From the NCBI GenBank assembly GCA_038279365.1, contig JAYODI010000028.1, positions 1 to 59,408 of the forward strand: DNA of 59,408 bases, given 5' to 3'. The translations under genes were made by a program, and so were the position numbers. Shown in pieces: positions 1 to 59,408 of this stretch (positions are counted from its first letter, which is position 1; each line of letters begins with the position of its first letter). The notes beneath the pieces are model-generated. The model searched no databases, was not told the DNA's origin, and was given only the letters and a program-made list of their open reading frames with translations. The stretch is from Candidatus Latescibacterota bacterium (GTDB taxonomy: Bacteria; Latescibacterota; UBA2968).

Positions 1-165
1 TTTAGAGCCCCCAAACAGACTTGAAAAAGAGGTTTGCAAGTATTTTTATAATACTTATTATTATCAATAGTCTACATTGTAAATCTGCATCTGCCCAAGA
101 GACAGTGGTTAACCACCACGTTATGGGTGGTTTTTGTTTCTTAACCACAACCCACCAAATAAACC

Positions 166-1938
166 ATGTCTGACGCACGTTCAAAACTCTCAGAAGCACT
201 TGCCAAAGCAGAAAACAAACGCGTTGCTGGTGCACCTGCCTCCAAGTCTGCATCAAAATCTGCCTCTCGGCCTGCACCGGCAAAAAGTCAGACCTCGGCA
301 CCTCGTGCGCCTGCACCAAAACCGAAACAGACCCAAAGCAAACCCAAGCCCCAAAAAGCGCCTAAACCCAAAAAAACAGGGTCAGGTGCCCCCAATGCGA
401 TGTTCAAAAGTTTGTCTAAGTTTGCAACTAACATGCTTGACGAACTAAAAACAGCCACCTCAGAAATATCTCCAGCGGCATTGCTCAACACGGCCACAGA
501 CAGCATCATGTCCATTAAAAAAGCTGTTGGGTTCGACGATACCGCCACTCCGACATCAGGGCAAACCAGTCCCCCACCTTCGACATTCGATGAAACATTG
601 GCAACCTCATCACCGGAACCATCATCGCCAAATGGGGCGATGGAACATCCCCAAAGCCCTCAACCAATGTCTGCGCCAGAAACATCTGCCAATGCCTCAC
701 CAAAAAACATGACATCTCCAGCCAAAGTGCAACGCGTGGCGTCAAAGAAAAAAAGCGAAACCCCCGCACCTGCCAAAAACACAGAACCCACCCAAGAAGA
801 TTTGCTTAAGCAATTAACCTCAGACACACCCATTGAATCAACACCATTTGAAGAACCACCCGCCCCCACATCTTCACCAGCAAAAGTCAAACGTGTGGCT
901 TCTAACAAAAGCAACGAAGAAACATCTGTAGATGAAACTGATGCTGGCAATGAGCCTTTTAGTGAACCGACATCAGAAACAAATCAGAACGACTCCCCTG
1001 CAGCCGATGACCCAACTGATAAATCTCTGACTGCAGAAACAAACCAACCAGCAGATGCATCAGAAGAATCAGCCAAATCAGTCAAAAAGCCTGCCCCCAA
1101 GCCCCAAGCTGCGGCCATATCAAAAACTGAGCACGCCGTTCGGAGCTTCCATGCTTTGCACAGTCTTTTAACCAACCCCTTGTGGGCACCGATTATTACC
1201 AACTTAGAGATAAAACCCAGTTCTCTTTATGCACCCCGTGAAAACTTTGACTCAAATTTTTCAGACCCTGTTTTTAGAGCCGGTTTAAAGTCGGCAAGTC
1301 GTCTGGCAAGCACATTTGGTTTTGAACCTGAAAAAATGCTCTTTAATCAAAAGCTCTTAGAACAAATTAAAACCATTGAAATAGACCCTGGAGAAAAAAT
1401 AAAAGCACACACAGAAAATATCTCATCGGCTATTGGTGATGAGAAGGTGAAAAAAATTTTAGGTATCTATCACAATAAAAATTTCAAACACCTCCTGTTT
1501 TCTGTTGCTACGCGCATGGGGTCATTTGTGCCAACCATTGAAAGTTTGGCACGTATCTACTTAAGTCTTCGCAAAAAAGAACCTCTCAGTTCGGGCGAAC
1601 GCCTCCAAATTCAAGAAGAAATATTGATGCGTTACCGCAAAGCCCCCTACACCGAAGAGATGGGAAAAAAGGCCCGCAACTTGGCACTCAACTATTTCAT
1701 GGATTACATGTCGTCTTATTCCCTGAAAATGTACCTCGACCGATTCAAAGACGCACCAGAAGGACAAGACAATATCGAATCCAGCCAAAGGCGCCATGCC
1801 ACCATTAAGGCATTTTGTTGCAACATGATCGAAGAATGGGCCGAAAAAGTCGCATTGTCATCCCAAGCAGTTATGGCCATGCAAGCAAAATTTTCAGATG
1901 CTGCAGACGCCCATATCGAGAAACTTCTTAGTGAATAA
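166..1938 (+). CDS. Hypothetical protein: long Pro/Ala/Ser/Thr/Lys/Glu-rich disordered N-terminal half and a predicted helical C-terminal domain
   Basis: 590-codon ORF; low complexity to about aa 320 with a duplicated SPAKVxRVAS motif; ends 33 nt before the next gene. Confidence 0.8.
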   Translation: MSDARSKLSEALAKAENKRVAGAPASKSASKSASRPAPAKSQTSAPRAPAPKPKQTQSKPKPQKAPKPKKTGSGAPNAMFKSLSKFATNMLDELKTATSEISPAALLNTATDSIMSIKKAVGFDDTATPTSGQTSPPPSTFDETLATSSPEPSSPNGAMEHPQSPQPMSAPETSANASPKNMTSPAKVQRVASKKKSETPAPAKNTEPTQEDLLKQLTSDTPIESTPFEEPPAPTSSPAKVKRVASNKSNEETSVDETDAGNEPFSEPTSETNQNDSPAADDPTDKSLTAETNQPADASEESAKSVKKPAPKPQAAAISKTEHAVRSFHALHSLLTNPLWAPIITNLEIKPSSLYAPRENFDSNFSDPVFRAGLKSASRLASTFGFEPEKMLFNQKLLEQIKTIEIDPGEKIKAHTENISSAIGDEKVKKILGIYHNKNFKHLLFSVATRMGSFVPTIESLARIYLSLRKKEPLSSGERLQIQEEILMRYRKAPYTEEMGKKARNLALNYFMDYMSSYSLKMYLDRFKDAPEGQDNIESSQRRHATIKAFCCNMIEEWAEKVALSSQAVMAMQAKFSDAADAHIEKLLSE

Positions 1939-1971
1939 CTTGCCCACACTCCAGCACTCGAAAATCTTCTA

Positions 1972-3357
1972 ATGGCGCATATACTGGTCATAGACGACGC
2001 CCATGATATTCGAGAGACGCTCTCCAGAGCCTTCTCTGCACACGGCCATACCGTTTCGGCGGCCATAGATGGCGAAGAGGGCCTTCAAGCCATTCAAAAC
2101 AATGCCCATGATCTCATTTTGCTCGACCTGAGCATGCCACGCATGAATGGTATCCAAGTTTTAGAATCCCTCCCCCAAAAACCCCACTTTGATACTCCCA
2201 TCATTATCCTTACCGCACAAGCAGAGCGTGAACGCATTGTTGAATGCTTAGAAAAAGGTGCCAATGATTATATTGTCAAACCCTTCAGTCTCCAAGAGTT
2301 GCTTGCTCGCACACACGTACAATTGCGCCTTCAAGAACTTGAGCGCAAAATTCGCGATTCCGAAGCTTATCATCGCGCCCTTTTTGAACGCTCATCCGAT
2401 CCTGAGATTGTTGTTGCAAAAAACGGTGACATTCGCCAAGTAAATGATGCGGCTTTACACCTGTTATTACTCAAAGATACGGCGCTGATACAAACACCCA
2501 TTTATGATCTTATTGCAGAACAAGATCAGCGCGAGTTCAGCATCGCATTTGCAGGTGCCTTAGAAGGCAGTGACATGCCCATATTTGAAGTGCACCTCAC
2601 CTTGTCCAATCAACGGTTATTACCCGTTGATGTCGACTTGGCATCTGTGAGCATTAACAACGAGCCACATCTTCTCATTCATCTGCGCGACATCAGCCGC
2701 CGCAAATCTGCCGAAGCCCAATCATCTACGATTCTACATCATATAGGTGATGCGGTGGTCATTACCGATCAAAGCGGCATCATTATGATGGCCAGCAGAA
2801 GCGCAGGACACCTCACGGGTTATCCAGAAGACGAACTTATTGGCATAGACATCTCTGAATTTCATACTGGGTCGGAACCCTTCCCATTGGGTACGCTTCA
2901 AAATAACGACTATGTCTATGAAGGCTTATTTAAGCAAAAAAATGGCAATGTCCTTCCTGCAGAGTGGACATTGGCTGCATTTGAAGTAGCTGGCGACACC
3001 TTCTACATAGGCGTTATTCGTAACTTAACAGACAGACGCCAAGCCGAAACACAAAGAATGGAGGCCTCGCGGTTAAAAACGCTCTTGGAAACCGCTGGGG
3101 GGGCCGCCCACGAAATTAATCAACCCCTTACAGCCATATTGGGGTATGCCGAAATGACACAAAACATTTTGGCTGAACACCAAAACGTCCACAAATATCA
3201 GGAACAAATCATTCAAGCAACTTTGCGCATTAACGACATTTTAAAAAAAATGCAAACCATTCGCAGCTATCAAACACGGCCTTATACACTCGGTCATAAC
3301 ATTGTAGATTTCGACCAATCCAGCCAAGAAGAAGGCGGTGCAACCACACAAGAATAG
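1972..3357 (+). CDS. Response regulator receiver-PAS-PAS-HisKA signalling protein with no HATPase domain
   Basis: ILVIDD, LLDLSMPRMNG and YIVKPF receiver motifs; two PAS-like segments; H-box AHEINQPL close to the C-terminus. Confidence 0.88.
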   Translation: MAHILVIDDAHDIRETLSRAFSAHGHTVSAAIDGEEGLQAIQNNAHDLILLDLSMPRMNGIQVLESLPQKPHFDTPIIILTAQAERERIVECLEKGANDYIVKPFSLQELLARTHVQLRLQELERKIRDSEAYHRALFERSSDPEIVVAKNGDIRQVNDAALHLLLLKDTALIQTPIYDLIAEQDQREFSIAFAGALEGSDMPIFEVHLTLSNQRLLPVDVDLASVSINNEPHLLIHLRDISRRKSAEAQSSTILHHIGDAVVITDQSGIIMMASRSAGHLTGYPEDELIGIDISEFHTGSEPFPLGTLQNNDYVYEGLFKQKNGNVLPAEWTLAAFEVAGDTFYIGVIRNLTDRRQAETQRMEASRLKTLLETAGGAAHEINQPLTAILGYAEMTQNILAEHQNVHKYQEQIIQATLRINDILKKMQTIRSYQTRPYTLGHNIVDFDQSSQEEGGATTQE

Positions 3358-3403
3358 GGTCACACCGCCTTTCGCAACACACCAAATTATTTCTGCCTAC
3401 TTT

Positions 3404-4174
3404 TTAAATATTACCCTCACCCTTTCGCAAGCGGTTGATTTTGCTTGCGGCAACTCCCGCACCAAATCCATTGTCGATATTCACCACCGTAACACCCGAA
3501 GCACAACTGTTTAACATACCCAACAGAGCAGCCACACCTTTAAAACTCGCGCCATATCCCACACTGGTTGGCACTGCAATAACGGGTCCCTCGACCAACC
3601 CACCCACCACACTGGGTAATGCCCCTTCCATGCCTGCTACCACCACCACCACACTGGCCGTTGTAAAACGGTCTCGGCTTGCCAACAAACGATGAATACC
3701 AGCAACCCCCACATCGTAGAGCGTTTCAACCTGATTGCCCATCACCCGTGCCGTAACAACGGTTTCTTCTGCTACTGGTAAATCGGAGGTTCCTGCGGCA
3801 ACCACCAAAATAGTCCCCCTTGTTTGCACCACTGGCGTTTCCCCTAATACCACAACGGTGCGGGCCAAATCATGACAGTCGGCATTTTCAAATGCCTGCG
3901 CCAGTGCAGCACGCTTGGCATCATCGGCTCTTGTGGCCAACATAGTAGACCCTGCATCCACAATGCGTTTGGCAATGTCAACCACTTGTGTCACCGTTTT
4001 TCCTTCACAAAATATAACCTCAGGAAATCCTTGTCTAAGGGCTCGGTGGTGATCTATGCGTGCAAACCCCAAATCTTCAAAGGGCAAATTGGTCAACAAT
4101 TGTATGGCCTCATCCACATTCTTCTGACCACTTTGCACAGCTTCTAATAATGCACGTACTCTTTCTGGTGTCAC
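3404..4174 (-). CDS. larB: Nickel pincer cofactor biosynthesis protein LarB (PurE-like)
   Basis: ARIDHHRALRQGFPEVIF, AGTSDLPVAEE, DVGVAGIHRL, PTSVGYG and NIDNGFGA motifs; GTG start abuts the dusB stop. Confidence 0.92.
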   Translation of the reverse strand: MTPERVRALLEAVQSGQKNVDEAIQLLTNLPFEDLGFARIDHHRALRQGFPEVIFCEGKTVTQVVDIAKRIVDAGSTMLATRADDAKRAALAQAFENADCHDLARTVVVLGETPVVQTRGTILVVAAGTSDLPVAEETVVTARVMGNQVETLYDVGVAGIHRLLASRDRFTTASVVVVVAGMEGALPSVVGGLVEGPVIAVPTSVGYGASFKGVAALLGMLNSCASGVTVVNIDNGFGAGVAASKINRLRKGEGNI

Positions 4175-5164
4175 TTACACGGCCTCCATACATTCGGTTT
4201 GGTCTTGTAATATGGCATACAACAGTTTTTCAACACCCTCTGCATTGTCCTCTGTCATAAGCGCTTGTCGATATTGTGCCGCCCCAGGTACCCCCTTGAT
4301 ATAGGCCGCCAATGGACGACGCATTTCCAGCACCCCTGTGCGGGCACCTTTGGCAAGCACAGACAACCGCAAATGTCTCACGGCCATCTCTATTTTATCT
4401 TTTAGTGTTGGGCCCGGAATCCATTCACCCTTTGCCACAAAGGTTTCTATTTGATTAAAAATCCACGGATTTCCAATTGCCCAACGGCCAATCATCACCA
4501 AATCACAGCCCGTCATTTCCAGCATTTCTTTGGCCAATTCAGGGGTGCGCACATCGCCATTGCCAATAACAGGTATAGACGTTGCCTGTTTGACCTTTGC
4601 AATAATATCCCAGTTGGCTTGCCCCGAAAACTTCGCTTCGCGCGTGCGCCCATGTACGGCAATGGCAGAAGCCCCCGCATCTTGGGCCACCCGTGCCACA
4701 CGCACAGCTTCCTCGGCATCTTCCCAACCACTTCTAATTTTTAGTGTAATAGGCACATCTACGGCCTTAACCATGGCAGAAATGATGCGCCCCAACAAGG
4801 GTGGATCTTTTAGCAAAGCAGCGCCTGCATTGCGTGTCACAATTTTTTTGACGGGGCAACCACAATTAATATCAATCAGGTCGGGTTTTCGTTCGGCAAT
4901 CACCTGTGCCCCATCGGCCATAATTTCGGGTTCAGACCCAAATACCTGCACCGCGATGGGATGCTCATATGCATCAAAATCGAGATATTGACTCGAACGC
5001 TCACTGCCTTCAGACAACCCGCGCGCACTCACCATTTCAGTAACAGCCATGCTGGCACCTTGTTCGCGACAAAGGGTTCGAAAGGCCCGATCTGTCACGC
5101 CTGCAAGGGGGGCCAATACGGTTACACCCTGTATGTCAACATTGCCAATTTTAGTGGCCATCAT
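4175..5164 (-). CDS. dusB: tRNA-dihydrouridine synthase DusB
   Basis: LAPLAGVTD, DINCGCP, HGRT, GNGDV and GRWAIGNPW motifs; start trimmed to MMATK. Confidence 0.9.
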   Translation of the reverse strand: MMATKIGNVDIQGVTVLAPLAGVTDRAFRTLCREQGASMAVTEMVSARGLSEGSERSSQYLDFDAYEHPIAVQVFGSEPEIMADGAQVIAERKPDLIDINCGCPVKKIVTRNAGAALLKDPPLLGRIISAMVKAVDVPITLKIRSGWEDAEEAVRVARVAQDAGASAIAVHGRTREAKFSGQANWDIIAKVKQATSIPVIGNGDVRTPELAKEMLEMTGCDLVMIGRWAIGNPWIFNQIETFVAKGEWIPGPTLKDKIEMAVRHLRLSVLAKGARTGVLEMRRPLAAYIKGVPGAAQYRQALMTEDNAEGVEKLLYAILQDQTECMEAV

Positions 5165-5352
5165 CTCATCTCTCATAAAACATGATGTTATCAAACACAG
5201 CCCATAACCCACTGTCAGTTCTACATCTCAACGGTCAATATATATTACAATATCCACATCATTGTGTAACTATCTTTACTTAGACTGTAAAATCTAACAA
5301 ACAAGCCCCAAATCGCAACCCAAATGAATCAGATGATCTTTAAAAGAAGCAT

Positions 5353-5390
5353 AAAAAAAGCGTTCGGTTTTTGTTTCCGAACGCTCTTTT
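5353..5390 (-). terminator. Intrinsic terminator downstream of the 42-aa small ORF
   Basis: Stem AGCGTTCGG (5359-5367)/CCGAACGCT (5377-5385) flanked by A and T runs. Confidence 0.7.
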
Positions 5391-5392
5391 TA

Positions 5393-5521
5393 TTAATTAG
5401 GATGAATCCAAAGTTTTTTCCATTGAACCATCGTTTGCATTTGTTTCTGTCCCAGATAATAAAGCCCCAACATTTCCGTCACTTTCCTTCTCAATGCTGC
5501 TTTATGATCATCACCTACCAT
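5393..5521 (-). CDS. Small unannotated protein, 42 aa (MVGDDHKAALRRKVTEMLGLYYLGQKQMQTMVQWKKLWIHPN)
   Basis: AGGAGG 5 nt before the ATG; TAA immediately followed by a terminator hairpin; shorter than any ORF in the track. Confidence 0.65.
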   Translation of the reverse strand: MVGDDHKAALRRKVTEMLGLYYLGQKQMQTMVQWKKLWIHPN

Positions 5522-5692
5522 AACAACCTCCTGTTAAAGGGTTGGCAACACCTCACACAAAATAAGCAGGTCAATCGCCAAAGTCAACCCTATCACTTCC
5601 CCAAAAGCACGTATTTCTGCTTTCATCAGTACTTAAACTGGTTTATATTCCTAACATCTTTTCATTTTAACAATTCCAAAGGAGTTGCACGC

Positions 5693-6454
5693 ATGTCAGA
5701 AAATTTACTCAAAAGCAAGTTGGCCAAAGGTGAAGCCGCCATTGGCCCGTTTGTTAATTTAAGTTCGGGTGCCATGATTGAAATTGCTGCTTATGCAGGG
5801 TTTGATTTTGTCATTCTCGACACCGAACATGGCCCACTCGACATCCCCACGTGTGAAGATCTCTGCCGCGTGGCTTATGGCGTTGGCATCACCCCCATTG
5901 TTCGTATACGCGAAAACGACCCGGCCCAAATTTTGCGTGCTCTCGACATTGGTGCAGGAGGTGTTCAGGTGCCTCAAATTTGCACCAAAGCAGATGCCGA
6001 AGCCGTTGTTAAAGCCGCCAAATATGCGCCAATTGGCATGCGCGGTGTTTCCCCTTATACTCGGGCAGCGCGATACTTTGCCGATGGAGCCGCCATTTTC
6101 AAGCGCCTCAATGAAGAATCAATGCTCTTGGTGCACGTAGAAGGCGTTGAAGGCCTTAAAAACCTTGAGGAAATCGTTACCGTCACAGACCTCGACGTGA
6201 TCTTCTTAGGCCCTTATGACCTTTCACAATCCTTGGGGATTCCTGGACAAGTGCACGACCCACGCGTGGTAGACCGCATGCGCCAAGCAGTTGATCTCAT
6301 CAATGGCGCAGGCCTCACCGTTGGCACATTTGCCGATAGCCCAGAAACGGCAAAAATGTGGATCGATGCAGGTGTCAAATATGTATCGCTCTCAGTTGAC
6401 ACAGGCATTTATCTTCGCGGATGCCGACAAATGGTGCAAGAAGTCAGAGGGTAA
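5693..6454 (+). CDS. HpcH/HpaI family class II pyruvate-dependent aldolase
   Basis: GFDFVILDTEHG, RALDIGAGGVQVP and FLGPYDLSQSLG motifs; GGAG RBS before ATG 5693, so the ORF-track N-terminal extension is probably spurious. Confidence 0.9.
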   Translation: MSENLLKSKLAKGEAAIGPFVNLSSGAMIEIAAYAGFDFVILDTEHGPLDIPTCEDLCRVAYGVGITPIVRIRENDPAQILRALDIGAGGVQVPQICTKADAEAVVKAAKYAPIGMRGVSPYTRAARYFADGAAIFKRLNEESMLLVHVEGVEGLKNLEEIVTVTDLDVIFLGPYDLSQSLGIPGQVHDPRVVDRMRQAVDLINGAGLTVGTFADSPETAKMWIDAGVKYVSLSVDTGIYLRGCRQMVQEVRG

Positions 6455-6466
6455 AACACCACCCAT

Positions 6467-6506
6467 AAAAAAAGGGCAGCCTCTACCTGAGGCTGCCCTT
6501 TTTTTT
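6467..6506. terminator. Bidirectional intrinsic terminator between the convergent aldolase and dksA genes
   Basis: A-run/GGGCAGCCTC-TACCT-GAGGCTGCCC/T-run. Confidence 0.85.
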
Positions 6507-6520
6507 ATAAACTCAACCCA

Positions 6521-6967
6521 TTATTCATCATCGTCGGTAGAAATAGGCAAATCATCCCCCATCAAAACGCGCCGACGTGGTCTGTCTTGATAATAATTTT
6601 GTGGCGTACGCTCCATGCGTTCTTGAATTTGCATGGTATAACGCGCCGTTGGTACGGCTTCTAAACGCATGGGATGGATGGGCTCGCCAGATTCTTCACA
6701 AAAACCATAGCTACCATCGGCAATCTTTCCCAAAGCATGATCAATTTCTGACAACTCATGGCGCTCGTGATTGCCCAAAGTGGTCATCAATTCTAGAGAT
6801 GTGGAATTGCCCGCTGCGTCCAATGGATCAGCGGCCACATCACTGCGAATTTCATCAATATCTTCGTCTTGATTGAGCACCTGCTTTAACAGTTGGTGCT
6901 TGCGATCTAATAAGAGCTTTTCATATACCGCGAGCTTTTTTTTGCTCAAGGGTTTTTGTTTTGCCAT
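6521..6967 (-). CDS. dksA: DksA/TraR family RNA polymerase-binding factor with a degenerate zinc finger
   Basis: Coiled-coil tip DPLDAA (DxxDxA); GSYGFCEESGEPI...RLEAVPTAR. Confidence 0.82.
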   Translation of the reverse strand: MAKQKPLSKKKLAVYEKLLLDRKHQLLKQVLNQDEDIDEIRSDVAADPLDAAGNSTSLELMTTLGNHERHELSEIDHALGKIADGSYGFCEESGEPIHPMRLEAVPTARYTMQIQERMERTPQNYYQDRPRRRVLMGDDLPISTDDDE

Positions 6968-7302
6968 ATGCCTTATGGGCCCCCATGACCAACATTAGTA
7001 AATGGTTAGTGATACAAACTTTATCGACAAATAATACCTGAACTTGACAAAAACGAACACTACATAAAATAATTTTTTAAGCAAATACTTAAAAAAAAAC
7101 AATTTAAATCAAAATTTTCAATCTATCATTCTTTGTCTCATAAAAATGAATGCTTCAATTTATGCCACCCGCCCTATCATGTCAAGCCCCCGAGTTCAAA
7201 AAACCATTAAACCCTTGAAAATATTGACAACTTTGCCAGATTTTCTTAAAAAGAAGACGTCAACAATAACCAAAAAGTTTCCTAAAAACTGAGGGTAAGA
7301 TC

Positions 7303-7701
7303 ATGAGATTAAAAAACAAAACGGCTATTTTCTGTATTACCAGCCTTATTTTTTGGGGCGCTTTGGGGTGTAGCAAAGAACCTACGCCTCAAGAAAACAA
7401 CACATTAGGCGAAAATATAGGTGAAAAAATTGATATCAATTGGACCTGGAAACGAACCGTCGATCAAAGCAAAAATGTGGTCTATGGTGTCATAAAAAAC
7501 AAAACGGATCAAAAACTCTCACAGGTCGAACTCGAGTTTCGCACACAAGATGTCAATGGCGCAACCATCCAGAAATTCACATTTCAAATAGAAAATGTTG
7601 ACCCCAATGCAAGAAAGCCATTTACACAAGACTATCCAGCCCAAGCCACACAAGAAGACAGTGGTTTTGTGACCATCAAAAAAATCATGCCTGCCCCTTG
7701 A
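7303..7701 (+). CDS. Lipoprotein with an FxLYD-like Ig-fold domain
   Basis: Signal peptide with lipobox ALGC; GVIKNKT...VELEFRTQDVNG pattern. Confidence 0.65.
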   Translation: MRLKNKTAIFCITSLIFWGALGCSKEPTPQENNTLGENIGEKIDINWTWKRTVDQSKNVVYGVIKNKTDQKLSQVELEFRTQDVNGATIQKFTFQIENVDPNARKPFTQDYPAQATQEDSGFVTIKKIMPAP

Positions 7702-9400
7702 TGGAAGCCAAAAAGTCTGTTAAACACAGGGCATTTTGAACATCCCCTACTTCCAAGCCACCCTTTCGGGCAATGCCGACACCAAAGTGCATATCCGATA
7801 ACCCAAGTATATGATGGGCATCGGTATTGATGGGGATTTTTACACCTTTTTCTTTGGCATATGCCAAATGACGCCAATCCAACTCCAAGCGAGCTGGGTT
7901 GGCGTTTATTTCTATGGCCGTGTGGGTTTCTGCTGCGGCATCTATGACCGCACGAATATTTAATGGATATCCTTCCCGTGACAACAACAATCGCCCCGTC
8001 AAATGCCCCAAAATATCCACATGTGGATTCTCTATGGCACGAATGACACGCTCGGTAGCCTCGGTTTCACTCATTGAAAACTTTGAATGAATTGAGGCCA
8101 CAACCACATCAAATTCGGCCAAAAATTCATCGTCAAAATCCAAACGTCCATCGCCTAAGATATCTACTTCAATGCCCTTGAGCACCCGAATTCCATTAAG
8201 AGTTTCATTGACATTGTCAATCTCTGCCCATTGCGCACGCACGCGCGCTTCATTGAGTCCATTGGCATAGGCCGCAGCCTTGCTGTGATCACAAATACCA
8301 ATATAAGAATAGCCCAATTCCAAAGCGGCCTTGGCCATTTCTTCTACTGTATTGCGCCCATCGCTATAGGTTGTATGCACATGGAGTGTGCCTTGCAAAT
8401 CTTTCTCGGTCACCAATTTGGGCAACTGCCCTTTTTCTGCGGCTTCTATCTCACCCAGCCCTTCACGCAACTCAGGGGGGATATAGGCCAAACCCAACGC
8501 AGCAAACAACGCTTTTTCATCTTCACAAGCAATGCCCGTCTCACCGTCAAAGAGCCCATATTCATTCAGTTTCCAACCGCGTTCTTTGGCCCTTTGGCGC
8601 ATCAAGGTATTGTGTTCTTTGCTTCCCGTAAAATGATGGATGGTATAGGGAAATTCATCATCCGTCACCATGCGCAAATCGACACTCATCCCCGATTCCA
8701 AAATCACACTTACCTTGGTATCGCCCTTGCCAGTCACTTCCTCTACCGATTGGTGATTTGCAAACGCATCTCCCAATGCCTGTGGATCAGCACAGCTCAC
8801 CACAATATCCACATCTTTGCTGGTTTCCATTTTTCGGCGCACACTGCCAGTCACTTCCAAACGAATCACACCAGGCAAGTCCTTTAAAAAACCGCGCAAA
8901 TTTTCAGCTTCTGCTTGCGCGGTTCTACTCAAAAAGCGCCCGCGATGTTTTTGCAGATAAGAAACGCCCTGCAAGATATTTTGTGCCGTCTTCTTCCCAA
9001 AACCACTGAGCTGTTCAATATCTCCCGCTTCGCAGGCTTTGGCCAATGCATCCACATCAGCAATACCCAAAGCTTCATAAATAGCCCGTACACGCTTTGC
9101 ACCCAATCCTGGAACCTCTAATATTTCCAATAATCCTTCAGGGATTTCACTTTTTAATTCGTCCAACCCAGGCAATTTTCCGGTCTCAACAAGCACGGTG
9201 ATATTCTCGGCCAATTTTTGGCCAATCCCCCTCACCGAATCCAAGGTGCCATTTTCAATTAAGGTTGTAACAGGTTCTTTCAACAACTCTATTTGCCGAA
9301 CTGCATTGCTATAAGACCGAATGCGAAACGCATTTTCGCCATTGAGTTCCATGAGGGTTGCCATTTCTTCCAATGACAAGGCTATATCTTTATTATTCAT
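7685..9400 (-). CDS. polX: DNA polymerase X with a C-terminal PHP exonuclease domain
   Basis: HhH motifs (RGIGQK, PGLGAK); GSVRR...KDVDI and VDLR catalytic Asps; HFTGSKEHN; PHP motifs HVHT, DHS and DAH. Confidence 0.93.
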   Translation of the reverse strand: MNNKDIALSLEEMATLMELNGENAFRIRSYSNAVRQIELLKEPVTTLIENGTLDSVRGIGQKLAENITVLVETGKLPGLDELKSEIPEGLLEILEVPGLGAKRVRAIYEALGIADVDALAKACEAGDIEQLSGFGKKTAQNILQGVSYLQKHRGRFLSRTAQAEAENLRGFLKDLPGVIRLEVTGSVRRKMETSKDVDIVVSCADPQALGDAFANHQSVEEVTGKGDTKVSVILESGMSVDLRMVTDDEFPYTIHHFTGSKEHNTLMRQRAKERGWKLNEYGLFDGETGIACEDEKALFAALGLAYIPPELREGLGEIEAAEKGQLPKLVTEKDLQGTLHVHTTYSDGRNTVEEMAKAALELGYSYIGICDHSKAAAYANGLNEARVRAQWAEIDNVNETLNGIRVLKGIEVDILGDGRLDFDDEFLAEFDVVVASIHSKFSMSETEATERVIRAIENPHVDILGHLTGRLLLSREGYPLNIRAVIDAAAETHTAIEINANPARLELDWRHLAYAKEKGVKIPINTDAHHILGLSDMHFGVGIARKGGLEVGDVQNALCLTDFLASIKGQA

Positions 9401-9476
9401 TAAAACCCATCCCAATTATGTCATGCAAATACATGCACCGTGAAATTTTGTGGACATTTTGGCCTCAGCACATATT

Positions 9477-9812
9477 TTAGACTGCCCCGTGCGCATAGAC
9501 CAAACGCAAAGGCACATCACCCGTACTGCGAGCACAATGGGCGGTATGAGGCGGTACATAAAGCGCGGTGCCAGGTACAACGGTGTGCACCACATCGCCA
9601 ATTTTCACTTCACCTTCACCACTTAAAACATAAAGTGCTTCTTGGTCATCGTGTTTTTGAACATTTGTGGGTTCAAATGATTTGGCATGATATTCTGCAA
9701 TGCCCAAATTAAACCCCGCTTGGGTTGGAACCTGATCTGTTCCAACCAAGTTTTTGCTCCATCGATCGGCAAAGTGAGCCGCATCTACTTTGTCAACATG
9801 AATACTCGGCAT
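9477..9812 (-). CDS. Cupin domain protein
   Basis: HDDQEALYVLSGEG...PGTALYVPPHTAH; GGAGG RBS before ATG 9812. Confidence 0.85.
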   Translation of the reverse strand: MPSIHVDKVDAAHFADRWSKNLVGTDQVPTQAGFNLGIAEYHAKSFEPTNVQKHDDQEALYVLSGEGEVKIGDVVHTVVPGTALYVPPHTAHCARSTGDVPLRLVYAHGAV

Positions 9813-9868
9813 ATTTTTATCCTCCATTTAATGTTGAAGCAATATAGACAGACATGAGGTATTCGTCA

Positions 9869-10897
9869 ATGAACGAGAAATTAAAAACAGCAGTTGTGGG
9901 TTTGGGCCGTATTGGTTGGCAGTTTCACTTCAAACAAAGTGTTGCATCCTCCCAATTTGAACTTCAAGCCGTAGCAGATCCGTTGCCAGATCGACTTGCC
10001 GAAGCCCATCAAGAATCGGGGTGTAAAGGCTATTCTGACTTTGAATCTTTATTGCAAAACGAATCACTCGATGTGGTTGCCATTGCCTCACCCACCACCC
10101 TACACGAAGAAATGACCTGCGCCGCCATTAAAAAAGGATGCCACGTCATTCTCGAAAAACCCATGACCACCACCCTCGAATCGGCAGATCGCATGATTGC
10201 CTGTGCCAAGGAAAATGATCGAAAAATCTTTGTCTACCAACCCCACCGCTTCACCCCCGAAACACAAACTGCACGTGAAGTCATAGAAAGTGGATTACTT
10301 GGAAATATCTATGCCATTAGACGCGCAGTCTATCGGTTTGTGCGCCGCAACGATTGGCAAAGCTTGCGCAAAAATGGGGGCGGCATGCTCAACAACTATG
10401 GCGCACATTACATCGATCAATTGATGTATCTCTCCAATCGATCACCCATCATAGACGTACACTGCCACCTCTGGTCCATTGCTTCAGTAGGAGATGCCGA
10501 CGATGTGGTCAAAGCATGGATCAAAAATGAGGCGGGCCAATTGCTTGATGTAGAAATCAATCAAGCCTCCTCCCAAACCTTATCCGGGTGGCACATTTGT
10601 GGCGAATATGGCACAGCCATTCGAGAAGGCGACCTCTTCAAAGTCAAATATTACAACCCAAGTGAAGCGGCCCCACTTGAAATTGTTGAAGGTGCCGCCC
10701 CTGGCCGCAGCTATGACAACCAAGATCGTTTGCCCTGGCAAGAAAAAGATTTCCCGATTACCCAAGACAAACAACGCGACTTTTATGCCAATGTATATGA
10801 AGCCATTGTAAACAATGCTGAACCGTATGTGCAAATTGAAGAGTCGCGTGAACTTATGCGTGTTTTAGATCTTTGCAGAGAAACGTCCAAATTTTGA
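9869..10897 (+). CDS. Gfo/Idh/MocA family oxidoreductase
   Basis: VVGLGRIG, LEKPM and GGMLNNYGAHYID motifs. Confidence 0.9.
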   Translation: MNEKLKTAVVGLGRIGWQFHFKQSVASSQFELQAVADPLPDRLAEAHQESGCKGYSDFESLLQNESLDVVAIASPTTLHEEMTCAAIKKGCHVILEKPMTTTLESADRMIACAKENDRKIFVYQPHRFTPETQTAREVIESGLLGNIYAIRRAVYRFVRRNDWQSLRKNGGGMLNNYGAHYIDQLMYLSNRSPIIDVHCHLWSIASVGDADDVVKAWIKNEAGQLLDVEINQASSQTLSGWHICGEYGTAIREGDLFKVKYYNPSEAAPLEIVEGAAPGRSYDNQDRLPWQEKDFPITQDKQRDFYANVYEAIVNNAEPYVQIEESRELMRVLDLCRETSKF

Positions 10898-10911
10898 AGA
10901 AGGAGTCCTAA

Positions 10912-11769
10912 ATGAAAATATCTCTCACATCCGTTATGCTTCCCCGCTGGGATTTGGAAACCACATTTACCAAACTGGCAGAGCACGGATACGATGGGAT
11001 TGAATTGCGATGTCGGTATAACCCAGAGGACCCCAATGCAGAACCCGCAAACTGGGGCAGACACCTCACCGATGTGAGTCCAGACAACATATTGGACAAA
11101 GCACCCCAAATTCGTGAACTCTCACAAAAAACGGGTGTGCGCGTTGCTGCTCTTGCGCCCAACTTCACATACGATCAAATTGACATCATTGAAAAAATTT
11201 TCCAAGGTGCCAAAGCCATTGATGCAGACAACCCACCTCTCATTCGCATTGGTGCCAAAAGACATGATCGCACAAAACCTTATATCAATCAATTTTTAAG
11301 TGCCAGAGCAGGCTTTGCTGACCTTGTTGAAATTGCTCGCGACCATGGCGTCAAAGTCATTTACGAAATTCACGTGGGTACCATTGCAGTAACTGCCTCG
11401 CGCACCATTGAACTCTTAAGAGATTTTGACCCCAACCACATCGGTGCCATTTGGGATGTGCCCAATATGATTCGCGTGGGCCTTGAAGACAGCAAAATGG
11501 GCCTCGAATTGCTGGGCCCGTATTTGGCACATTGCCACATAGGCAACGCCACCCCCGTGGCCACAGAACGCGACGAAAACGGTCAAATGCAATGGAAATG
11601 GAACTTCAGCGATTTGCGTGAAGGCGTGGCCAACATCCCCCAAATTATTCAAGACCTCAAAGATGTGAACTATACAGGCTATCTCTCACTTGAAGAATTT
11701 GGACCAGGAGATGACGAAACCAAAATCAGCGAACAAGGTGCCTACTTGCATAAATTGATCACTGGCTAA
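10912..11769 (+). CDS. Sugar phosphate isomerase/epimerase (xylose isomerase-like TIM barrel)
   Basis: GYDGIEL, YEIH, WDVPN and YTGYLSLE motifs; AAGGAG RBS. Confidence 0.85.
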   Translation: MKISLTSVMLPRWDLETTFTKLAEHGYDGIELRCRYNPEDPNAEPANWGRHLTDVSPDNILDKAPQIRELSQKTGVRVAALAPNFTYDQIDIIEKIFQGAKAIDADNPPLIRIGAKRHDRTKPYINQFLSARAGFADLVEIARDHGVKVIYEIHVGTIAVTASRTIELLRDFDPNHIGAIWDVPNMIRVGLEDSKMGLELLGPYLAHCHIGNATPVATERDENGQMQWKWNFSDLREGVANIPQIIQDLKDVNYTGYLSLEEFGPGDDETKISEQGAYLHKLITG

Positions 11770-11815
11770 AAAAGACCCACAATTATTCTTCTCATTTGAA
11801 AACAAAGGAACCCAT

Positions 11816-12730
11816 ATGATCCCACTCATCAGCAGTTTAAACTATGGTCCATTGGGAGTTTGCCAATTGCCACGCACGTGGTGGAAAGTTTTGTTGCGCC
11901 AAGCAGGATATATGGATGAAGAATATCCCGACTTCAGTGGCGGGTTGGATCGTATGGTCTTTGAAGTGCTCAATCTCGACAAAGACACCACCCTTGGTTG
12001 GTTGCGCAACAACATGCCCACCTACCTCGAATTTGAAGCCTGGGTTGTGGCACAAAAAGGCGATGCTTTTTTTGGTTTTGAACAACAAGACGCCATTATC
12101 AAATGGAATGCCTCCGTGCGTGCACGCAGACATACAAGCCCCGCAAAAATTGAAGAAACCTATACCGACATTGGTTTCTCCAAAGATGCCGGCGTTCATT
12201 CGGCGGTTATCCTAAACAGCTTGCAAGATTGGCAGCTTTTTTACAAACGCGATTTGAACACCGACTTTGCCAACAAACTGGGTGGCCATATTGTTCCACT
12301 TATTGCCACCCTCGACTATGGCCCATTGGGTGTGCGCCAATTGCCTCGTACGTGGTTCAAAATATTGCTTAAAGCCAAGGGTATTCTGCACCCCGACTAT
12401 CCCGACATGACAGGTGGTGGTCTTGACCCTCGGGTACTCAAAGCACTCGGTCTTGACATTGAAAAAACAATGGCACATATTCGCGAAAATTTACCCTCAT
12501 ACCTCGACTTTGAAGATTGGGTGCTCAAACAATGTGGTGGCACATTACCCGCCAAGGCGGTTGACGAATGGAACGACTATCTTTGCCACCGCATTCACAA
12601 CGAAAACAAACAAGCCGACATTACCGCAACTGTTGGATTAAAAAATGATGGCAGCCTCACATCTGCTGTCATACTCAACAACATTGAAGATTGGCACTTG
12701 GCACACCAAGACCTTGTGAACAACCTTTAA
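11816..12730 (+). CDS. Protein with two tandem DUF5069-like domains
   Basis: Internal duplication PLI...YGPLGVxQLPRTWxKxLL...YPDxxG...LD...LNxxxDW. Confidence 0.7.
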   Translation: MIPLISSLNYGPLGVCQLPRTWWKVLLRQAGYMDEEYPDFSGGLDRMVFEVLNLDKDTTLGWLRNNMPTYLEFEAWVVAQKGDAFFGFEQQDAIIKWNASVRARRHTSPAKIEETYTDIGFSKDAGVHSAVILNSLQDWQLFYKRDLNTDFANKLGGHIVPLIATLDYGPLGVRQLPRTWFKILLKAKGILHPDYPDMTGGGLDPRVLKALGLDIEKTMAHIRENLPSYLDFEDWVLKQCGGTLPAKAVDEWNDYLCHRIHNENKQADITATVGLKNDGSLTSAVILNNIEDWHLAHQDLVNNL

Positions 12731-12784
12731 TCACAGCCGCATCAAGAGACAAACCACACCTTCAAAAGGTTGAAAGGGATATCG

Positions 12785-13894
12785 ATGGCCATCCATCTTG
12801 CCGAACTGCCCAATGGTGTCAATCTGTATCAGGTCACAACAGACAAACTCGAAAAATCAAACATCTATTGCGAACTGCCCTATTGTTCGGCAGATTCGCG
12901 GGTATTTGTGTATCAACAACAAAACCCAAACAATGACATCAACCGCACAGAATACGTCACCTGTGAATTTGGCACATGGAAAACAGAAATCATTGGGTGT
13001 GGTTTGGGCGGCCCAGGCATTACTCACAAGGGCATCTTTTTTTATCGTCGGGTGGTACCAAACAAATGCCAAGAGCTTGTTCGGTATGACCTCAACACAG
13101 GTCTTGAGAAAGTGCTCTATGAATTGCCCTTAGATTTTCAATCACGCGGGTTGGGTACCATGTCACCCAATGAACGGTATTATGCCTATGGCGTCACCAT
13201 CAGTTATGCACCCAAAATGTTTGGCATTGAGTTAATCGACCTCGATAAAGGCACGCGCGAGATCATCAACACCGACCCTGACATTTGCAACCCGCACACC
13301 CAATTTGAACCCACACATGGGGAATATATTATGGTGCAACACAACCGCGGGTGTGAATTTCAACCCGACGGCACGCGCATCAAACTCGTTGGCGAAGAAG
13401 GTGCAACCGAATATTTGATACACGTGCCCGATGGCGAAGTAACGCGCCTAAAAGTGGGCCCCCCATACACACCAGGCATTACAGGTCATGAAGCTTGGAT
13501 TGCCGGCACCCAAGAAATCCTGATGTCGGTTCGTGCCGTCGACGATTATGTGCCCGAAAAAGGCAACTTGATAAAAGTGGCTCCCAACAAAGCCCCCGAA
13601 CGCGTCGGTGCACCAGGTTATCAGTTTAATCACGTGGGGACATCGCCTTGTGGCAAATATTATTTTTGTGACGATTGGCGAGGCGCCAGCAAACTCATAG
13701 TGGGTAATATTCAAACGGGAAAAACTGCAGAAATTTGCGAAGCCCACACGTCTATGGGGCAATCTCAAAACACACACGGGCACCCCTATCTCTCACCTGA
13801 TTTAAAATGGCTCGTTTTTAATTCTGACCGAACCATTCGCCCCCAAATTCATGTGGCATCGGTGCCAGAAGCACTCATTGAAAGCCTCAATTAA
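12785..13894 (+). CDS. Oligogalacturonate lyase family (PL22-like) beta-propeller
   Basis: SNIYCELPY, HTQFEP, GHEAW and HGHPYLSPDLKWLVFNSDR motifs; no signal peptide. Confidence 0.75.
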   Translation: MAIHLAELPNGVNLYQVTTDKLEKSNIYCELPYCSADSRVFVYQQQNPNNDINRTEYVTCEFGTWKTEIIGCGLGGPGITHKGIFFYRRVVPNKCQELVRYDLNTGLEKVLYELPLDFQSRGLGTMSPNERYYAYGVTISYAPKMFGIELIDLDKGTREIINTDPDICNPHTQFEPTHGEYIMVQHNRGCEFQPDGTRIKLVGEEGATEYLIHVPDGEVTRLKVGPPYTPGITGHEAWIAGTQEILMSVRAVDDYVPEKGNLIKVAPNKAPERVGAPGYQFNHVGTSPCGKYYFCDDWRGASKLIVGNIQTGKTAEICEAHTSMGQSQNTHGHPYLSPDLKWLVFNSDRTIRPQIHVASVPEALIESLN

Positions 13895-13920
13895 ATGCCC
13901 TCAAATTTGCCTTAACACAA

Positions 13921-13950
13921 CAAAGCCTTCGGAAATCACCGAAGGCTTTG
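13921..13950 (+). terminator. Intergenic hairpin (terminator or mRNA-stabilising)
   Basis: Perfect 12-bp stem CAAAGCCTTCGG/CCGAAGGCTTTG. Confidence 0.6.
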
Positions 13951-13962
13951 TCACATAAAATT

Positions 13963-14793
13963 ATGCCCAACCAACATATCGAACATCACATTATCTTATC
14001 TCGTGAAACATCAGCTGTGGATCTGCTCAGTCAAGAAACGGGCTTATCCAAAACGGTGATCAAACAAACCATGCAAAAAGGCGCCGTGTGGCTTACGCAC
14101 AACACCTATACACAACGTTTGAGACGTGCAAAAAAACAACTCCAAGTGGGGGATGAGCTTCACATTTATTACGATGAAAAAATCCTCAACGAAACCACCC
14201 TACCCGCCGAACTAATTGCCGATGAAAACGCTTACAGTGTTTGGTTTAAACCCTACGGCATGCGATCACAAGGCTCTAAGTGGGGAGACCATACCACCAT
14301 TCAACGTTGGGCAGAAAATCACTTAACACCCCAACGCCCCACATTTACCGTTCACCGATTAGACCGTGCCGCAACAGGTCTGATGCTCATCGCCCACAAA
14401 AAACAAACGACAACCGCTTTGTCCAAGGGCTTTGAAAATCACACCATTGAAAAAAAATATCGCGTCATTGTTCACGGCCATTTTCACCAGACACCCCAAA
14501 TCTATACCGATCCCATTGACAATCGCCACGCACACACAGAAGCCACCCTCATCCATTATGAACACTCAAAAAACCGTTCGCTCCTTGAAATCACCATCAA
14601 GACGGGCCGCAAACACCAAATTCGCCGCCACCTCTCACAAGCGGGTTATCCTGTAATAGGTGACCGCCTGTACGGTTCCACCGATCAAACAACCAACCTC
14701 CAACTCACGGCTTATTTGCTTGCCTTCCAATGTCCAGTGACAAACACCCCCCAATCGTATCAACTCCCCGAAGCTTATTTACCAACGCCCTGA
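13963..14793 (+). CDS. RluA family RNA pseudouridine synthase
   Basis: VHRLDRAATG, TGRKHQIRRHL and GDRLYG motifs. Confidence 0.92.
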   Translation: MPNQHIEHHIILSRETSAVDLLSQETGLSKTVIKQTMQKGAVWLTHNTYTQRLRRAKKQLQVGDELHIYYDEKILNETTLPAELIADENAYSVWFKPYGMRSQGSKWGDHTTIQRWAENHLTPQRPTFTVHRLDRAATGLMLIAHKKQTTTALSKGFENHTIEKKYRVIVHGHFHQTPQIYTDPIDNRHAHTEATLIHYEHSKNRSLLEITIKTGRKHQIRRHLSQAGYPVIGDRLYGSTDQTTNLQLTAYLLAFQCPVTNTPQSYQLPEAYLPTP

Positions 14794-14941
14794 TTGAGTA
14801 ATCTATGTTTGCGTAAACAAGAATAAGATGGCAAAGTTTTCAGCACAACTGAAACGCCAAGTGATTAACCGAGCGTAGACTTCCCATATCACCCAAACGA
14901 CAATTTCTGCTCACGGAATAGGGAACGATTCCAAGCTCTAA

Positions 14942-14985
14942 AAAAGAAAGATACCCCAGCGTTGAGCTGGCAATATCTTTCTTTT
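14942..14985 (-). terminator. Probable terminator after trxA
   Basis: AAAAGAAAGATA..CCAGC/GCTGG..TATCTTTCTTTT inverted repeat. Confidence 0.55.
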
Positions 14986-15000
14986 AAGTTTTCCCATAAG

Positions 15001-15336
15001 TTATGCCAGTTGAACGTCAAGCAGTGCATCAATGTGCTCAGCAACAGCCGCTTTGGGCAACGCCCCAACCAAACGATCCACTTCCTTTCCATTTTTAAAA
15101 AACACCACCGTAGGCAAACTGCGCACGCCCAACTGCGTTGCGGTGCGGTGCGATTCATCAAAATCGGCCTTCATCACCTTAACTTGTGTGCCGTATTCTT
15201 CTGCCAATTCTTCCAATACAGGCTCCAGCAACCGACAAGGCCCGCACCACGAGGCACCAAATTCGACCAACAACGGTTTTGTTGTATCCAATGCACCTTG
15301 AAAAGTAGCATCATCTAAAGTTTTGAGTTTTCCCAT
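15001..15336 (-). CDS. trxA: Thioredoxin
   Basis: WCGPC active site; SLPT cis-Pro; GGAGG RBS. Confidence 0.93.
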   Translation of the reverse strand: MGKLKTLDDATFQGALDTTKPLLVEFGASWCGPCRLLEPVLEELAEEYGTQVKVMKADFDESHRTATQLGVRSLPTVVFFKNGKEVDRLVGALPKAAVAEHIDALLDVQLA

Positions 15337-15526
15337 CACTTACCTCCGTTTTAAATATTAAACGCCATTAATTGAATAATTGCTCACATATTTCACTTCG
15401 TGCGACCACAAATCCAATCCGTTGTACCACCTCCTTTCCCATATTGCGTCACACAGCCAAATGTCCTAACTTATAAACAGCTTACCCAACCTGCCGGTGA
15501 AGTAAGCCCTTTGCCCGATTGTGTGA

Positions 15527-15787
15527 TCAGACACAATCGGGTTTTATTTTATCGCGATCCTGTTGCGGGTCATATCGGCTAAAAGCAGGAAAGAAAAATG
15601 AAGGATCAATCCCCTTAACGCGCCCTAAATCGCACATTGCGCCAATATAATCGGCACATGGTGAAACCTGGCCCGATTCCCACCGCGCCACCGTGGGTTG
15701 TGGCACACCCAATCTTTCAGCCAGTGCCACCTGCGTAAACCCCAACCGCTTCCGAAATTCACGAATACGCATATAATCAAACGGCAT
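15527..15787 (-). CDS. XRE/Cro-family HTH transcriptional regulator
   Basis: RKRLGFTQVALAERLGVPQPTVARWESG. Confidence 0.88.
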   Translation of the reverse strand: MPFDYMRIREFRKRLGFTQVALAERLGVPQPTVARWESGQVSPCADYIGAMCDLGRVKGIDPSFFFPAFSRYDPQQDRDKIKPDCV

Positions 15788-15816
15788 AAATACCTCGCAT
15801 TATATCAAAGACGACA

Positions 15817-15857
15817 TATTATATCACACATGATATAATACTTTCACAACCTGTCAA
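15817..15857 (-). promoter_or_regulatory. Sigma70-type promoter overlapped by a palindromic operator upstream of the XRE gene
   Basis: TATTATATCA-CACA-TGATATAATA perfect inverted repeat (15817-15840); minus-strand TTGACA-16 nt-TATCAT. Confidence 0.7.
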
Positions 15858-15868
15858 GCCCTAAAAAC

Positions 15869-15897
15869 AAAAAAACTCGCCATCCCAATGGCGAGTT
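15869..15897 (-). terminator. Intrinsic terminator after the FIST gene
   Basis: AACTCGCCAT/ATGGCGAGTT stem followed by a T-run on the minus strand. Confidence 0.7.
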
Positions 15898-15920
15898 CTC
15901 ATTTAACATCAGAAACACCC

Positions 15921-17084
15921 TTACCACAACAACGTCAACACACCCGTATAACTGTGCACAAAATTGCGCCCACCAACAGGTGCAAACTCTGCATTGCCAA
16001 AAAAACCTGCCATGGGAAAAGCACCCAAATGCTTGCGAATAACCAGCACATCATGATCGGGTTGGCCATATAAACCAAACCCACGCCCCATGCAATTAAA
16101 ATACAAAGCACACACTCCCGCAATGCGTCCCTTTTCCTGTTTCAAATGCTTCATCACTTGCACCATATCATCGTGAGCAGCATCTGGTGTGCGACGGTTA
16201 AATTGGATCGTTTGCCCCACAGTTACGGGTTCATTAATGCCCAAAGCCCCCGTGCGCTCTTCAATGCCCATCAGGCCTCGAATCAAAAAATCACCGCGAT
16301 CACGCTTCACGGCATATTCATCCATCGCCAAACCGATAAAAATATTTCTCCGCAAATTGGCTTTTTCTTCGGTGGTGAGTGTATCCATTGCCTCTTTGAG
16401 CGCGTCAACGGCTGGCGCAAACGCCAACTGCTGAATCACATGTTCGTCGCATTGTGTAATGGTATAAGCTTGCCCAAAGGGTTGACAGCCTTGAGCCACT
16501 CCAGTGACAAAGTGAACACCGCGCAACAATACCCCCACCACCAGATCTTCGTCCATTTCTTGCCCGCACCACTGCAACGATTGCAACTGTGTTCGCTCCC
16601 AAGGATTGGGTGAAGCAACACCTCCAACAATGGGCAAATCCCCTACAATATCCGTAATTTGCTTCATTGTGATCGCAGGATCACTCAAAAGCCCAGACAA
16701 CATCACCAACAAAGTATCCTCTTGGGCATAAGGCAACAATTTCTCTCCAATACCAATACCAGCCATATCCCCTTTATCACAAACCAAAATGGCTTCTAGA
16801 TCTGCCCCCCCCATCACCAACACGGCCACACCAGGTTCGCGATCATTCTCACGCGCATCTGTAAGCACACCCATTCCCGAACAGCCCACCACATTTTCAG
16901 TACCCGCAATATCCATCGTTTCTTGTACCAAATCTTGGGCAATTTTAAGATGATGATGGGTAATAAAAAGAAATACCAAGTCGGCCTGTGTCAGTTGGGC
17001 ATACTTCATAGCACTTTGCACAGCCAAGCGTGTAGCCGTTAATCCATCAGAATTATTGGAATGCCCTGCTCCAGATTGCATCAT
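15921..17084 (-). CDS. FIST N/C domain sensor protein (NosP-like)
   Basis: VVGCSGMGV, PIVGG, QGCQPFG, FNCMGRG and GFFGNAEF motifs; ATGA overlap with the upstream gene. Confidence 0.88.
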   Translation of the reverse strand: MMQSGAGHSNNSDGLTATRLAVQSAMKYAQLTQADLVFLFITHHHLKIAQDLVQETMDIAGTENVVGCSGMGVLTDARENDREPGVAVLVMGGADLEAILVCDKGDMAGIGIGEKLLPYAQEDTLLVMLSGLLSDPAITMKQITDIVGDLPIVGGVASPNPWERTQLQSLQWCGQEMDEDLVVGVLLRGVHFVTGVAQGCQPFGQAYTITQCDEHVIQQLAFAPAVDALKEAMDTLTTEEKANLRRNIFIGLAMDEYAVKRDRGDFLIRGLMGIEERTGALGINEPVTVGQTIQFNRRTPDAAHDDMVQVMKHLKQEKGRIAGVCALYFNCMGRGFGLYGQPDHDVLVIRKHLGAFPMAGFFGNAEFAPVGGRNFVHSYTGVLTLLW

Positions 17085-18064
17085 TGTCCGCTCATCCATT
17101 CCAAAGTTTTCATCAATGCAGTTAATTGCAAATGCACCTGCATAGCAATGGGTGTTTTCGGGTTGTTGTTTTGAACCTCCGTAACCAGATGCACCATACG
17201 TGCTGAAATGGGTTTCCAAACAGCATCCAAAAAAGCTTTTTGCGTCTGATTATTTTGATAAGGTAGCGATGGCACATCTCTGGGCACACCGCCCACCTCT
17301 TTCCAACCCAAATGTAATTGATCTCCCAACGCTTGGTGTTTTGCCTGCATGGCTTGAGGTAAATCAATCAAACAGGTTGGCAAATGAACTTCACAGTTGC
17401 GATCCGAGTTTATAAATTCGGTCTGGTGCAAATCCAACCACACATCATAATGATATTTTTGATCACAAGCAAAAAATGACTTAAAAAAGGTAGACCGATA
17501 ATCTCGGTTGGGCTCAACAAAAATGTGGTCATTTATTTGCTCATAAGCAATTCCCAACAAAGCAGGTTCAGTCACCTCACGTTTGTCCCAGCACGCTACC
17601 CGAGGAAAACGTTCGCCAGGTTTGTCGCCCGATTCGCCAAACATCCACAAAAAGAAACGCTCATTGGGTATTTGGGAACCATCCCAAAACGCAACTGGTG
17701 CCCGCACACTGCCCATCGGATTTGCATCGGGAACCAATGTAATAACAAATTGAGACAAAATTGCTTCGCGCCATGCATCCCAAGCCCCGTCATAGCGCCC
17801 CACACCCGCCAAAGCTTGCATCAATTCTGTACAAGCAGCCACACCAGCAGGTTCGTGAGCATGTGGCCGTGAAACAAATAACTTACGCTTTTTATTAAGA
17901 TCACCCCTATCCCCAAAAGTGATCGCCCATACCGTTCTCCCCGCCCACTGTTCAAATGCCTCTACTTTTGCCCCACTCATTTGTGCAACCAAGGCATCCA
18001 CATCATCTGGAAAAACCACAAATGGGTGATCATTTGTTAACATTTCATAAAATGGATGTTTCAT
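17081..18064 (-). CDS. M14 family zinc carboxypeptidase/deacylase-like protein
   Basis: HAHE (HxxE), ANPMG, LDLHQ and late TEV motifs; GGAGG RBS. Confidence 0.75.
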   Translation of the reverse strand: MKHPFYEMLTNDHPFVVFPDDVDALVAQMSGAKVEAFEQWAGRTVWAITFGDRGDLNKKRKLFVSRPHAHEPAGVAACTELMQALAGVGRYDGAWDAWREAILSQFVITLVPDANPMGSVRAPVAFWDGSQIPNERFFLWMFGESGDKPGERFPRVACWDKREVTEPALLGIAYEQINDHIFVEPNRDYRSTFFKSFFACDQKYHYDVWLDLHQTEFINSDRNCEVHLPTCLIDLPQAMQAKHQALGDQLHLGWKEVGGVPRDVPSLPYQNNQTQKAFLDAVWKPISARMVHLVTEVQNNNPKTPIAMQVHLQLTALMKTLEWMSGQ

Positions 18065-18370
18065 TTCATCCTCCAATCGCTCAAATATAGAGGTAAAATC
18101 CCATTGCGCCAAAATTTTTTAACGTGCCTCACAACCAAATTTACCAAGACCAAGCACGCCATTTTTGAAGAGCTATGCATTTTGTTATTCATACATTTAC
18201 AACAAATACAATACTAAGTTGATCAAGAAAGTTATAAATATTTTTAGACAAGGCTTGCGAGCAATATACAAAAACCTTATATTAAAATTCCAATACAATT
18301 AATATCGTTATATATACGCTGTGTCTACCAGAGATGATTACAGGCACATTTCACAACAAGAGTGGCTCCT

Positions 18371-18838
18371 ATGAACCTCAGAAACAACCTCCACAGTGAC
18401 ACCATTAAACACGTCGATTTGTCTTTTTTTGTTGAAGTGCCCAAAACCATGAAAGTGCGCCTCGCCATTGAAAAAATGCAAGCCAGCCAGCGCAAATGTG
18501 CACTGGTTATGGACAATGGCCAACTGTTAGGCATCTTTACCAATCACGATATTGCCCGCAAAACAATCGATCAACCTGGCACATCAGAACAAACAGTAGA
18601 AAGTGTGATGACAACCAACCCGCTCACACTTAAAGCCGATATGAAAATCATCGATGCCATCAAAATAATGGGCGAAAAACCGTATCGTTACATGCCCGTT
18701 ATTGGCACAGAAGGCCAAGTTTTGGGTACATTAACCCATTATGCCCTCATCAAATATATCAGCGATCACTTTCCCGAAGAAATTTACAATCTGCCCCCCG
18801 TTCCGGGCAATTATGCCCATGCCCGCGACGGCGCATAA
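18371..18838 (+). CDS. Stand-alone CBS-pair protein
   Basis: LLGIFTNHD, VMTTNP and YRYMPVI motifs; C-terminal HFPEEIYNLPP. Confidence 0.88.
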   Translation: MNLRNNLHSDTIKHVDLSFFVEVPKTMKVRLAIEKMQASQRKCALVMDNGQLLGIFTNHDIARKTIDQPGTSEQTVESVMTTNPLTLKADMKIIDAIKIMGEKPYRYMPVIGTEGQVLGTLTHYALIKYISDHFPEEIYNLPPVPGNYAHARDGA

Positions 18839-18919
18839 GTTTATCACACAGATAACCATTGAACCTCAGAAGTAGCATTTACTTTTATCTTTTGCAATTT
18901 TTCCGTAGGAGGATCACCC

Positions 18920-20791
18920 ATGGCCGACACTGCAGCAGAACAACCGGCCGAGTCTGCGCTCCAAGAACTTTTAGAAGTCGAGTCTATTGCCATTCGTTTT
19001 GCCGGTGACTCTGGTGATGGTAGCCAGCTTATTGGTGGTGAATTTGCCAATACCTCAGCAATTGTCGGTAATGACATCAGCACAATGCCTGACTTTCCTG
19101 CCGAAATCCGGGCTCCCGCAGGAACATTGCCTGGCGTAAGTGGATTTCAGGTTCGCATTTCTAGTGAAGACATTTTCACCCCAGGTGACGAACCACAAGT
19201 GTTGGTGGCCATGAACCCAGCCGCACTTAAGGCCAACATCAATGACCTACCAGATGGTGGCATTGTCATTGCCAATACAGACAACTTTACGCGCAACAAT
19301 TTGCGTAAAGCAGGCTATGAAGAAAACCCACTCGAAGACAACTCCCTTAGCAAATATCGCGTTGTTAAAGTGCCCTTAACGGCTTTACACAAAGAAGCCG
19401 TAGCCCATGTCGAAGGCCTGACCAACCGCCAAATTGACATGATGAAAAACATGTTTGCGCTGGGGTTGTCTTATTGGATTTTTGATCGTCCATTAGAGCC
19501 CACCATTCGCATGCTGGAAAAGAAATTTGGCACCAAACCCAATATCGTTGATGGCAATGTCAGCACCATGAAGGCGGGTTACCATTTTGGGGAAACTGTT
19601 GAAGAGTTTCAAGTTCGCTACCATGTCAAAAAAGCTGTGGTCGCACCAGGTACCTACCGCTCCATCACAGGCAACCAAGCCGCCGCATTGGGCTTGGTAA
19701 CGGCCGCCCAAAAAGCAGGCAAAACGCTCTTTTATGGCAGTTACCCCATTACACCAGCAAGCGCGCTTTTAGAAACTTTGGCCGCCCTCAAAAATTTTGA
19801 TGTGCGCACTTTTCAAGCCGAAGACGAAATCGCCGCTATGGGCTCCACAATAGGTGCAGCTTTTGGTGGTGCATTTGCAGCCACAGGCACAAGTGGCCCG
19901 GGTATCGCCCTCAAAAGTGAAGCCATGAACTTGGCTCTTATGATGGAATTGCCCATAGTGATTTGCAACGTTCAACGAGGGGGCCCCAGCACAGGCATGC
20001 CCACCAAGGCAGAACAATCCGATCTCTTACAATGTATGTATGGCCGAAATGGTGACAGCCCCATGCCCATTGTGGCTCCTGCAACACCTGCCGATTGTTT
20101 CGATATGGCAGTTGAAGCATTTCGCATTGCTGCAGAAACAATGTGCCCAGTCGTCTTTCTTTCAGATGGTTATTTGGCCAACAGTTCAGAACCTTGGCAA
20201 ATTCCCAACCCCGATGATATTCCTGCTATTGTGGTGAATCACCCCACAAACCCCACAGACTTTTTGCCATATAAACGCGATCCCAAAACATTGGCTCGCC
20301 CTTGGGCATTGCCGGGCACACCCGGTTTAGAACATCGCTTGGGCGGTTTGGGCAAAGAAGATGGCACAGGAAATGTGTCGTATGACCCAGACGACAATCA
20401 ACATATGGCCAACATCCGCGCAGAACGCCTTGCGCGAATTGCAGATCGCATCCCATTGCAAAAGGTCATGGGACCCAAAACAGGCGATTTGCTTGTGGTC
20501 GGCTGGGGTGGCACCTATGGTGCCATTCGCACAGCTGTGCGTCGGGCACAAAAGAAGGGACAATCAGTTGCAGCCACACATTTGCGCTACCTCAATCCGT
20601 TTCCCAAAAATTTGGGCGACATTTTACAACGCTACAAACAAATACTGGTACCCGAATTAAACATGGGGCAACTCTCGCTCTTGCTTAATGCAAAATATCC
20701 CAAGCGGGTCATTTCTTTCCCCAAAGTACAAGGGCTACCATTCAAAATTTCTGAAATTTCAACCAAAATCGACGACATCCTGGGCGCATAA
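18920..20791 (+). CDS. korA: 2-oxoacid:ferredoxin oxidoreductase alpha subunit (gamma-alpha fusion)
   Basis: IRFAGDSGDG, YPITP, QAEDEIAA, TSGPG and QRGGPSTG motifs. Confidence 0.93.
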   Translation: MADTAAEQPAESALQELLEVESIAIRFAGDSGDGSQLIGGEFANTSAIVGNDISTMPDFPAEIRAPAGTLPGVSGFQVRISSEDIFTPGDEPQVLVAMNPAALKANINDLPDGGIVIANTDNFTRNNLRKAGYEENPLEDNSLSKYRVVKVPLTALHKEAVAHVEGLTNRQIDMMKNMFALGLSYWIFDRPLEPTIRMLEKKFGTKPNIVDGNVSTMKAGYHFGETVEEFQVRYHVKKAVVAPGTYRSITGNQAAALGLVTAAQKAGKTLFYGSYPITPASALLETLAALKNFDVRTFQAEDEIAAMGSTIGAAFGGAFAATGTSGPGIALKSEAMNLALMMELPIVICNVQRGGPSTGMPTKAEQSDLLQCMYGRNGDSPMPIVAPATPADCFDMAVEAFRIAAETMCPVVFLSDGYLANSSEPWQIPNPDDIPAIVVNHPTNPTDFLPYKRDPKTLARPWALPGTPGLEHRLGGLGKEDGTGNVSYDPDDNQHMANIRAERLARIADRIPLQKVMGPKTGDLLVVGWGGTYGAIRTAVRRAQKKGQSVAATHLRYLNPFPKNLGDILQRYKQILVPELNMGQLSLLLNAKYPKRVISFPKVQGLPFKISEISTKIDDILGA

Positions 20792-20824
20792 AGCGCTTTG
20801 TCATACACGAAATCGGAGAAGACC

Positions 20825-22375
20825 ATGGCAGACGCCGTAGAAACACCCAAGCTTGACCGAAAAGATTTCGTCTCAGATCAGGAAGTACGCTGGTGCCCGG
20901 GTTGTGGTGATTATGCCATCTTGGCGCAAATGCAGCGTATCTTGCCCGATTTGGGCATCCCAAGAGAAAAACTCGTATTTGTATCGGGCATCGGTTGTTC
21001 AAGCCGTTTCCCCTACTACATGAACACTTATGGCCTACATACCATTCACGGGCGTGCAGCCACCATTGCAACAGGCCTAAAAGTAGCAAACCCCGATTTG
21101 CACGTATGGATCATCACCGGCGACGGTGACGCCTTATCTATTGGTGGAAACCATTTATTGCATGTCTTGCGTCGCAATGTGAATGTCAACATTCTCTTGT
21201 TTAATAACCGCATTTATGGCCTTACCAAAGGGCAATATTCCCCCACATCTCCCACGGGCAAAGTCACAAAATCATCACCTATGGGTTCTGTGGAACAAGA
21301 TCTCAATGCCATTTCTGTTGCGTTGGCATCAGAGGCTACCTTTGTTGCTCGAACCGTAGATCGCCACACCAAACATATGGCAGAAATACTCCAACGTGCC
21401 GCAGAGCACAAAGGCACCTCGTTTGTTGAAATCTATCAAAATTGCAACATTTTCAACGATGGCACGTGGTCATTTGCCACCGAAGCCGATGTCAAAGACG
21501 ACAACACCGTTTTGCTCGAACATGGTCAACCCCTTATTTTTGGCAAAGACAAAGACAAAGGCATTCGCCTCAACGGCCTTGCCCCAGAGGTGGTCACATT
21601 GGGCAATGGTATTACAGAAAAAGATTTACTCACGCATGATGAAACATTAGACAATCCTGCACACGCCTATTTGTTGAGCCGTTTGATGTATCCCGATTAC
21701 CCCGTACCATTGGGCGTATTTCGCAATGTGCAGCGCCCCATCTACGAAGAACAAGTCATTGCACAAAACAACAAAGCGGTTGCAGAACGGGGCAAAGGTG
21801 ACTTAAATGCTCTGTTCCATGCAGCAGATACCTGGATTGTGCCCGAAGGTCCTGATGGTGAGACCATACGCGAAGTCGGAGACGAAGAACCTTCTTATTC
21901 AGATATCATTCCAGATATCAGCCAAGAAGACCCGCTTGCACCACGCACCCCATTGCAACATTTGATGTATGACCCTATTTCGTCGTTAGATTTGCCAGAA
22001 CCCCACTGCGTAACGGCCCAAACCACATTGGCAGACGCCATTAAAGTGATGCGCAAAGAAAATGCGGGGTGTTTGTTGGTGGTCAACAATAAGAATCGCC
22101 TCATTGGTATATTTGCCCAAGGTGACCTTTTTGAGAAAGTCGCAGGAAGCAACGTCGACTTAACCACCACCACAGTTGCCGATTTGATGACCAAAGACCC
22201 AACCGTCTTAAAAGCATCGGATCCCATTGGTCATATATTGCATCTGATGTCATTACAAGGCTATCGCCATATCCCCATTGTCGACCCCGATGGTCGCCCC
22301 ATTCGCTTGGCCTCATTTAAAGTGATGTTGCAGTTTACGGGCGGTCTTTTTGCAGATCCCCCATCGGCCAATTAG
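20825..22375 (+). CDS. korB: 2-oxoacid:ferredoxin oxidoreductase beta subunit fused to a C-terminal CBS pair
   Basis: WCPGCGD, SGIGCSS and GDGD...NNRIYGLTKGQ TPP motifs; after DTWIV an acidic linker and then CBS motifs (LIGIFAQGD, LMTKDP, GYRHIPIV). Confidence 0.9.
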   Translation: MADAVETPKLDRKDFVSDQEVRWCPGCGDYAILAQMQRILPDLGIPREKLVFVSGIGCSSRFPYYMNTYGLHTIHGRAATIATGLKVANPDLHVWIITGDGDALSIGGNHLLHVLRRNVNVNILLFNNRIYGLTKGQYSPTSPTGKVTKSSPMGSVEQDLNAISVALASEATFVARTVDRHTKHMAEILQRAAEHKGTSFVEIYQNCNIFNDGTWSFATEADVKDDNTVLLEHGQPLIFGKDKDKGIRLNGLAPEVVTLGNGITEKDLLTHDETLDNPAHAYLLSRLMYPDYPVPLGVFRNVQRPIYEEQVIAQNNKAVAERGKGDLNALFHAADTWIVPEGPDGETIREVGDEEPSYSDIIPDISQEDPLAPRTPLQHLMYDPISSLDLPEPHCVTAQTTLADAIKVMRKENAGCLLVVNNKNRLIGIFAQGDLFEKVAGSNVDLTTTTVADLMTKDPTVLKASDPIGHILHLMSLQGYRHIPIVDPDGRPIRLASFKVMLQFTGGLFADPPSAN

Positions 22376-22396
22376 ATTTGAGTGGTCATATAAAAG

Positions 22397-22433
22397 AACG
22401 CCCGTGGAGAGCAATTCCACGGGCGTTTTGTTT
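22397..22433 (+). terminator. Intrinsic terminator after the kor operon
   Basis: AACGCCCGTGGA/TCCACGGGCGTT stem followed by a T-rich tail. Confidence 0.8.
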
Positions 22434-22444
22434 GGAGCACAGCA

Positions 22445-23413
22445 ATGAACAATATCAGAATCGGAATAATCGGATCAGGTGGCATGGCCACTCGCAATGC
22501 CCAAACCTTCTCGCAAACAGAAGGTTTCACACTTGTGGCCATTTCTTCAAGGAATCCACAAACCGGGCCAGCATTGGCTCACGACCATCAGGTTGAATTT
22601 GTACCTCAATGGCAATCACTGTATGAAAGAAAAGATATTGATGCCATTGTGATTGCATCAAACAACAAAAGCCACGGTCAAATGGTATTGGCGGGTCTTG
22701 AAACCCAAAAATCTATTTTCTGCGAATATCCCATTGCGCGCAATTTAGATGAAATCAAAAAAATTAAATCGGAACAAATCACCAACAAAACCGTCATTCG
22801 CGTCTCTCACAATGAACCCCTCTCAGGATCTCACCAATCTCTTAAAACGCAGATCCAAGAAATGGGTCCCCTGCTGTCCAGTACCTTTACACGCCTTACA
22901 CCCGGGCGTGGTGCACGCCCCGAAGCTTTGTTTAATCTTCCTCTATCAGGCCCACCCGCACTCTTTTTTGTCTATCATATTTATCCACTCATAGATTTAT
23001 TTGGCCCAGTGGCTTGGGTAAGTGCCGGGGCTGTATATGAAGATCTGAAAGACAATGGCCAATATCATCGTTTTGCCAATACCCTCGTGGCAAGTTTTCA
23101 AAGCGGTGGATTGGCGCACTGGCATTGGGCAGGTGGCATTGAAATAGAAAAAGCCGAAGAATCACATCGGATCATCCTCACCCGTGGCACCCTTTTGGAT
23201 CAAGGTGATACCTGGGAAATTTCAACCGCCAATGGCACAGCCACCATCCCTCATTCAGCCCCCACCAACAAATCGCTTGCCCAATTATTTCTTGAAGACA
23301 TACAGGGCAATACCTCCTGGCAAACAGACACTCAAGTGGCCATTGACGCAGCAACAGTTGGGCTTGCCGCCGAGGTATCCGTCAATGAAAAACGCCGTAT
23401 CGAAATACACTAA
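22445..23413 (+). CDS. Gfo/Idh/MocA family oxidoreductase (biliverdin reductase-like CEYP motif)
   Basis: IGIIGSGG and FCEYPIA motifs. Confidence 0.8.
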   Translation: MNNIRIGIIGSGGMATRNAQTFSQTEGFTLVAISSRNPQTGPALAHDHQVEFVPQWQSLYERKDIDAIVIASNNKSHGQMVLAGLETQKSIFCEYPIARNLDEIKKIKSEQITNKTVIRVSHNEPLSGSHQSLKTQIQEMGPLLSSTFTRLTPGRGARPEALFNLPLSGPPALFFVYHIYPLIDLFGPVAWVSAGAVYEDLKDNGQYHRFANTLVASFQSGGLAHWHWAGGIEIEKAEESHRIILTRGTLLDQGDTWEISTANGTATIPHSAPTNKSLAQLFLEDIQGNTSWQTDTQVAIDAATVGLAAEVSVNEKRRIEIH

Positions 23414-24184
23414 TTATACATCCCAAACCACACCTGCCCGATTATATCCACTGGGTTCATCACGCAAAGTATATCCCAAATCCTCCAAGCGGTACTGTGC
23501 CTGATACCCTAAGAGACGTTCAGCTTTTGACAGATCCCATCGCCGTTTTGAGCTTTCTCCCACGACCGTAATGATTTCAAAATGGATGTCTTGCTTTTCT
23601 ATTGCCAATTGATAAGCCTGCATCAAATCGGGAAAAGCAATCCATTGGGGTAAAATAGGCTGGGCAACCGTATTGGGGTCATCAATATCAACCGGTTTGG
23701 GAATTCGCAAGCACACCACTGAGAGCCGGTGTTGTTGGGCATAATATTGTGCAACCTGTTCTCCCAAATGTTTTGTTAACGCATATGTTCCCACAGGCTG
23801 TGCAGATGCATCACTTGCAACTTCACCCAAAGCACCCCAAACCACTGTCAAACTGCTGGTATAAATAACACGCTTTACACCCGCGCGTTTGGCCGCCTCA
23901 AAAACATGGTATGTCCCCTTTACGTTAACATCAAAACGCTGATCATTAAAAACATCCTCTTCATAATCTCCTTCATGTCCTGTAGCAATGGCCAAGTGAA
24001 TGACCACATCAACACCCGTCATCGCCGACAAAATTTCTTCAAAGTTTGTCACATCAGCCTGAATCCATCGCAAATCATCTGCAACCGCAGATCGACTCAG
24101 CAAACACAAATCGTGCTCACCTCCAAGTCGTGCGATCAGTTTTTGGCCAATTGTTCCTCGTGCCCCGGTGATCAAAATTTTCAT
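23414..24184 (-). CDS. NAD-dependent epimerase/dehydratase SDR (uronate dehydrogenase-like)
   Basis: TGARGTIG, YALTK and WDLSKAERLLGY motifs. Confidence 0.85.
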   Translation of the reverse strand: MKILITGARGTIGQKLIARLGGEHDLCLLSRSAVADDLRWIQADVTNFEEILSAMTGVDVVIHLAIATGHEGDYEEDVFNDQRFDVNVKGTYHVFEAAKRAGVKRVIYTSSLTVVWGALGEVASDASAQPVGTYALTKHLGEQVAQYYAQQHRLSVVCLRIPKPVDIDDPNTVAQPILPQWIAFPDLMQAYQLAIEKQDIHFEIITVVGESSKRRWDLSKAERLLGYQAQYRLEDLGYTLRDEPSGYNRAGVVWDV

Positions 24185-24285
24185 GCAATAATACTCCAAT
24201 ACCTTATATTGCGTGCCATAAGAAACATCACAATGACTCTTATTTTTAACACCAATACTACCCCAATAACTCCAGGAACCAAACC

Positions 24286-25320
24286 ATGACCATTCTTATT
24301 ACCGGCGCCACAGGTCGCATTGGAACCAACGTTGTCAAACGTTTGGCCGAGCGTGGTGAACATCTGCGCTGTGTGGTGCGCCCCAATACAGATCGACTTG
24401 AAAAACTCGAACAGTTTGAAGTAGAAATAGCCAAAATAGATTTACGCGACAGAGAAAAACTGACCCAAGCCGTCAAAGGTGTAGACGCCATTATACATCT
24501 TGGAGTCAAACTGCGAGGTCCAACAAATTACGAACATCTCGACATCAACACAGCCCCCACCCTCACCCTTCTTGAAGCCGCACGTGTTCATGCTCCCAAT
24601 CTCACACGTTTTGTGTATGGCAGTTCCGATACGCTCTACCCCCACACGGGTTACATGCCCACTCTCATCACACCCAAAGACATATTTACCCGCCCACGAG
24701 GCATGTATGCCGTTTCCAAAATTGCCAGTGAAGCCATGGTGCAAAGCTACCATCAACAATACCAACTTCCAACAGTGAGCCACACTAATCCTTATACATT
24801 TTGTGGCCGTGAATTTTTGGGGGAGCGTGTCAATGCCATTAGCCCGCTCATCGAAAGCCATATCAAAGATTTACAAAAACGCCCAGCCACGCCAGACATC
24901 GAAAAAACAATCGCCGAACTTAAAAAACACCACACAGAAGGCAAACGCCTGGTCATCCCCCAGTGCCCAGAAGGCCCTGCCTTCAAACGCCATTTGGGCG
25001 ATGTACGCGATGTGGTTACGGCAACCACTTGTGCCTTAGACAAACCAAGTGCCATCGGCAAAGCTTTTATTGTGATGAGCAAACCCTTTCTATTTGATGA
25101 AGCGGTTCCCCATCTATCCCAAATCAGCCATCTCGAATATGTTGCAGTCACATACCCCTTTGCCGAATTTTATGAATATGACATGACATATACCACCCAA
25201 CATCTCGGTTATGTTGCCCAATATGATGGCAAACAAATGCTAGAAGATGCTTGGTGTCACAAACAAGGCAAAGATATTGGTGTGGTCGATGTGGGCCCAG
25301 ATACCCCCACACAAGATTAA
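24286..25320 (+). CDS. NAD-dependent epimerase/dehydratase family protein
   Basis: TGATGRIG and YAVSK motifs. Confidence 0.85.
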   Translation: MTILITGATGRIGTNVVKRLAERGEHLRCVVRPNTDRLEKLEQFEVEIAKIDLRDREKLTQAVKGVDAIIHLGVKLRGPTNYEHLDINTAPTLTLLEAARVHAPNLTRFVYGSSDTLYPHTGYMPTLITPKDIFTRPRGMYAVSKIASEAMVQSYHQQYQLPTVSHTNPYTFCGREFLGERVNAISPLIESHIKDLQKRPATPDIEKTIAELKKHHTEGKRLVIPQCPEGPAFKRHLGDVRDVVTATTCALDKPSAIGKAFIVMSKPFLFDEAVPHLSQISHLEYVAVTYPFAEFYEYDMTYTTQHLGYVAQYDGKQMLEDAWCHKQGKDIGVVDVGPDTPTQD

Positions 25321-25374
25321 AAAAGATATGGAAACAGGATCCTATATCCAGATCACCTACCATTTCTCTCAAAT

Positions 25375-26304
25375 CTATTGATTTTCAAATAAACCACTCT
25401 GCCACGTTTTGTTCTGAATGGGTGCAAGTATATCCTGAACTGCCAACAACAAATCCCGGTCACATTGCAACAACGCCCACGTCACATTTTTCTTTAAGTT
25501 TTCTGGGCTTGCCGTTCCGACCAATGTGGTTGCAATATTTGGATTGGCCACCGCAAACTGAATGGCCAGTTGCGCAATATCAATGCCTTTTGATCGACAA
25601 TAAGTCGCCGCCTTTTCACAAGCCAACCGAACATCAAGTGGCGCTGGGTGCCAACTGGGTGGGCCTTTTTCAGTTAACAAACGCATAGCAAGTGGTGAGC
25701 CATTAATCACCCCAATTTCTTTTTCTTGCAAATAAGGTAAAAGCTCCACAAGGGCAGTGTCATTTAAAGCATAATGACAATAAGACAAAATCGTATCAAC
25801 CTGCGCGCGTTCGATAACATATCTAAAAATATTCAAGGGCAAACCCGTGATGCCAACAAACCGAACCTTCCCCTGTTCACGCACCTTCTCAAGGGCAGGT
25901 AGTGTTTCATTTACGACCTGATTGAGTGACCCGAACTCAATATCGTGGCATTGTATCAAATCAATGTGGTCTACCTGCAAACGGGTTAAGCTTTCGTCTA
26001 CACTCTGAATCACTCTTTTGGCAGAAAAATCAAAGTCAGCATCGCCATATCGCCCAACTTTGGTGGCCAAATAATACGCATCGCGAGGCAGTTCATTCAA
26101 TGCCTTTCCCAAAACCACTTCTGCCCGCGTCAAACCATAATAAGGCGACACATCAATAAAGTTTATTCCCAAATCAATAGCAGCATGAACCGTTTGAATA
26201 CCTACCGATTCATCAATGTTCCGAAACACACTCCCAAGCGGTGATGCACCATATCCCAAAATGGACACATCAAGCCCCGTATTGCCCAACTTACGATATT
26301 CCAT
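25375..26304 (-). CDS. Aldo/keto reductase, L-galactose/D-threo-aldose dehydrogenase-like
   Basis: GYGASPLG, DVSPYYG, ATKVGRY, QCHDIEF and LSYCHY motifs. Confidence 0.88.
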   Translation of the reverse strand: MEYRKLGNTGLDVSILGYGASPLGSVFRNIDESVGIQTVHAAIDLGINFIDVSPYYGLTRAEVVLGKALNELPRDAYYLATKVGRYGDADFDFSAKRVIQSVDESLTRLQVDHIDLIQCHDIEFGSLNQVVNETLPALEKVREQGKVRFVGITGLPLNIFRYVIERAQVDTILSYCHYALNDTALVELLPYLQEKEIGVINGSPLAMRLLTEKGPPSWHPAPLDVRLACEKAATYCRSKGIDIAQLAIQFAVANPNIATTLVGTASPENLKKNVTWALLQCDRDLLLAVQDILAPIQNKTWQSGLFENQ

Positions 26305-26411
26305 CTATTCCTTTCATATTGCTCATCTCACCATGCTTTTGTAAACCGATTTTATACATTCCCAAACTTCTGCGACCAACTGAATTTGATACTTTGCAAA
26401 CTGTTCTTCCT

Positions 26412-27200
26412 TCAATCCGTCTTGCCCTGATGCACAAATGCCAACAATGCCTCTTTGGCCATTTCAAACGCGTTCCGCATATCTCCCAAACAATCCCAAA
26501 CATCCTCCATCTTTTCTTCTTTTCCCAACAATTCCAATTGTTCACAAACCTTTGCCAATTGCACAGCTCCAACAGACTGACAACTTCCCTTTAATGCGTG
26601 CGCATTTGAAGATATGGATTTTGCATCCCCTTTTTTAATAGCACATTCGATCCAATTAAAATAATTGGGTGTCGTTTCAATATATGTTCCAATCAATTCG
26701 CCCAACGAAAAAACACCTGGTGCTTCAAGCTCTTTTAATAATGCCAAGGTATCGATGTCCAAAACACAGAGTGTGTCGTGTGCCGCGTTCCCTTTTTCGG
26801 TCTCTTTTTTGGGGGACAAATCGCCTACCCGTGAAAGAGCATCAAATAAACGCTCTTTTTTTATGGGCTTTGGCACATAATCATCCATACCCGCCTGAAA
26901 GCACAATTCCTTATCCCCTGCCAAAACTTGGGCCGTTAAACCTATAATAGGAATATGCCCCCCCGTATCCTGTTCCCTCTCTCGAATTTTAACCGTCGCT
27001 TCCAAACCACTCATTTGGGGCATTTGCACATCCATCAAAATAAGATCGTAGTTCCCTGTTTCCCACTTTTGTAAAGCCTCTAATCCATTTTCGGCAACAT
27101 CAATCACATGCCCCCATTTTAACAAAATACCCATCGCAACTTGTTGATTGATAGGGTTGTCTTCTACCAATAAAATCCGAAAAGAAGGCAATTTGATCAT
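26412..27200 (-). CDS. Receiver-Hpt phosphorelay protein
   Basis: LLVEDNPINQ, LMDVQMP and YVPKP motifs; Hpt motif AHALKGSCQSVGA. Confidence 0.9.
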   Translation of the reverse strand: MIKLPSFRILLVEDNPINQQVAMGILLKWGHVIDVAENGLEALQKWETGNYDLILMDVQMPQMSGLEATVKIREREQDTGGHIPIIGLTAQVLAGDKELCFQAGMDDYVPKPIKKERLFDALSRVGDLSPKKETEKGNAAHDTLCVLDIDTLALLKELEAPGVFSLGELIGTYIETTPNYFNWIECAIKKGDAKSISSNAHALKGSCQSVGAVQLAKVCEQLELLGKEEKMEDVWDCLGDMRNAFEMAKEALLAFVHQGKTD

Positions 27201-27219
27201 TTCGTGGCCTTAGTAAAAA

Positions 27220-27975
27220 TCATTTTTGCCAATAAAAATTACGTGGTACTTCAAAAGGAGGCAAAGGTACGGCAAACATCAAAATATAGGCACGCCGAGG
27301 CACTGCCGATGGATTTGGCCCAGCATAATGTAACATACGTCCACCATGAAAAGTTGCACCACCAGCTGGTATAGGACAAGCAACCGCCATTGAATCTTCA
27401 ACGTATCCATCATCTACTTCCAATCCGATCACCTTAGGGTCATGGCCAATTTTATGATGTGGCAACACATCCAAACTGTGAGATTTGGGTATAAATTGCA
27501 TACATCCATTTTCAAGCGTGGCTTCTTGTAACGGCATCCAAATGCTTACAGAATGATAATTTTTAGAGGGGTTCCAATAAGCCTCATCCTGGTGCCACGG
27601 CGTATGAGCACCATAATGCGCGGGTTTAAAGATTGCGTGACTGCCCCGCTGAATCACCCCCTCACCCAACAGTTGTTTGGCAATAGCCATTGCATTGGCT
27701 TCATACTGTGTGTTTCTAAATTCCGATGCATAATTTCGAGGTTCAACAATTTGTGGCAACTTGGGCGGTTGACCATCTTTGTCTTGCCCCACCAAATCAA
27801 ATTCATCTCCCACATCATGGCCAACTCGTTGCTCAAAAATACGGTCATAGGCTTCTTGCAAATATATTACTTCTTCAGATGTTGTAATTTGATCTATCGC
27901 CAAATAACCTTCGCGATGATAAAATGCAATCTGTTCTTCCGTTATCACCACGGTTGGTTCTGGTAAACCACTCAT
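27220..27975 (-). CDS. Phytanoyl-CoA dioxygenase (PhyH) family Fe(II)/2OG enzyme
   Basis: PWHQDEAYW, ENGCMQFIP and LHYAGPN..RR motifs. Confidence 0.9.
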   Translation of the reverse strand: MSGLPEPTVVITEEQIAFYHREGYLAIDQITTSEEVIYLQEAYDRIFEQRVGHDVGDEFDLVGQDKDGQPPKLPQIVEPRNYASEFRNTQYEANAMAIAKQLLGEGVIQRGSHAIFKPAHYGAHTPWHQDEAYWNPSKNYHSVSIWMPLQEATLENGCMQFIPKSHSLDVLPHHKIGHDPKVIGLEVDDGYVEDSMAVACPIPAGGATFHGGRMLHYAGPNPSAVPRRAYILMFAVPLPPFEVPRNFYWQK

Positions 27976-28032
27976 CAATACACCTCTTGTATAACTTTAC
28001 AATGTTAAACCGCTATGTTGTTAGCATCTCAT

Positions 28033-29310
28033 TTATTTGGGGATGTTTTCAGTCAATACATCAGGAGCACCAATTGTAATTAAAACATTATCTTCAATTC
28101 GTACCCCCCCAACAGATCGCCAATCATCTAATAAATTCCAAGCGACCATCTCTCGAAATTTCTTGCGCTTCTCAACATCATCTAACAAGGCAGGTACGAA
28201 ATAAATGCCCGGTTCAACGGTCATTAAATAATCTTTTTCCAATGGCAAATCCACACGAATGCGCGCCCCACAATACATTTCTGTTCCATTGCGCCCAGGC
28301 GCTCGCCCCCCCACACCACGCACACCCAACCCCACCATGTGTCCTACACCGTGTGGAAAAAATAGCGCAATCGCCCCAGATTCGAGCAATGTGTCAACAG
28401 ACCCTTTCAAGATACCCAAACTTCGCAGTCCTTCTGCCATCACACGTGCAGCTACCGTGTGGACAGTGTGCCACTCAACACCAGCACGACAGTGGCTGAT
28501 GGCCTCCAATTCTGCCTGTAGGACAATATCGTAAATGGCCTGTTGTTGCGAAGCAAATGCATCCCCCGCAGGATAGGTGCGGGTCACATCTGCGGTATAT
28601 CCCAACAGGCTCCCTCCCGCATCAATGAGTATCAAGTCGTCATCGCGAATTACCCGATTTCCCGGCTCAAAATGCAATACAGCGGCATGCTCTCCTGCCC
28701 CCACAATACTGCCATATCCCATCTCATCGGCACCACACCGCAACATCTCTGCTTCGAGTGCGATTTGCACTTGTCTTTCGGTAATACCTTCCCCAATCAC
28801 TTCCCTTGCTTTTCGATGCCCAGCTTCTGTTGCCAAAACGGCTTTCTCAACAAGAGCCAACTCTGCCACATCCAAATGCCGCCTGACCACATCCAAGCGC
28901 AAAGCCATTTCTTGAGCCCATTCGCTCACAGAATCAATACCCTCAACACCCGCCCCAACAGAGACGATCTTGCGATCTTTTTGAGTATGCAACCAAGTAG
29001 CCAATTTTTCAACATCCTCCCCCACAACAACCTCCCCCCCCCCTTCCCACAAACGCTCAGCATCGGTCACTGGGCGAACAAAATGAGTCCAACCCGCCTC
29101 AGGATCAAATGCCAAAACGCCACCCCATCGGGACGACCCAGTTAACCAATAATATTGTGGGTGCGGAATAAAGGGATAAACTTGATCGTGGCCCCCAGGT
29201 TTACCTATGGGCTTGCCAGCACCAATGAGTACGATGGGTGCATCGTTCCCAAATGCTTGTGCCACCCGATCCTGACGTTTCGCAATTACGTGCAAATCAA
29301 AAACAGACAT
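28033..29310 (-). CDS. Xaa-Pro aminopeptidase (M24B family)
   Basis: LIDAG, ADVTRT, FPHGVGH, TVEPGIY and GGVRIED motifs. Confidence 0.9.
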   Translation of the reverse strand: MSVFDLHVIAKRQDRVAQAFGNDAPIVLIGAGKPIGKPGGHDQVYPFIPHPQYYWLTGSSRWGGVLAFDPEAGWTHFVRPVTDAERLWEGGGEVVVGEDVEKLATWLHTQKDRKIVSVGAGVEGIDSVSEWAQEMALRLDVVRRHLDVAELALVEKAVLATEAGHRKAREVIGEGITERQVQIALEAEMLRCGADEMGYGSIVGAGEHAAVLHFEPGNRVIRDDDLILIDAGGSLLGYTADVTRTYPAGDAFASQQQAIYDIVLQAELEAISHCRAGVEWHTVHTVAARVMAEGLRSLGILKGSVDTLLESGAIALFFPHGVGHMVGLGVRGVGGRAPGRNGTEMYCGARIRVDLPLEKDYLMTVEPGIYFVPALLDDVEKRKKFREMVAWNLLDDWRSVGGVRIEDNVLITIGAPDVLTENIPK

Positions 29311-29349
29311 GAGTCATCACCTTATGTGAATAAATTATTCAAACCATCA

Positions 29350-30411
29350 TCACGCATCCAAAGGCGCTTGCCCTAAACGATTTGCCTTTGCCCGTGGTGT
29401 CAAATCGAAATACGTTTCGTGCCCAGAAAAAAAACGATCCAATTCATCAACCATCAATTTAAAAAAATGAGGTGAATCATCGCCAGTGGCCCAACCAAAG
29501 TGAGGCGACAAAAACACATTTGACAAATGGATGATCTCACTGTCTGCAGGAATAGGTTCTGGATCAAAAACATCTAAACCAGCCACAATATCGCCGCGTT
29601 TCAGTCGCTCTATCAAAGCCATTGAGTCAACAATTGCACCACGCGAAACATTGACAAAAACGGCCCCCGAACGAATCAAATCCAATTCGCGTTTGCCAAT
29701 CATCCCTTTTGTTTTGGGCGTAAGAGGAGCCACGCACACAATCACATCACATTGAGAAAAAATGAGATCCAATGATGTTTGTAAAAACCCCAACGCTTCG
29801 CCCATTTCACGAGGCAAATAAGGGTCATGTACCCAAATATCGACTTCAAAGGGACGCAACAATTTCATCAGGCGACGGCCCATGTGCCCTCCCCCAATAA
29901 TCCCCACCCGTTTGCCCCAAAGCGAACCACACATTTCACTTTTTTCAGCCCCCGATGGCGTTTTGCCCGCAATAATACGCCGAAAGTTTGCCCCTGCATT
30001 GCGCACCGAAATAAGAATCAAACCCAATGCCCACTCAGCAACAGGATACGAAGAACCATTGGTGGTATCAACCGTACGTATCCCGCGCGCCCAAGCCGCA
30101 TCCAAATCGATGCGCACGCTAAACCGGTCTCCTTCCAATTCTCCAATAAAACGGAGTTTATCTGCACGATCTAAGATTGCTTGATCAATGCGTGGCGATC
30201 CATGACACACCACCAACGCATCCACACCTGCAATGCGGTCTGCCAATTTTTTTGCCGCTTCAACATCATCACTTGCCGCATGAATATTGCCACCTTCACA
30301 CGCAAACCAATCCCAGTTGGCAAAAGTTTCAAGTCGTTTTATTTCTTCTAAGGGTAAATATTTTTCACGCACACGCTGGCCACACGCAACTAAAACATTT
30401 GGACGCGTCAT
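29350..30411 (-). CDS. D-isomer-specific 2-hydroxyacid dehydrogenase family protein
   Basis: GIIGGGHMG, FVNVSRG, LDVFDPEP and SPH motifs. Confidence 0.9.
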   Translation of the reverse strand: MTRPNVLVACGQRVREKYLPLEEIKRLETFANWDWFACEGGNIHAASDDVEAAKKLADRIAGVDALVVCHGSPRIDQAILDRADKLRFIGELEGDRFSVRIDLDAAWARGIRTVDTTNGSSYPVAEWALGLILISVRNAGANFRRIIAGKTPSGAEKSEMCGSLWGKRVGIIGGGHMGRRLMKLLRPFEVDIWVHDPYLPREMGEALGFLQTSLDLIFSQCDVIVCVAPLTPKTKGMIGKRELDLIRSGAVFVNVSRGAIVDSMALIERLKRGDIVAGLDVFDPEPIPADSEIIHLSNVFLSPHFGWATGDDSPHFFKLMVDELDRFFSGHETYFDLTPRAKANRLGQAPLDA

Positions 30412-30478
30412 GAGTTTCTCCTAATACCGTTTTTTAAAAAGGTGATTTTCCATTTAAAATACAATTTAATAACATTCA

Positions 30479-31258
30479 TTACTTGAGTGCGTTTTTCCCA
30501 AAAACAATTGGAAATGTTTGGGCTGTTCTCATCTTACGTGTCGAAGCATCCATATAAGCCACGCTCAATGCACGCCGAGGAGATCCTGTCTGATTCACAC
30601 CAGAGCGATGCATCAACCAATTGTGCAACAAAATTGCTTCACCCGCTTTCACTTCAAGATCAATCACTTTATCTGTAGTCGCATATTTTTTTTGATCCTC
30701 TTCAGATGTATAATGATTTGGGTTTAAAATACCCAAATTATTACTGCCCACCACCACTTGCATACATCCATTTTCAGGAGAAGCATCATCCAACGCTGTC
30801 CAAATGGTTATAATAGGATTTTGATCCAGCCCCCATCCCTCACCAACATCTTGGTGCCACGGCAACACCGTACCTTGATGGGCAGGTTTGTTCATAAACA
30901 TGGCCCGAAAAACAGATACATTTTCTCCAATATAATATGCCGTTATGTCTCGAAAAATGGGGTTTTGCATATATGCCAAAAACAACGGATCTTGTTCCAA
31001 ACCCGTAATGCGTCGATAGGCCAACGATGCCCCTTTGTTGCCCATGGTATTGGGTTCCATTTTGGCATAATCCCCCGTCTTTCCATCCAACTGAAATTGC
31101 ATTTTGGGATACGCAACCTCTCCCAGCATAATGGCATCAATTCGCGTTTGCAAAGCCAATAATGCTTCGGCCTTAAGCACTTGTCCCAAACGAAGATAAC
31201 CTTGTTCCATAAACTGAGCGTGTTTCGCCTCATTCCAATTTTCTATTTCAGACATCAT
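30479..31258 (-). CDS. PhyH family Fe(II)/2OG dioxygenase
   Basis: PWHQD, ENGCMQVV and HRSGVN..RR motifs. Confidence 0.88.
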   Translation of the reverse strand: MMSEIENWNEAKHAQFMEQGYLRLGQVLKAEALLALQTRIDAIMLGEVAYPKMQFQLDGKTGDYAKMEPNTMGNKGASLAYRRITGLEQDPLFLAYMQNPIFRDITAYYIGENVSVFRAMFMNKPAHQGTVLPWHQDVGEGWGLDQNPIITIWTALDDASPENGCMQVVVGSNNLGILNPNHYTSEEDQKKYATTDKVIDLEVKAGEAILLHNWLMHRSGVNQTGSPRRALSVAYMDASTRKMRTAQTFPIVFGKNALK

Positions 31259-31278
31259 CCCCTCCTTTCTCATACAAT

Positions 31279-31315
31279 AAAAAAGGCTTGCGACAATTCA
31301 TTCGCAAGCCTTTTT
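31279..31315 (-). terminator. Intrinsic terminator after the enolase-family gene
   Basis: AAAAAGGCTTGCGA/TCGCAAGCCTTTTT inverted repeat. Confidence 0.75.
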
Positions 31316-31346
31316 CACAGCACCACGCCAAGCAAATGTATGCTGC

Positions 31347-32513
31347 TTACCGCAGATAATCATCTACCCGATGATCGTTGATATAATCCCAATTGATTTT
31401 GTAGCCAATTCCAGGCTCTTTTGAAAGGTGGACATAACCCTCTTTGTCCATAGGATCTCCCAATGCATCCAAATAAGGTGGGGGGGTGTTGCAATCTACC
31501 CCTGGAGCCAATAAGCCCCGTTCGTAATATTCACAAGTGTCTTCGCTTGTAGCACCCAAAATTTGTAAATTTGCAAAACCACTCATATGAATTTCACATT
31601 TAACACCATAAGCCTCGCAAACTGCTGCCATTTTTTTGCAACCCGTAATTCCACCGCGCAACACATCAATGCGGCTCATATCTGAAGCCCCTCGCAAAAT
31701 CCAATCTGCCCGTGTAAAAAAACTACCCGCAGCCACTTCTGGCGATAAAATGGGAATATCCAATTCTCTACACAATTTTTCATACGATGCCACCCGATAC
31801 TCTGGCATGGGGTGTTCATACCAATAAAAATCCAATTCTTCTAAGACTCGCCCAACTTTTAATGCTTCTTCGTAATTGCAATACGTTCCCCAAGGGTCAA
31901 AACTCAGCACCATATCATCCCCCACCCGATCACGTATCGCACGGCATATTTCAATGTCTTGTTTAATGTGCGATGGGCGGCCAGGGTCTGATTGTTGTGT
32001 AATGGGGTCCCAAAAATAATACGGATGAATTTTGTAATGTGTATATCCTTCGGCTTTACACGCCGCCGCATGTGCCGCATAATCTTCAACAGATCCCATA
32101 TTGGGATACGTGCTGGCATAGGCCTTCACCTTGTCACGACACCCTCCCAACAGTTTATAAATGGGCACATTAAAAAGACGCGCTTGCAAATCCCACAAAG
32201 CCATGTCCAACACACTTAACACAGGCTCTTCTACCTTGGCCACCCACAGCCAATGCCAAAACTTTTCACGATCAAATGGGTCTTGCCCAACAACCATATT
32301 TTTTATGCGCCCCAAAATCATTGCAACCCGATCTGGTGGCATACCCTCTTGGTCACCATGGTTGTGCCCACCCAAATAATACCCTTCGGCACCTTCGTCA
32401 GTAACAATTTTGGTCAGTGTCTGAATGACGGTATCATCGGGCAACATTTTTCCCCGATGGAAACGTTGTCGAGGCACGCGAAAGGGAATCACCTCAATGT
32501 CTTTAATTTTCAT
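31347..32513 (-). CDS. Mandelate racemase/muconate lactonizing enzyme family (acid-sugar dehydratase-like)
   Basis: DMALWDL, KAYAST, YKIHP, WYEHP and GGITG motifs. Confidence 0.9.
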   Translation of the reverse strand: MKIKDIEVIPFRVPRQRFHRGKMLPDDTVIQTLTKIVTDEGAEGYYLGGHNHGDQEGMPPDRVAMILGRIKNMVVGQDPFDREKFWHWLWVAKVEEPVLSVLDMALWDLQARLFNVPIYKLLGGCRDKVKAYASTYPNMGSVEDYAAHAAACKAEGYTHYKIHPYYFWDPITQQSDPGRPSHIKQDIEICRAIRDRVGDDMVLSFDPWGTYCNYEEALKVGRVLEELDFYWYEHPMPEYRVASYEKLCRELDIPILSPEVAAGSFFTRADWILRGASDMSRIDVLRGGITGCKKMAAVCEAYGVKCEIHMSGFANLQILGATSEDTCEYYERGLLAPGVDCNTPPPYLDALGDPMDKEGYVHLSKEPGIGYKINWDYINDHRVDDYLR

Positions 32514-32527
32514 ACATACCTCTCCTA

Positions 32528-33475
32528 TCATCGCTCTTTGGTATACACATAAGGACGTTGCCCCCAGGGCATGGGGCGGCCACGTGCAATCACCAGGAGT
32601 TCATACCAATCATCGCGATCCAATTGCTTGCCAACTGCCTCAACCGCTTCAGCAACATGGTCTGGGTTAGCAGTACCCAACAATGGAATCACACCTCCTG
32701 GCAACTGCATCAACCACGCCAAGGACACTTGCCCCAGTGTCCACCCATATTGTTCGGCAAAACAGGCTACTTGTGCCACCACACCTTGCTCACGTTGTGC
32801 TTGCCAATCTGCATGTGCAAAACCACCTTTACCGGCCAAACGGCCGCTGTGATTAGGACTCCAACACAACACATTCATTTTCTTTTCTTGACAGGTAGCC
32901 AACAAACCCGTTTCAATCGGTTCTAAATGCAATAAACTAAATTGGGTTTGTAGAGATTCCAAACGCACGTATGCCGAAAGCGCACGAATTTCGTCTGGTA
33001 CATAATTGCTCACCCCCACGTGCCTTACTTTGCCCTCGTGTTTGAGATCTTCAAATGCACGTGCCGTTTCTTCTGGGTGCGTGAGATAATCAATGCGATG
33101 CGGTTGAAAAAGGTCAATATATTCCGTATCCAATCGCTTCAATGATTTCTCAACACCAGCCTTGATATAATCTGCCGAAAGATCATAGGCCTTGTAATCG
33201 TATTCTGGCACCAAACCTTGAAACACAATGCCACACTTAGACGCGATCACCACATCTTCTCGTTTGATACCACCCTCTTTGAGTGCAGCACCCAAAACCT
33301 CTTCCGACTCGCCGTGGGTATAAACATCTGCCGTATCAAAAAAATTGATACCCAACTCAAAAGCCTTTCTTACCGAAGCCCGACTTTGTTTTTCCTTTTC
33401 ATGCGTTAAGCTCATACACCCCAATGCAAGTGCTGAAACCTTTTGACCCGTTTTTCCCAATTCAACATAATTCAT
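32528..33475 (-). CDS. Aldo/keto reductase
   Basis: LGCMSL, DTADVY, ASKCG and GKVRHVGVSN motifs. Confidence 0.9.
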   Translation of the reverse strand: MNYVELGKTGQKVSALALGCMSLTHEKEKQSRASVRKAFELGINFFDTADVYTHGESEEVLGAALKEGGIKREDVVIASKCGIVFQGLVPEYDYKAYDLSADYIKAGVEKSLKRLDTEYIDLFQPHRIDYLTHPEETARAFEDLKHEGKVRHVGVSNYVPDEIRALSAYVRLESLQTQFSLLHLEPIETGLLATCQEKKMNVLCWSPNHSGRLAGKGGFAHADWQAQREQGVVAQVACFAEQYGWTLGQVSLAWLMQLPGGVIPLLGTANPDHVAEAVEAVGKQLDRDDWYELLVIARGRPMPWGQRPYVYTKER

Positions 33476-33487
33476 CTCATCCCCCTA

Positions 33488-34837
33488 TCACATCACTTCA
33501 GGAAACTCACCCCCCGGATACAATGTTGTGTGCGACAAACGTTTGCTTTGTGGCAAAGCATGCCCCGCCACAGACTGTGACACATCACACATTTCGCTCG
33601 AATAAATCCAGGCGATTTCATCTGTATAAACGATCACATCTTGCCGCCCGTGCCCCAACAAATCGGCAAACATCACATTGCCATCATTTGGAAATGTAAC
33701 CACGCGTTTGCCATAACCATCATATAGCCCGGGTAACAACCCTGCCCGGCGGCGATAGGCCAAAATATAATTCTGCCCAGACCCATCCCAATTCTCAACC
33801 GTTTCTAAAATGGTCAACCAACCCCGTGAAGTACGGTTTTCTTTCCAAATCTCTTTACCACTTGATGATAAAATAAATATCCCATCAATGCCGTTACGCC
33901 CGCGCTCAATGCGATCCAACCCAGCAATCAAAATATCATGACGATCACGTTTAAACCGCCCCATTGCAATATGCTGAGACTCCTTCGAATCGTGATAACG
34001 CCATACCTCATTGCCCTGCCGATCATACAATACCGTAACACTACCTCCAATAACAATACCAGGCTCTGCCAAACCATCGACCTGCCCCACCCAAATGCAA
34101 TCGGCATGATCATCCAATGGCAAACAAGACCACAACTTGGTACCATCGTGATCCAACATATCATATCCCGCCATAATTTCATCTTTGCCGTCACCATCAA
34201 AATCATGTGGCCAAGGAAAATGGCCAGGATTGCCCTCATGCGTCCAAAGCACATTAAAATCTTTGTCCATTGCCCACATCTTTCGATAGCGATTTTTTAA
34301 AATCACATCTTGGGCAAATTTTCCACCTGTTAAATTACAAATCACAATACAGTCATGTGCATCGGGGTCAGGTAAATCATGGGCATACTTTAGCTTTCCC
34401 GTTTTGCCTTCCAACACACAAAACTGTCCACCCATCACACAGACCACTTCTAATTGTCCATCCCCATCAATATCCCAAATTTGCGCGGGCATATCTGCAC
34501 CACTGCCACGCACTTCGGGGTCTATCTCTCCGACCTGCCACAGTTGATTGCCTTCCAAATCAAACACGGTCATGCACTGAACTTCGTGTGGCACATACCG
34601 ATCATCAATGCCCCCGTCGGGCTGTTTGAGCAACATCTCCATGCGCCCATCACCATCCAAATCCCCCAACAACATGCGAGTACCTCTTCCCGCAGCCCGA
34701 ATATCTATCTGCCCAACCAAAACAGGCTCTTTTTCACAAGCATTTTCATCCATCCCCACACTCCTAAGTCTTATCTCAAAAACCGATTCATTTGCCGTTT
34801 TCCGTCTGTTATTTGCCCTCTGCCATTTCTTTTTCAC
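33488..34837 (-). CDS. Short PL11-like (rhamnogalacturonan lyase-like) beta-propeller; start uncertain (alternative ATG at 34753)
   Basis: Repeated DxDGDGxxE Ca-loops (GDLDGDGRME, WDIDGDGQLE, HDFDGDGKDE); GH..DHAD..ESQH. Confidence 0.65.
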   Translation of the reverse strand: MKKKWQRANNRRKTANESVFEIRLRSVGMDENACEKEPVLVGQIDIRAAGRGTRMLLGDLDGDGRMEMLLKQPDGGIDDRYVPHEVQCMTVFDLEGNQLWQVGEIDPEVRGSGADMPAQIWDIDGDGQLEVVCVMGGQFCVLEGKTGKLKYAHDLPDPDAHDCIVICNLTGGKFAQDVILKNRYRKMWAMDKDFNVLWTHEGNPGHFPWPHDFDGDGKDEIMAGYDMLDHDGTKLWSCLPLDDHADCIWVGQVDGLAEPGIVIGGSVTVLYDRQGNEVWRYHDSKESQHIAMGRFKRDRHDILIAGLDRIERGRNGIDGIFILSSSGKEIWKENRTSRGWLTILETVENWDGSGQNYILAYRRRAGLLPGLYDGYGKRVVTFPNDGNVMFADLLGHGRQDVIVYTDEIAWIYSSEMCDVSQSVAGHALPQSKRLSHTTLYPGGEFPEVM

Positions 34838-36588
34838 ACATCCTTATACTGTAACTGATGCAAGCGTGCATAAATCCCCTTCATGGCCAGCAATTCTTCA
34901 TGGCGGCCTTCTTCGCGCAACTGCCCATGATGCATCACCAAAATTTTATCAGCATGGCGAATTGTAGACAACCGATGTGCAATCACGATAGACGTGCGAG
35001 ATGCCATCAACTTTTCAACAGCCTCTTGGATCCACATTTCGGTTTCCGTATCCACATTGGCCGTGGCTTCATCCAATACCAATATCTCAGGGTCATTTGC
35101 CAAAGCACGTGCAAAGGACAACAACTGACGCTGCCCTACCGAAAGCGAGCTGCCTCGTTCCAAAACAGAGCTTTCATATCCCTTTGGCAATTGATTAATA
35201 AACCGATCTGCGTTCACTTGATGTGCAGCCAACACCACTTGTTCGTGCGTGATATTTGGGTTGCCCAAACTGATATTGCTTTCAATATCGCCTGCAAAAA
35301 GGAACACATCTTGTTGTACAATGCCAATACGGCGACGCAATGTAGACACATCCCAATCGCGAATATCGAGCCCATCTACAATAATTTGCCCCTTTTGAAT
35401 ATCATAAAATCGGCACACCAAATTGATGATGGTACTTTTACCTGCCCCAGTAGCCCCCACAAGCGCCAAGCTTTGTCCCGATACAGCCTTAAAAGAAACA
35501 TCTCTCAAAACCCAATCACCTTCATTGTAGGCAAACCAAACATTGCGAAACTCAATCTCACCCAACAAACGATCTGGCTTCTTGCCCCCCCCATCAGACT
35601 CTGGCACTTCATCTATCAATTCAAAGATTCGCTCAGAAGACGCCATTGCCACCTGAATGGTCGTATACCGATCTGCTATGTCTCGAATGGGCATAAAAAA
35701 TCGAGGTACATATTGCAACATAGCCACCAACACACCCCACTCAACTTCCAAAGCCAACACACGCCCGCCCCCATGCCACAAAACAAGAGCCATGAGGATC
35801 ACACCTGCAAATTCCATAAATGGAAAATAGATGGCGTGATACCAAGAACTGAGCAAGCGTGCATCTGCATAGCTGTTGTTCGATTCTTCAAACCGTTGCA
35901 CACTGCGTTCTTCAATATTAAACAGTTGCACCACTTCAACACCCGATATGGTTTCTTGCAATGAAGAACTAAATCTTGCAAATCGAGTACGCGCTTCTCG
36001 AAATGCCTGAAATGTTTTGTTTTGCAACCAAAATGTAGCCAATGTGGCCAATGGCAACACCACACAAGTCACCACACCGAGTTGAACGTCCATATAAAAA
36101 ATAAAGCCCAAAATCATGGCAACTGTCAAAACATCACTCAACATCGACACAAGGCCATCGGTAAACAACTCATTCAACGCATCCACATCACTGGTATTGC
36201 GTGCCATCAAACGCCCAATAGGCGTGCGATCAAAAAAGCGCAAAGGCAGTTTTTGCAAATTTGTAAAAATGCGCTGTCTCACATCGCGCATGGCCCACTG
36301 TCCAATCATGTTGGTGGCCCAACTTTGCGCATAACCAACCACAAATTGAAAAATCAACAACCCCAAATAAATAAAAATGATCGCCGTCAATCCTTCAGCA
36401 TCTTTTACTTCTATATAATCGTCCACCGCTATTTTGGTTAAATAGGGTCCTGCTTGTCGCGCAAAAGACGCAACAAAAATTAAAACAAAAGTTAACAACA
36501 CCCAGGGCCAATAGGGTTTTAAATAGCTCAACAAACGCGACATCAAATGGAAATCAAAACCCTTATGATCAATTTCTTTTTCATCCAT
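34834..36588 (-). CDS. ABC exporter half-transporter (TMD-NBD, MdlB-like)
   Basis: GATGAGKST, LSVGQRQ, LDEAT and IAHRLST motifs. Confidence 0.92.
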   Translation of the reverse strand: MDEKEIDHKGFDFHLMSRLLSYLKPYWPWVLLTFVLIFVASFARQAGPYLTKIAVDDYIEVKDAEGLTAIIFIYLGLLIFQFVVGYAQSWATNMIGQWAMRDVRQRIFTNLQKLPLRFFDRTPIGRLMARNTSDVDALNELFTDGLVSMLSDVLTVAMILGFIFYMDVQLGVVTCVVLPLATLATFWLQNKTFQAFREARTRFARFSSSLQETISGVEVVQLFNIEERSVQRFEESNNSYADARLLSSWYHAIYFPFMEFAGVILMALVLWHGGGRVLALEVEWGVLVAMLQYVPRFFMPIRDIADRYTTIQVAMASSERIFELIDEVPESDGGGKKPDRLLGEIEFRNVWFAYNEGDWVLRDVSFKAVSGQSLALVGATGAGKSTIINLVCRFYDIQKGQIIVDGLDIRDWDVSTLRRRIGIVQQDVFLFAGDIESNISLGNPNITHEQVVLAAHQVNADRFINQLPKGYESSVLERGSSLSVGQRQLLSFARALANDPEILVLDEATANVDTETEMWIQEAVEKLMASRTSIVIAHRLSTIRHADKILVMHHGQLREEGRHEELLAMKGIYARLHQLQYKDV

Positions 36589-36712
36589 TTAAAACACTCC
36601 AAAATCCAAAAAAACATCCAATTTTCAAATAAAAACGAACCCACTTAAAAAACCAACATCACACAAACCCTAAACAAGACCAGAAAACTTTTTGCACCCT
36701 TTATGCGCCTGT

Positions 36713-38500
36713 CTACATCTCATCCAATTCTTCTACCAAATGTTGGCGCTGATACATGTCTGCATAAATCCCCCCCAAAGCCACCAACTCATCATGTGAG
36801 CCTTGTTCAACAATCTCGCCATCGTCCAACACCACAATATGATCAGCATCTTTTACGGTTGAAACACGGTGAGCAACAACAAGAGTCGTTCGAGAAGCCA
36901 TTATCCCTCGCAAGCGTCTTAAAATCTCTTCTTCTGTGTTGGTGTCTACACTCGATAACGCATCGTCCAAAATCAAAATTTTGGGTTCTCGAATCACCGC
37001 ACGTGCAATGGCCGTACGTTGTTTTTGTCCTCCCGACAATGTCACCCCCCGCTCGCCCACAATGGTTTCCAACTTTTTGGGCAGCACTTCTAAATCGGGT
37101 GCCAATTGTGACACTTCCGTGGCCGTCTCAACCAAGCCATCTGCCACATTGCCAACACCTACAGCCACATTTTCGCGAATCGTATCCGAAAACAAAAAAG
37201 TTTCTTGAGGCACATATCCAATAGCAGATCGAATTTTAACAAGAGGGATATCGCGAACCGATTGTCCATCAATAAGAATATCCCCTTCCGTCACATCCAT
37301 CAATCTGGGAATAAGCCGTGCCAGTGTCGACTTTCCAGCCCCCACACGGCCCACCAAGGCAACTTTACTCCCAGATGAAATCTTTAAATTGATGTTCTTC
37401 AATACGGGTTTTCCGTCATAAGCAAAAGACACATTGCGAAATTCAATTTCTCCCCTCACCTCATCTGCTGCAGGATCATATGTGCCATAGTCTTGCGGTG
37501 GCACATCCAACACGGCTTGAATACGCGCCATAGACGCTTCTGCCCGTTGTTGTTCATCCACAATGCGCCCCAGCATCATCATAGGACGACTCAAGCGAAT
37601 CAAATAGGTATTAAACGCTACAAATGCACCCAAGGTAAGAGCACCATCAATCACACGCAAACCACCCAACCACAAAATCACCAACATCGACACACCGTTG
37701 AGTAAAAATGTAAACGGATAAAAAAGACTGCGAATGTTCACCAAATGCCGATTGCGGAGCACATATTCATCGTTCATACTCGAAAAACCTTCAATTTCGC
37801 GCTCACCCCGTGCATACGCTTTTACCACACGAATACCCGATAAGTTTTCCTGAATCTTACTCGTCATCACCGCAAACTGTTCCTGCACCCGTCTGTATCC
37901 ATGCCGCATTTTGCGCCCCACCCAACGGGCAGCAAGCACCATGACGGGCATAGGGGCCAATGAATAGAGCGCCAGTTCCCAGTCAATCATACACATCAAA
38001 ACCAAACTCATGAAAAACGACATGGTCGCCTGCAAAGACATGCGAAATGCGTGATACATAAAACGCTGAACCGCTTCCACATCGTTTAATGCCCGCGCCA
38101 TCAAATCACCCACACGCTGGCTCTGAAAAAATGACATCGGCAACTTCACCAAATGCCGCACATATTGGGTACGAATATCTCGCTCTACAAGGCGCGACAT
38201 GGCAACAATATACCACCGCATACCAAAAGACATTAACCACTGGACCACCGCAAGCCCAGCCATTAATCCACCATAAAAAGCCAAATCTCCCCTCAGTGTG
38301 CCAGAAAGGGTATCGGTCACACCATTAAACAACTCTCCTTTTTCCAAACCCAATTTTGCCGTGTCAATAGCCCACTTCAAAATCAGCGGAATAGCAGCAG
38401 TTATTGCCTGACTGCCCAAAAGCAACAAAAGCCCCACAACAACATATGTTTTGTAGGGCTTGAGATAAGGCCAAAATGGTCTAATAGGATTATATGCCAT
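36713..38500 (-). CDS. ABC exporter half-transporter (TMD-NBD, MdlA-like, degenerate Walker B)
   Basis: GRVGAGKST, LSGGQKQ and ILDDAL motifs. Confidence 0.92.
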   Translation of the reverse strand: MAYNPIRPFWPYLKPYKTYVVVGLLLLLGSQAITAAIPLILKWAIDTAKLGLEKGELFNGVTDTLSGTLRGDLAFYGGLMAGLAVVQWLMSFGMRWYIVAMSRLVERDIRTQYVRHLVKLPMSFFQSQRVGDLMARALNDVEAVQRFMYHAFRMSLQATMSFFMSLVLMCMIDWELALYSLAPMPVMVLAARWVGRKMRHGYRRVQEQFAVMTSKIQENLSGIRVVKAYARGEREIEGFSSMNDEYVLRNRHLVNIRSLFYPFTFLLNGVSMLVILWLGGLRVIDGALTLGAFVAFNTYLIRLSRPMMMLGRIVDEQQRAEASMARIQAVLDVPPQDYGTYDPAADEVRGEIEFRNVSFAYDGKPVLKNINLKISSGSKVALVGRVGAGKSTLARLIPRLMDVTEGDILIDGQSVRDIPLVKIRSAIGYVPQETFLFSDTIRENVAVGVGNVADGLVETATEVSQLAPDLEVLPKKLETIVGERGVTLSGGQKQRTAIARAVIREPKILILDDALSSVDTNTEEEILRRLRGIMASRTTLVVAHRVSTVKDADHIVVLDDGEIVEQGSHDELVALGGIYADMYQRQHLVEELDEM

Positions 38501-38625
38501 AGGTTTACTTTCCTGATTTGCCTTTAAAATGTATAAATTCCCCAGCTGCGCTCCAAAGCAAGCAACCACTTACTTACATAATAAGTTTCCCCGAACCACT
38601 TGTCAAATATTAAAAACCCAGAAAT

Positions 38626-38658
38626 AAAAAAACTGCCCTTATACAAAAGGCAGTTTTT
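38626..38658 (-). terminator. Intrinsic terminator after the PL11 genes
   Basis: AAAAACTGCC/GGCAGTTTTT inverted repeat. Confidence 0.7.
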
Positions 38659-38687
38659 CATTTTGTTCTCTCTTTTTTAGAACTTTT

Positions 38688-40496
38688 TTATTTAACAAAG
38701 TAACTCAACTGGGGTGGATAAAAATAGCCCATCGCTTGCAATGCTGTATCCTGACGATACAGAGGATCTTCCAAAAGGCACACATTGCGCCGAGAAGATG
38801 GAATGGTGGTGGTATAAATTCGCAATTCACCTTCTACGCTGGAAATGATTTCTTCTCGCCAATCGCCAAAACAATCGGCAATGGCCACCACACGCCCCTG
38901 AATCTCCCCCAATTGTTCGCCCTTGTATTGAACAATTTGTGTGGTTCGATCAGCATCTCTGCGTGGCCGACGGGGTTGGGTTGCCTGTTGGGATGCAGTT
39001 TCTCGATTGGGGGGGGCTACACTCCGGATGCGTCCTGGCATATAAGCCTTAATCAAACCGTCATCCCAATATAAAGCCCGTGGGCTTAATCCTCCCAAAT
39101 CTTCCGTGTCCAACAACTTACCCGTTGCAGCAGAATACAACCAATACCCCGTCCGATTTTGTTCTGCAGAGTAAAACTCCAAACCAGGACTTTCTGGCAC
39201 AAAGTCACCAAACATGCCCTGGTCGTGAATATGTGTGGTTGGATGAGGATGTCCCCAAATCAGTTCCCCAGTTCGGGTATCAAACACCGAAATGCCATTG
39301 ACCGATTGCTTTGATTCATATCCATAAGCCACTTCCAACCCTGGCCGTTCGGGAATAATATCGGTCACATAAGCCATGTCAGGATGCCCCATCTGATTGC
39401 ACCAAAGCACTTTGCCATGGTCATCTATCACCGCCGACCCATTCAAAATTTCATCCCGACCATCACCATCTACATCCACCGCATGCATGCCATGCAAACC
39501 TTGCCCACGCACTGGTGGCGTTTCATTATCGCCATTCCATTTCCACACAGACTTTAACTGGCCATCTACCAAGTTGTAAGCATCAATCTTCATTGTTGTA
39601 TAGGTACCTCTGATCACCAACAAACTCGGTCTTTTTCCATCCAAATAAGCCATACCAATCTGGTGCCGGGAAGCCCGGTTGCCCGCACTGTCGCCCCAAT
39701 CGCTCACATTGCCACGCGCAATCCAGTCCACACGTGCAATTTCTTTACCCGTCATCCCATCCCATACCGAGCAATATTCCGGCCCATCCAAAACTCGGCC
39801 TTCGCCCTTGCGATAATCCACATCGGTTGGAGCGGTCTTAAGTGCCACTTCGGCCTTTCCATCACCATCAAAATCATAAACAATCATCGGCGACCACCAA
39901 ATGCCTTGTTCGATATTCCAACCCAAATCTTTCGACCATAAAAAAGTACCATCATGCAAATATGCTTCTACTTTATAGGTATCAGGGCTTGGTCGCCAAT
40001 GCCCCTCCCCAGGATCAGTTCCCCATCCAGGTTGTTTCACCACATAATCTAAGGCACCATCACCATTCAAATCGGCAATACCAATTTTCTGAAAAGTATA
40101 ATCCCCTTGAAGCGGAATAGACACATAAGCCGTTTCTGAATCATTGTTGATCGCATCTACCCGTTTGGATGCTCCTTGTTCTTTACCGGCCACCACAGGC
40201 ACAACCCACCATTGATGCTTTCCTTTTGTGGGGACATTGTCATCTACAAAATCCGTCGTTTTCGCAATGGGCGTTTGGGTCAGTTTTGCCACATTCCCAT
40301 CCGTTGATCGGTAAACATTAAAAACAACATTGTCGCCATCAGCCTTTAACAAACGCCAACCGAGATACACATGCCCATTTTTTTGTGCAAAGGCAACCAA
40401 ACCTCTATCCAATTTTTCCATTTGACGTTGGGCATGTATGGTGCTTATACCAAACAAACATATAAAGATTACCAACAAATGATTTCGAACTTTCAT
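38688..40496 (-). CDS. Secreted rhamnogalacturonan lyase, PL11 family
   Basis: Signal peptide then QRQMEKLDRG; YDFDGDGKAE, AYLDGKRPS, RGTY, GDWREE and YFYPP motifs. Confidence 0.85.
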   Translation of the reverse strand: MKVRNHLLVIFICLFGISTIHAQRQMEKLDRGLVAFAQKNGHVYLGWRLLKADGDNVVFNVYRSTDGNVAKLTQTPIAKTTDFVDDNVPTKGKHQWWVVPVVAGKEQGASKRVDAINNDSETAYVSIPLQGDYTFQKIGIADLNGDGALDYVVKQPGWGTDPGEGHWRPSPDTYKVEAYLHDGTFLWSKDLGWNIEQGIWWSPMIVYDFDGDGKAEVALKTAPTDVDYRKGEGRVLDGPEYCSVWDGMTGKEIARVDWIARGNVSDWGDSAGNRASRHQIGMAYLDGKRPSLLVIRGTYTTMKIDAYNLVDGQLKSVWKWNGDNETPPVRGQGLHGMHAVDVDGDGRDEILNGSAVIDDHGKVLWCNQMGHPDMAYVTDIIPERPGLEVAYGYESKQSVNGISVFDTRTGELIWGHPHPTTHIHDQGMFGDFVPESPGLEFYSAEQNRTGYWLYSAATGKLLDTEDLGGLSPRALYWDDGLIKAYMPGRIRSVAPPNRETASQQATQPRRPRRDADRTTQIVQYKGEQLGEIQGRVVAIADCFGDWREEIISSVEGELRIYTTTIPSSRRNVCLLEDPLYRQDTALQAMGYFYPPQLSYFVK

Positions 40497-40559
40497 AAAA
40501 CCATCTCCTTGTTTTCTATGTGGCGTCTCGCACGACATTAGCCCATCCCATAAAGTTGA

Positions 40560-42509
40560 CTATTTTTGATAAACGGGTGTAAACAGGTTTGATTTGGGTG
40601 GTGCACTCATGCCTTCACCCAAATAAAAACTTGTGTGAGGGGGTTGATTATAGGCCACATTTTGCCACGCAATGCCAAGCCGATAAACAGGATCGTGCAT
40701 CAATGTTCGAAACCGATACTTGGTTGGCACAGTGGTCGTATAAATGCGAAGGGTTTGATTGTCACGGGTTCGCCAAATAACTTCTTCTCGCCAATCGCCA
40801 AAAATATCGGCACTCAACACAGGTGTGGCTTTGGTACCATTGTTCGATGTACATTCGGCATCCACCAAAAGGGTGTCTAAAATACTCGCCTGCCAATCCC
40901 ACTTGGCAATATAGTTTTTATCCAAAAGCTCTCTCAATAAGTCACCATCCCACCAAACACCAAAATTGCATGAGCGAGGTTTCACCTCAGAGATGAGCAC
41001 CCCTTTTGCATTATAGATGCCATTTATTTGAGCCCCATTTACCCAATTTTCATGCCCTTTATAACGTGGGTCAATATCAAATGAATTGGCGCGTCCTGGC
41101 CCTTCGCCATCATCACCAGCCTTGATTGATGGTTTTTTCCACAAAATTTCACCCGTCCCTGCGGCTCTAAAATTTGCTCCCGCATCGCCAAACCGCTCCT
41201 GAATATTAAAAACTTCTAACCCAGGATGATCGGGGTCTAAATCTGAAACATGCAGTGCATCGCCATGGCCTAATTTCGTAGAATACAAACCCTTTCCCTG
41301 ATCATCAATCACAGCTGCACCATAAATAATTTCGTCTTTGCCATCTCCATCCACATCTGCCACACCCAAGTTGTGATTGCCCTGTCCACGATAATCTTCA
41401 TTGCCTAACGTACCGTCATCGCTGTCAAATGTCCAACGATGTGTGAGCTTCCCCCCACGCCAATCCCAAGCTGCCAAAACAGATCGGGTATAATATCCCC
41501 GACACATCACCAAACTGGGGTGTTTGCCATCTAAATAGGCAATACACGCCAAAAAACGATCTACCCGATTCCCATACCCATCTCCCCAAATTTCCTGAAG
41601 CTGTTCTGCGGTTGGATGCAGTGTATCTGGGTGACGTGCTGGAATGTAATCGGTGGTTGCAAGAGCTGCACCCGTTTTGCCATCGAAAATGGTCAAATAC
41701 TCCGGCCCTGCCAAAATATACCCTTCATTATTTTGTTCGCGAATTTCACCTGTTCTGCGCGATCGAGACTTTCGCACCGATCCTTTGGGGTTGCGATACA
41801 ACACATTGGAATCTCCAATAACTTTGCCAACACCATCCACAGTGCCATCTGCTGTCTTACACGCCACCTCCGCTTTGCCATCCCCATCTAAATCATACAC
41901 CATAAATTGTGTATAGTGTGCACCTTCGCGAATATTCAAACCCAAATTGATCCGCCACAACAACCTGCCGTCCAATTTATAGGCTTCTAAAACAGGGGCA
42001 TCCGTCAACCCAGGGCGTGAATTGTCTTGCCCGCGTGGTGATTGATGTAAAACAATTTCATATTCACCATCCCCATCCAAATCGCCCACAGAAGCATCAT
42101 TGGGTTGGTAACCCTCGGGTGTTTGCAATGATACCGAAATATATTGTTGAACAGGCGCATTTTTTATTAAAACATAATGCCCCAACCCTTCTTGTTCTGA
42201 ACCATTCAATATCGTTTTGACTCTATACGTATTGATTTTGTCAAAATCTGCCGTTGTGTCTAAAAAAAAAGTGGCATCAACAATCGGCAATCTGTTCAAT
42301 TTCACAAACCCATTGCCACTGTCTCGGTAAACATGAAATGCGATTTCATCGGCATCATTGCCCAACATGCGCCAGCCCACAAATACATTTCCATCGTCTT
42401 GGCGAATGGCCACTACCCCTCGATCCAAATGCTCCATTTGCCGTTGTGCAAACACCGTAGATGTCATAAAAATCGCGCCCCAAACACACATCAACATCTT
42501 AAATCTCAT
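40560..42509 (-). CDS. Secreted rhamnogalacturonan lyase, PL11 (YesW/YesX-like)
   Basis: QRQMEHLDRG, NIREGAHYTQF, RGYYTR, GQGNH, GHGDALH, NGTKATP and AWQNVAYNQPPH motifs. Confidence 0.93.
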   Translation of the reverse strand: MRFKMLMCVWGAIFMTSTVFAQRQMEHLDRGVVAIRQDDGNVFVGWRMLGNDADEIAFHVYRDSGNGFVKLNRLPIVDATFFLDTTADFDKINTYRVKTILNGSEQEGLGHYVLIKNAPVQQYISVSLQTPEGYQPNDASVGDLDGDGEYEIVLHQSPRGQDNSRPGLTDAPVLEAYKLDGRLLWRINLGLNIREGAHYTQFMVYDLDGDGKAEVACKTADGTVDGVGKVIGDSNVLYRNPKGSVRKSRSRRTGEIREQNNEGYILAGPEYLTIFDGKTGAALATTDYIPARHPDTLHPTAEQLQEIWGDGYGNRVDRFLACIAYLDGKHPSLVMCRGYYTRSVLAAWDWRGGKLTHRWTFDSDDGTLGNEDYRGQGNHNLGVADVDGDGKDEIIYGAAVIDDQGKGLYSTKLGHGDALHVSDLDPDHPGLEVFNIQERFGDAGANFRAAGTGEILWKKPSIKAGDDGEGPGRANSFDIDPRYKGHENWVNGAQINGIYNAKGVLISEVKPRSCNFGVWWDGDLLRELLDKNYIAKWDWQASILDTLLVDAECTSNNGTKATPVLSADIFGDWREEVIWRTRDNQTLRIYTTTVPTKYRFRTLMHDPVYRLGIAWQNVAYNQPPHTSFYLGEGMSAPPKSNLFTPVYQK

Positions 42510-42533
42510 TGCCCCATCCTCAGCATAAATGAT

Positions 42534-43646
42534 TTACAAAAAAAACACCCGCACAACAAACCAATATCCACCCATCAACGCCAACCCAATAGATAGAGCA
42601 GGCAGACCATATCGGATAAAATGCGACCACTTTCGCAAACCTAAGATCAATGGCAAACATAACATAGCCACTAAAACTTGCCCCATTTCAACACCCAAAT
42701 TAAAAGAAAACAGGGGCACAATCAAATCCCATCCGTCAGTTCCCAAACCCGTTTCTCTCAACACACTCGCAAACCCAAAACCATGTATCAAACCAAATAC
42801 AAACGTCACCAACCATCTTTTTTTAGGCTCACGCAATAAGTTTTCAATGCCCACATAGATGATAGTAATTGCAATAAGAGGTTCAACTATGTCGCCAGGC
42901 AAAAGAAACCAATCAAATGCCGCGATGCCCAACGTTAAAGAATGGGCCAATGTAAAACAGCTAATGACCACAGCCATTTCTCTAAAATATCGGCAGGCAA
43001 TAATTAAGCCCCCCAAAAACAACAAATGGTCATAACCAGTTAAAATGTGAGCAATACCCAGCTTCAAAAAACGTTTAAAAGAATCCCACATCGTCACAGG
43101 TATAGGCGCCTTGAATGAAACAGCATACCCGTCATTTCCCTTAATCAACAACTCCCATCCCAAAGATTGTCCCTCTTCACCATAAACCTGCAATGTTGCT
43201 TCATGCGCTTCTGGCATCAAATCCAGGTAGCGTGCTCGAAAGTCCAACCGCTTACCGTAGGGTTTGGGGTAATACAACCAAAAAATCACGTCATCTTTAT
43301 CGGCATCATAAACCACATCGGCGCGTTCCAAAGTGATAACATTGCCATCTACCGTAACATCAAACAGGTCAAAAATGGCATATTTTACAAACAAAGGCTT
43401 TACTTCGTCAAAATTATCTGGGTAAATATATGGTGCATTTTCCACCCGATCTCGCACCAACAAACGTGCTTCACCCGGTGTTAAAACCACCTCCAATATC
43501 AATGCTTCAGATGATATTCGCGCAGCCGTCCAACTCGCCAAAGGTTCATGCGCTTCAATATCCATCATGACAAAAAACTTAATAAAACAGAATAAACAAA
43601 AAAACCACCGATGAACGTTCATTCGCACCCTGTTGATTTTTCCCAT
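42534..43646 (-). CDS. HupE/UreJ-like membrane protein with an N-terminal extracytoplasmic domain; start uncertain
   Basis: LGIAHILTGYDHLLF, FTLAHSLTL, FGLIHGFGFA and FNLGVEMGQ motifs. Confidence 0.85.
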   Translation of the reverse strand: MGKINRVRMNVHRWFFCLFCFIKFFVMMDIEAHEPLASWTAARISSEALILEVVLTPGEARLLVRDRVENAPYIYPDNFDEVKPLFVKYAIFDLFDVTVDGNVITLERADVVYDADKDDVIFWLYYPKPYGKRLDFRARYLDLMPEAHEATLQVYGEEGQSLGWELLIKGNDGYAVSFKAPIPVTMWDSFKRFLKLGIAHILTGYDHLLFLGGLIIACRYFREMAVVISCFTLAHSLTLGIAAFDWFLLPGDIVEPLIAITIIYVGIENLLREPKKRWLVTFVFGLIHGFGFASVLRETGLGTDGWDLIVPLFSFNLGVEMGQVLVAMLCLPLILGLRKWSHFIRYGLPALSIGLALMGGYWFVVRVFFL

Positions 43647-43697
43647 CTCATTTTACATTGCTCCCGCCGTCTGATTCAATCTTCATAATCTGCGTCA

Positions 43698-45749
43698 TCA
43701 AGGCATGGGTTTAAGCCCTTCCCATTTTACTTTCCATTGGCCATTTTGAGGAAAACCTGGACAGTCCTCATCATCGGCCCCATCCCACCCTGCTGCCATC
43801 ATCGCAACTGTCGTTAACAAACCGCCATTACCCGGCAAATACAAAGGCAATCTTTCGGCCTGAAAATTATGGCCATTGAGCAAGTAACGGTTTTTCACCA
43901 CATCCAATAACAACAAATCGATGGCCAGCTCACCCAAACCCAATCGCGCAGCACACATTGCCGCAACAGGGAAATCCCATCCCCAAGCACGCTCCCAATC
44001 CCACACATCTCGCGTCTTTGCAAGCGTGGCCTGCATCTTGGCTTTGTCTACACACCGACCAGGCATCACGCCCAAGGCCGCCAAAAACGACGGATGATCG
44101 CGCCATAAATCAGGGTCACCCCAGCTGTCTTGTCGATTCTCCGCAGCCAAATATAATCCCTCTTTTTCAGGCAAGGGTGCCAGATGCGAAATAACATGAT
44201 CCCATAGATCATTTCGGCACAACCCCAAACGTACGCGCCATTGTTGAGCAACCTCCAATGCCCAATGCCAGTATTCAAGTTCATATGTGGGATTTTTTGT
44301 CACGGCATATTTGTGATTTTCTTGTGCAGGAATTAACGGTGGCCCCAAATCATATTGTGCCTTTTGATCATTCCAATGGGCATAAGAGGCCATAAAGTCT
44401 GCGGTTTCAAACACGATCTCACGATACAAATTTAATGTTTCTTCATTTTGATGCTGGCGATAACACAACTCGGCATAATAAATAGGATGGGGCTGTTGCC
44501 AAATGAGCATTGGCCCAACACCAGAAGGAGACTCGTGCCCTTCTGGTCCCACCATTTTTGGCCATCTCACGCCCTTATACCCTTGTCTTTGGGCAGTCTC
44601 ACGTGCAAGACCAATTATCTTTTGATAATAAACCAAATTGTTTTCCAGCATACCTATGCGCCCCCATAGCGCAAAGTGTACCCCATGCCACCAATGCATC
44701 TCCAAATGAAATTTCCCAAACCAACTGTTACAGGTCAGCCCAGTTTCTGCTGGAGGTAATGCACCACAACTTTGAATGGCCGTGACATACTGCGACAGCA
44801 CAATTCTGCGTTCCAATTCCATCCAACGCGCATCAATACTTTCAGACAAATCAATGGCACCCCCGCTTTTCCAAAAGTTCACCCAATGCTTTTCCGATGC
44901 CTCCCTAACCTCTTGAACGCATATTTCTCGCAATAAATTTTTTGAAAATGAAACCGTAAAGTTTAATTCCATCATATCAGGACGTGAGGTCCACAATTCA
45001 ACACAATGTTCACGAGGTAATTCCCATGTCACTTTTTCTTGTGAAGAGATCGCACATTCATATGCTAGATCATCCAGTTTGTGTTCTATCACCACGCTTT
45101 GATTAGCTTGCGAAACCACTCGTGTATTATGACGGTCACTGTGCCCCCAATCTGACGGACTGCGTCCCCACGCAGCAGACGTATATGGAAATCGGACCGA
45201 CACACCCAACTTGCCATTGGCAATCAAAGGCGTAACAACACGAATACCAATGGTATCTTGTTCTGGATGACACATCGTTTCTACCAACACATCATATCCG
45301 GCCAATTTAAATTGGCTCACCAACTTCCCGTGCCACAAATCCAATTCTTGATGCACGTTTTGAATATCATCTACCCCAAGGTCATGCTCAAATAGATCCC
45401 TTGTCACAAAAGCAATCTGCGCCAAATTACTCTGGTGCGGATTGGCACGCAACCAATCTGTCTGCATAGACTTTGTCCGAAGCGGATATGACACTGAACG
45501 GCCATAGGTATCTACATCTAACAACGATTCTTCAAACCGAACCTGATCAACATTGGGATGCGAATTCCACCCCCATTCGGCCATGGTATTAAGCGTCACA
45601 CCATCTTCATACCATGCACCAAGTGTTTGAAGACCCGTTATGTCTGCTGTAAAAACAAACCGACCATTGCCTACAGAAAGGGGAGACCAAATATCCGCGG
45701 CTTTCAAATTGATATTGTGGCGTGAAACCAATTTTTTGCGATCAATCAT
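43698..45749 (-). CDS. Six-hairpin glycoside hydrolase (GH65-like)
   Basis: LSVGNG..TADITGLQT, PPAETGL..NSWFGKFHLEM, WQQPHPI and YLPGNGGLL motifs. Confidence 0.7.
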   Translation of the reverse strand: MIDRKKLVSRHNINLKAADIWSPLSVGNGRFVFTADITGLQTLGAWYEDGVTLNTMAEWGWNSHPNVDQVRFEESLLDVDTYGRSVSYPLRTKSMQTDWLRANPHQSNLAQIAFVTRDLFEHDLGVDDIQNVHQELDLWHGKLVSQFKLAGYDVLVETMCHPEQDTIGIRVVTPLIANGKLGVSVRFPYTSAAWGRSPSDWGHSDRHNTRVVSQANQSVVIEHKLDDLAYECAISSQEKVTWELPREHCVELWTSRPDMMELNFTVSFSKNLLREICVQEVREASEKHWVNFWKSGGAIDLSESIDARWMELERRIVLSQYVTAIQSCGALPPAETGLTCNSWFGKFHLEMHWWHGVHFALWGRIGMLENNLVYYQKIIGLARETAQRQGYKGVRWPKMVGPEGHESPSGVGPMLIWQQPHPIYYAELCYRQHQNEETLNLYREIVFETADFMASYAHWNDQKAQYDLGPPLIPAQENHKYAVTKNPTYELEYWHWALEVAQQWRVRLGLCRNDLWDHVISHLAPLPEKEGLYLAAENRQDSWGDPDLWRDHPSFLAALGVMPGRCVDKAKMQATLAKTRDVWDWERAWGWDFPVAAMCAARLGLGELAIDLLLLDVVKNRYLLNGHNFQAERLPLYLPGNGGLLTTVAMMAAGWDGADDEDCPGFPQNGQWKVKWEGLKPMP

Positions 45750-45909
45750 CTTATTCCCCGTTGTTTATATGACCAAAGGGATTCACCTTTTCGCCATTGC
45801 GATCACGACCAATAATTAAAGGCCTCAACGAATATCCTTGTTTGCATTGAGCTTGAGCAATACCATCAACTCGTTTAGCACCATTTTATATATCATCCAT
45901 TATCCAAAT

Positions 45910-46821
45910 TTACACAGGCAGGTTTTTGGAAACAGCCAAATGATTCTCTGCCAAATGTGCCCACACCTTGCCCATCACCCAATCGGGCTGTGGAGCACTA
46001 ACCACCCTACAATAATTGGATTGTAAAATACCCGCACGTTGAAAAATTGTTTTATGCAACCAAATCCCACCCCCCGCAGCCCCACCAGCCGCCGTCAAAC
46101 GGTTCAATGGCAATATTTTTTGATAATAAACATCTGAAGCACCTTTCAAACTTCCTGCCGCATACAAGTCACACACTTCACCAAAAGCATCTATAATAGC
46201 AGGATGTGGCAATGTGCCCACGGAACCACGTTCCAATTCTTCCAATAGAAGGCCTCCATTTGAACCTCCCAAAACCGTCACATCTCGATCACCAGAAACC
46301 TTTAGCAAGCCTTCTTTGACCAACCCCATCTTGTGTGGCGCACCCGGTGATTCTAATTTTAAACTATTGACATTTTTTGCTTCTTCTACAGCACGTAATA
46401 ACACGTCTGACGAAGCATTGCCGTTTGCATCTTGAATCATCAATTCAATATTCACTTCTTCTGACAAGTCGCGAAACAAAGCCACCAGTTCATCACCTTT
46501 ACGACCTTCGGGGTTCACCATAGCACAATCGACACCACACCATTTGGCCAATTTTGTTCGTGCAATAATCCCTTCTCGGCTTGCATGCGTGGTAGCCGCC
46601 ACGATCGGTACTTTGCCATTCACATGTCGCACAGTAGCAGACCACACATCTTCCAACTCGGCATCGGTCAACAAATGGCTCTCACTGCCCCAACCAAAAA
46701 CAAGCGCTTTAGAGCCCGCAGCCAGACAAAAATCGAGCTGTCGCAACAAACTGTCTTCATCCACTTTACCACTGTCTGTAAACGGTGTAACCAACACGGG
46801 TACCGCACCACGAATAAGCAT
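45910..46821 (-). CDS. Dihydrodipicolinate synthase/N-acetylneuraminate lyase family aldolase or dehydratase
   Basis: PVLVTPF..VDEDSL, GWGSE and Schiff-base Lys in SLKLES. Confidence 0.82.
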   Translation of the reverse strand: MLIRGAVPVLVTPFTDSGKVDEDSLLRQLDFCLAAGSKALVFGWGSESHLLTDAELEDVWSATVRHVNGKVPIVAATTHASREGIIARTKLAKWCGVDCAMVNPEGRKGDELVALFRDLSEEVNIELMIQDANGNASSDVLLRAVEEAKNVNSLKLESPGAPHKMGLVKEGLLKVSGDRDVTVLGGSNGGLLLEELERGSVGTLPHPAIIDAFGEVCDLYAAGSLKGASDVYYQKILPLNRLTAAGGAAGGGIWLHKTIFQRAGILQSNYCRVVSAPQPDWVMGKVWAHLAENHLAVSKNLPV

Positions 46822-46915
46822 ATAAAAAATCCTCCACGTTGATACAAGCGTAACGACCCGAAAGTCTCATCTTGGCGTTTAAAACCCTAACATATAAACG
46901 CTGAAATATGTGACA

Positions 46916-48328
46916 TTATTTGTCCTCCCGTAAGCGCACCCCCACCAAAACGCCCAGCACAGGAAATGCCGCAAAAACTAAAAAGGTATTTTGATAGGCA
47001 GTCACTGTGGTCATTGAAGCATCCAAATTTTGTTGCAGAATCACACCGCTTAATGCCATACCAATTGTTGCTCCAACAAAGCGAAACATGCTGTATAACC
47101 CCGTAGCCCCCCCCACCTCATCTTTGGGCACACTGGCAATAACTGCCCGATGCAAAGCGGCCAACATGACACCCACACCCAACCCATGCAATGCCAAAGT
47201 AAGAACAATAACCCACAACCCCGTTGTTGACGAAAATTGCGAAAATAACAACATAACCACACACTGCACACTCAAACCAATCACTGCAGGAGGACGACTT
47301 GTCCACCGATCTGCAAGCCCTCCACCAACACGAACAACCAATGCCATGGCCCCCGAATTAACCATCAACATCAATCCCAATACCTCTGCCCCCAAATGAT
47401 GTAAGTCTACCAAATAGAGCGGTATCAAAAATGTCAACCCACCCATGACCACCATACGAATAGACGCACAAAAAGTGGCCTGACAAAACACCCGATTGCG
47501 AAACATGTGAAGCAAAACAAAAGGGTTATCCGTTCTTTTCTCCCACCAAATAAACAGCCCAATAAAAACCACAATGGCAACAAATAATCGCCAATCGTGT
47601 AACGAGGCCACACCTGTAATAAGCCTGCTGGATATAAAAAATGTGACACTGGTTAAAATCAGCGCAACCAGCACCACCCCCACCCAGTCAAATGTGCGCC
47701 AAAAACGCACAGGCTTTTTTTCTTTTTGTTTTGGCAACCCCCAAAAGACGGCACCAAAAGCAATTACACCAACTATTAGAGGTGGCCAAAATGCCCCCAC
47801 CCACCCCCAGGCAGACACCAAAAAACCTGCCCAGAGTGGGCCAATAAACCCCACGGTTGGTCCCACCGAACTCCAAGTGCCGATTGATTTGCCACGCCCC
47901 TCTGCAGGAAACAATTCTGAAATAACGGCCAAACTCAATGGCATAATACCCGCAAGACCAAATCCCTGTATCGCCCGCCCCAGCATCAGCCAAATCAAAT
48001 CTTGAGCAGAAACAGTAAGCCCAGTACCCACGGCAAAAATACCTATGCCCGCCAGCATCAATCCACGTTTGTCAATACCATCACTCAACCGACCATAAAC
48101 GGGCATCAAAATCATAAATGGCACACCAAACGCCACTGCCACCCAAGACGTCATATCTGCCGAAATTTGAAATTCATCGCGAATAACAGGCAGTGCCACT
48201 CGCGACATCGTAGATACCATAGGCATCAATGTTGCGGGAAACATCAAACTGAATAAAATGCGTCGTGTATATTGCACAGATTCCGTCTCGGCCTCCCCCC
48301 TATTACCAATTATGCAATGAGAACTCAA
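46916..48328 (-). CDS. MFS transporter (DHA2-like); start uncertain
   Basis: YGRLSDGIDKR motif A, GRAIQG, many hydrophobic segments. Confidence 0.88.
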   Translation of the reverse strand: MSSHCIIGNRGEAETESVQYTRRILFSLMFPATLMPMVSTMSRVALPVIRDEFQISADMTSWVAVAFGVPFMILMPVYGRLSDGIDKRGLMLAGIGIFAVGTGLTVSAQDLIWLMLGRAIQGFGLAGIMPLSLAVISELFPAEGRGKSIGTWSSVGPTVGFIGPLWAGFLVSAWGWVGAFWPPLIVGVIAFGAVFWGLPKQKEKKPVRFWRTFDWVGVVLVALILTSVTFFISSRLITGVASLHDWRLFVAIVVFIGLFIWWEKRTDNPFVLLHMFRNRVFCQATFCASIRMVVMGGLTFLIPLYLVDLHHLGAEVLGLMLMVNSGAMALVVRVGGGLADRWTSRPPAVIGLSVQCVVMLLFSQFSSTTGLWVIVLTLALHGLGVGVMLAALHRAVIASVPKDEVGGATGLYSMFRFVGATIGMALSGVILQQNLDASMTTVTAYQNTFLVFAAFPVLGVLVGVRLREDK

Positions 48329-48493
48329 AATAACCCCTTATTATTGATATGTGAATCATACACTTTAAAAACACACCCAACAGTCATTTAACCCAAAGAA
48401 AAAGAAACCACGCTCCATTTTCACATGATTCAAGGAACATATTTTACCAAGGACGCACTCAAAAACGTCACACAAAAGCTCACCGTCAAGCAA

Positions 48494-48528
48494 TAAAGAA
48501 GCCGTGTGGCATGATAACCACACGGCTT
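48494..48528 (-). terminator. Probable terminator after the ECF sigma gene
   Basis: AAGCCGTGTGG/CCACACGGCTT stem. Confidence 0.6.
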
Positions 48529-48562
48529 TGTCTCCATATATATTTTAGCCAAGAACCATTTT

Positions 48563-49195
48563 CTATAAGCTGTTCAAAGCTTTGCGCGTACCATCACCCT
48601 CCCAATAATTGCGATAGCGCATATCCCACATTTTTTTAAGTTGAGTACGCCCTCTAAAAAGTCTGGATTTCACAGTACCGACAGAGCAATCCAAAACCTC
48701 TGCAATTTCATCATACCCCAATCCATCAATTTCCCGCAAAATAACAGCCACCCGATACTCATTTTGCAACTTTGACAAAGCATGTTCCAACATATATTGA
48801 AATTCACCTGTTTCAACTTGGTTATCCGTTGACTCAGAAGATTCGTATCGATCAAACACACTTTGGCCATCTTCACAAAATTCACTTACCTCTTTTTGCA
48901 CACGAGGCGTCTTGCACCAGTCTTTCCAACAGTTTACACCAATGCGATACAACCAAGTATAAAACTGTGCGCGTCCTTCAAAACCAGGCAATGCACGGTG
49001 CGTTTTTAAGAATGTTTCTTGTGCCAAATCATCTGCTTCGTCCCAATCACCTACCAGTGCGTAGAGCATATTAAAAAGTTGGTGATGATATCTTTTTACC
49101 AACAAAGAAAATGCACCCTGATCACCCTTTTGGGCCAAAAGGATCAATTCATAGTCATCCAGATCATTTTTTTCTAAATCTACGAAGTGTGCCAT
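48563..49195 (-). CDS. ECF sigma factor (RpoE-like)
   Basis: DDLAQETF, FYTWLYRI and LREIDGLGYDEIAE..GTVKSRLFRGR motifs. Confidence 0.92.
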   Translation of the reverse strand: MAHFVDLEKNDLDDYELILLAQKGDQGAFSLLVKRYHHQLFNMLYALVGDWDEADDLAQETFLKTHRALPGFEGRAQFYTWLYRIGVNCWKDWCKTPRVQKEVSEFCEDGQSVFDRYESSESTDNQVETGEFQYMLEHALSKLQNEYRVAVILREIDGLGYDEIAEVLDCSVGTVKSRLFRGRTQLKKMWDMRYRNYWEGDGTRKALNSL

Positions 49196-49499
49196 ATTAC
49201 GCTTTCAATTTTCCAAACACTAGGCGTTACACAGATACAAGTAGTTTGAATTATGGATATTATTCATAAAATTTAAAGAAGTAACTACTCACTTACTTAA
49301 CATAGCTTAATATATACCTTACGTTTTATATGTCAACCCCTTAAAATCCATCTTTCATACATACCACACCGTCCGCTGACACACAAAAAACGATTTAAAA
49401 TTTTTAATAACAATACCTTACTTCACCTACCCACAGATACCAAGAAATTGCCATATTGAAAAAATATGGTTATGCATACAAGTCACACATCGCGCTGAT

Positions 49500-49862
49500 C
49501 TAATTGATTTGTTGCCCTTCTCGCACCACAATTATCTTTTTGGCACCCAAAACGTATCGCACAAACCGCCCATCCCACATTTGGCCATTTTTATACGTGC
49601 CATTACCAATCACCCGCCCACTCTCGTCATAAAATGTCCACTGACCGTGTGGTTCATCATTTGCATAAGCCCCAGCTACTTTGCGGGTGCCATCTTTCCA
49701 ATAAAACTGCCAAAGCCCCGTCTTTTTCCCATTTTTATAAAAACCTTCTTCTTTGATTGTACCATTGGGGTAATGGTCCACAAACGCCCCATCAGATGGC
49801 CCACAAGATACGATCCCCCAGCCACAAAACAAAATAATAAGCAGGCCATTTTTAAGAAACAT
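49500..49862 (-). CDS. MORN-variant repeat (YwqK-like) lipoprotein
   Basis: Lipobox IVSC; repeats YPNGTIKEEGFYKNGKKTGLW. Confidence 0.8.
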   Translation of the reverse strand: MFLKNGLLIILFCGWGIVSCGPSDGAFVDHYPNGTIKEEGFYKNGKKTGLWQFYWKDGTRKVAGAYANDEPHGQWTFYDESGRVIGNGTYKNGQMWDGRFVRYVLGAKKIIVVREGQQIN

Positions 49863-49877
49863 ACCCTTACCTCAAAT

Positions 49878-49910
49878 AAAAAACGCCTCTGAAATCATTC
49901 AGAGGCGTTT
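49878..49910 (-). terminator. Intrinsic terminator-like hairpin between the two MORN genes
   Basis: AAACGCCTCTGAA/TTCAGAGGCGTTT stem. Confidence 0.65.
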
Positions 49911-49915
49911 GCAAC

Positions 49916-50389
49916 TCAACCTTTTAGCGGATTGCCTAAGCGCCCCTGTTTATACTCTCGCCAACCAACCAGTTTGCCATTTTCAAAAAGCTTTTCCGTA
50001 GAATAGTAATACGATGGATCATATTCTTTCCATAGGCCTGTCTTTTTTCCATATAAATATGTGCCTTCGGCCTTTTTTCCACCACTGGGATAATATTCTA
50101 TCCAATACCCGTCTCGCTGCCCATTTGTCCAAGTACCTTCGGCTTGTTTGTTGCCATTATCATGATATAATATTTCAAGGCCATTTTGCATTTTGCCGTT
50201 TTGATAAGTGCCTTGTCCTTTCACCTCTCCCAGTTCATCAAAATAAGTCCAAGTGCCAGATCTTGCACCATTATCATATTCTCCATTTGCAACAATCTGA
50301 CCCATATGTTTAACCTGAACGACGCCTTCAAACCGTTGACACCCAGTAACCATGACCAAGGCAATAAGGGCAATGACCACACGTTTCAT
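49916..50389 (-). CDS. MORN-variant repeat (YwqK-like) lipoprotein
   Basis: GGAGG RBS; MKR..LVMVTGC lipobox; repeats YHDNGNKQAEGTWTNGQRDGYW. Confidence 0.82.
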   Translation of the reverse strand: MKRVVIALIALVMVTGCQRFEGVVQVKHMGQIVANGEYDNGARSGTWTYFDELGEVKGQGTYQNGKMQNGLEILYHDNGNKQAEGTWTNGQRDGYWIEYYPSGGKKAEGTYLYGKKTGLWKEYDPSYYYSTEKLFENGKLVGWREYKQGRLGNPLKG

Positions 50390-50647
50390 GCTACAATCCT
50401 CCCTATTTAAAACCGACCATCGGATCCGTAAAAATAAAACACCATTTGGAATTGAAGATGGTAGAATATAAGCAACCACTCCAAGAACGCAAAGCAAGAA
50501 ACCGACAATATCAGTAAGATAATGATATTAAAAGACTTTTTCACATAGATGAAATTGTTATATTATTTAAGTTTTACAATATATCTCACCCTCAAAAAAA
50601 CAACATTCATACGATTAAACCGATCCGTTAGTTGAATCAACATCCTC

Positions 50648-50673
50648 GTTATTGTATTTAATCTTACAATAAC
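50648..50673. promoter_or_regulatory. Candidate operator upstream of the XRE-cyclase gene
   Basis: GTTATTGTA-N8-TACAATAAC perfect inverted repeat, 28 nt before ATG 50702. Confidence 0.55.
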
Positions 50674-50701
50674 CTACTTTTGCAACGTTCCCAGAATAAG
50701 G

Positions 50702-51439
50702 ATGACCACCATGTTGCTCAGTGAATTGGGTCAACGCATTCGTGCCCAACGCGAACGTTTGGGGCTTAAGCAACACGATATTGCCAATGCCTTACAAGTG
50801 AGCCCTCAAGCTGTATCCAAATGGGAACGTGGAGAAAATGGCCCTGATATTGCCACCTTGGCACCTTTGGCAAAATTATTGGGTGTATCAACCGATTGGA
50901 TATTGGATACACACAACGAAGGGCTAGATGTTTTTGATGCAACTGTATTGGTCTCGGGCGTGGCTGGTACGTATGAAAAATCGTTGCGCATGCCCCCCAA
51001 CGAATTTGCTCTTTGGGCCAATGGTTTTTTATCACAAGTAACAGAAGCCATATTGCGCTTTGATGGTGTGCCTATAAAATACATGGCAGACCAATTTTTA
51101 TGTTTTTTTTCGGGTCCAAATCACTCGCAACGAGCTGCGCGTGCGGCAACCTTGGCCAAACGCCTCATCTCTGAGCAAATTGAAATCGTTTTAAATACGG
51201 GCGAAATATATTTAGGTAGCATAGGACATACCGAATACGCCAACCCCGATATTATGGGAAATGTGGTAAACATTGCTTTTTTAATAAGCCGTGAAGACAT
51301 CAAAACCCAAAGTGGCATCTTGGCAACCCACAAGGTCACCGAAAACTTGGCACCCCAATTTGAAACATTACAAATATTAGAACGTAAATTTTACGGCATT
51401 GAGCACCCAGTTCAAATTTGCGAAATTCGTGAAAAATAA
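50702..51439 (+). CDS. XRE-family HTH fused to a degenerate class III nucleotidyl cyclase-like domain
   Basis: HTH QHDIANALQVSPQAVSKWERG; cyclase-like ATVLVSG, IKYMAD, NTGEIYLGSIG and DIMGNVVNIA. Confidence 0.85.
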   Translation: MTTMLLSELGQRIRAQRERLGLKQHDIANALQVSPQAVSKWERGENGPDIATLAPLAKLLGVSTDWILDTHNEGLDVFDATVLVSGVAGTYEKSLRMPPNEFALWANGFLSQVTEAILRFDGVPIKYMADQFLCFFSGPNHSQRAARAATLAKRLISEQIEIVLNTGEIYLGSIGHTEYANPDIMGNVVNIAFLISREDIKTQSGILATHKVTENLAPQFETLQILERKFYGIEHPVQICEIREK

Positions 51440-51514
51440 AATACTTTTCGTTTTTGCAATATTTCCATCACCTCAAAAAACATTTCGTTTATTCATTTTT
51501 TGAAAGGATTTTTC

Positions 51515-52957
51515 ATGGCAAATGCAACAATCAGCAAAGAAATTCAAATTCCAGACTATTCGGGCCTCGATTATAAAGTTGCCGATATGTCACAAGCAGA
51601 CTTTGGGCGAAAAGAAATTATTATTGCAGAACAAGAAATGCCCGGTTTGGTTGCCGTACGTGAAAAATATGGCAAAGAGCAACCCTTAAAAGGTACGCGC
51701 ATCACAGGTTCTTTGCATATGACCATCCAAACAGCTGTGCTCATAGAATCTCTCAAAGCATTAGGGGCCGATGTGCGCTGGGCATCTTGCAATATTTTTT
51801 CTACCCAAGATCATGCCGCTGCCGGTATTGCAGCCACAGGCATTCCCGTTTTTGCTTGGAAGGGTGAATCGTTGGAAGAGTATTGGGAATGTACCTTGCA
51901 GGCATTAAACTTTCCCGAAGGTGGGCCAACTCTCATCGTAGACGACGGTGGCGACGCAACATTATTGATTCACAGAGGCTATCAAGCAGAAAACGATGCT
52001 TCAATACTCGATGAACCAACCAACAACCGCGAGCTTCGCATCATTAATGCGGTTTTAAAGCGTCAACTCGAGCGCAACCCACGATATTGGCACAATATGG
52101 TTGCAGACATCAAAGGGGTTTCAGAAGAAACCACAACAGGCGTTCATCGCCTTTATCAAATGCACAAAGAAGGCAAACTGCTCTTTCCTGCCATCAATGT
52201 GAATGACTCTGTAACCAAATCCAAATTTGACAACCTCTATGGCTGTCGCGAATCATTGGCAGACGGTATCAAACGTGCCACCGATGTGATGATTGCGGGT
52301 AAGGTGGTTGTCGTTTGTGGGTATGGCGATGTAGGCAAAGGTTGTGCCCATTCAATGCGCAGTTATGGTGCACGTGTTATCGTTACGGAAATTGACCCCA
52401 TCTGTGCGCTCCAAGCAGCAATGGAAGGCTTTGAGGTCACCACGGTAGAAGATGCCTTATCAGAAGGCAATATCTATGTGACCACCACAGGTAACGCCGA
52501 TATCATTCGCATTGAACATATGGAAAAAATGAAAGACCAAGCCATTGTGTGTAACATTGGTCATTTCGATAACGAAATTCAAGTCGAAAAACTGATTGAA
52601 TACCCTGGTATTCAGCACGAAAATGTCAAACCACAAGTAGACAAATATACCTTCCCGACAGGCAACGCTATTTACATGTTGGCCGAAGGTCGGTTGGTGA
52701 ACCTCGGTTGTGCGACAGGTCACCCATCATTTGTGATGTCAAACTCCTTTACCAACCAAGTACTGGCTCAAATAGATCTTCAACAAAATGAGCATGAAAT
52801 TGGCGTTTCTGTTTTGTCAAAACAACTTGACGAGGAAGTGGCACGCTTGCACTTAGAAAAACTGGGTGTTAAACTCACAAAACTCACAAAAGAACAGGCC
52901 GACTACATTGGCGTTCCTGTTGAAGGCCCTTATAAGCCTGATCATTATCGTTATTAG
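51515..52957 (+). CDS. ahcY: Adenosylhomocysteinase (SAH hydrolase)
   Basis: [38 protein letters not shown] and GHPSFVMS motifs. Confidence 0.97.
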
Positions 52958-52966
52958 TCATTTTAA

Positions 52967-53000
52967 AGACGCCCCTGTACTGTTACGTACAGGGGCGTCT
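52967..53000 (+). terminator. Strong hairpin between ahcY and metF with a weak U-tail
   Basis: 14-bp stem AGACGCCCCTGTAC/GTACAGGGGCGTCT. Confidence 0.6.
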
Positions 53001-53058
53001 CTCTTTAACAGAAAAACCCACTCTTCACACCACCCAAATTGCCATCAAAGGTTTTCTT

Positions 53059-53940
53059 ATGCGATTTCCTGAATATTTTCAGAACCCAGAAAAACCTGTT
53101 ATTTCCTTCGAATTATTTCCTCCCAAAACAGATGTGGGCATGCGTACCATTTGTCAAAAGTTATTGCCCAATCTTGCAAAACACAACCCAAGTTACATGA
53201 CGGTCACTTATGGTGCCATGGGATCAACACAAAGCAAAACATTGGAAATTGCCTCGCTGGTAAAAAATGAATTTGGCATAGAGTCGGCCTGCCATCTTAC
53301 ATGCGTGGGGTCATCACAAACTGACATCGACAACACCCTTTCTCAAATACGCGATGCTGGTATTCACAACATTGTTGCCTTACGAGGTGATCCGCCAAAA
53401 GGCTCTGATACATTTATTGCGCCCAAAGATGGCTTTGCTTATGCCAACGAATTGGTTTCTCATATTCGTGCAACCGAACCCAAAGATGCGCCATTTGGCC
53501 TGGCAGTCGCAGGTTATCCTGAAAAGCATATCGAGGCACCCAGCCTCGATTTGGATATCCAAAATCTCAAGCGCAAAGTAGATGCTGGTGGGGACATCAT
53601 CATCACCCAATTATTTTATAACAACAATGACTATTTCAATTTTGTTAAAAAAATTCGTGAAGCAGGCATCCAAGCACCCGTTGTTGCAGGCCTCATGCCC
53701 ATATTGTCTGCCAATCAGATTCAACGCATAACCTCTATGTGTGGTTCTGCCATTCCACCAGATTTGGAAGCCAAATTAAACACAGCCATTGACGACGATG
53801 ACAAAGCAATGGTTATTGGGATCGATCAATGTATTGCACAAGCCACCGAATTGCTCCAAAAAGGTGCCCCAGGCATTCATTTTTATGTGCTTAATAAACA
53901 TACTCACATGGCAGAAATCATGAGCGCATTGCCTCTATAA
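53059..53940 (+). CDS. metF: 5,10-methylenetetrahydrofolate reductase
   Basis: SFELFPPK, VTYGA, HLTC, ALRGD, AGYPE, ITQLF and IHFYVLN motifs. Confidence 0.95.
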   Translation: MRFPEYFQNPEKPVISFELFPPKTDVGMRTICQKLLPNLAKHNPSYMTVTYGAMGSTQSKTLEIASLVKNEFGIESACHLTCVGSSQTDIDNTLSQIRDAGIHNIVALRGDPPKGSDTFIAPKDGFAYANELVSHIRATEPKDAPFGLAVAGYPEKHIEAPSLDLDIQNLKRKVDAGGDIIITQLFYNNNDYFNFVKKIREAGIQAPVVAGLMPILSANQIQRITSMCGSAIPPDLEAKLNTAIDDDDKAMVIGIDQCIAQATELLQKGAPGIHFYVLNKHTHMAEIMSALPL

Positions 53941-54031
53941 ACGAGGTATTTTAAACTTTGTAAATAAAACCAACACACTTATATTGACCTTAAACAAATT
54001 TCTACTTTACCTCACACGAAGGAGACCCTGC

Positions 54032-54382
54032 GTGGAAAAAGTAACCATCTATCACAACCAAAATTGAAGCAAATCGCGAGGCGCGTTAGATATCTTACGC
54101 GACCGAAACGTCGAGTTCGACGTCATTAACTATTTGGAAACACCCGCAACAGAAAAAGAACTCCGAGAATTTCTAAAACTCTTACCTGGTGAACCCAAAG
54201 ATCTGATCCATCCAGGCCCATTTGGTGATCTTGGTCTCAACATAGACGACTTCAACACACCCGATGCACTGGTGGGTTTGCTTTTAGAACACCCCCAAGT
54301 GATGAATCGTCCTGTGTGTATTAGGGGAAATAAGGCTGTTATTGCGCGCCCAGCAGAAAAAATAAACGAAATTCTCGACTGA
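54032..54382 (+). CDS. arsC: ArsC-family arsenate reductase-like protein, probable selenoprotein (in-frame TGA at 54065-54067)
   Basis: AAGGAG RBS then GTG; reads MEKVTIYHNQN*SKSRGALDIL...NRPV...IARP, with the TGA at the HxxxCxxxR catalytic Cys. Confidence 0.82.
54074..54106 (+). promoter_or_regulatory. Candidate bacterial SECIS element
   Basis: GGCGCGT-TAGATATCTT-ACGCGACC hairpin starting 13 nt after the TGA, with an apical G 22 nt downstream. Confidence 0.55.
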
Positions 54383-54390
54383 TTTGATTC

Positions 54391-54433
54391 ACAAAAAAAC
54401 CCGCCACACCCATATGGTATGGCGGGTTTTTTG
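54391..54433. terminator. Bidirectional terminator between the convergent arsC-like and ceramidase-like genes
   Basis: ACAAAAAAACCCGCCA..TGGCGGGTTTTTTGT. Confidence 0.85.
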
Positions 54434-54445
54434 TTTGTAAATATG

Positions 54446-55894
54446 CTACCCCAAAACATCTGCAATCTTTTTAGAAACAGCTTCTATAAGCTTTTCCAAA
54501 CATCCCTTTGCCAAAACAGAAGGCTGTTCCTGATATAATCCTTTGCCATAACAATCTTCTTCTAACAAATACCCGACATTCATAGGCCCCACCAAAGGGG
54601 AAAACACAATCGTCACCTCGGGAAAGCGAGCGCGCAACACGCGTTGAATATAATTATAGGGCTCCCCTCCCGTAGTCACCCAAATGGCATCTCCCATTCG
54701 CAACACCGAAAAAAACATAGGATATGTTTTACCTTCGGGCAAATCCACAACCTTTCCCGCCCAACGCAAAGCACGCTCAGCTTGTGCACCCGCATCACGT
54801 GCCGCAATCACATCGCCTTTTTCATCTGCTTCGTGTTGCTTTTGACGCCAAAAATCTATTTTTTCGTTCAATTCATCCACTGTTGGCAAATCAATATAGG
54901 GCAAATCAACCCGAAACACACCCCCGCCAAATTGAGACACATTGTCCATCCGCATTCCCGTTGCTTCTACATATGCCCAAGTACCCAAAGTCGCGCCAGA
55001 GACCACTGGGCCTTGATATTTAAAATCTGTCTCTGGTGCCCCCATAGAAGCCAACGCAGACAATGCCGCATAGCCTAATTGACGCCCATTCTTATCTGCA
55101 ACCTCAATATCTCCCACAAAACCATCTCGCGGGCCCAAATCACCACAGGCACCCAAAGCAAATACACAAGGCATGCCAGTTTCTTTTTCGACAACCTCAC
55201 GCATTGCGCCAACATAATCTGGGCTAATTAAGGTATTCTCCCAGGCCAATGTGGTTGGGTGACAAGCATAATTGACAACCGAACAAATTCCCTTTCCCAA
55301 GCGATCAGTCAAACGTGCCACCACAACCGTATCATCGGCCACACCTTCAGGATTAAACCCACACATAAATCCTTTGTTTTCTTCATCCCAATAATCCCGA
55401 TTACCCGCCATATTGCACCGACCAACAGCATAGGTAATAATAGCCTCCTGCATCCCCTCAACGGCTGTTTGTGCACCACGGCGCAGTTGGTCTTCCAATT
55501 CTTCAATGTAGGGTTCTATCAATTCTCCACCTGGCAAATTGAGCCGGTTTTTCACAGGAAAACAAGCAGAATGTGTGTGTGAAACAGCCAAAATTACCTG
55601 TTCGGGCAATACATCGGCTCCGTCACAAACAGATTGAACCAAAGCATCGTAATAGGCAGGATCTACAAAACCACAGGCATCCATTTGCACGCGAACAAAG
55701 GGTTTTGCTCGCTCTTGGCTCATATCTTGAAAAGCCATAATTTCGGCGGTTAATGAGCGATGTACGCCCGTTGCTTGATGATGTCGCGCAGCCCCCCAAA
55801 GCGGGTGATAAATACCTATTGGCGGTGTGATATCTCGCCGTGACAATCCAAATAAAACCCGCGACATCGGTGTTTTCACCATTGTATTTTCCAT
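54446..55894 (-). CDS. Neutral/alkaline ceramidase-like (CDase N-terminal domain) Zn amidohydrolase
   Basis: DITPP, SHTHS, NYACHPT, ISPDYVG and GACGD motifs. Confidence 0.78.
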   Translation of the reverse strand: MENTMVKTPMSRVLFGLSRRDITPPIGIYHPLWGAARHHQATGVHRSLTAEIMAFQDMSQERAKPFVRVQMDACGFVDPAYYDALVQSVCDGADVLPEQVILAVSHTHSACFPVKNRLNLPGGELIEPYIEELEDQLRRGAQTAVEGMQEAIITYAVGRCNMAGNRDYWDEENKGFMCGFNPEGVADDTVVVARLTDRLGKGICSVVNYACHPTTLAWENTLISPDYVGAMREVVEKETGMPCVFALGACGDLGPRDGFVGDIEVADKNGRQLGYAALSALASMGAPETDFKYQGPVVSGATLGTWAYVEATGMRMDNVSQFGGGVFRVDLPYIDLPTVDELNEKIDFWRQKQHEADEKGDVIAARDAGAQAERALRWAGKVVDLPEGKTYPMFFSVLRMGDAIWVTTGGEPYNYIQRVLRARFPEVTIVFSPLVGPMNVGYLLEEDCYGKGLYQEQPSVLAKGCLEKLIEAVSKKIADVLG

Positions 55895-56041
55895 CCATAC
55901 ATCCTTTCACACCCTATCATATTTTGTTACAATCTATCACATTTCATTTCATTTTCCAGAAAAAACAAAACCTACATTCCTCGCACAAATTTTACAACTA
56001 AAACAATTAATTACAACAACTTAAAATACAATTTGCATCAG

Positions 56042-56057
56042 TGGCACATTACTTGCC
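56042..56057 (+). promoter_or_regulatory. Sigma54 (-24/-12) promoter
   Basis: TGGCAC-ATTAC-TTGC with exact GG to GC spacing; AT-rich upstream region. Confidence 0.65.
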
Positions 56058-56146
56058 TATGTATATGCTTGGAATATCGGGACTCCAAGAAACCATCCCT
56101 ATGATACCAATAGGGTCACCTTATATCTTTTGCGCGGGGGCAAGAA

Positions 56147-56314
56147 ATGAGAGCACTGCTAAAGTTTCATACACTCAAAGGATTATGCACCGTTGGCTTT
56201 ACCAGTTTGAGTATTCTTTGTCTATCTTCTCTAACTGGAGCTGTGGGCATAGCCCTAAGTCTTGTTTTTTTGTATATAGCCTTATTTACCAGCTTGGCGT
56301 TTCACCGATACTAA
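56147..56314 (+). CDS. Small hydrophobic membrane protein, 55 aa, unannotated
   Basis: GGGGG upstream of the ATG; MRALLKFHTLKGLCTVGFTSLSILCLSSLTGAVGIALSLVFLYIALFTSLAFHRY. Confidence 0.5.
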   Translation: MRALLKFHTLKGLCTVGFTSLSILCLSSLTGAVGIALSLVFLYIALFTSLAFHRY

Positions 56315-56355
56315 AAATTAAAAGATTTATTAAATTTTTTTTAGGGGAATACAAT

Positions 56356-56661
56356 ATGCCGAAACGCCACATCATAACCATCACCTTGATGATGTTATCT
56401 GCATTTTCAGGTGGCGCATTCATGACCTGGGTGCTACAAGATCAACCCGCTTATGCTCAAAGCCGTGATTTTTCACCTGTCACGTGGGATTACCAACGCG
56501 CCACCCACTCTGTATTTGCCAACAACGATATCCAGTTCCAAAAGGAATTGTCCAAATACACATCCGATGGATGGGAGCTGATACAGGTCAACGAAGGACC
56601 GCAATACAGCAACCAAATTATAACATATTGGAAACACATCAACACTTCTGTAGCGTATTAA
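56356..56661 (+). CDS. Small exported or membrane-anchored protein (DUF4177-like WxY..L..GWEL pattern)
   Basis: AGGGGA RBS; hydrophobic N-terminus ending AYA-Q; WDYQ..ELSKYTSDGWELIQV. Confidence 0.7.
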   Translation: MPKRHIITITLMMLSAFSGGAFMTWVLQDQPAYAQSRDFSPVTWDYQRATHSVFANNDIQFQKELSKYTSDGWELIQVNEGPQYSNQIITYWKHINTSVAY

Positions 56662-56671
56662 GCCAAAAAAT

Positions 56672-56706
56672 AAAGCGTCCAGAAAAATCATTTTCCGGAC
56701 GCTTTT
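56672..56706. terminator. Bidirectional terminator between convergent genes
   Basis: AAAGCGTCC(A)GAAAA/TTTTC(C)GGACGCTTT inverted repeat. Confidence 0.7.
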
Positions 56707-57703
56707 AACTTTTCTCAACCGATAGCTCAGCATTGCCTACCCAAGCAGCGGCTATTCGCAATACAGATGCATCGGCATCGGGTTTATGTGCATTTTCACT
56801 GATGTATCGCCGCCAAGCACGGGCACCCGGTTGGCCTTGAAACAACCCTACCAAATGCCTTGACATTTGATTAAGGCGCCGCCCTTTTTCAAGCTGTTGT
56901 TCGACATACATCAGATAATGTTCCAACACTTCATGACGTGATAGAACAGAGCGATCATCTCCAAAAAGTTGACGATCTACATCCACCATAAAATATGGAT
57001 TGGAATAGGCTTCGCGCCCCACCATCACACCATCGACCACCTCCAGATGTTTGCCCACCTCATCTAAAGTCTTAATGCCACCGTTGATACTTACATGCAA
57101 ATGTGGAAAATCGCGTTTAATTTGATAAACCACATCATATTTGAGCGGCGGTACCTCGCGATTCTCTTTGGGGCTTAATCCTTGCAACCAGGCCTTGCGC
57201 GCATGAAAAATAAAAACATCACACCCACCCTCAGACACGATGTCAACAAACCGACTTAATGCTTCATAAGAATCCTGTTCATCAATACCAATGCGAGTCT
57301 TCACGGTAACAGGGATGGACACTGCCTGACGCATGGCCCCGACACAATCGCGAACCAACTCGGGTTCGGCCATCAAACAGGCACCAAATCTCCCGGATTG
57401 TACCCGATCACTTGGGCATCCAACATTGAGATTGATCTCGTCATACCCAAAGTCTTGACCTATCTGGGCACAAATAACCAAGTCATTGGGATCACTACCG
57501 CCCAATTGTAATGCAATGGGATGCTCAAATGGATCATATCCCAACAAATGATGGCGATCTCCATGAACAATCGCTCCAGTTGTAACCATCTCTGTATAAA
57601 GCAATGCCTGCCGTGTAATCAAACGCATAAAATAACGCGCATGTCGGTCTGTGCAATCCATCATTGGTGCAACAGAAAAGGCTCTATTTTTTGTGATATC
57701 CAT
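56705..57703 (-). CDS. dusA: tRNA-dihydrouridine(20/20a) synthase DusA
   Basis: [31 protein letters not shown] and [21 protein letters not shown] motifs. Confidence 0.95.
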
Positions 57704-57828
57704 AAATATTCCAAATCTTAACCCACTACATCGTAACCCCTAATCGCACTTCCCAATAAAACCAAAAACGAATCTTGTTCACCCTCAATAGAAAACCATA
57801 TCTCAATCCCAAACCTCTATAAACTAAC

Positions 57829-57866
57829 AAAAAATGAGGTCGATCACCAGAAGTGATCGACCTCAT
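57829..57866 (-). terminator. Intrinsic terminator after the HPR-like gene
   Basis: ATGAGGTCGATCAC/GTGATCGACCTCAT stem followed by a T-run on the minus strand. Confidence 0.8.
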
Positions 57867-57885
57867 GATTTTATGGCATAATAAC

Positions 57886-59031
57886 CTACCCGGCAAATGC
57901 TGCCACACCCACTTCATTGGCATTAACAATACTGGGAGCTGCTTTGGGAGGATTTTCGCCCAAAAATGGCAATACGTTATTCTGATCTTTCCAAGCACCA
58001 TACCCACTCAAAACACCCGCCACATTGCTGGCCGCCAAAATGGCCATCCCTTGGCGTGTCCATTGGGTGGCCGATGCGATATGAGGCACAATAACCACAT
58101 TGGGCAAGTCTTTCAACCCAGGCTTCATTAAAGGTTCATCTTCAAACACATCCAAACCCGCCTTAAAATCTGGATGCGATTTGCAATGCTCTACCAAAGC
58201 CACTTCGTCGATAACTGGGCCCCGACTGGCATTGATCAAAATGGCATTGTCTTTCATGAGCCCCAAACGTTCCTTATTCATCAAATGAAATGTGGTATCA
58301 TCCAACAAAGGATGCAAACTCACCACATCTGACACACGCAAAACCTCTTCTACGGTTTCATAACGTGTCACCTTGACGGGTTCTTCTCCTTGGGCTTTTA
58401 AGAACTCACCATATGCTTTAACATAATTTTCTAAATATTGATTGGGGTAAGGGTCAAAGTAGGCCAAATCCATCTTAAAGCCTTCAATCATCATTTTGGC
58501 ATAGGATGTACCAATCCGCCCAGCACCAATGACACCCACTGTCTTACGGGTCATTAATTCACCCAAATACAAAGAGGGTAACCAACCCGTATATTTTTCT
58601 GCACGCATATACGCATCGGCTTCTATCACACGACGCGCTGCAGAAAACGTTAATGAAACAGCCATCTCGGCTGTCGTTTCAGTTAAAACACCAGGTGTAT
58701 TGCCCACAGGAATACCATATTTGGTGGCTACCCCCACATCCACATTGTTGTATCCCACTGCATAATTGCTATAGGCTTTACCACCGGCATTTTTTAGCGT
58801 TGAAAAAAGTTCTTCCCCCCACTTTTCTGTTAATTGGCCAATCACCCCATCGCATTTATCACCGATTTTGGCTTTGATTTCTTCAATGCTCAAAATCTCG
58901 GTAGAGGTGCCAATATCAACGCGACAATCTGCTGCTGTTAAAATTTCTAACCAACGATCACCTGGTAAGTCTTTGGTGACCACCACCCGTTTGCTTCCGG
59001 ATTCATTATGGGTTTTCCATTCATTGCTCAA
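57886..59031 (-). CDS. Hydroxypyruvate reductase/D-glycerate dehydrogenase, plant HPR1-like
   Basis: GGAGG RBS then TTG; IGDKCDGVIGQLTE, NTPGVLTETTAE, GAGRIG and VPHIASA motifs. Confidence 0.9.
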   Translation of the reverse strand: MSNEWKTHNESGSKRVVVTKDLPGDRWLEILTAADCRVDIGTSTEILSIEEIKAKIGDKCDGVIGQLTEKWGEELFSTLKNAGGKAYSNYAVGYNNVDVGVATKYGIPVGNTPGVLTETTAEMAVSLTFSAARRVIEADAYMRAEKYTGWLPSLYLGELMTRKTVGVIGAGRIGTSYAKMMIEGFKMDLAYFDPYPNQYLENYVKAYGEFLKAQGEEPVKVTRYETVEEVLRVSDVVSLHPLLDDTTFHLMNKERLGLMKDNAILINASRGPVIDEVALVEHCKSHPDFKAGLDVFEDEPLMKPGLKDLPNVVIVPHIASATQWTRQGMAILAASNVAGVLSGYGAWKDQNNVLPFLGENPPKAAPSIVNANEVGVAAFAG

Positions 59032-59189
59032 AGTACGGCCTCCTTTATTACATGAAGATATCAGTAAAACTTAAGACTTGGAATATAATCAACCTGATGT
59101 AGGGATTCAAGTAATTCTCTACCCCATCTCCAAACCAGGCACAAAGACCACCAACTCCCAACACAACACATAAAAAAACAACACCTTAA

Positions 59190-59408
59190 TCACATCCCCA
59201 GATTGCGAATAGCAATGCGTTTTTCACCGATTTCTCGCGAAAGCTTAAGCAGTTCTTGAAAGTGAGACAAGGCAACAGGTTTGGTTAAGACAACATCGGC
59301 AACCTTTTGGGTATCTGCATCTAAGTCTTTCACATATGCCGAAACAATTGCAACAATCGTTTGTGGTCTGATGCCACGAATGACCGCCAAAGCTTCCACC
59401 CCACTTAT
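59190..59408 (-). CDS. Response regulator receiver protein, 5'-truncated by the window edge
   Basis: (ISG)VEALAVIR..IVSAY..VLTKPV, the C-terminal half of a receiver domain. Confidence 0.7.
   Translation of the reverse strand: MSGVEALAVIRGIRPQTIVAIVSAYVKDLDADTQKVADVVLTKPVALSHFQELLKLSREIGEKRIAIRNLGM

What the first reader, a model, noticed from the sequence alone, without database searches (positions are those of the whole stretch)
50631..53940. Candidate new SAM/SAH-cycle regulator: XRE-HTH fused to a probably inactive adenylate-cyclase fold, heading ahcY-metF
Seen: the gene directly upstream of and co-oriented with ahcY and metF joins an XRE HTH to a class III cyclase-like domain. Aligned by eye with the cyclase consensus, the first metal-binding Asp (VLFAD) is replaced (VLVSG) and the transition-state Arg of NxAxR is replaced (NIAFL). 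The adenine-selecting Lys (IKYMAD) and Asp (PDIMG), the second Asp and the Asn are kept. I could recognise no SAM or SAH riboswitch upstream. Established: ahcY/metF are usually controlled by MetJ/MetR, ArsR-type SahR/SamR or SAM/SAH riboswitches. Inference: the fold has lost triphosphate chemistry but kept its adenine pocket, so it may sense SAM, SAH or adenosine and regulate the methyl cycle. I know of no described regulator with this architecture.
Basis: partly seen in the sequence, partly recalled or inferred. Interest (0 to 1): 0.9.

Follow-up and report, generated by a model that had tools for sequence, protein, structure and literature searches.

The report
Dead-cyclase DNA-binding regulator of SAH recycling
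A DNA-binding protein whose sensor half is a disabled cAMP-making enzyme appears to switch on the genes that clear the methylation by-product SAH, a kind of regulator that I could not find described.

Summary
Window 50711-51439 (+) encodes a 242-aa protein with an XRE helix-turn-helix and a class III cyclase-fold domain. That domain lacks the first metal Asp (Gly here, Ser in most relatives) and the transition-state Arg (Leu). It keeps the adenine-selecting Lys and Asp, the second Asp and the Asn. ahcY and metF follow it, and Rfam finds no riboswitch.

New here:
- The family is large (829 proteins at E<=0.001). ahcY lies directly downstream in 21 of 28 genomes of the phylum that carry the gene, and in 15 of 31 assessable metagenome loci.
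- A conserved 40-bp element lies upstream of the regulator in 16 of 16 ahcY-linked loci. It has two 15-bp imperfect palindromes, 21 bp apart, and the proximal one abuts a TTG-N17-TAnnnT promoter.
- In this genome the next best matches to the element lie upstream of an adenosine-deaminase-like gene and of metH.
- Within one genus, the metH site is present in 14 of 15 genomes with the regulator and 0 of 6 without.

Best reading: a dimeric one-component regulator of SAH clearance, probably an activator. It is a functional analogue of SahR and the SAH riboswitch. The ligand (SAH favoured) is inferred, not shown.

The scan noted this family before on other DNA (e1-5159994).

The parts
50616..50630 (+). 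Distal operator box: a 15-bp imperfect palindrome of the type TCAAC-N5-GTTGA, with one mismatch in the 5' half here.
   Evidence: Part of the 40-bp element that a de novo Gibbs alignment found in 16 of 16 ahcY-linked upstream regions. The PWM scores 46.3 bits at 50615-50654, the best hit in the 6.03-Mb genome. Sequence read.
50637..50651 (+). Proximal operator box. It lies 21 bp downstream of the distal box (start to start) and ends directly at the TTG of the -35 hexamer.
   Evidence: The proximal 20-mer PWM scores 25.2 bits, the best of 12.06 million positions.
50652..50680 (+). Putative promoter: -35 TTGTAT (50652-50657), a 17-nt spacer, -10 TACTTT (50675-50680). The expected transcript start is near 50687.
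   Evidence: TAnnnT lies 16-18 nt after TTGnnn in 14 of 16 training loci, against 104 of 2286 control offsets, and in 14 of 18 non-training targets. Both hexamers are weak, 3 of 6 each by my count, and the consensus scan does not list this site. RNA-library contigs of three studies begin at 50700, 50703 and 50706, with no cover at 50400-50641. That is only a weak hint.
50711..51439 (+). Regulator gene, 242 aa plus stop. An in-frame ATG at 50702 would add 3 residues.
   Evidence: There are 829 homologues at E<=0.001, and all 120 listed begin at the equivalent of 50711.
50738..50902 (+). XRE-type helix-turn-helix DNA-binding domain.
   Evidence: Pfam HTH_3, 59.7 bits against a cut-off of 23. The family profile matches the N-terminal domain of P22 c2 repressor at E 2.2e-11. 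The recognition region is invariant in 21 and in 19 aligned sequences.
50927..51433 (+). Degenerate class III cyclase homology domain, the presumed sensor and dimerisation domain. Key codons: G83 50957-50959, K123 51077-51079, D127 51089-51091, D180 51248-51250, N187 51269-51271, L191 51281-51283.
   Evidence: The predicted symmetric homodimer interface runs through this domain.
51515..52957 (+). ahcY (S-adenosylhomocysteine hydrolase), 75 nt after the regulator's stop codon.
   Evidence: TIGR00936 624.8 bits and Pfam AdoHcyase. Overlapping contigs of RNA library X4 (51253-51466 and 51446-51596) cover the junction.
53059..53940 (+). metF (methylenetetrahydrofolate reductase), 101 nt after ahcY. 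This position is shared only with locus L001.
   Evidence: TIGR00676 307.4 bits. In the tblastn, metF follows ahcY only in L001.

Best explanation
The gene encodes a one-component transcription factor. Its N-terminal XRE helix-turn-helix binds, as a dimer, to two 15-bp imperfect palindromes (half-sites TCAAC and GTTGA, 5 nt apart). Their starts lie 21 bp apart, and they are centred about 43 and 64 bp upstream of the transcript start of its own operon (regulator-ahcY-metF).

The same element precedes metH and an adenosine-deaminase-like gene elsewhere in this genome. The regulon is therefore the set of enzymes that break down SAH and remove its two products, adenosine and homocysteine.

The C-terminal domain is a class III cyclase fold that can no longer make cAMP. 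It keeps the adenine pocket at the dimer interface, so I read it as the sensor for an adenosyl metabolite, most likely SAH.

The proximal box always abuts a weak -35 in the same register. The most likely mode is therefore ligand-dependent activation of class II type, as with lambda cI or P22 c2 at PRM (recalled), with positive autoregulation.

Shown by computation: the fold, the residue pattern, the gene linkage, the conserved element and its positions, and a predicted dimer. Inferred: DNA binding to this element, ligand binding, the identity of the ligand, and the sign of control.

My odds:
- Transcription factor of SAH-cycle genes acting through this element: 0.85.
- Activator rather than repressor: 0.6.
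- SAH as the ligand: 0.45.
For: (1) Linkage.
- 28 of 168 genomes of the phylum carry the gene at E<=1e-30, and in 21 of these ahcY lies directly downstream.
- Of 35 full-length metagenome loci, 31 are assessable. ahcY is directly downstream in 15 (14 by script plus L047) and directly upstream in 1. The linked AhcY proteins are 40-83% identical to the window's, so the hosts are diverse.
- Among assessable loci at least 53% identical to the regulator, 12 of 13 are linked.

(2) Element.
- De novo alignment finds it in 16 of 16 upstream regions, 87-112 nt before the start codon.
- It recurs in loci that were not used for training: L026-28 34.4 bits, L045 41.1, L049 31.1, L048 28.1, L061 26.6.

(3) Regulon in this genome. 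The 40-mer PWM gives 46.3 bits at its own site, 30.5 bits upstream of an A_deaminase-family gene and 18.8 bits upstream of metH. All other positions score 17.6 or less.

(4) Co-occurrence.
- In genus g6, 14 of 15 genomes with the regulator have the box about 110 nt before metH, and 0 of 6 genomes without it do.
- The six genomes without it sit at three places on a MetH tree.

(5) Another lineage. In locus L003 the double box lies between the regulator and a true adenosine deaminase (TIGR01430 310 bits).

(6) Fixed register with the promoter: 14 of 16 training loci and 14 of 18 other targets.

(7) Pocket. K123 is at least 90% conserved and D180 is invariant. The Arg is never present and the first Asp is absent in the ahcY-linked members.

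(8) Homodimer model. Score 0.80, best of 3 controls 0.00. The mark was reached by 20 of 30 proteins solved as pairs of one chain and by 1 of 23 solved as single chains. The runs agree in at least 82% of contacts and the partner's pLDDT is at least 85. The interface includes residues 123-126, 180 and 182-187. Class III cyclase dimers are solved, so the pass may be from memory.

(9) The predicted regulon mirrors the SahR core regulon (sahR, ahcY, metH, metF, metK) and the SAH-riboswitch targets (ahcY-metF), as given in PMC4239095 (passages read).
Against: - No binding of DNA or ligand has been measured.
- The metH hit in this genome (18.8 bits) is not an outlier by score alone, since the next hit is 17.6. 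Its support comes from its position, its promoter register and its conservation in the two sister genomes (31.3 and 27.3 bits).
- In genus g6 the metH sites score only -3.9 to 9.0 bits with the 40-mer, because only the proximal box fits. I rescored 3 of the 14 with the proximal PWM (14.1-19.4 bits) and read the other 11 by eye.
- Exceptions: G089 has the regulator but no metH site. G064 has it but no site before the deaminase-like gene. No g6 genome has a site before that gene.
- Kin genomes are not independent.
- metK is not in the predicted regulon here.
- Part of the family sits beside purA, thyX, thrC, a DEAD-box helicase gene or nothing telling, so one ligand for all members is unlikely. 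The links to adenosine deaminase and purA would suit adenosine or an adenine nucleotide as well as SAH.
- A box abutting the -35 could also repress.
- The promoter hexamers are weak, and the promoter type of this phylum is not established.
Confidence: 0.7

Rival explanations
1. Same protein, same sites and same regulon, but it is a repressor, like SahR. It sits on the boxes and blocks RNA polymerase at the -35, and the ligand releases it.
For: Most XRE-family proteins and the known SAH regulator SahR are repressors (SahR: PMC4239095 passages; the XRE generality is recalled). The proximal box touches the -35 TTG, so steric hindrance is possible. Two sites 21 bp apart allow cooperative binding.
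Against: The boxes lie wholly upstream of the -35 to -10 core. They keep one fixed register to it in different operons and lineages (14 of 16 and 14 of 18). That is typical of class II activators, whereas repressor sites vary in position (established knowledge, recalled). The -35 hexamers beyond TTG are poor.
Confidence: 0.3
2. The sensor binds adenosine, or another adenine compound such as SAM, MTA or AMP/ATP, rather than SAH.
For: The conserved pocket residues select adenine only. Adenosine deaminase is a direct target in two lineages. purA follows the regulator in L045, L049 and L050.
Against: The commonest target by far is ahcY, with metH and metF as well. Inducing ahcY in response to adenosine alone has no obvious logic, because the enzyme's equilibrium favours SAH synthesis (recalled). 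SAH explains all four targets at once.
Confidence: 0.3
3. The cyclase-fold domain is only a dimerisation module. The protein is a ligand-independent or otherwise controlled regulator.
For: The predicted dimer interface runs through this domain. No ligand has been shown.
Against: A mere dimerisation module would not be expected to keep the two purine-selecting residues (K123 at least 90%, D180 invariant) while losing the catalytic ones. This is inference.
Confidence: 0.1
4. The domain is still an active nucleotidyl cyclase with unusual catalytic residues, and the protein couples cAMP synthesis to DNA binding.
For: The second Asp, the Lys, the Asp and the Asn are kept in the window's protein. 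JGI labels some relatives 'class 3 adenylate cyclase'.
Against: The first metal Asp and the transition-state Arg are missing in the ahcY-linked members. Subfamilies also lose the second Asp and the Asn. True cyclases of the same genome and of the library keep all of them.
Confidence: 0.03
5. It is an ordinary XRE regulator or antitoxin-like protein that lies beside ahcY by chance.
For: NCBIfam gives only sub-threshold hits to phage repressor and antitoxin families, through the HTH alone.
Against: The linkage recurs in 21 of 28 genomes and 16 of 31 metagenome loci, with a conserved operator.
Confidence: 0.01

Closest known systems
SahR, the SAH-responsive ArsR-family regulator of Alpha- and Deltaproteobacteria and some Gammaproteobacteria, and its relative SamR
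   Same: It regulates itself and controls ahcY, metH and metF through palindromic operators. Its presence goes with the AhcY route of SAH recycling (PMC4239095, passages read). The window's regulator has the same predicted core targets.
   Different: The protein is unrelated. Pfam finds HTH_3 and no ArsR-type domain, and the sensor is a cyclase fold. SahR's sensor is a methyltransferase-like domain (recalled, not checked here). SahR is a repressor with a 20-bp palindrome. Here there are two 15-bp boxes upstream of the -35, suggesting activation. metK was not found in the regulon, and adenosine deaminase is added.
SAH riboswitch (Rfam SAH_riboswitch) heading ahcY-metF operons
   Same: It controls the same operon type, ahcY with metF, in response to SAH (PMC4239095).
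   Different: It is an RNA element. None is detected in 49800-54200 at E<=1.
Class III nucleotidyl cyclases (Pfam PF00211), for example Cya2 (2w01), CyaC (1wc0), CyaB (3r5g) and Rv1625c (4p2f)
   Same: Same fold and homology. A head-to-tail type dimer is predicted, with the purine pocket at the interface. The purine-selecting Lys and Asp, the second metal Asp and the Asn are kept.
   Different: The first metal Asp and the transition-state Arg are lost, and the sequence scores below Pfam's threshold. It is fused to a DNA-binding domain and linked to SAH-cycle genes rather than to signalling domains.
N-terminal domains of P22 c2, 434 and lambda cI type repressors
   Same: They are the closest solved HTH domains (P22 c2 E 2.2e-11). 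They form dimers on palindromes, and a site centred near -42 activates PRM (recalled).
   Different: Those proteins use a LexA/S24-like C-terminal domain and sense RecA. This one has a cyclase-fold sensor and metabolic targets.
Mycobacterial cyclase-ATPase-HTH proteins (Rv0386 type) and the degenerate second site of mammalian adenylyl cyclase (both recalled, not examined here)
   Same: They show, respectively, a cyclase domain together with an HTH in one protein, and a degenerate cyclase site re-used to bind a regulator (forskolin).
   Different: Rv0386-type proteins have an active N-terminal cyclase and a C-terminal LuxR-type HTH. The mammalian site belongs to an active enzyme, not to a transcription factor.

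Membership tests
XRE / HTH_3 DNA-binding domain family | Pfam HTH_3 match above the gathering score | tested here: met
   59.7 bits against 23, residues 13-67. The profile matches solved P22 c2 and 434 repressor HTH domains.
Class III nucleotidyl cyclase (homology and fold) | Cyclase homology domain fold and detectable sequence homology | tested here: met
   The Foldseek top hits shown are all class III cyclases (E 1.3e-10 to 5e-7). The family profile hits 2w01 at E 1.6e-10. phmmer finds 1180 relatives.
Class III nucleotidyl cyclase (Pfam PF00211 membership) | Score above Pfam's gathering threshold | tested here: not met
   No PF00211 hit at E<=0.1 for the window's protein. The genome's GAF-cyclase scores 89.1 bits. 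Some relatives carry a precomputed PF00211 hit.
Class III nucleotidyl cyclase (catalytically competent enzyme) | First metal-binding Asp in strand beta1 | tested here: not met
   G83 here and Ser in most relatives, aligned to the Asp of 2w01 and of five cyclase-type sequences.
Class III nucleotidyl cyclase (catalytically competent enzyme) | Second metal-binding Asp (the GD motif) | tested here: met
   D127 is invariant in the 21 close relatives. It is lost (GP or GA) in the purA-linked and aldolase-adjacent subfamilies.
Class III nucleotidyl cyclase (catalytically competent enzyme) | Transition-state Asn and Arg (NxxxR) | tested here: not met
   N187 is kept. The Arg position is L191, and no sequence of A1 or A2 has Arg there.
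Class III adenylyl (not guanylyl) cyclase pocket | Purine-selecting Lys and Asp (or Thr) | tested here: met
   K123 aligns with the Glu of the guanylyl cyclase Cya2 and the Lys of the other cyclases. D180 aligns with the Gly of Cya2 and the Thr of the others. K123 is at least 90% conserved and D180 is invariant. The roles of these positions are recalled from the cyclase literature.
SahR/SamR (ArsR family) | ArsR-type winged HTH and homology to SahR | tested here: not met
   Pfam and NCBIfam list only XRE-type HTH families.
SahR-like function (SAH-cycle regulon) | Autoregulation plus control of ahcY, metH and metF through a shared operator | tested here: met
   The shared element lies upstream of regulator-ahcY-metF, of metH and of a deaminase-like gene. 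This is prediction only, with no binding data.
SahR-like function (SAH-cycle regulon) | SAH as effector | not testable with these tools
   No ligand-scoring tool was to hand. In one search SAH rode along but was not scored.
SAM/SAH riboswitches | Rfam covariance-model match upstream of ahcY | tested here: not met
   There are no such hits at E<=1 in 49800-54200.

The most novel reading that the evidence does not exclude
A widespread and so far undescribed class of one-component regulators, found mostly in uncultured phyla. Source and Atlas labels for relatives include Latescibacterota, Gemmatimonadota, Hydrogenedentota, Sumerlaeota, Omnitrophica, Planctomycetota and Verrucomicrobiota.

In this class a class III cyclase domain has lost catalysis and become an adenosyl-metabolite sensor at the dimer interface. 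It drives class II type activation of SAH clearance (ahcY, metH, metF, adenosine deaminase).

Sister subfamilies use the same HTH and operator type but are re-targeted to purA, thyX, metE and thrC. The family as a whole would then be a sensor toolkit for the methyl cycle, one-carbon metabolism and adenine metabolism.
Probability: 0.5. Interest if true: 0.85.

Novelty: new variant of a known kind. Interest (0 to 1): 0.76.

Why it matters
SAH is a strong inhibitor of SAM-dependent methyltransferases (PMC4239095), so its removal matters to the cell. Outside Proteobacteria and the riboswitch-bearing groups, how ahcY is controlled is largely unknown.

This family would fill that gap for several poorly studied phyla. 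It would also give a third, independent solution to the same task, after an ArsR-type protein and an RNA.

It would be a clear case of a cyclase fold turned into a small-molecule sensor of a transcription factor. That bears on how proteins labelled 'class 3 adenylate cyclase' are read in genome annotation.

The operator, the promoter and the candidate ligands are all defined, so the hypothesis can be tested directly with a gel shift and a binding assay.

Tried and rejected
- Pfam and NCBIfam on the protein itself give only the HTH and no curated family for the whole protein.
- The first scan of genome contigs used a single protein and returned only 3 loci. Wider context came from the genome search and the metagenome scan.
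- The consensus promoter scan does not list the promoter that I propose, because each hexamer matches only 3 of 6 by my count. The call rests on positional conservation instead.
- Regulon search for further members. Of 61 proximal-box hits of at least 16 bits in the genome, only the regulator's own site, metH and C141:31721 have both a -10 in register and a gene start within 250 nt. The C141 gene is a Mur-ligase/RimK-type protein, and I leave it as unsupported. No site was found before metK.
- The ahcY of the genome behind L003 has no box within 1.5 kb upstream.
- A group of relatives (L051, L054, L056, L057, L064) has no box and no telling neighbour. A class II aldolase gene lies convergent and a PLD-like gene lies upstream.
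- L065, L066 and L068 have no box and no clear context.
- Literature searches returned nothing on this architecture. I saw only listings, apart from PMC4239095.
- ESM Atlas gave only cluster names and taxa as leads.
- RNA libraries are contigs only. Parts of the stretch without cover in some runs (for example much of metF in X1 and X2) say nothing.
The matrix was then built from coordinates.


Full report
WHAT IS THERE

Window 50711-51439 (+) encodes a 242-aa protein. An in-frame ATG at 50702 would add three residues, but all 120 listed relatives start at the second ATG. Seventy-five bases after its stop codon comes ahcY (51515-52957; TIGR00936 624.8 bits against a cut-off of 497.6). metF follows 101 bases after that (53059-53940; TIGR00676 307.4 against 293.7), on the same strand.

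The N-terminal 70 residues are an XRE-type helix-turn-helix (Pfam HTH_3, 59.7 bits). Pfam and NCBIfam recognise nothing else.

THE C-TERMINAL DOMAIN IS A CLASS III CYCLASE FOLD WITHOUT THE CATALYTIC SET

- Searched alone, the last 176 residues find 1180 proteins at E<=0.001 in 1.84 billion representatives. Among them are long multidomain proteins at E 1e-9 to 1e-6, and the four that I aligned carry the canonical cyclase motifs.
- A profile of 21 family members (alignment A1) hits solved cyclases: Cya2 2w01 at E 1.6e-10, CyaB 3r5g at 3e-9, CyaC 1wc0 at 9.6e-6 and 4p2f at 1.6e-5. With the other half it hits the P22 c2 repressor HTH at 2.2e-11.
- An AlphaFold2 model built on A1 has mean pLDDT 82.0 and pTM 0.64. 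Its Foldseek matches in the PDB are class III cyclases in every row shown (2w01 E 2.9e-10, TMt 0.69; 4wp9 TMt 0.82; at least 190 matches at E<=0.001).

I compared the residues using the HMMER alignment to 2w01 and an alignment with five cyclase-type sequences. One of the five is this genome's own GAF-cyclase, which scores PF00211 89.1 bits. In 242-aa numbering:

- The first metal Asp is G83 here and Ser in most relatives.
- The purine-selecting Lys (K123) is kept.
- The second Asp (D127) is kept.
- The second purine-selecting position is D180.
- The Asn (N187) is kept.
- The transition-state Arg is L191.

The functional roles of these positions are recalled from the cyclase literature; the alignments are from the calls.

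Across 19 sequences that include distant subfamilies (A2), D180 is invariant and K123 is at least 90% conserved. No sequence has the Arg. Two subfamilies have also lost the second Asp and the Asn. What selection has kept is therefore the adenine pocket, not the chemistry.

No riboswitch was found. Rfam at E<=1 over 49800-54200 gives only a sub-threshold rimP-leader hit on the other strand and a weak rivX hit.

THE FAMILY AND ITS NEIGHBOURS

The family has 829 members at E<=0.001 among 1872 candidates. The best 120 are 54-100% identical over at least 87% of the length. Sources name them 'helix-turn-helix domain-containing protein', 'transcriptional regulator with XRE-family HTH domain' or 'class 3 adenylate cyclase'. 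Organism labels include Latescibacterota, Hydrogenedentes, Sumerlaeota, Omnitrophica and Gemmatimonadota. Atlas clusters add Planctomycetota, Verrucomicrobiota and Chloroflexota as leads.

In the window's phylum, 28 of 168 genomes have the gene at E<=1e-30.

- In 21 of the 28, ahcY lies directly downstream.
- In five genomes of another family the regulator's stop codon overlaps the start of a threonine synthase gene (TIGR00260 217.6 bits against 167.1).
- The last two genomes have too little sequence.

Of 80 metagenome loci fetched with A1, 35 hold a full-length relative and 31 can be assessed.

- ahcY is directly downstream in 15 (14 by script plus L047, whose gap the script miscounted).
- ahcY is directly upstream in one, L059.
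- The linked AhcY proteins are 40-83% identical to the window's.
- Among assessable loci at least 53% identical to the regulator, 12 of 13 are linked. Below 53%, the script counts 2 of 18.

The unlinked relatives sit before the following genes:

- purA (L045, L049, L050).
- A small unknown ORF plus thyX (L053, L055, L060).
- metE-metF, with metH divergent (L062).
- A DEAD-box helicase gene (L048).
- A true adenosine deaminase (L003, TIGR01430 310 bits).

The remainder have no telling neighbour. metF follows ahcY only here and in L001.

A CONSERVED OPERATOR

I took 180 nt upstream of the regulator from the window and from 15 ahcY-linked loci, by coordinates, and aligned them de novo. All 16 share one element, 87-112 nt before the start codon.

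The element consists of two 15-bp boxes whose starts lie 21 bp apart. Each is an imperfect palindrome with half-sites TCAAC and GTTGA separated by 5 nt; the 3' half is degenerate in most copies. In the window they are at 50616-50630 and 50637-50651.

The proximal box is followed at once by TTG. A TAnnnT hexamer lies 16-18 nt after TTGnnn in 14 of 16 loci, against 104 of 2286 control offsets in the same sequences. This looks like a sigma-70-type promoter with a weak -35. In the window it is 50652-50657 and 50675-50680. That puts the box centres near -43 and -64.

The element also appears upstream of regulators that were not in the training set:

- L026-28 (threonine synthase) 34.4 bits.
- L045, L049 and L050 (purA) 41.1, 31.1 and 21.4 bits.
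- L048 28.1 bits, L061 26.6 bits and L032 19.9 bits.

The thyX- and metE-linked relatives carry perfect palindromes of the same half-sites.

REGULON

Scanned over the whole 6.03-Mb genome, both strands, the 40-bp matrix (36 bits of information) gives three top hits:

- 46.3 bits at its own site.
- 30.5 bits at C18:16162 (-), 109 nt before a 452-aa gene of the adenosine deaminase family (Pfam A_deaminase E 2.3e-23, but below NCBIfam's equivalog cut-offs).
- 18.8 bits at C20:13349 (-), 116 nt before metH.

All other positions score 17.6 or less.

The metH score alone is not an outlier. However, the site has the same register to a TTG-N17-TAnnnT promoter. The two sister genomes have it at 31.3 and 27.3 bits.

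In genus g6, 14 of 15 genomes with the regulator have, about 110 nt before metH, a perfect palindrome of the half-sites abutting TTG.

- Their 40-mer scores are low (-3.9 to 9.0) because the distal box does not fit.
- Three of them, rescored with the proximal matrix, give 14.1-19.4 bits.
- Genome-wide, 126 of 12.06 million positions reach 14 bits.
- The six g6 genomes without the regulator have nothing (best -18.8 to -25.2). All six do have ahcY, which is preceded directly by the MORN-lipoprotein gene that flanks the regulator elsewhere.
- On a MetH tree the six lie at three places, so the joint absence arose more than once or moved by recombination. Kin are not independent, and I give no P value.

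Exceptions:

- G089 has the regulator but the other metH upstream form.
- G065 has no upstream sequence on its contig.
- The deaminase-like gene has the element in G000, G063, G043 and G044 (30.5, 33.6, 27.6 and 22.9 bits), but not in G064 nor in any g6 genome.

In the separate lineage of L003, the double box lies between the regulator's stop and the adenosine deaminase gene. It consists of a perfect palindrome plus a proximal box of 21.4 bits. That genome's ahcY, about 15 kb away, has none.

Of 18 non-training targets, 14 keep the -10 in register.

EXPRESSION HINT

Contigs of four metatranscriptome libraries from four studies cover the regulator and ahcY at 95-100% identity. None covers 50400-50641.

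In three of them the first contig begins at 50700, 50703 or 50706. One of these has an adapter-like loose end just before it. In X4, overlapping contigs (51253-51466 and 51446-51596) run from the regulator into ahcY.

Contigs cannot prove a start or a single transcript. The pattern merely fits a start shortly after the proposed -10.

DIMER

Two copies folded together, with SAH riding along unscored, gave a score of 0.80 with the best of 3 controls at 0.00.

- The mark was reached by 20 of 30 proteins solved as pairs of one chain and by 1 of 23 solved as single chains.
- The runs agree in at least 82% of contacts, and the partner's pLDDT is at least 85.
- The symmetric interface lies in the cyclase-fold domain and includes residues 123-126, 180 and 182-187.

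Cyclase dimers are solved, so the pass may reflect likeness only. The calibration also held no small molecule.

HOW IT MOST LIKELY WORKS

A dimer held together by the cyclase-fold domain places two HTH domains on each palindrome. The two boxes are two helical turns apart and so lie on one face of the DNA.

The targets are ahcY (SAH to adenosine plus homocysteine), adenosine deaminase (removes adenosine), and metH and metF (remove homocysteine). Together they pull SAH hydrolysis forward. SAH is therefore the most economical signal.

The pocket residues that survive select adenine. An adenosyl ligand at the dimer interface could change the relative position of the two HTH domains.

The fixed position of the proximal box, just upstream of a poor -35 in several different operons, is the geometry of class II activation. 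The closest solved HTH domains, P22 c2 and 434/lambda-type repressors, activate PRM from about -42 (recalled). I therefore favour ligand-dependent activation with positive autoregulation (0.6) over SahR-like repression (0.3).

All of this paragraph is inference from anatomy and context.

COMPARISON WITH WHAT IS KNOWN

By function it matches two known systems (PMC4239095, abstract and passages read):

- The SAH riboswitch, which precedes ahcY and often metF.

It is a member of neither family.

By descent it is an XRE HTH plus a class III cyclase homology domain. As a cyclase it fails the tests for the first metal Asp, the Arg and Pfam's threshold.

Five full-text searches found no paper on an XRE-plus-cyclase-fold regulator or on such control of ahcY (listings only). 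The library lacks most subscription journals, and supplements were closed.

My work agrees with it and adds the operator, the regulon, the co-occurrence test and the dimer model.

VERDICT

I rate it a new variant of a known kind: a one-component metabolite-sensing regulator of the methyl cycle, with a sensor domain not known in that role.

- Interest: 0.76.
- Confidence that it is a transcription factor of SAH-cycle genes acting through the described element: about 0.85.
- Confidence in the full mechanism as stated: 0.7, with SAH as ligand at 0.45.

Noticed in passing
G000 contig C141 about 31721 (+) (locus L206, gene 314-2431): A single proximal-type box (16.5 bits) with a -10 in register lies 72 nt before a 705-aa gene with Mur-ligase and RimK ATP-grasp domains. 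It could be a further regulon member or chance.
   Followed up: partly
L053 4501-4869, L055 6750-7136, L060 1983-2351: In the thyX-linked subfamily a conserved small ORF (123-129 aa, no Pfam hit) lies between the regulator and thyX.
   Followed up: partly
L070 1808-2065 and 2161-3552: Only the HTH part (residues 1-86) of a relative matches, about 95 nt before an ahcY gene. It may be a truncated, split or frameshifted form.
   Followed up: no
L199-L202 (genomes G066, G068, G069, G070): In the two sister genera without the regulator, a roughly 400-aa ORF ends just before ahcY. Its N-terminus looks to me like SAM synthetase (MetK). I read it by eye and did not check it with Pfam.
   Followed up: no
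L123, L125, L128, L129, L133, L134, L137 (metH upstream in genus g6): The six genomes without the regulator lack the box-bearing metH upstream region of their relatives, and so does G089, which has the regulator. In G080 an open frame seems to end just before metH, and the G089 and G081 upstream stretches look alike (read by eye). The two forms do not follow the MetH tree, which suggests recombination.
   Followed up: partly
window 48563-50497 (-): Upstream on the opposite strand lie an ECF sigma factor gene (48563-49195) and two MORN-repeat genes (49500-49862 and 49916-50497). The second has a lipoprotein signal match.
   Followed up: no
window 49831-49941 (-): There is a sub-threshold Rfam hit to the gammaproteobacterial rimP leader (32.1 bits against a gathering score of 47, E 0.019), between the two MORN-repeat genes.
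   Followed up: no
window 54130-55894: An ArsC-family ORF (54134-54382, +) overlaps an antisense ORF of 111 aa. Next to it is a 482-aa protein with a borderline match to neutral/alkaline ceramidase (32.4 bits against 32.1).
   Followed up: no
whole window: GC skew is negative in every 2-kb bin (-0.08 to -0.32). It is least negative at 50001-54000, where the three + strand genes lie.
   Followed up: no
G000 contig C41 1402-3012 (-) (locus L005): The genome also has a conventional GAF-cyclase (PF00211 89.1 bits) that keeps the canonical catalytic residues. It served here as an internal control.
   Followed up: yes
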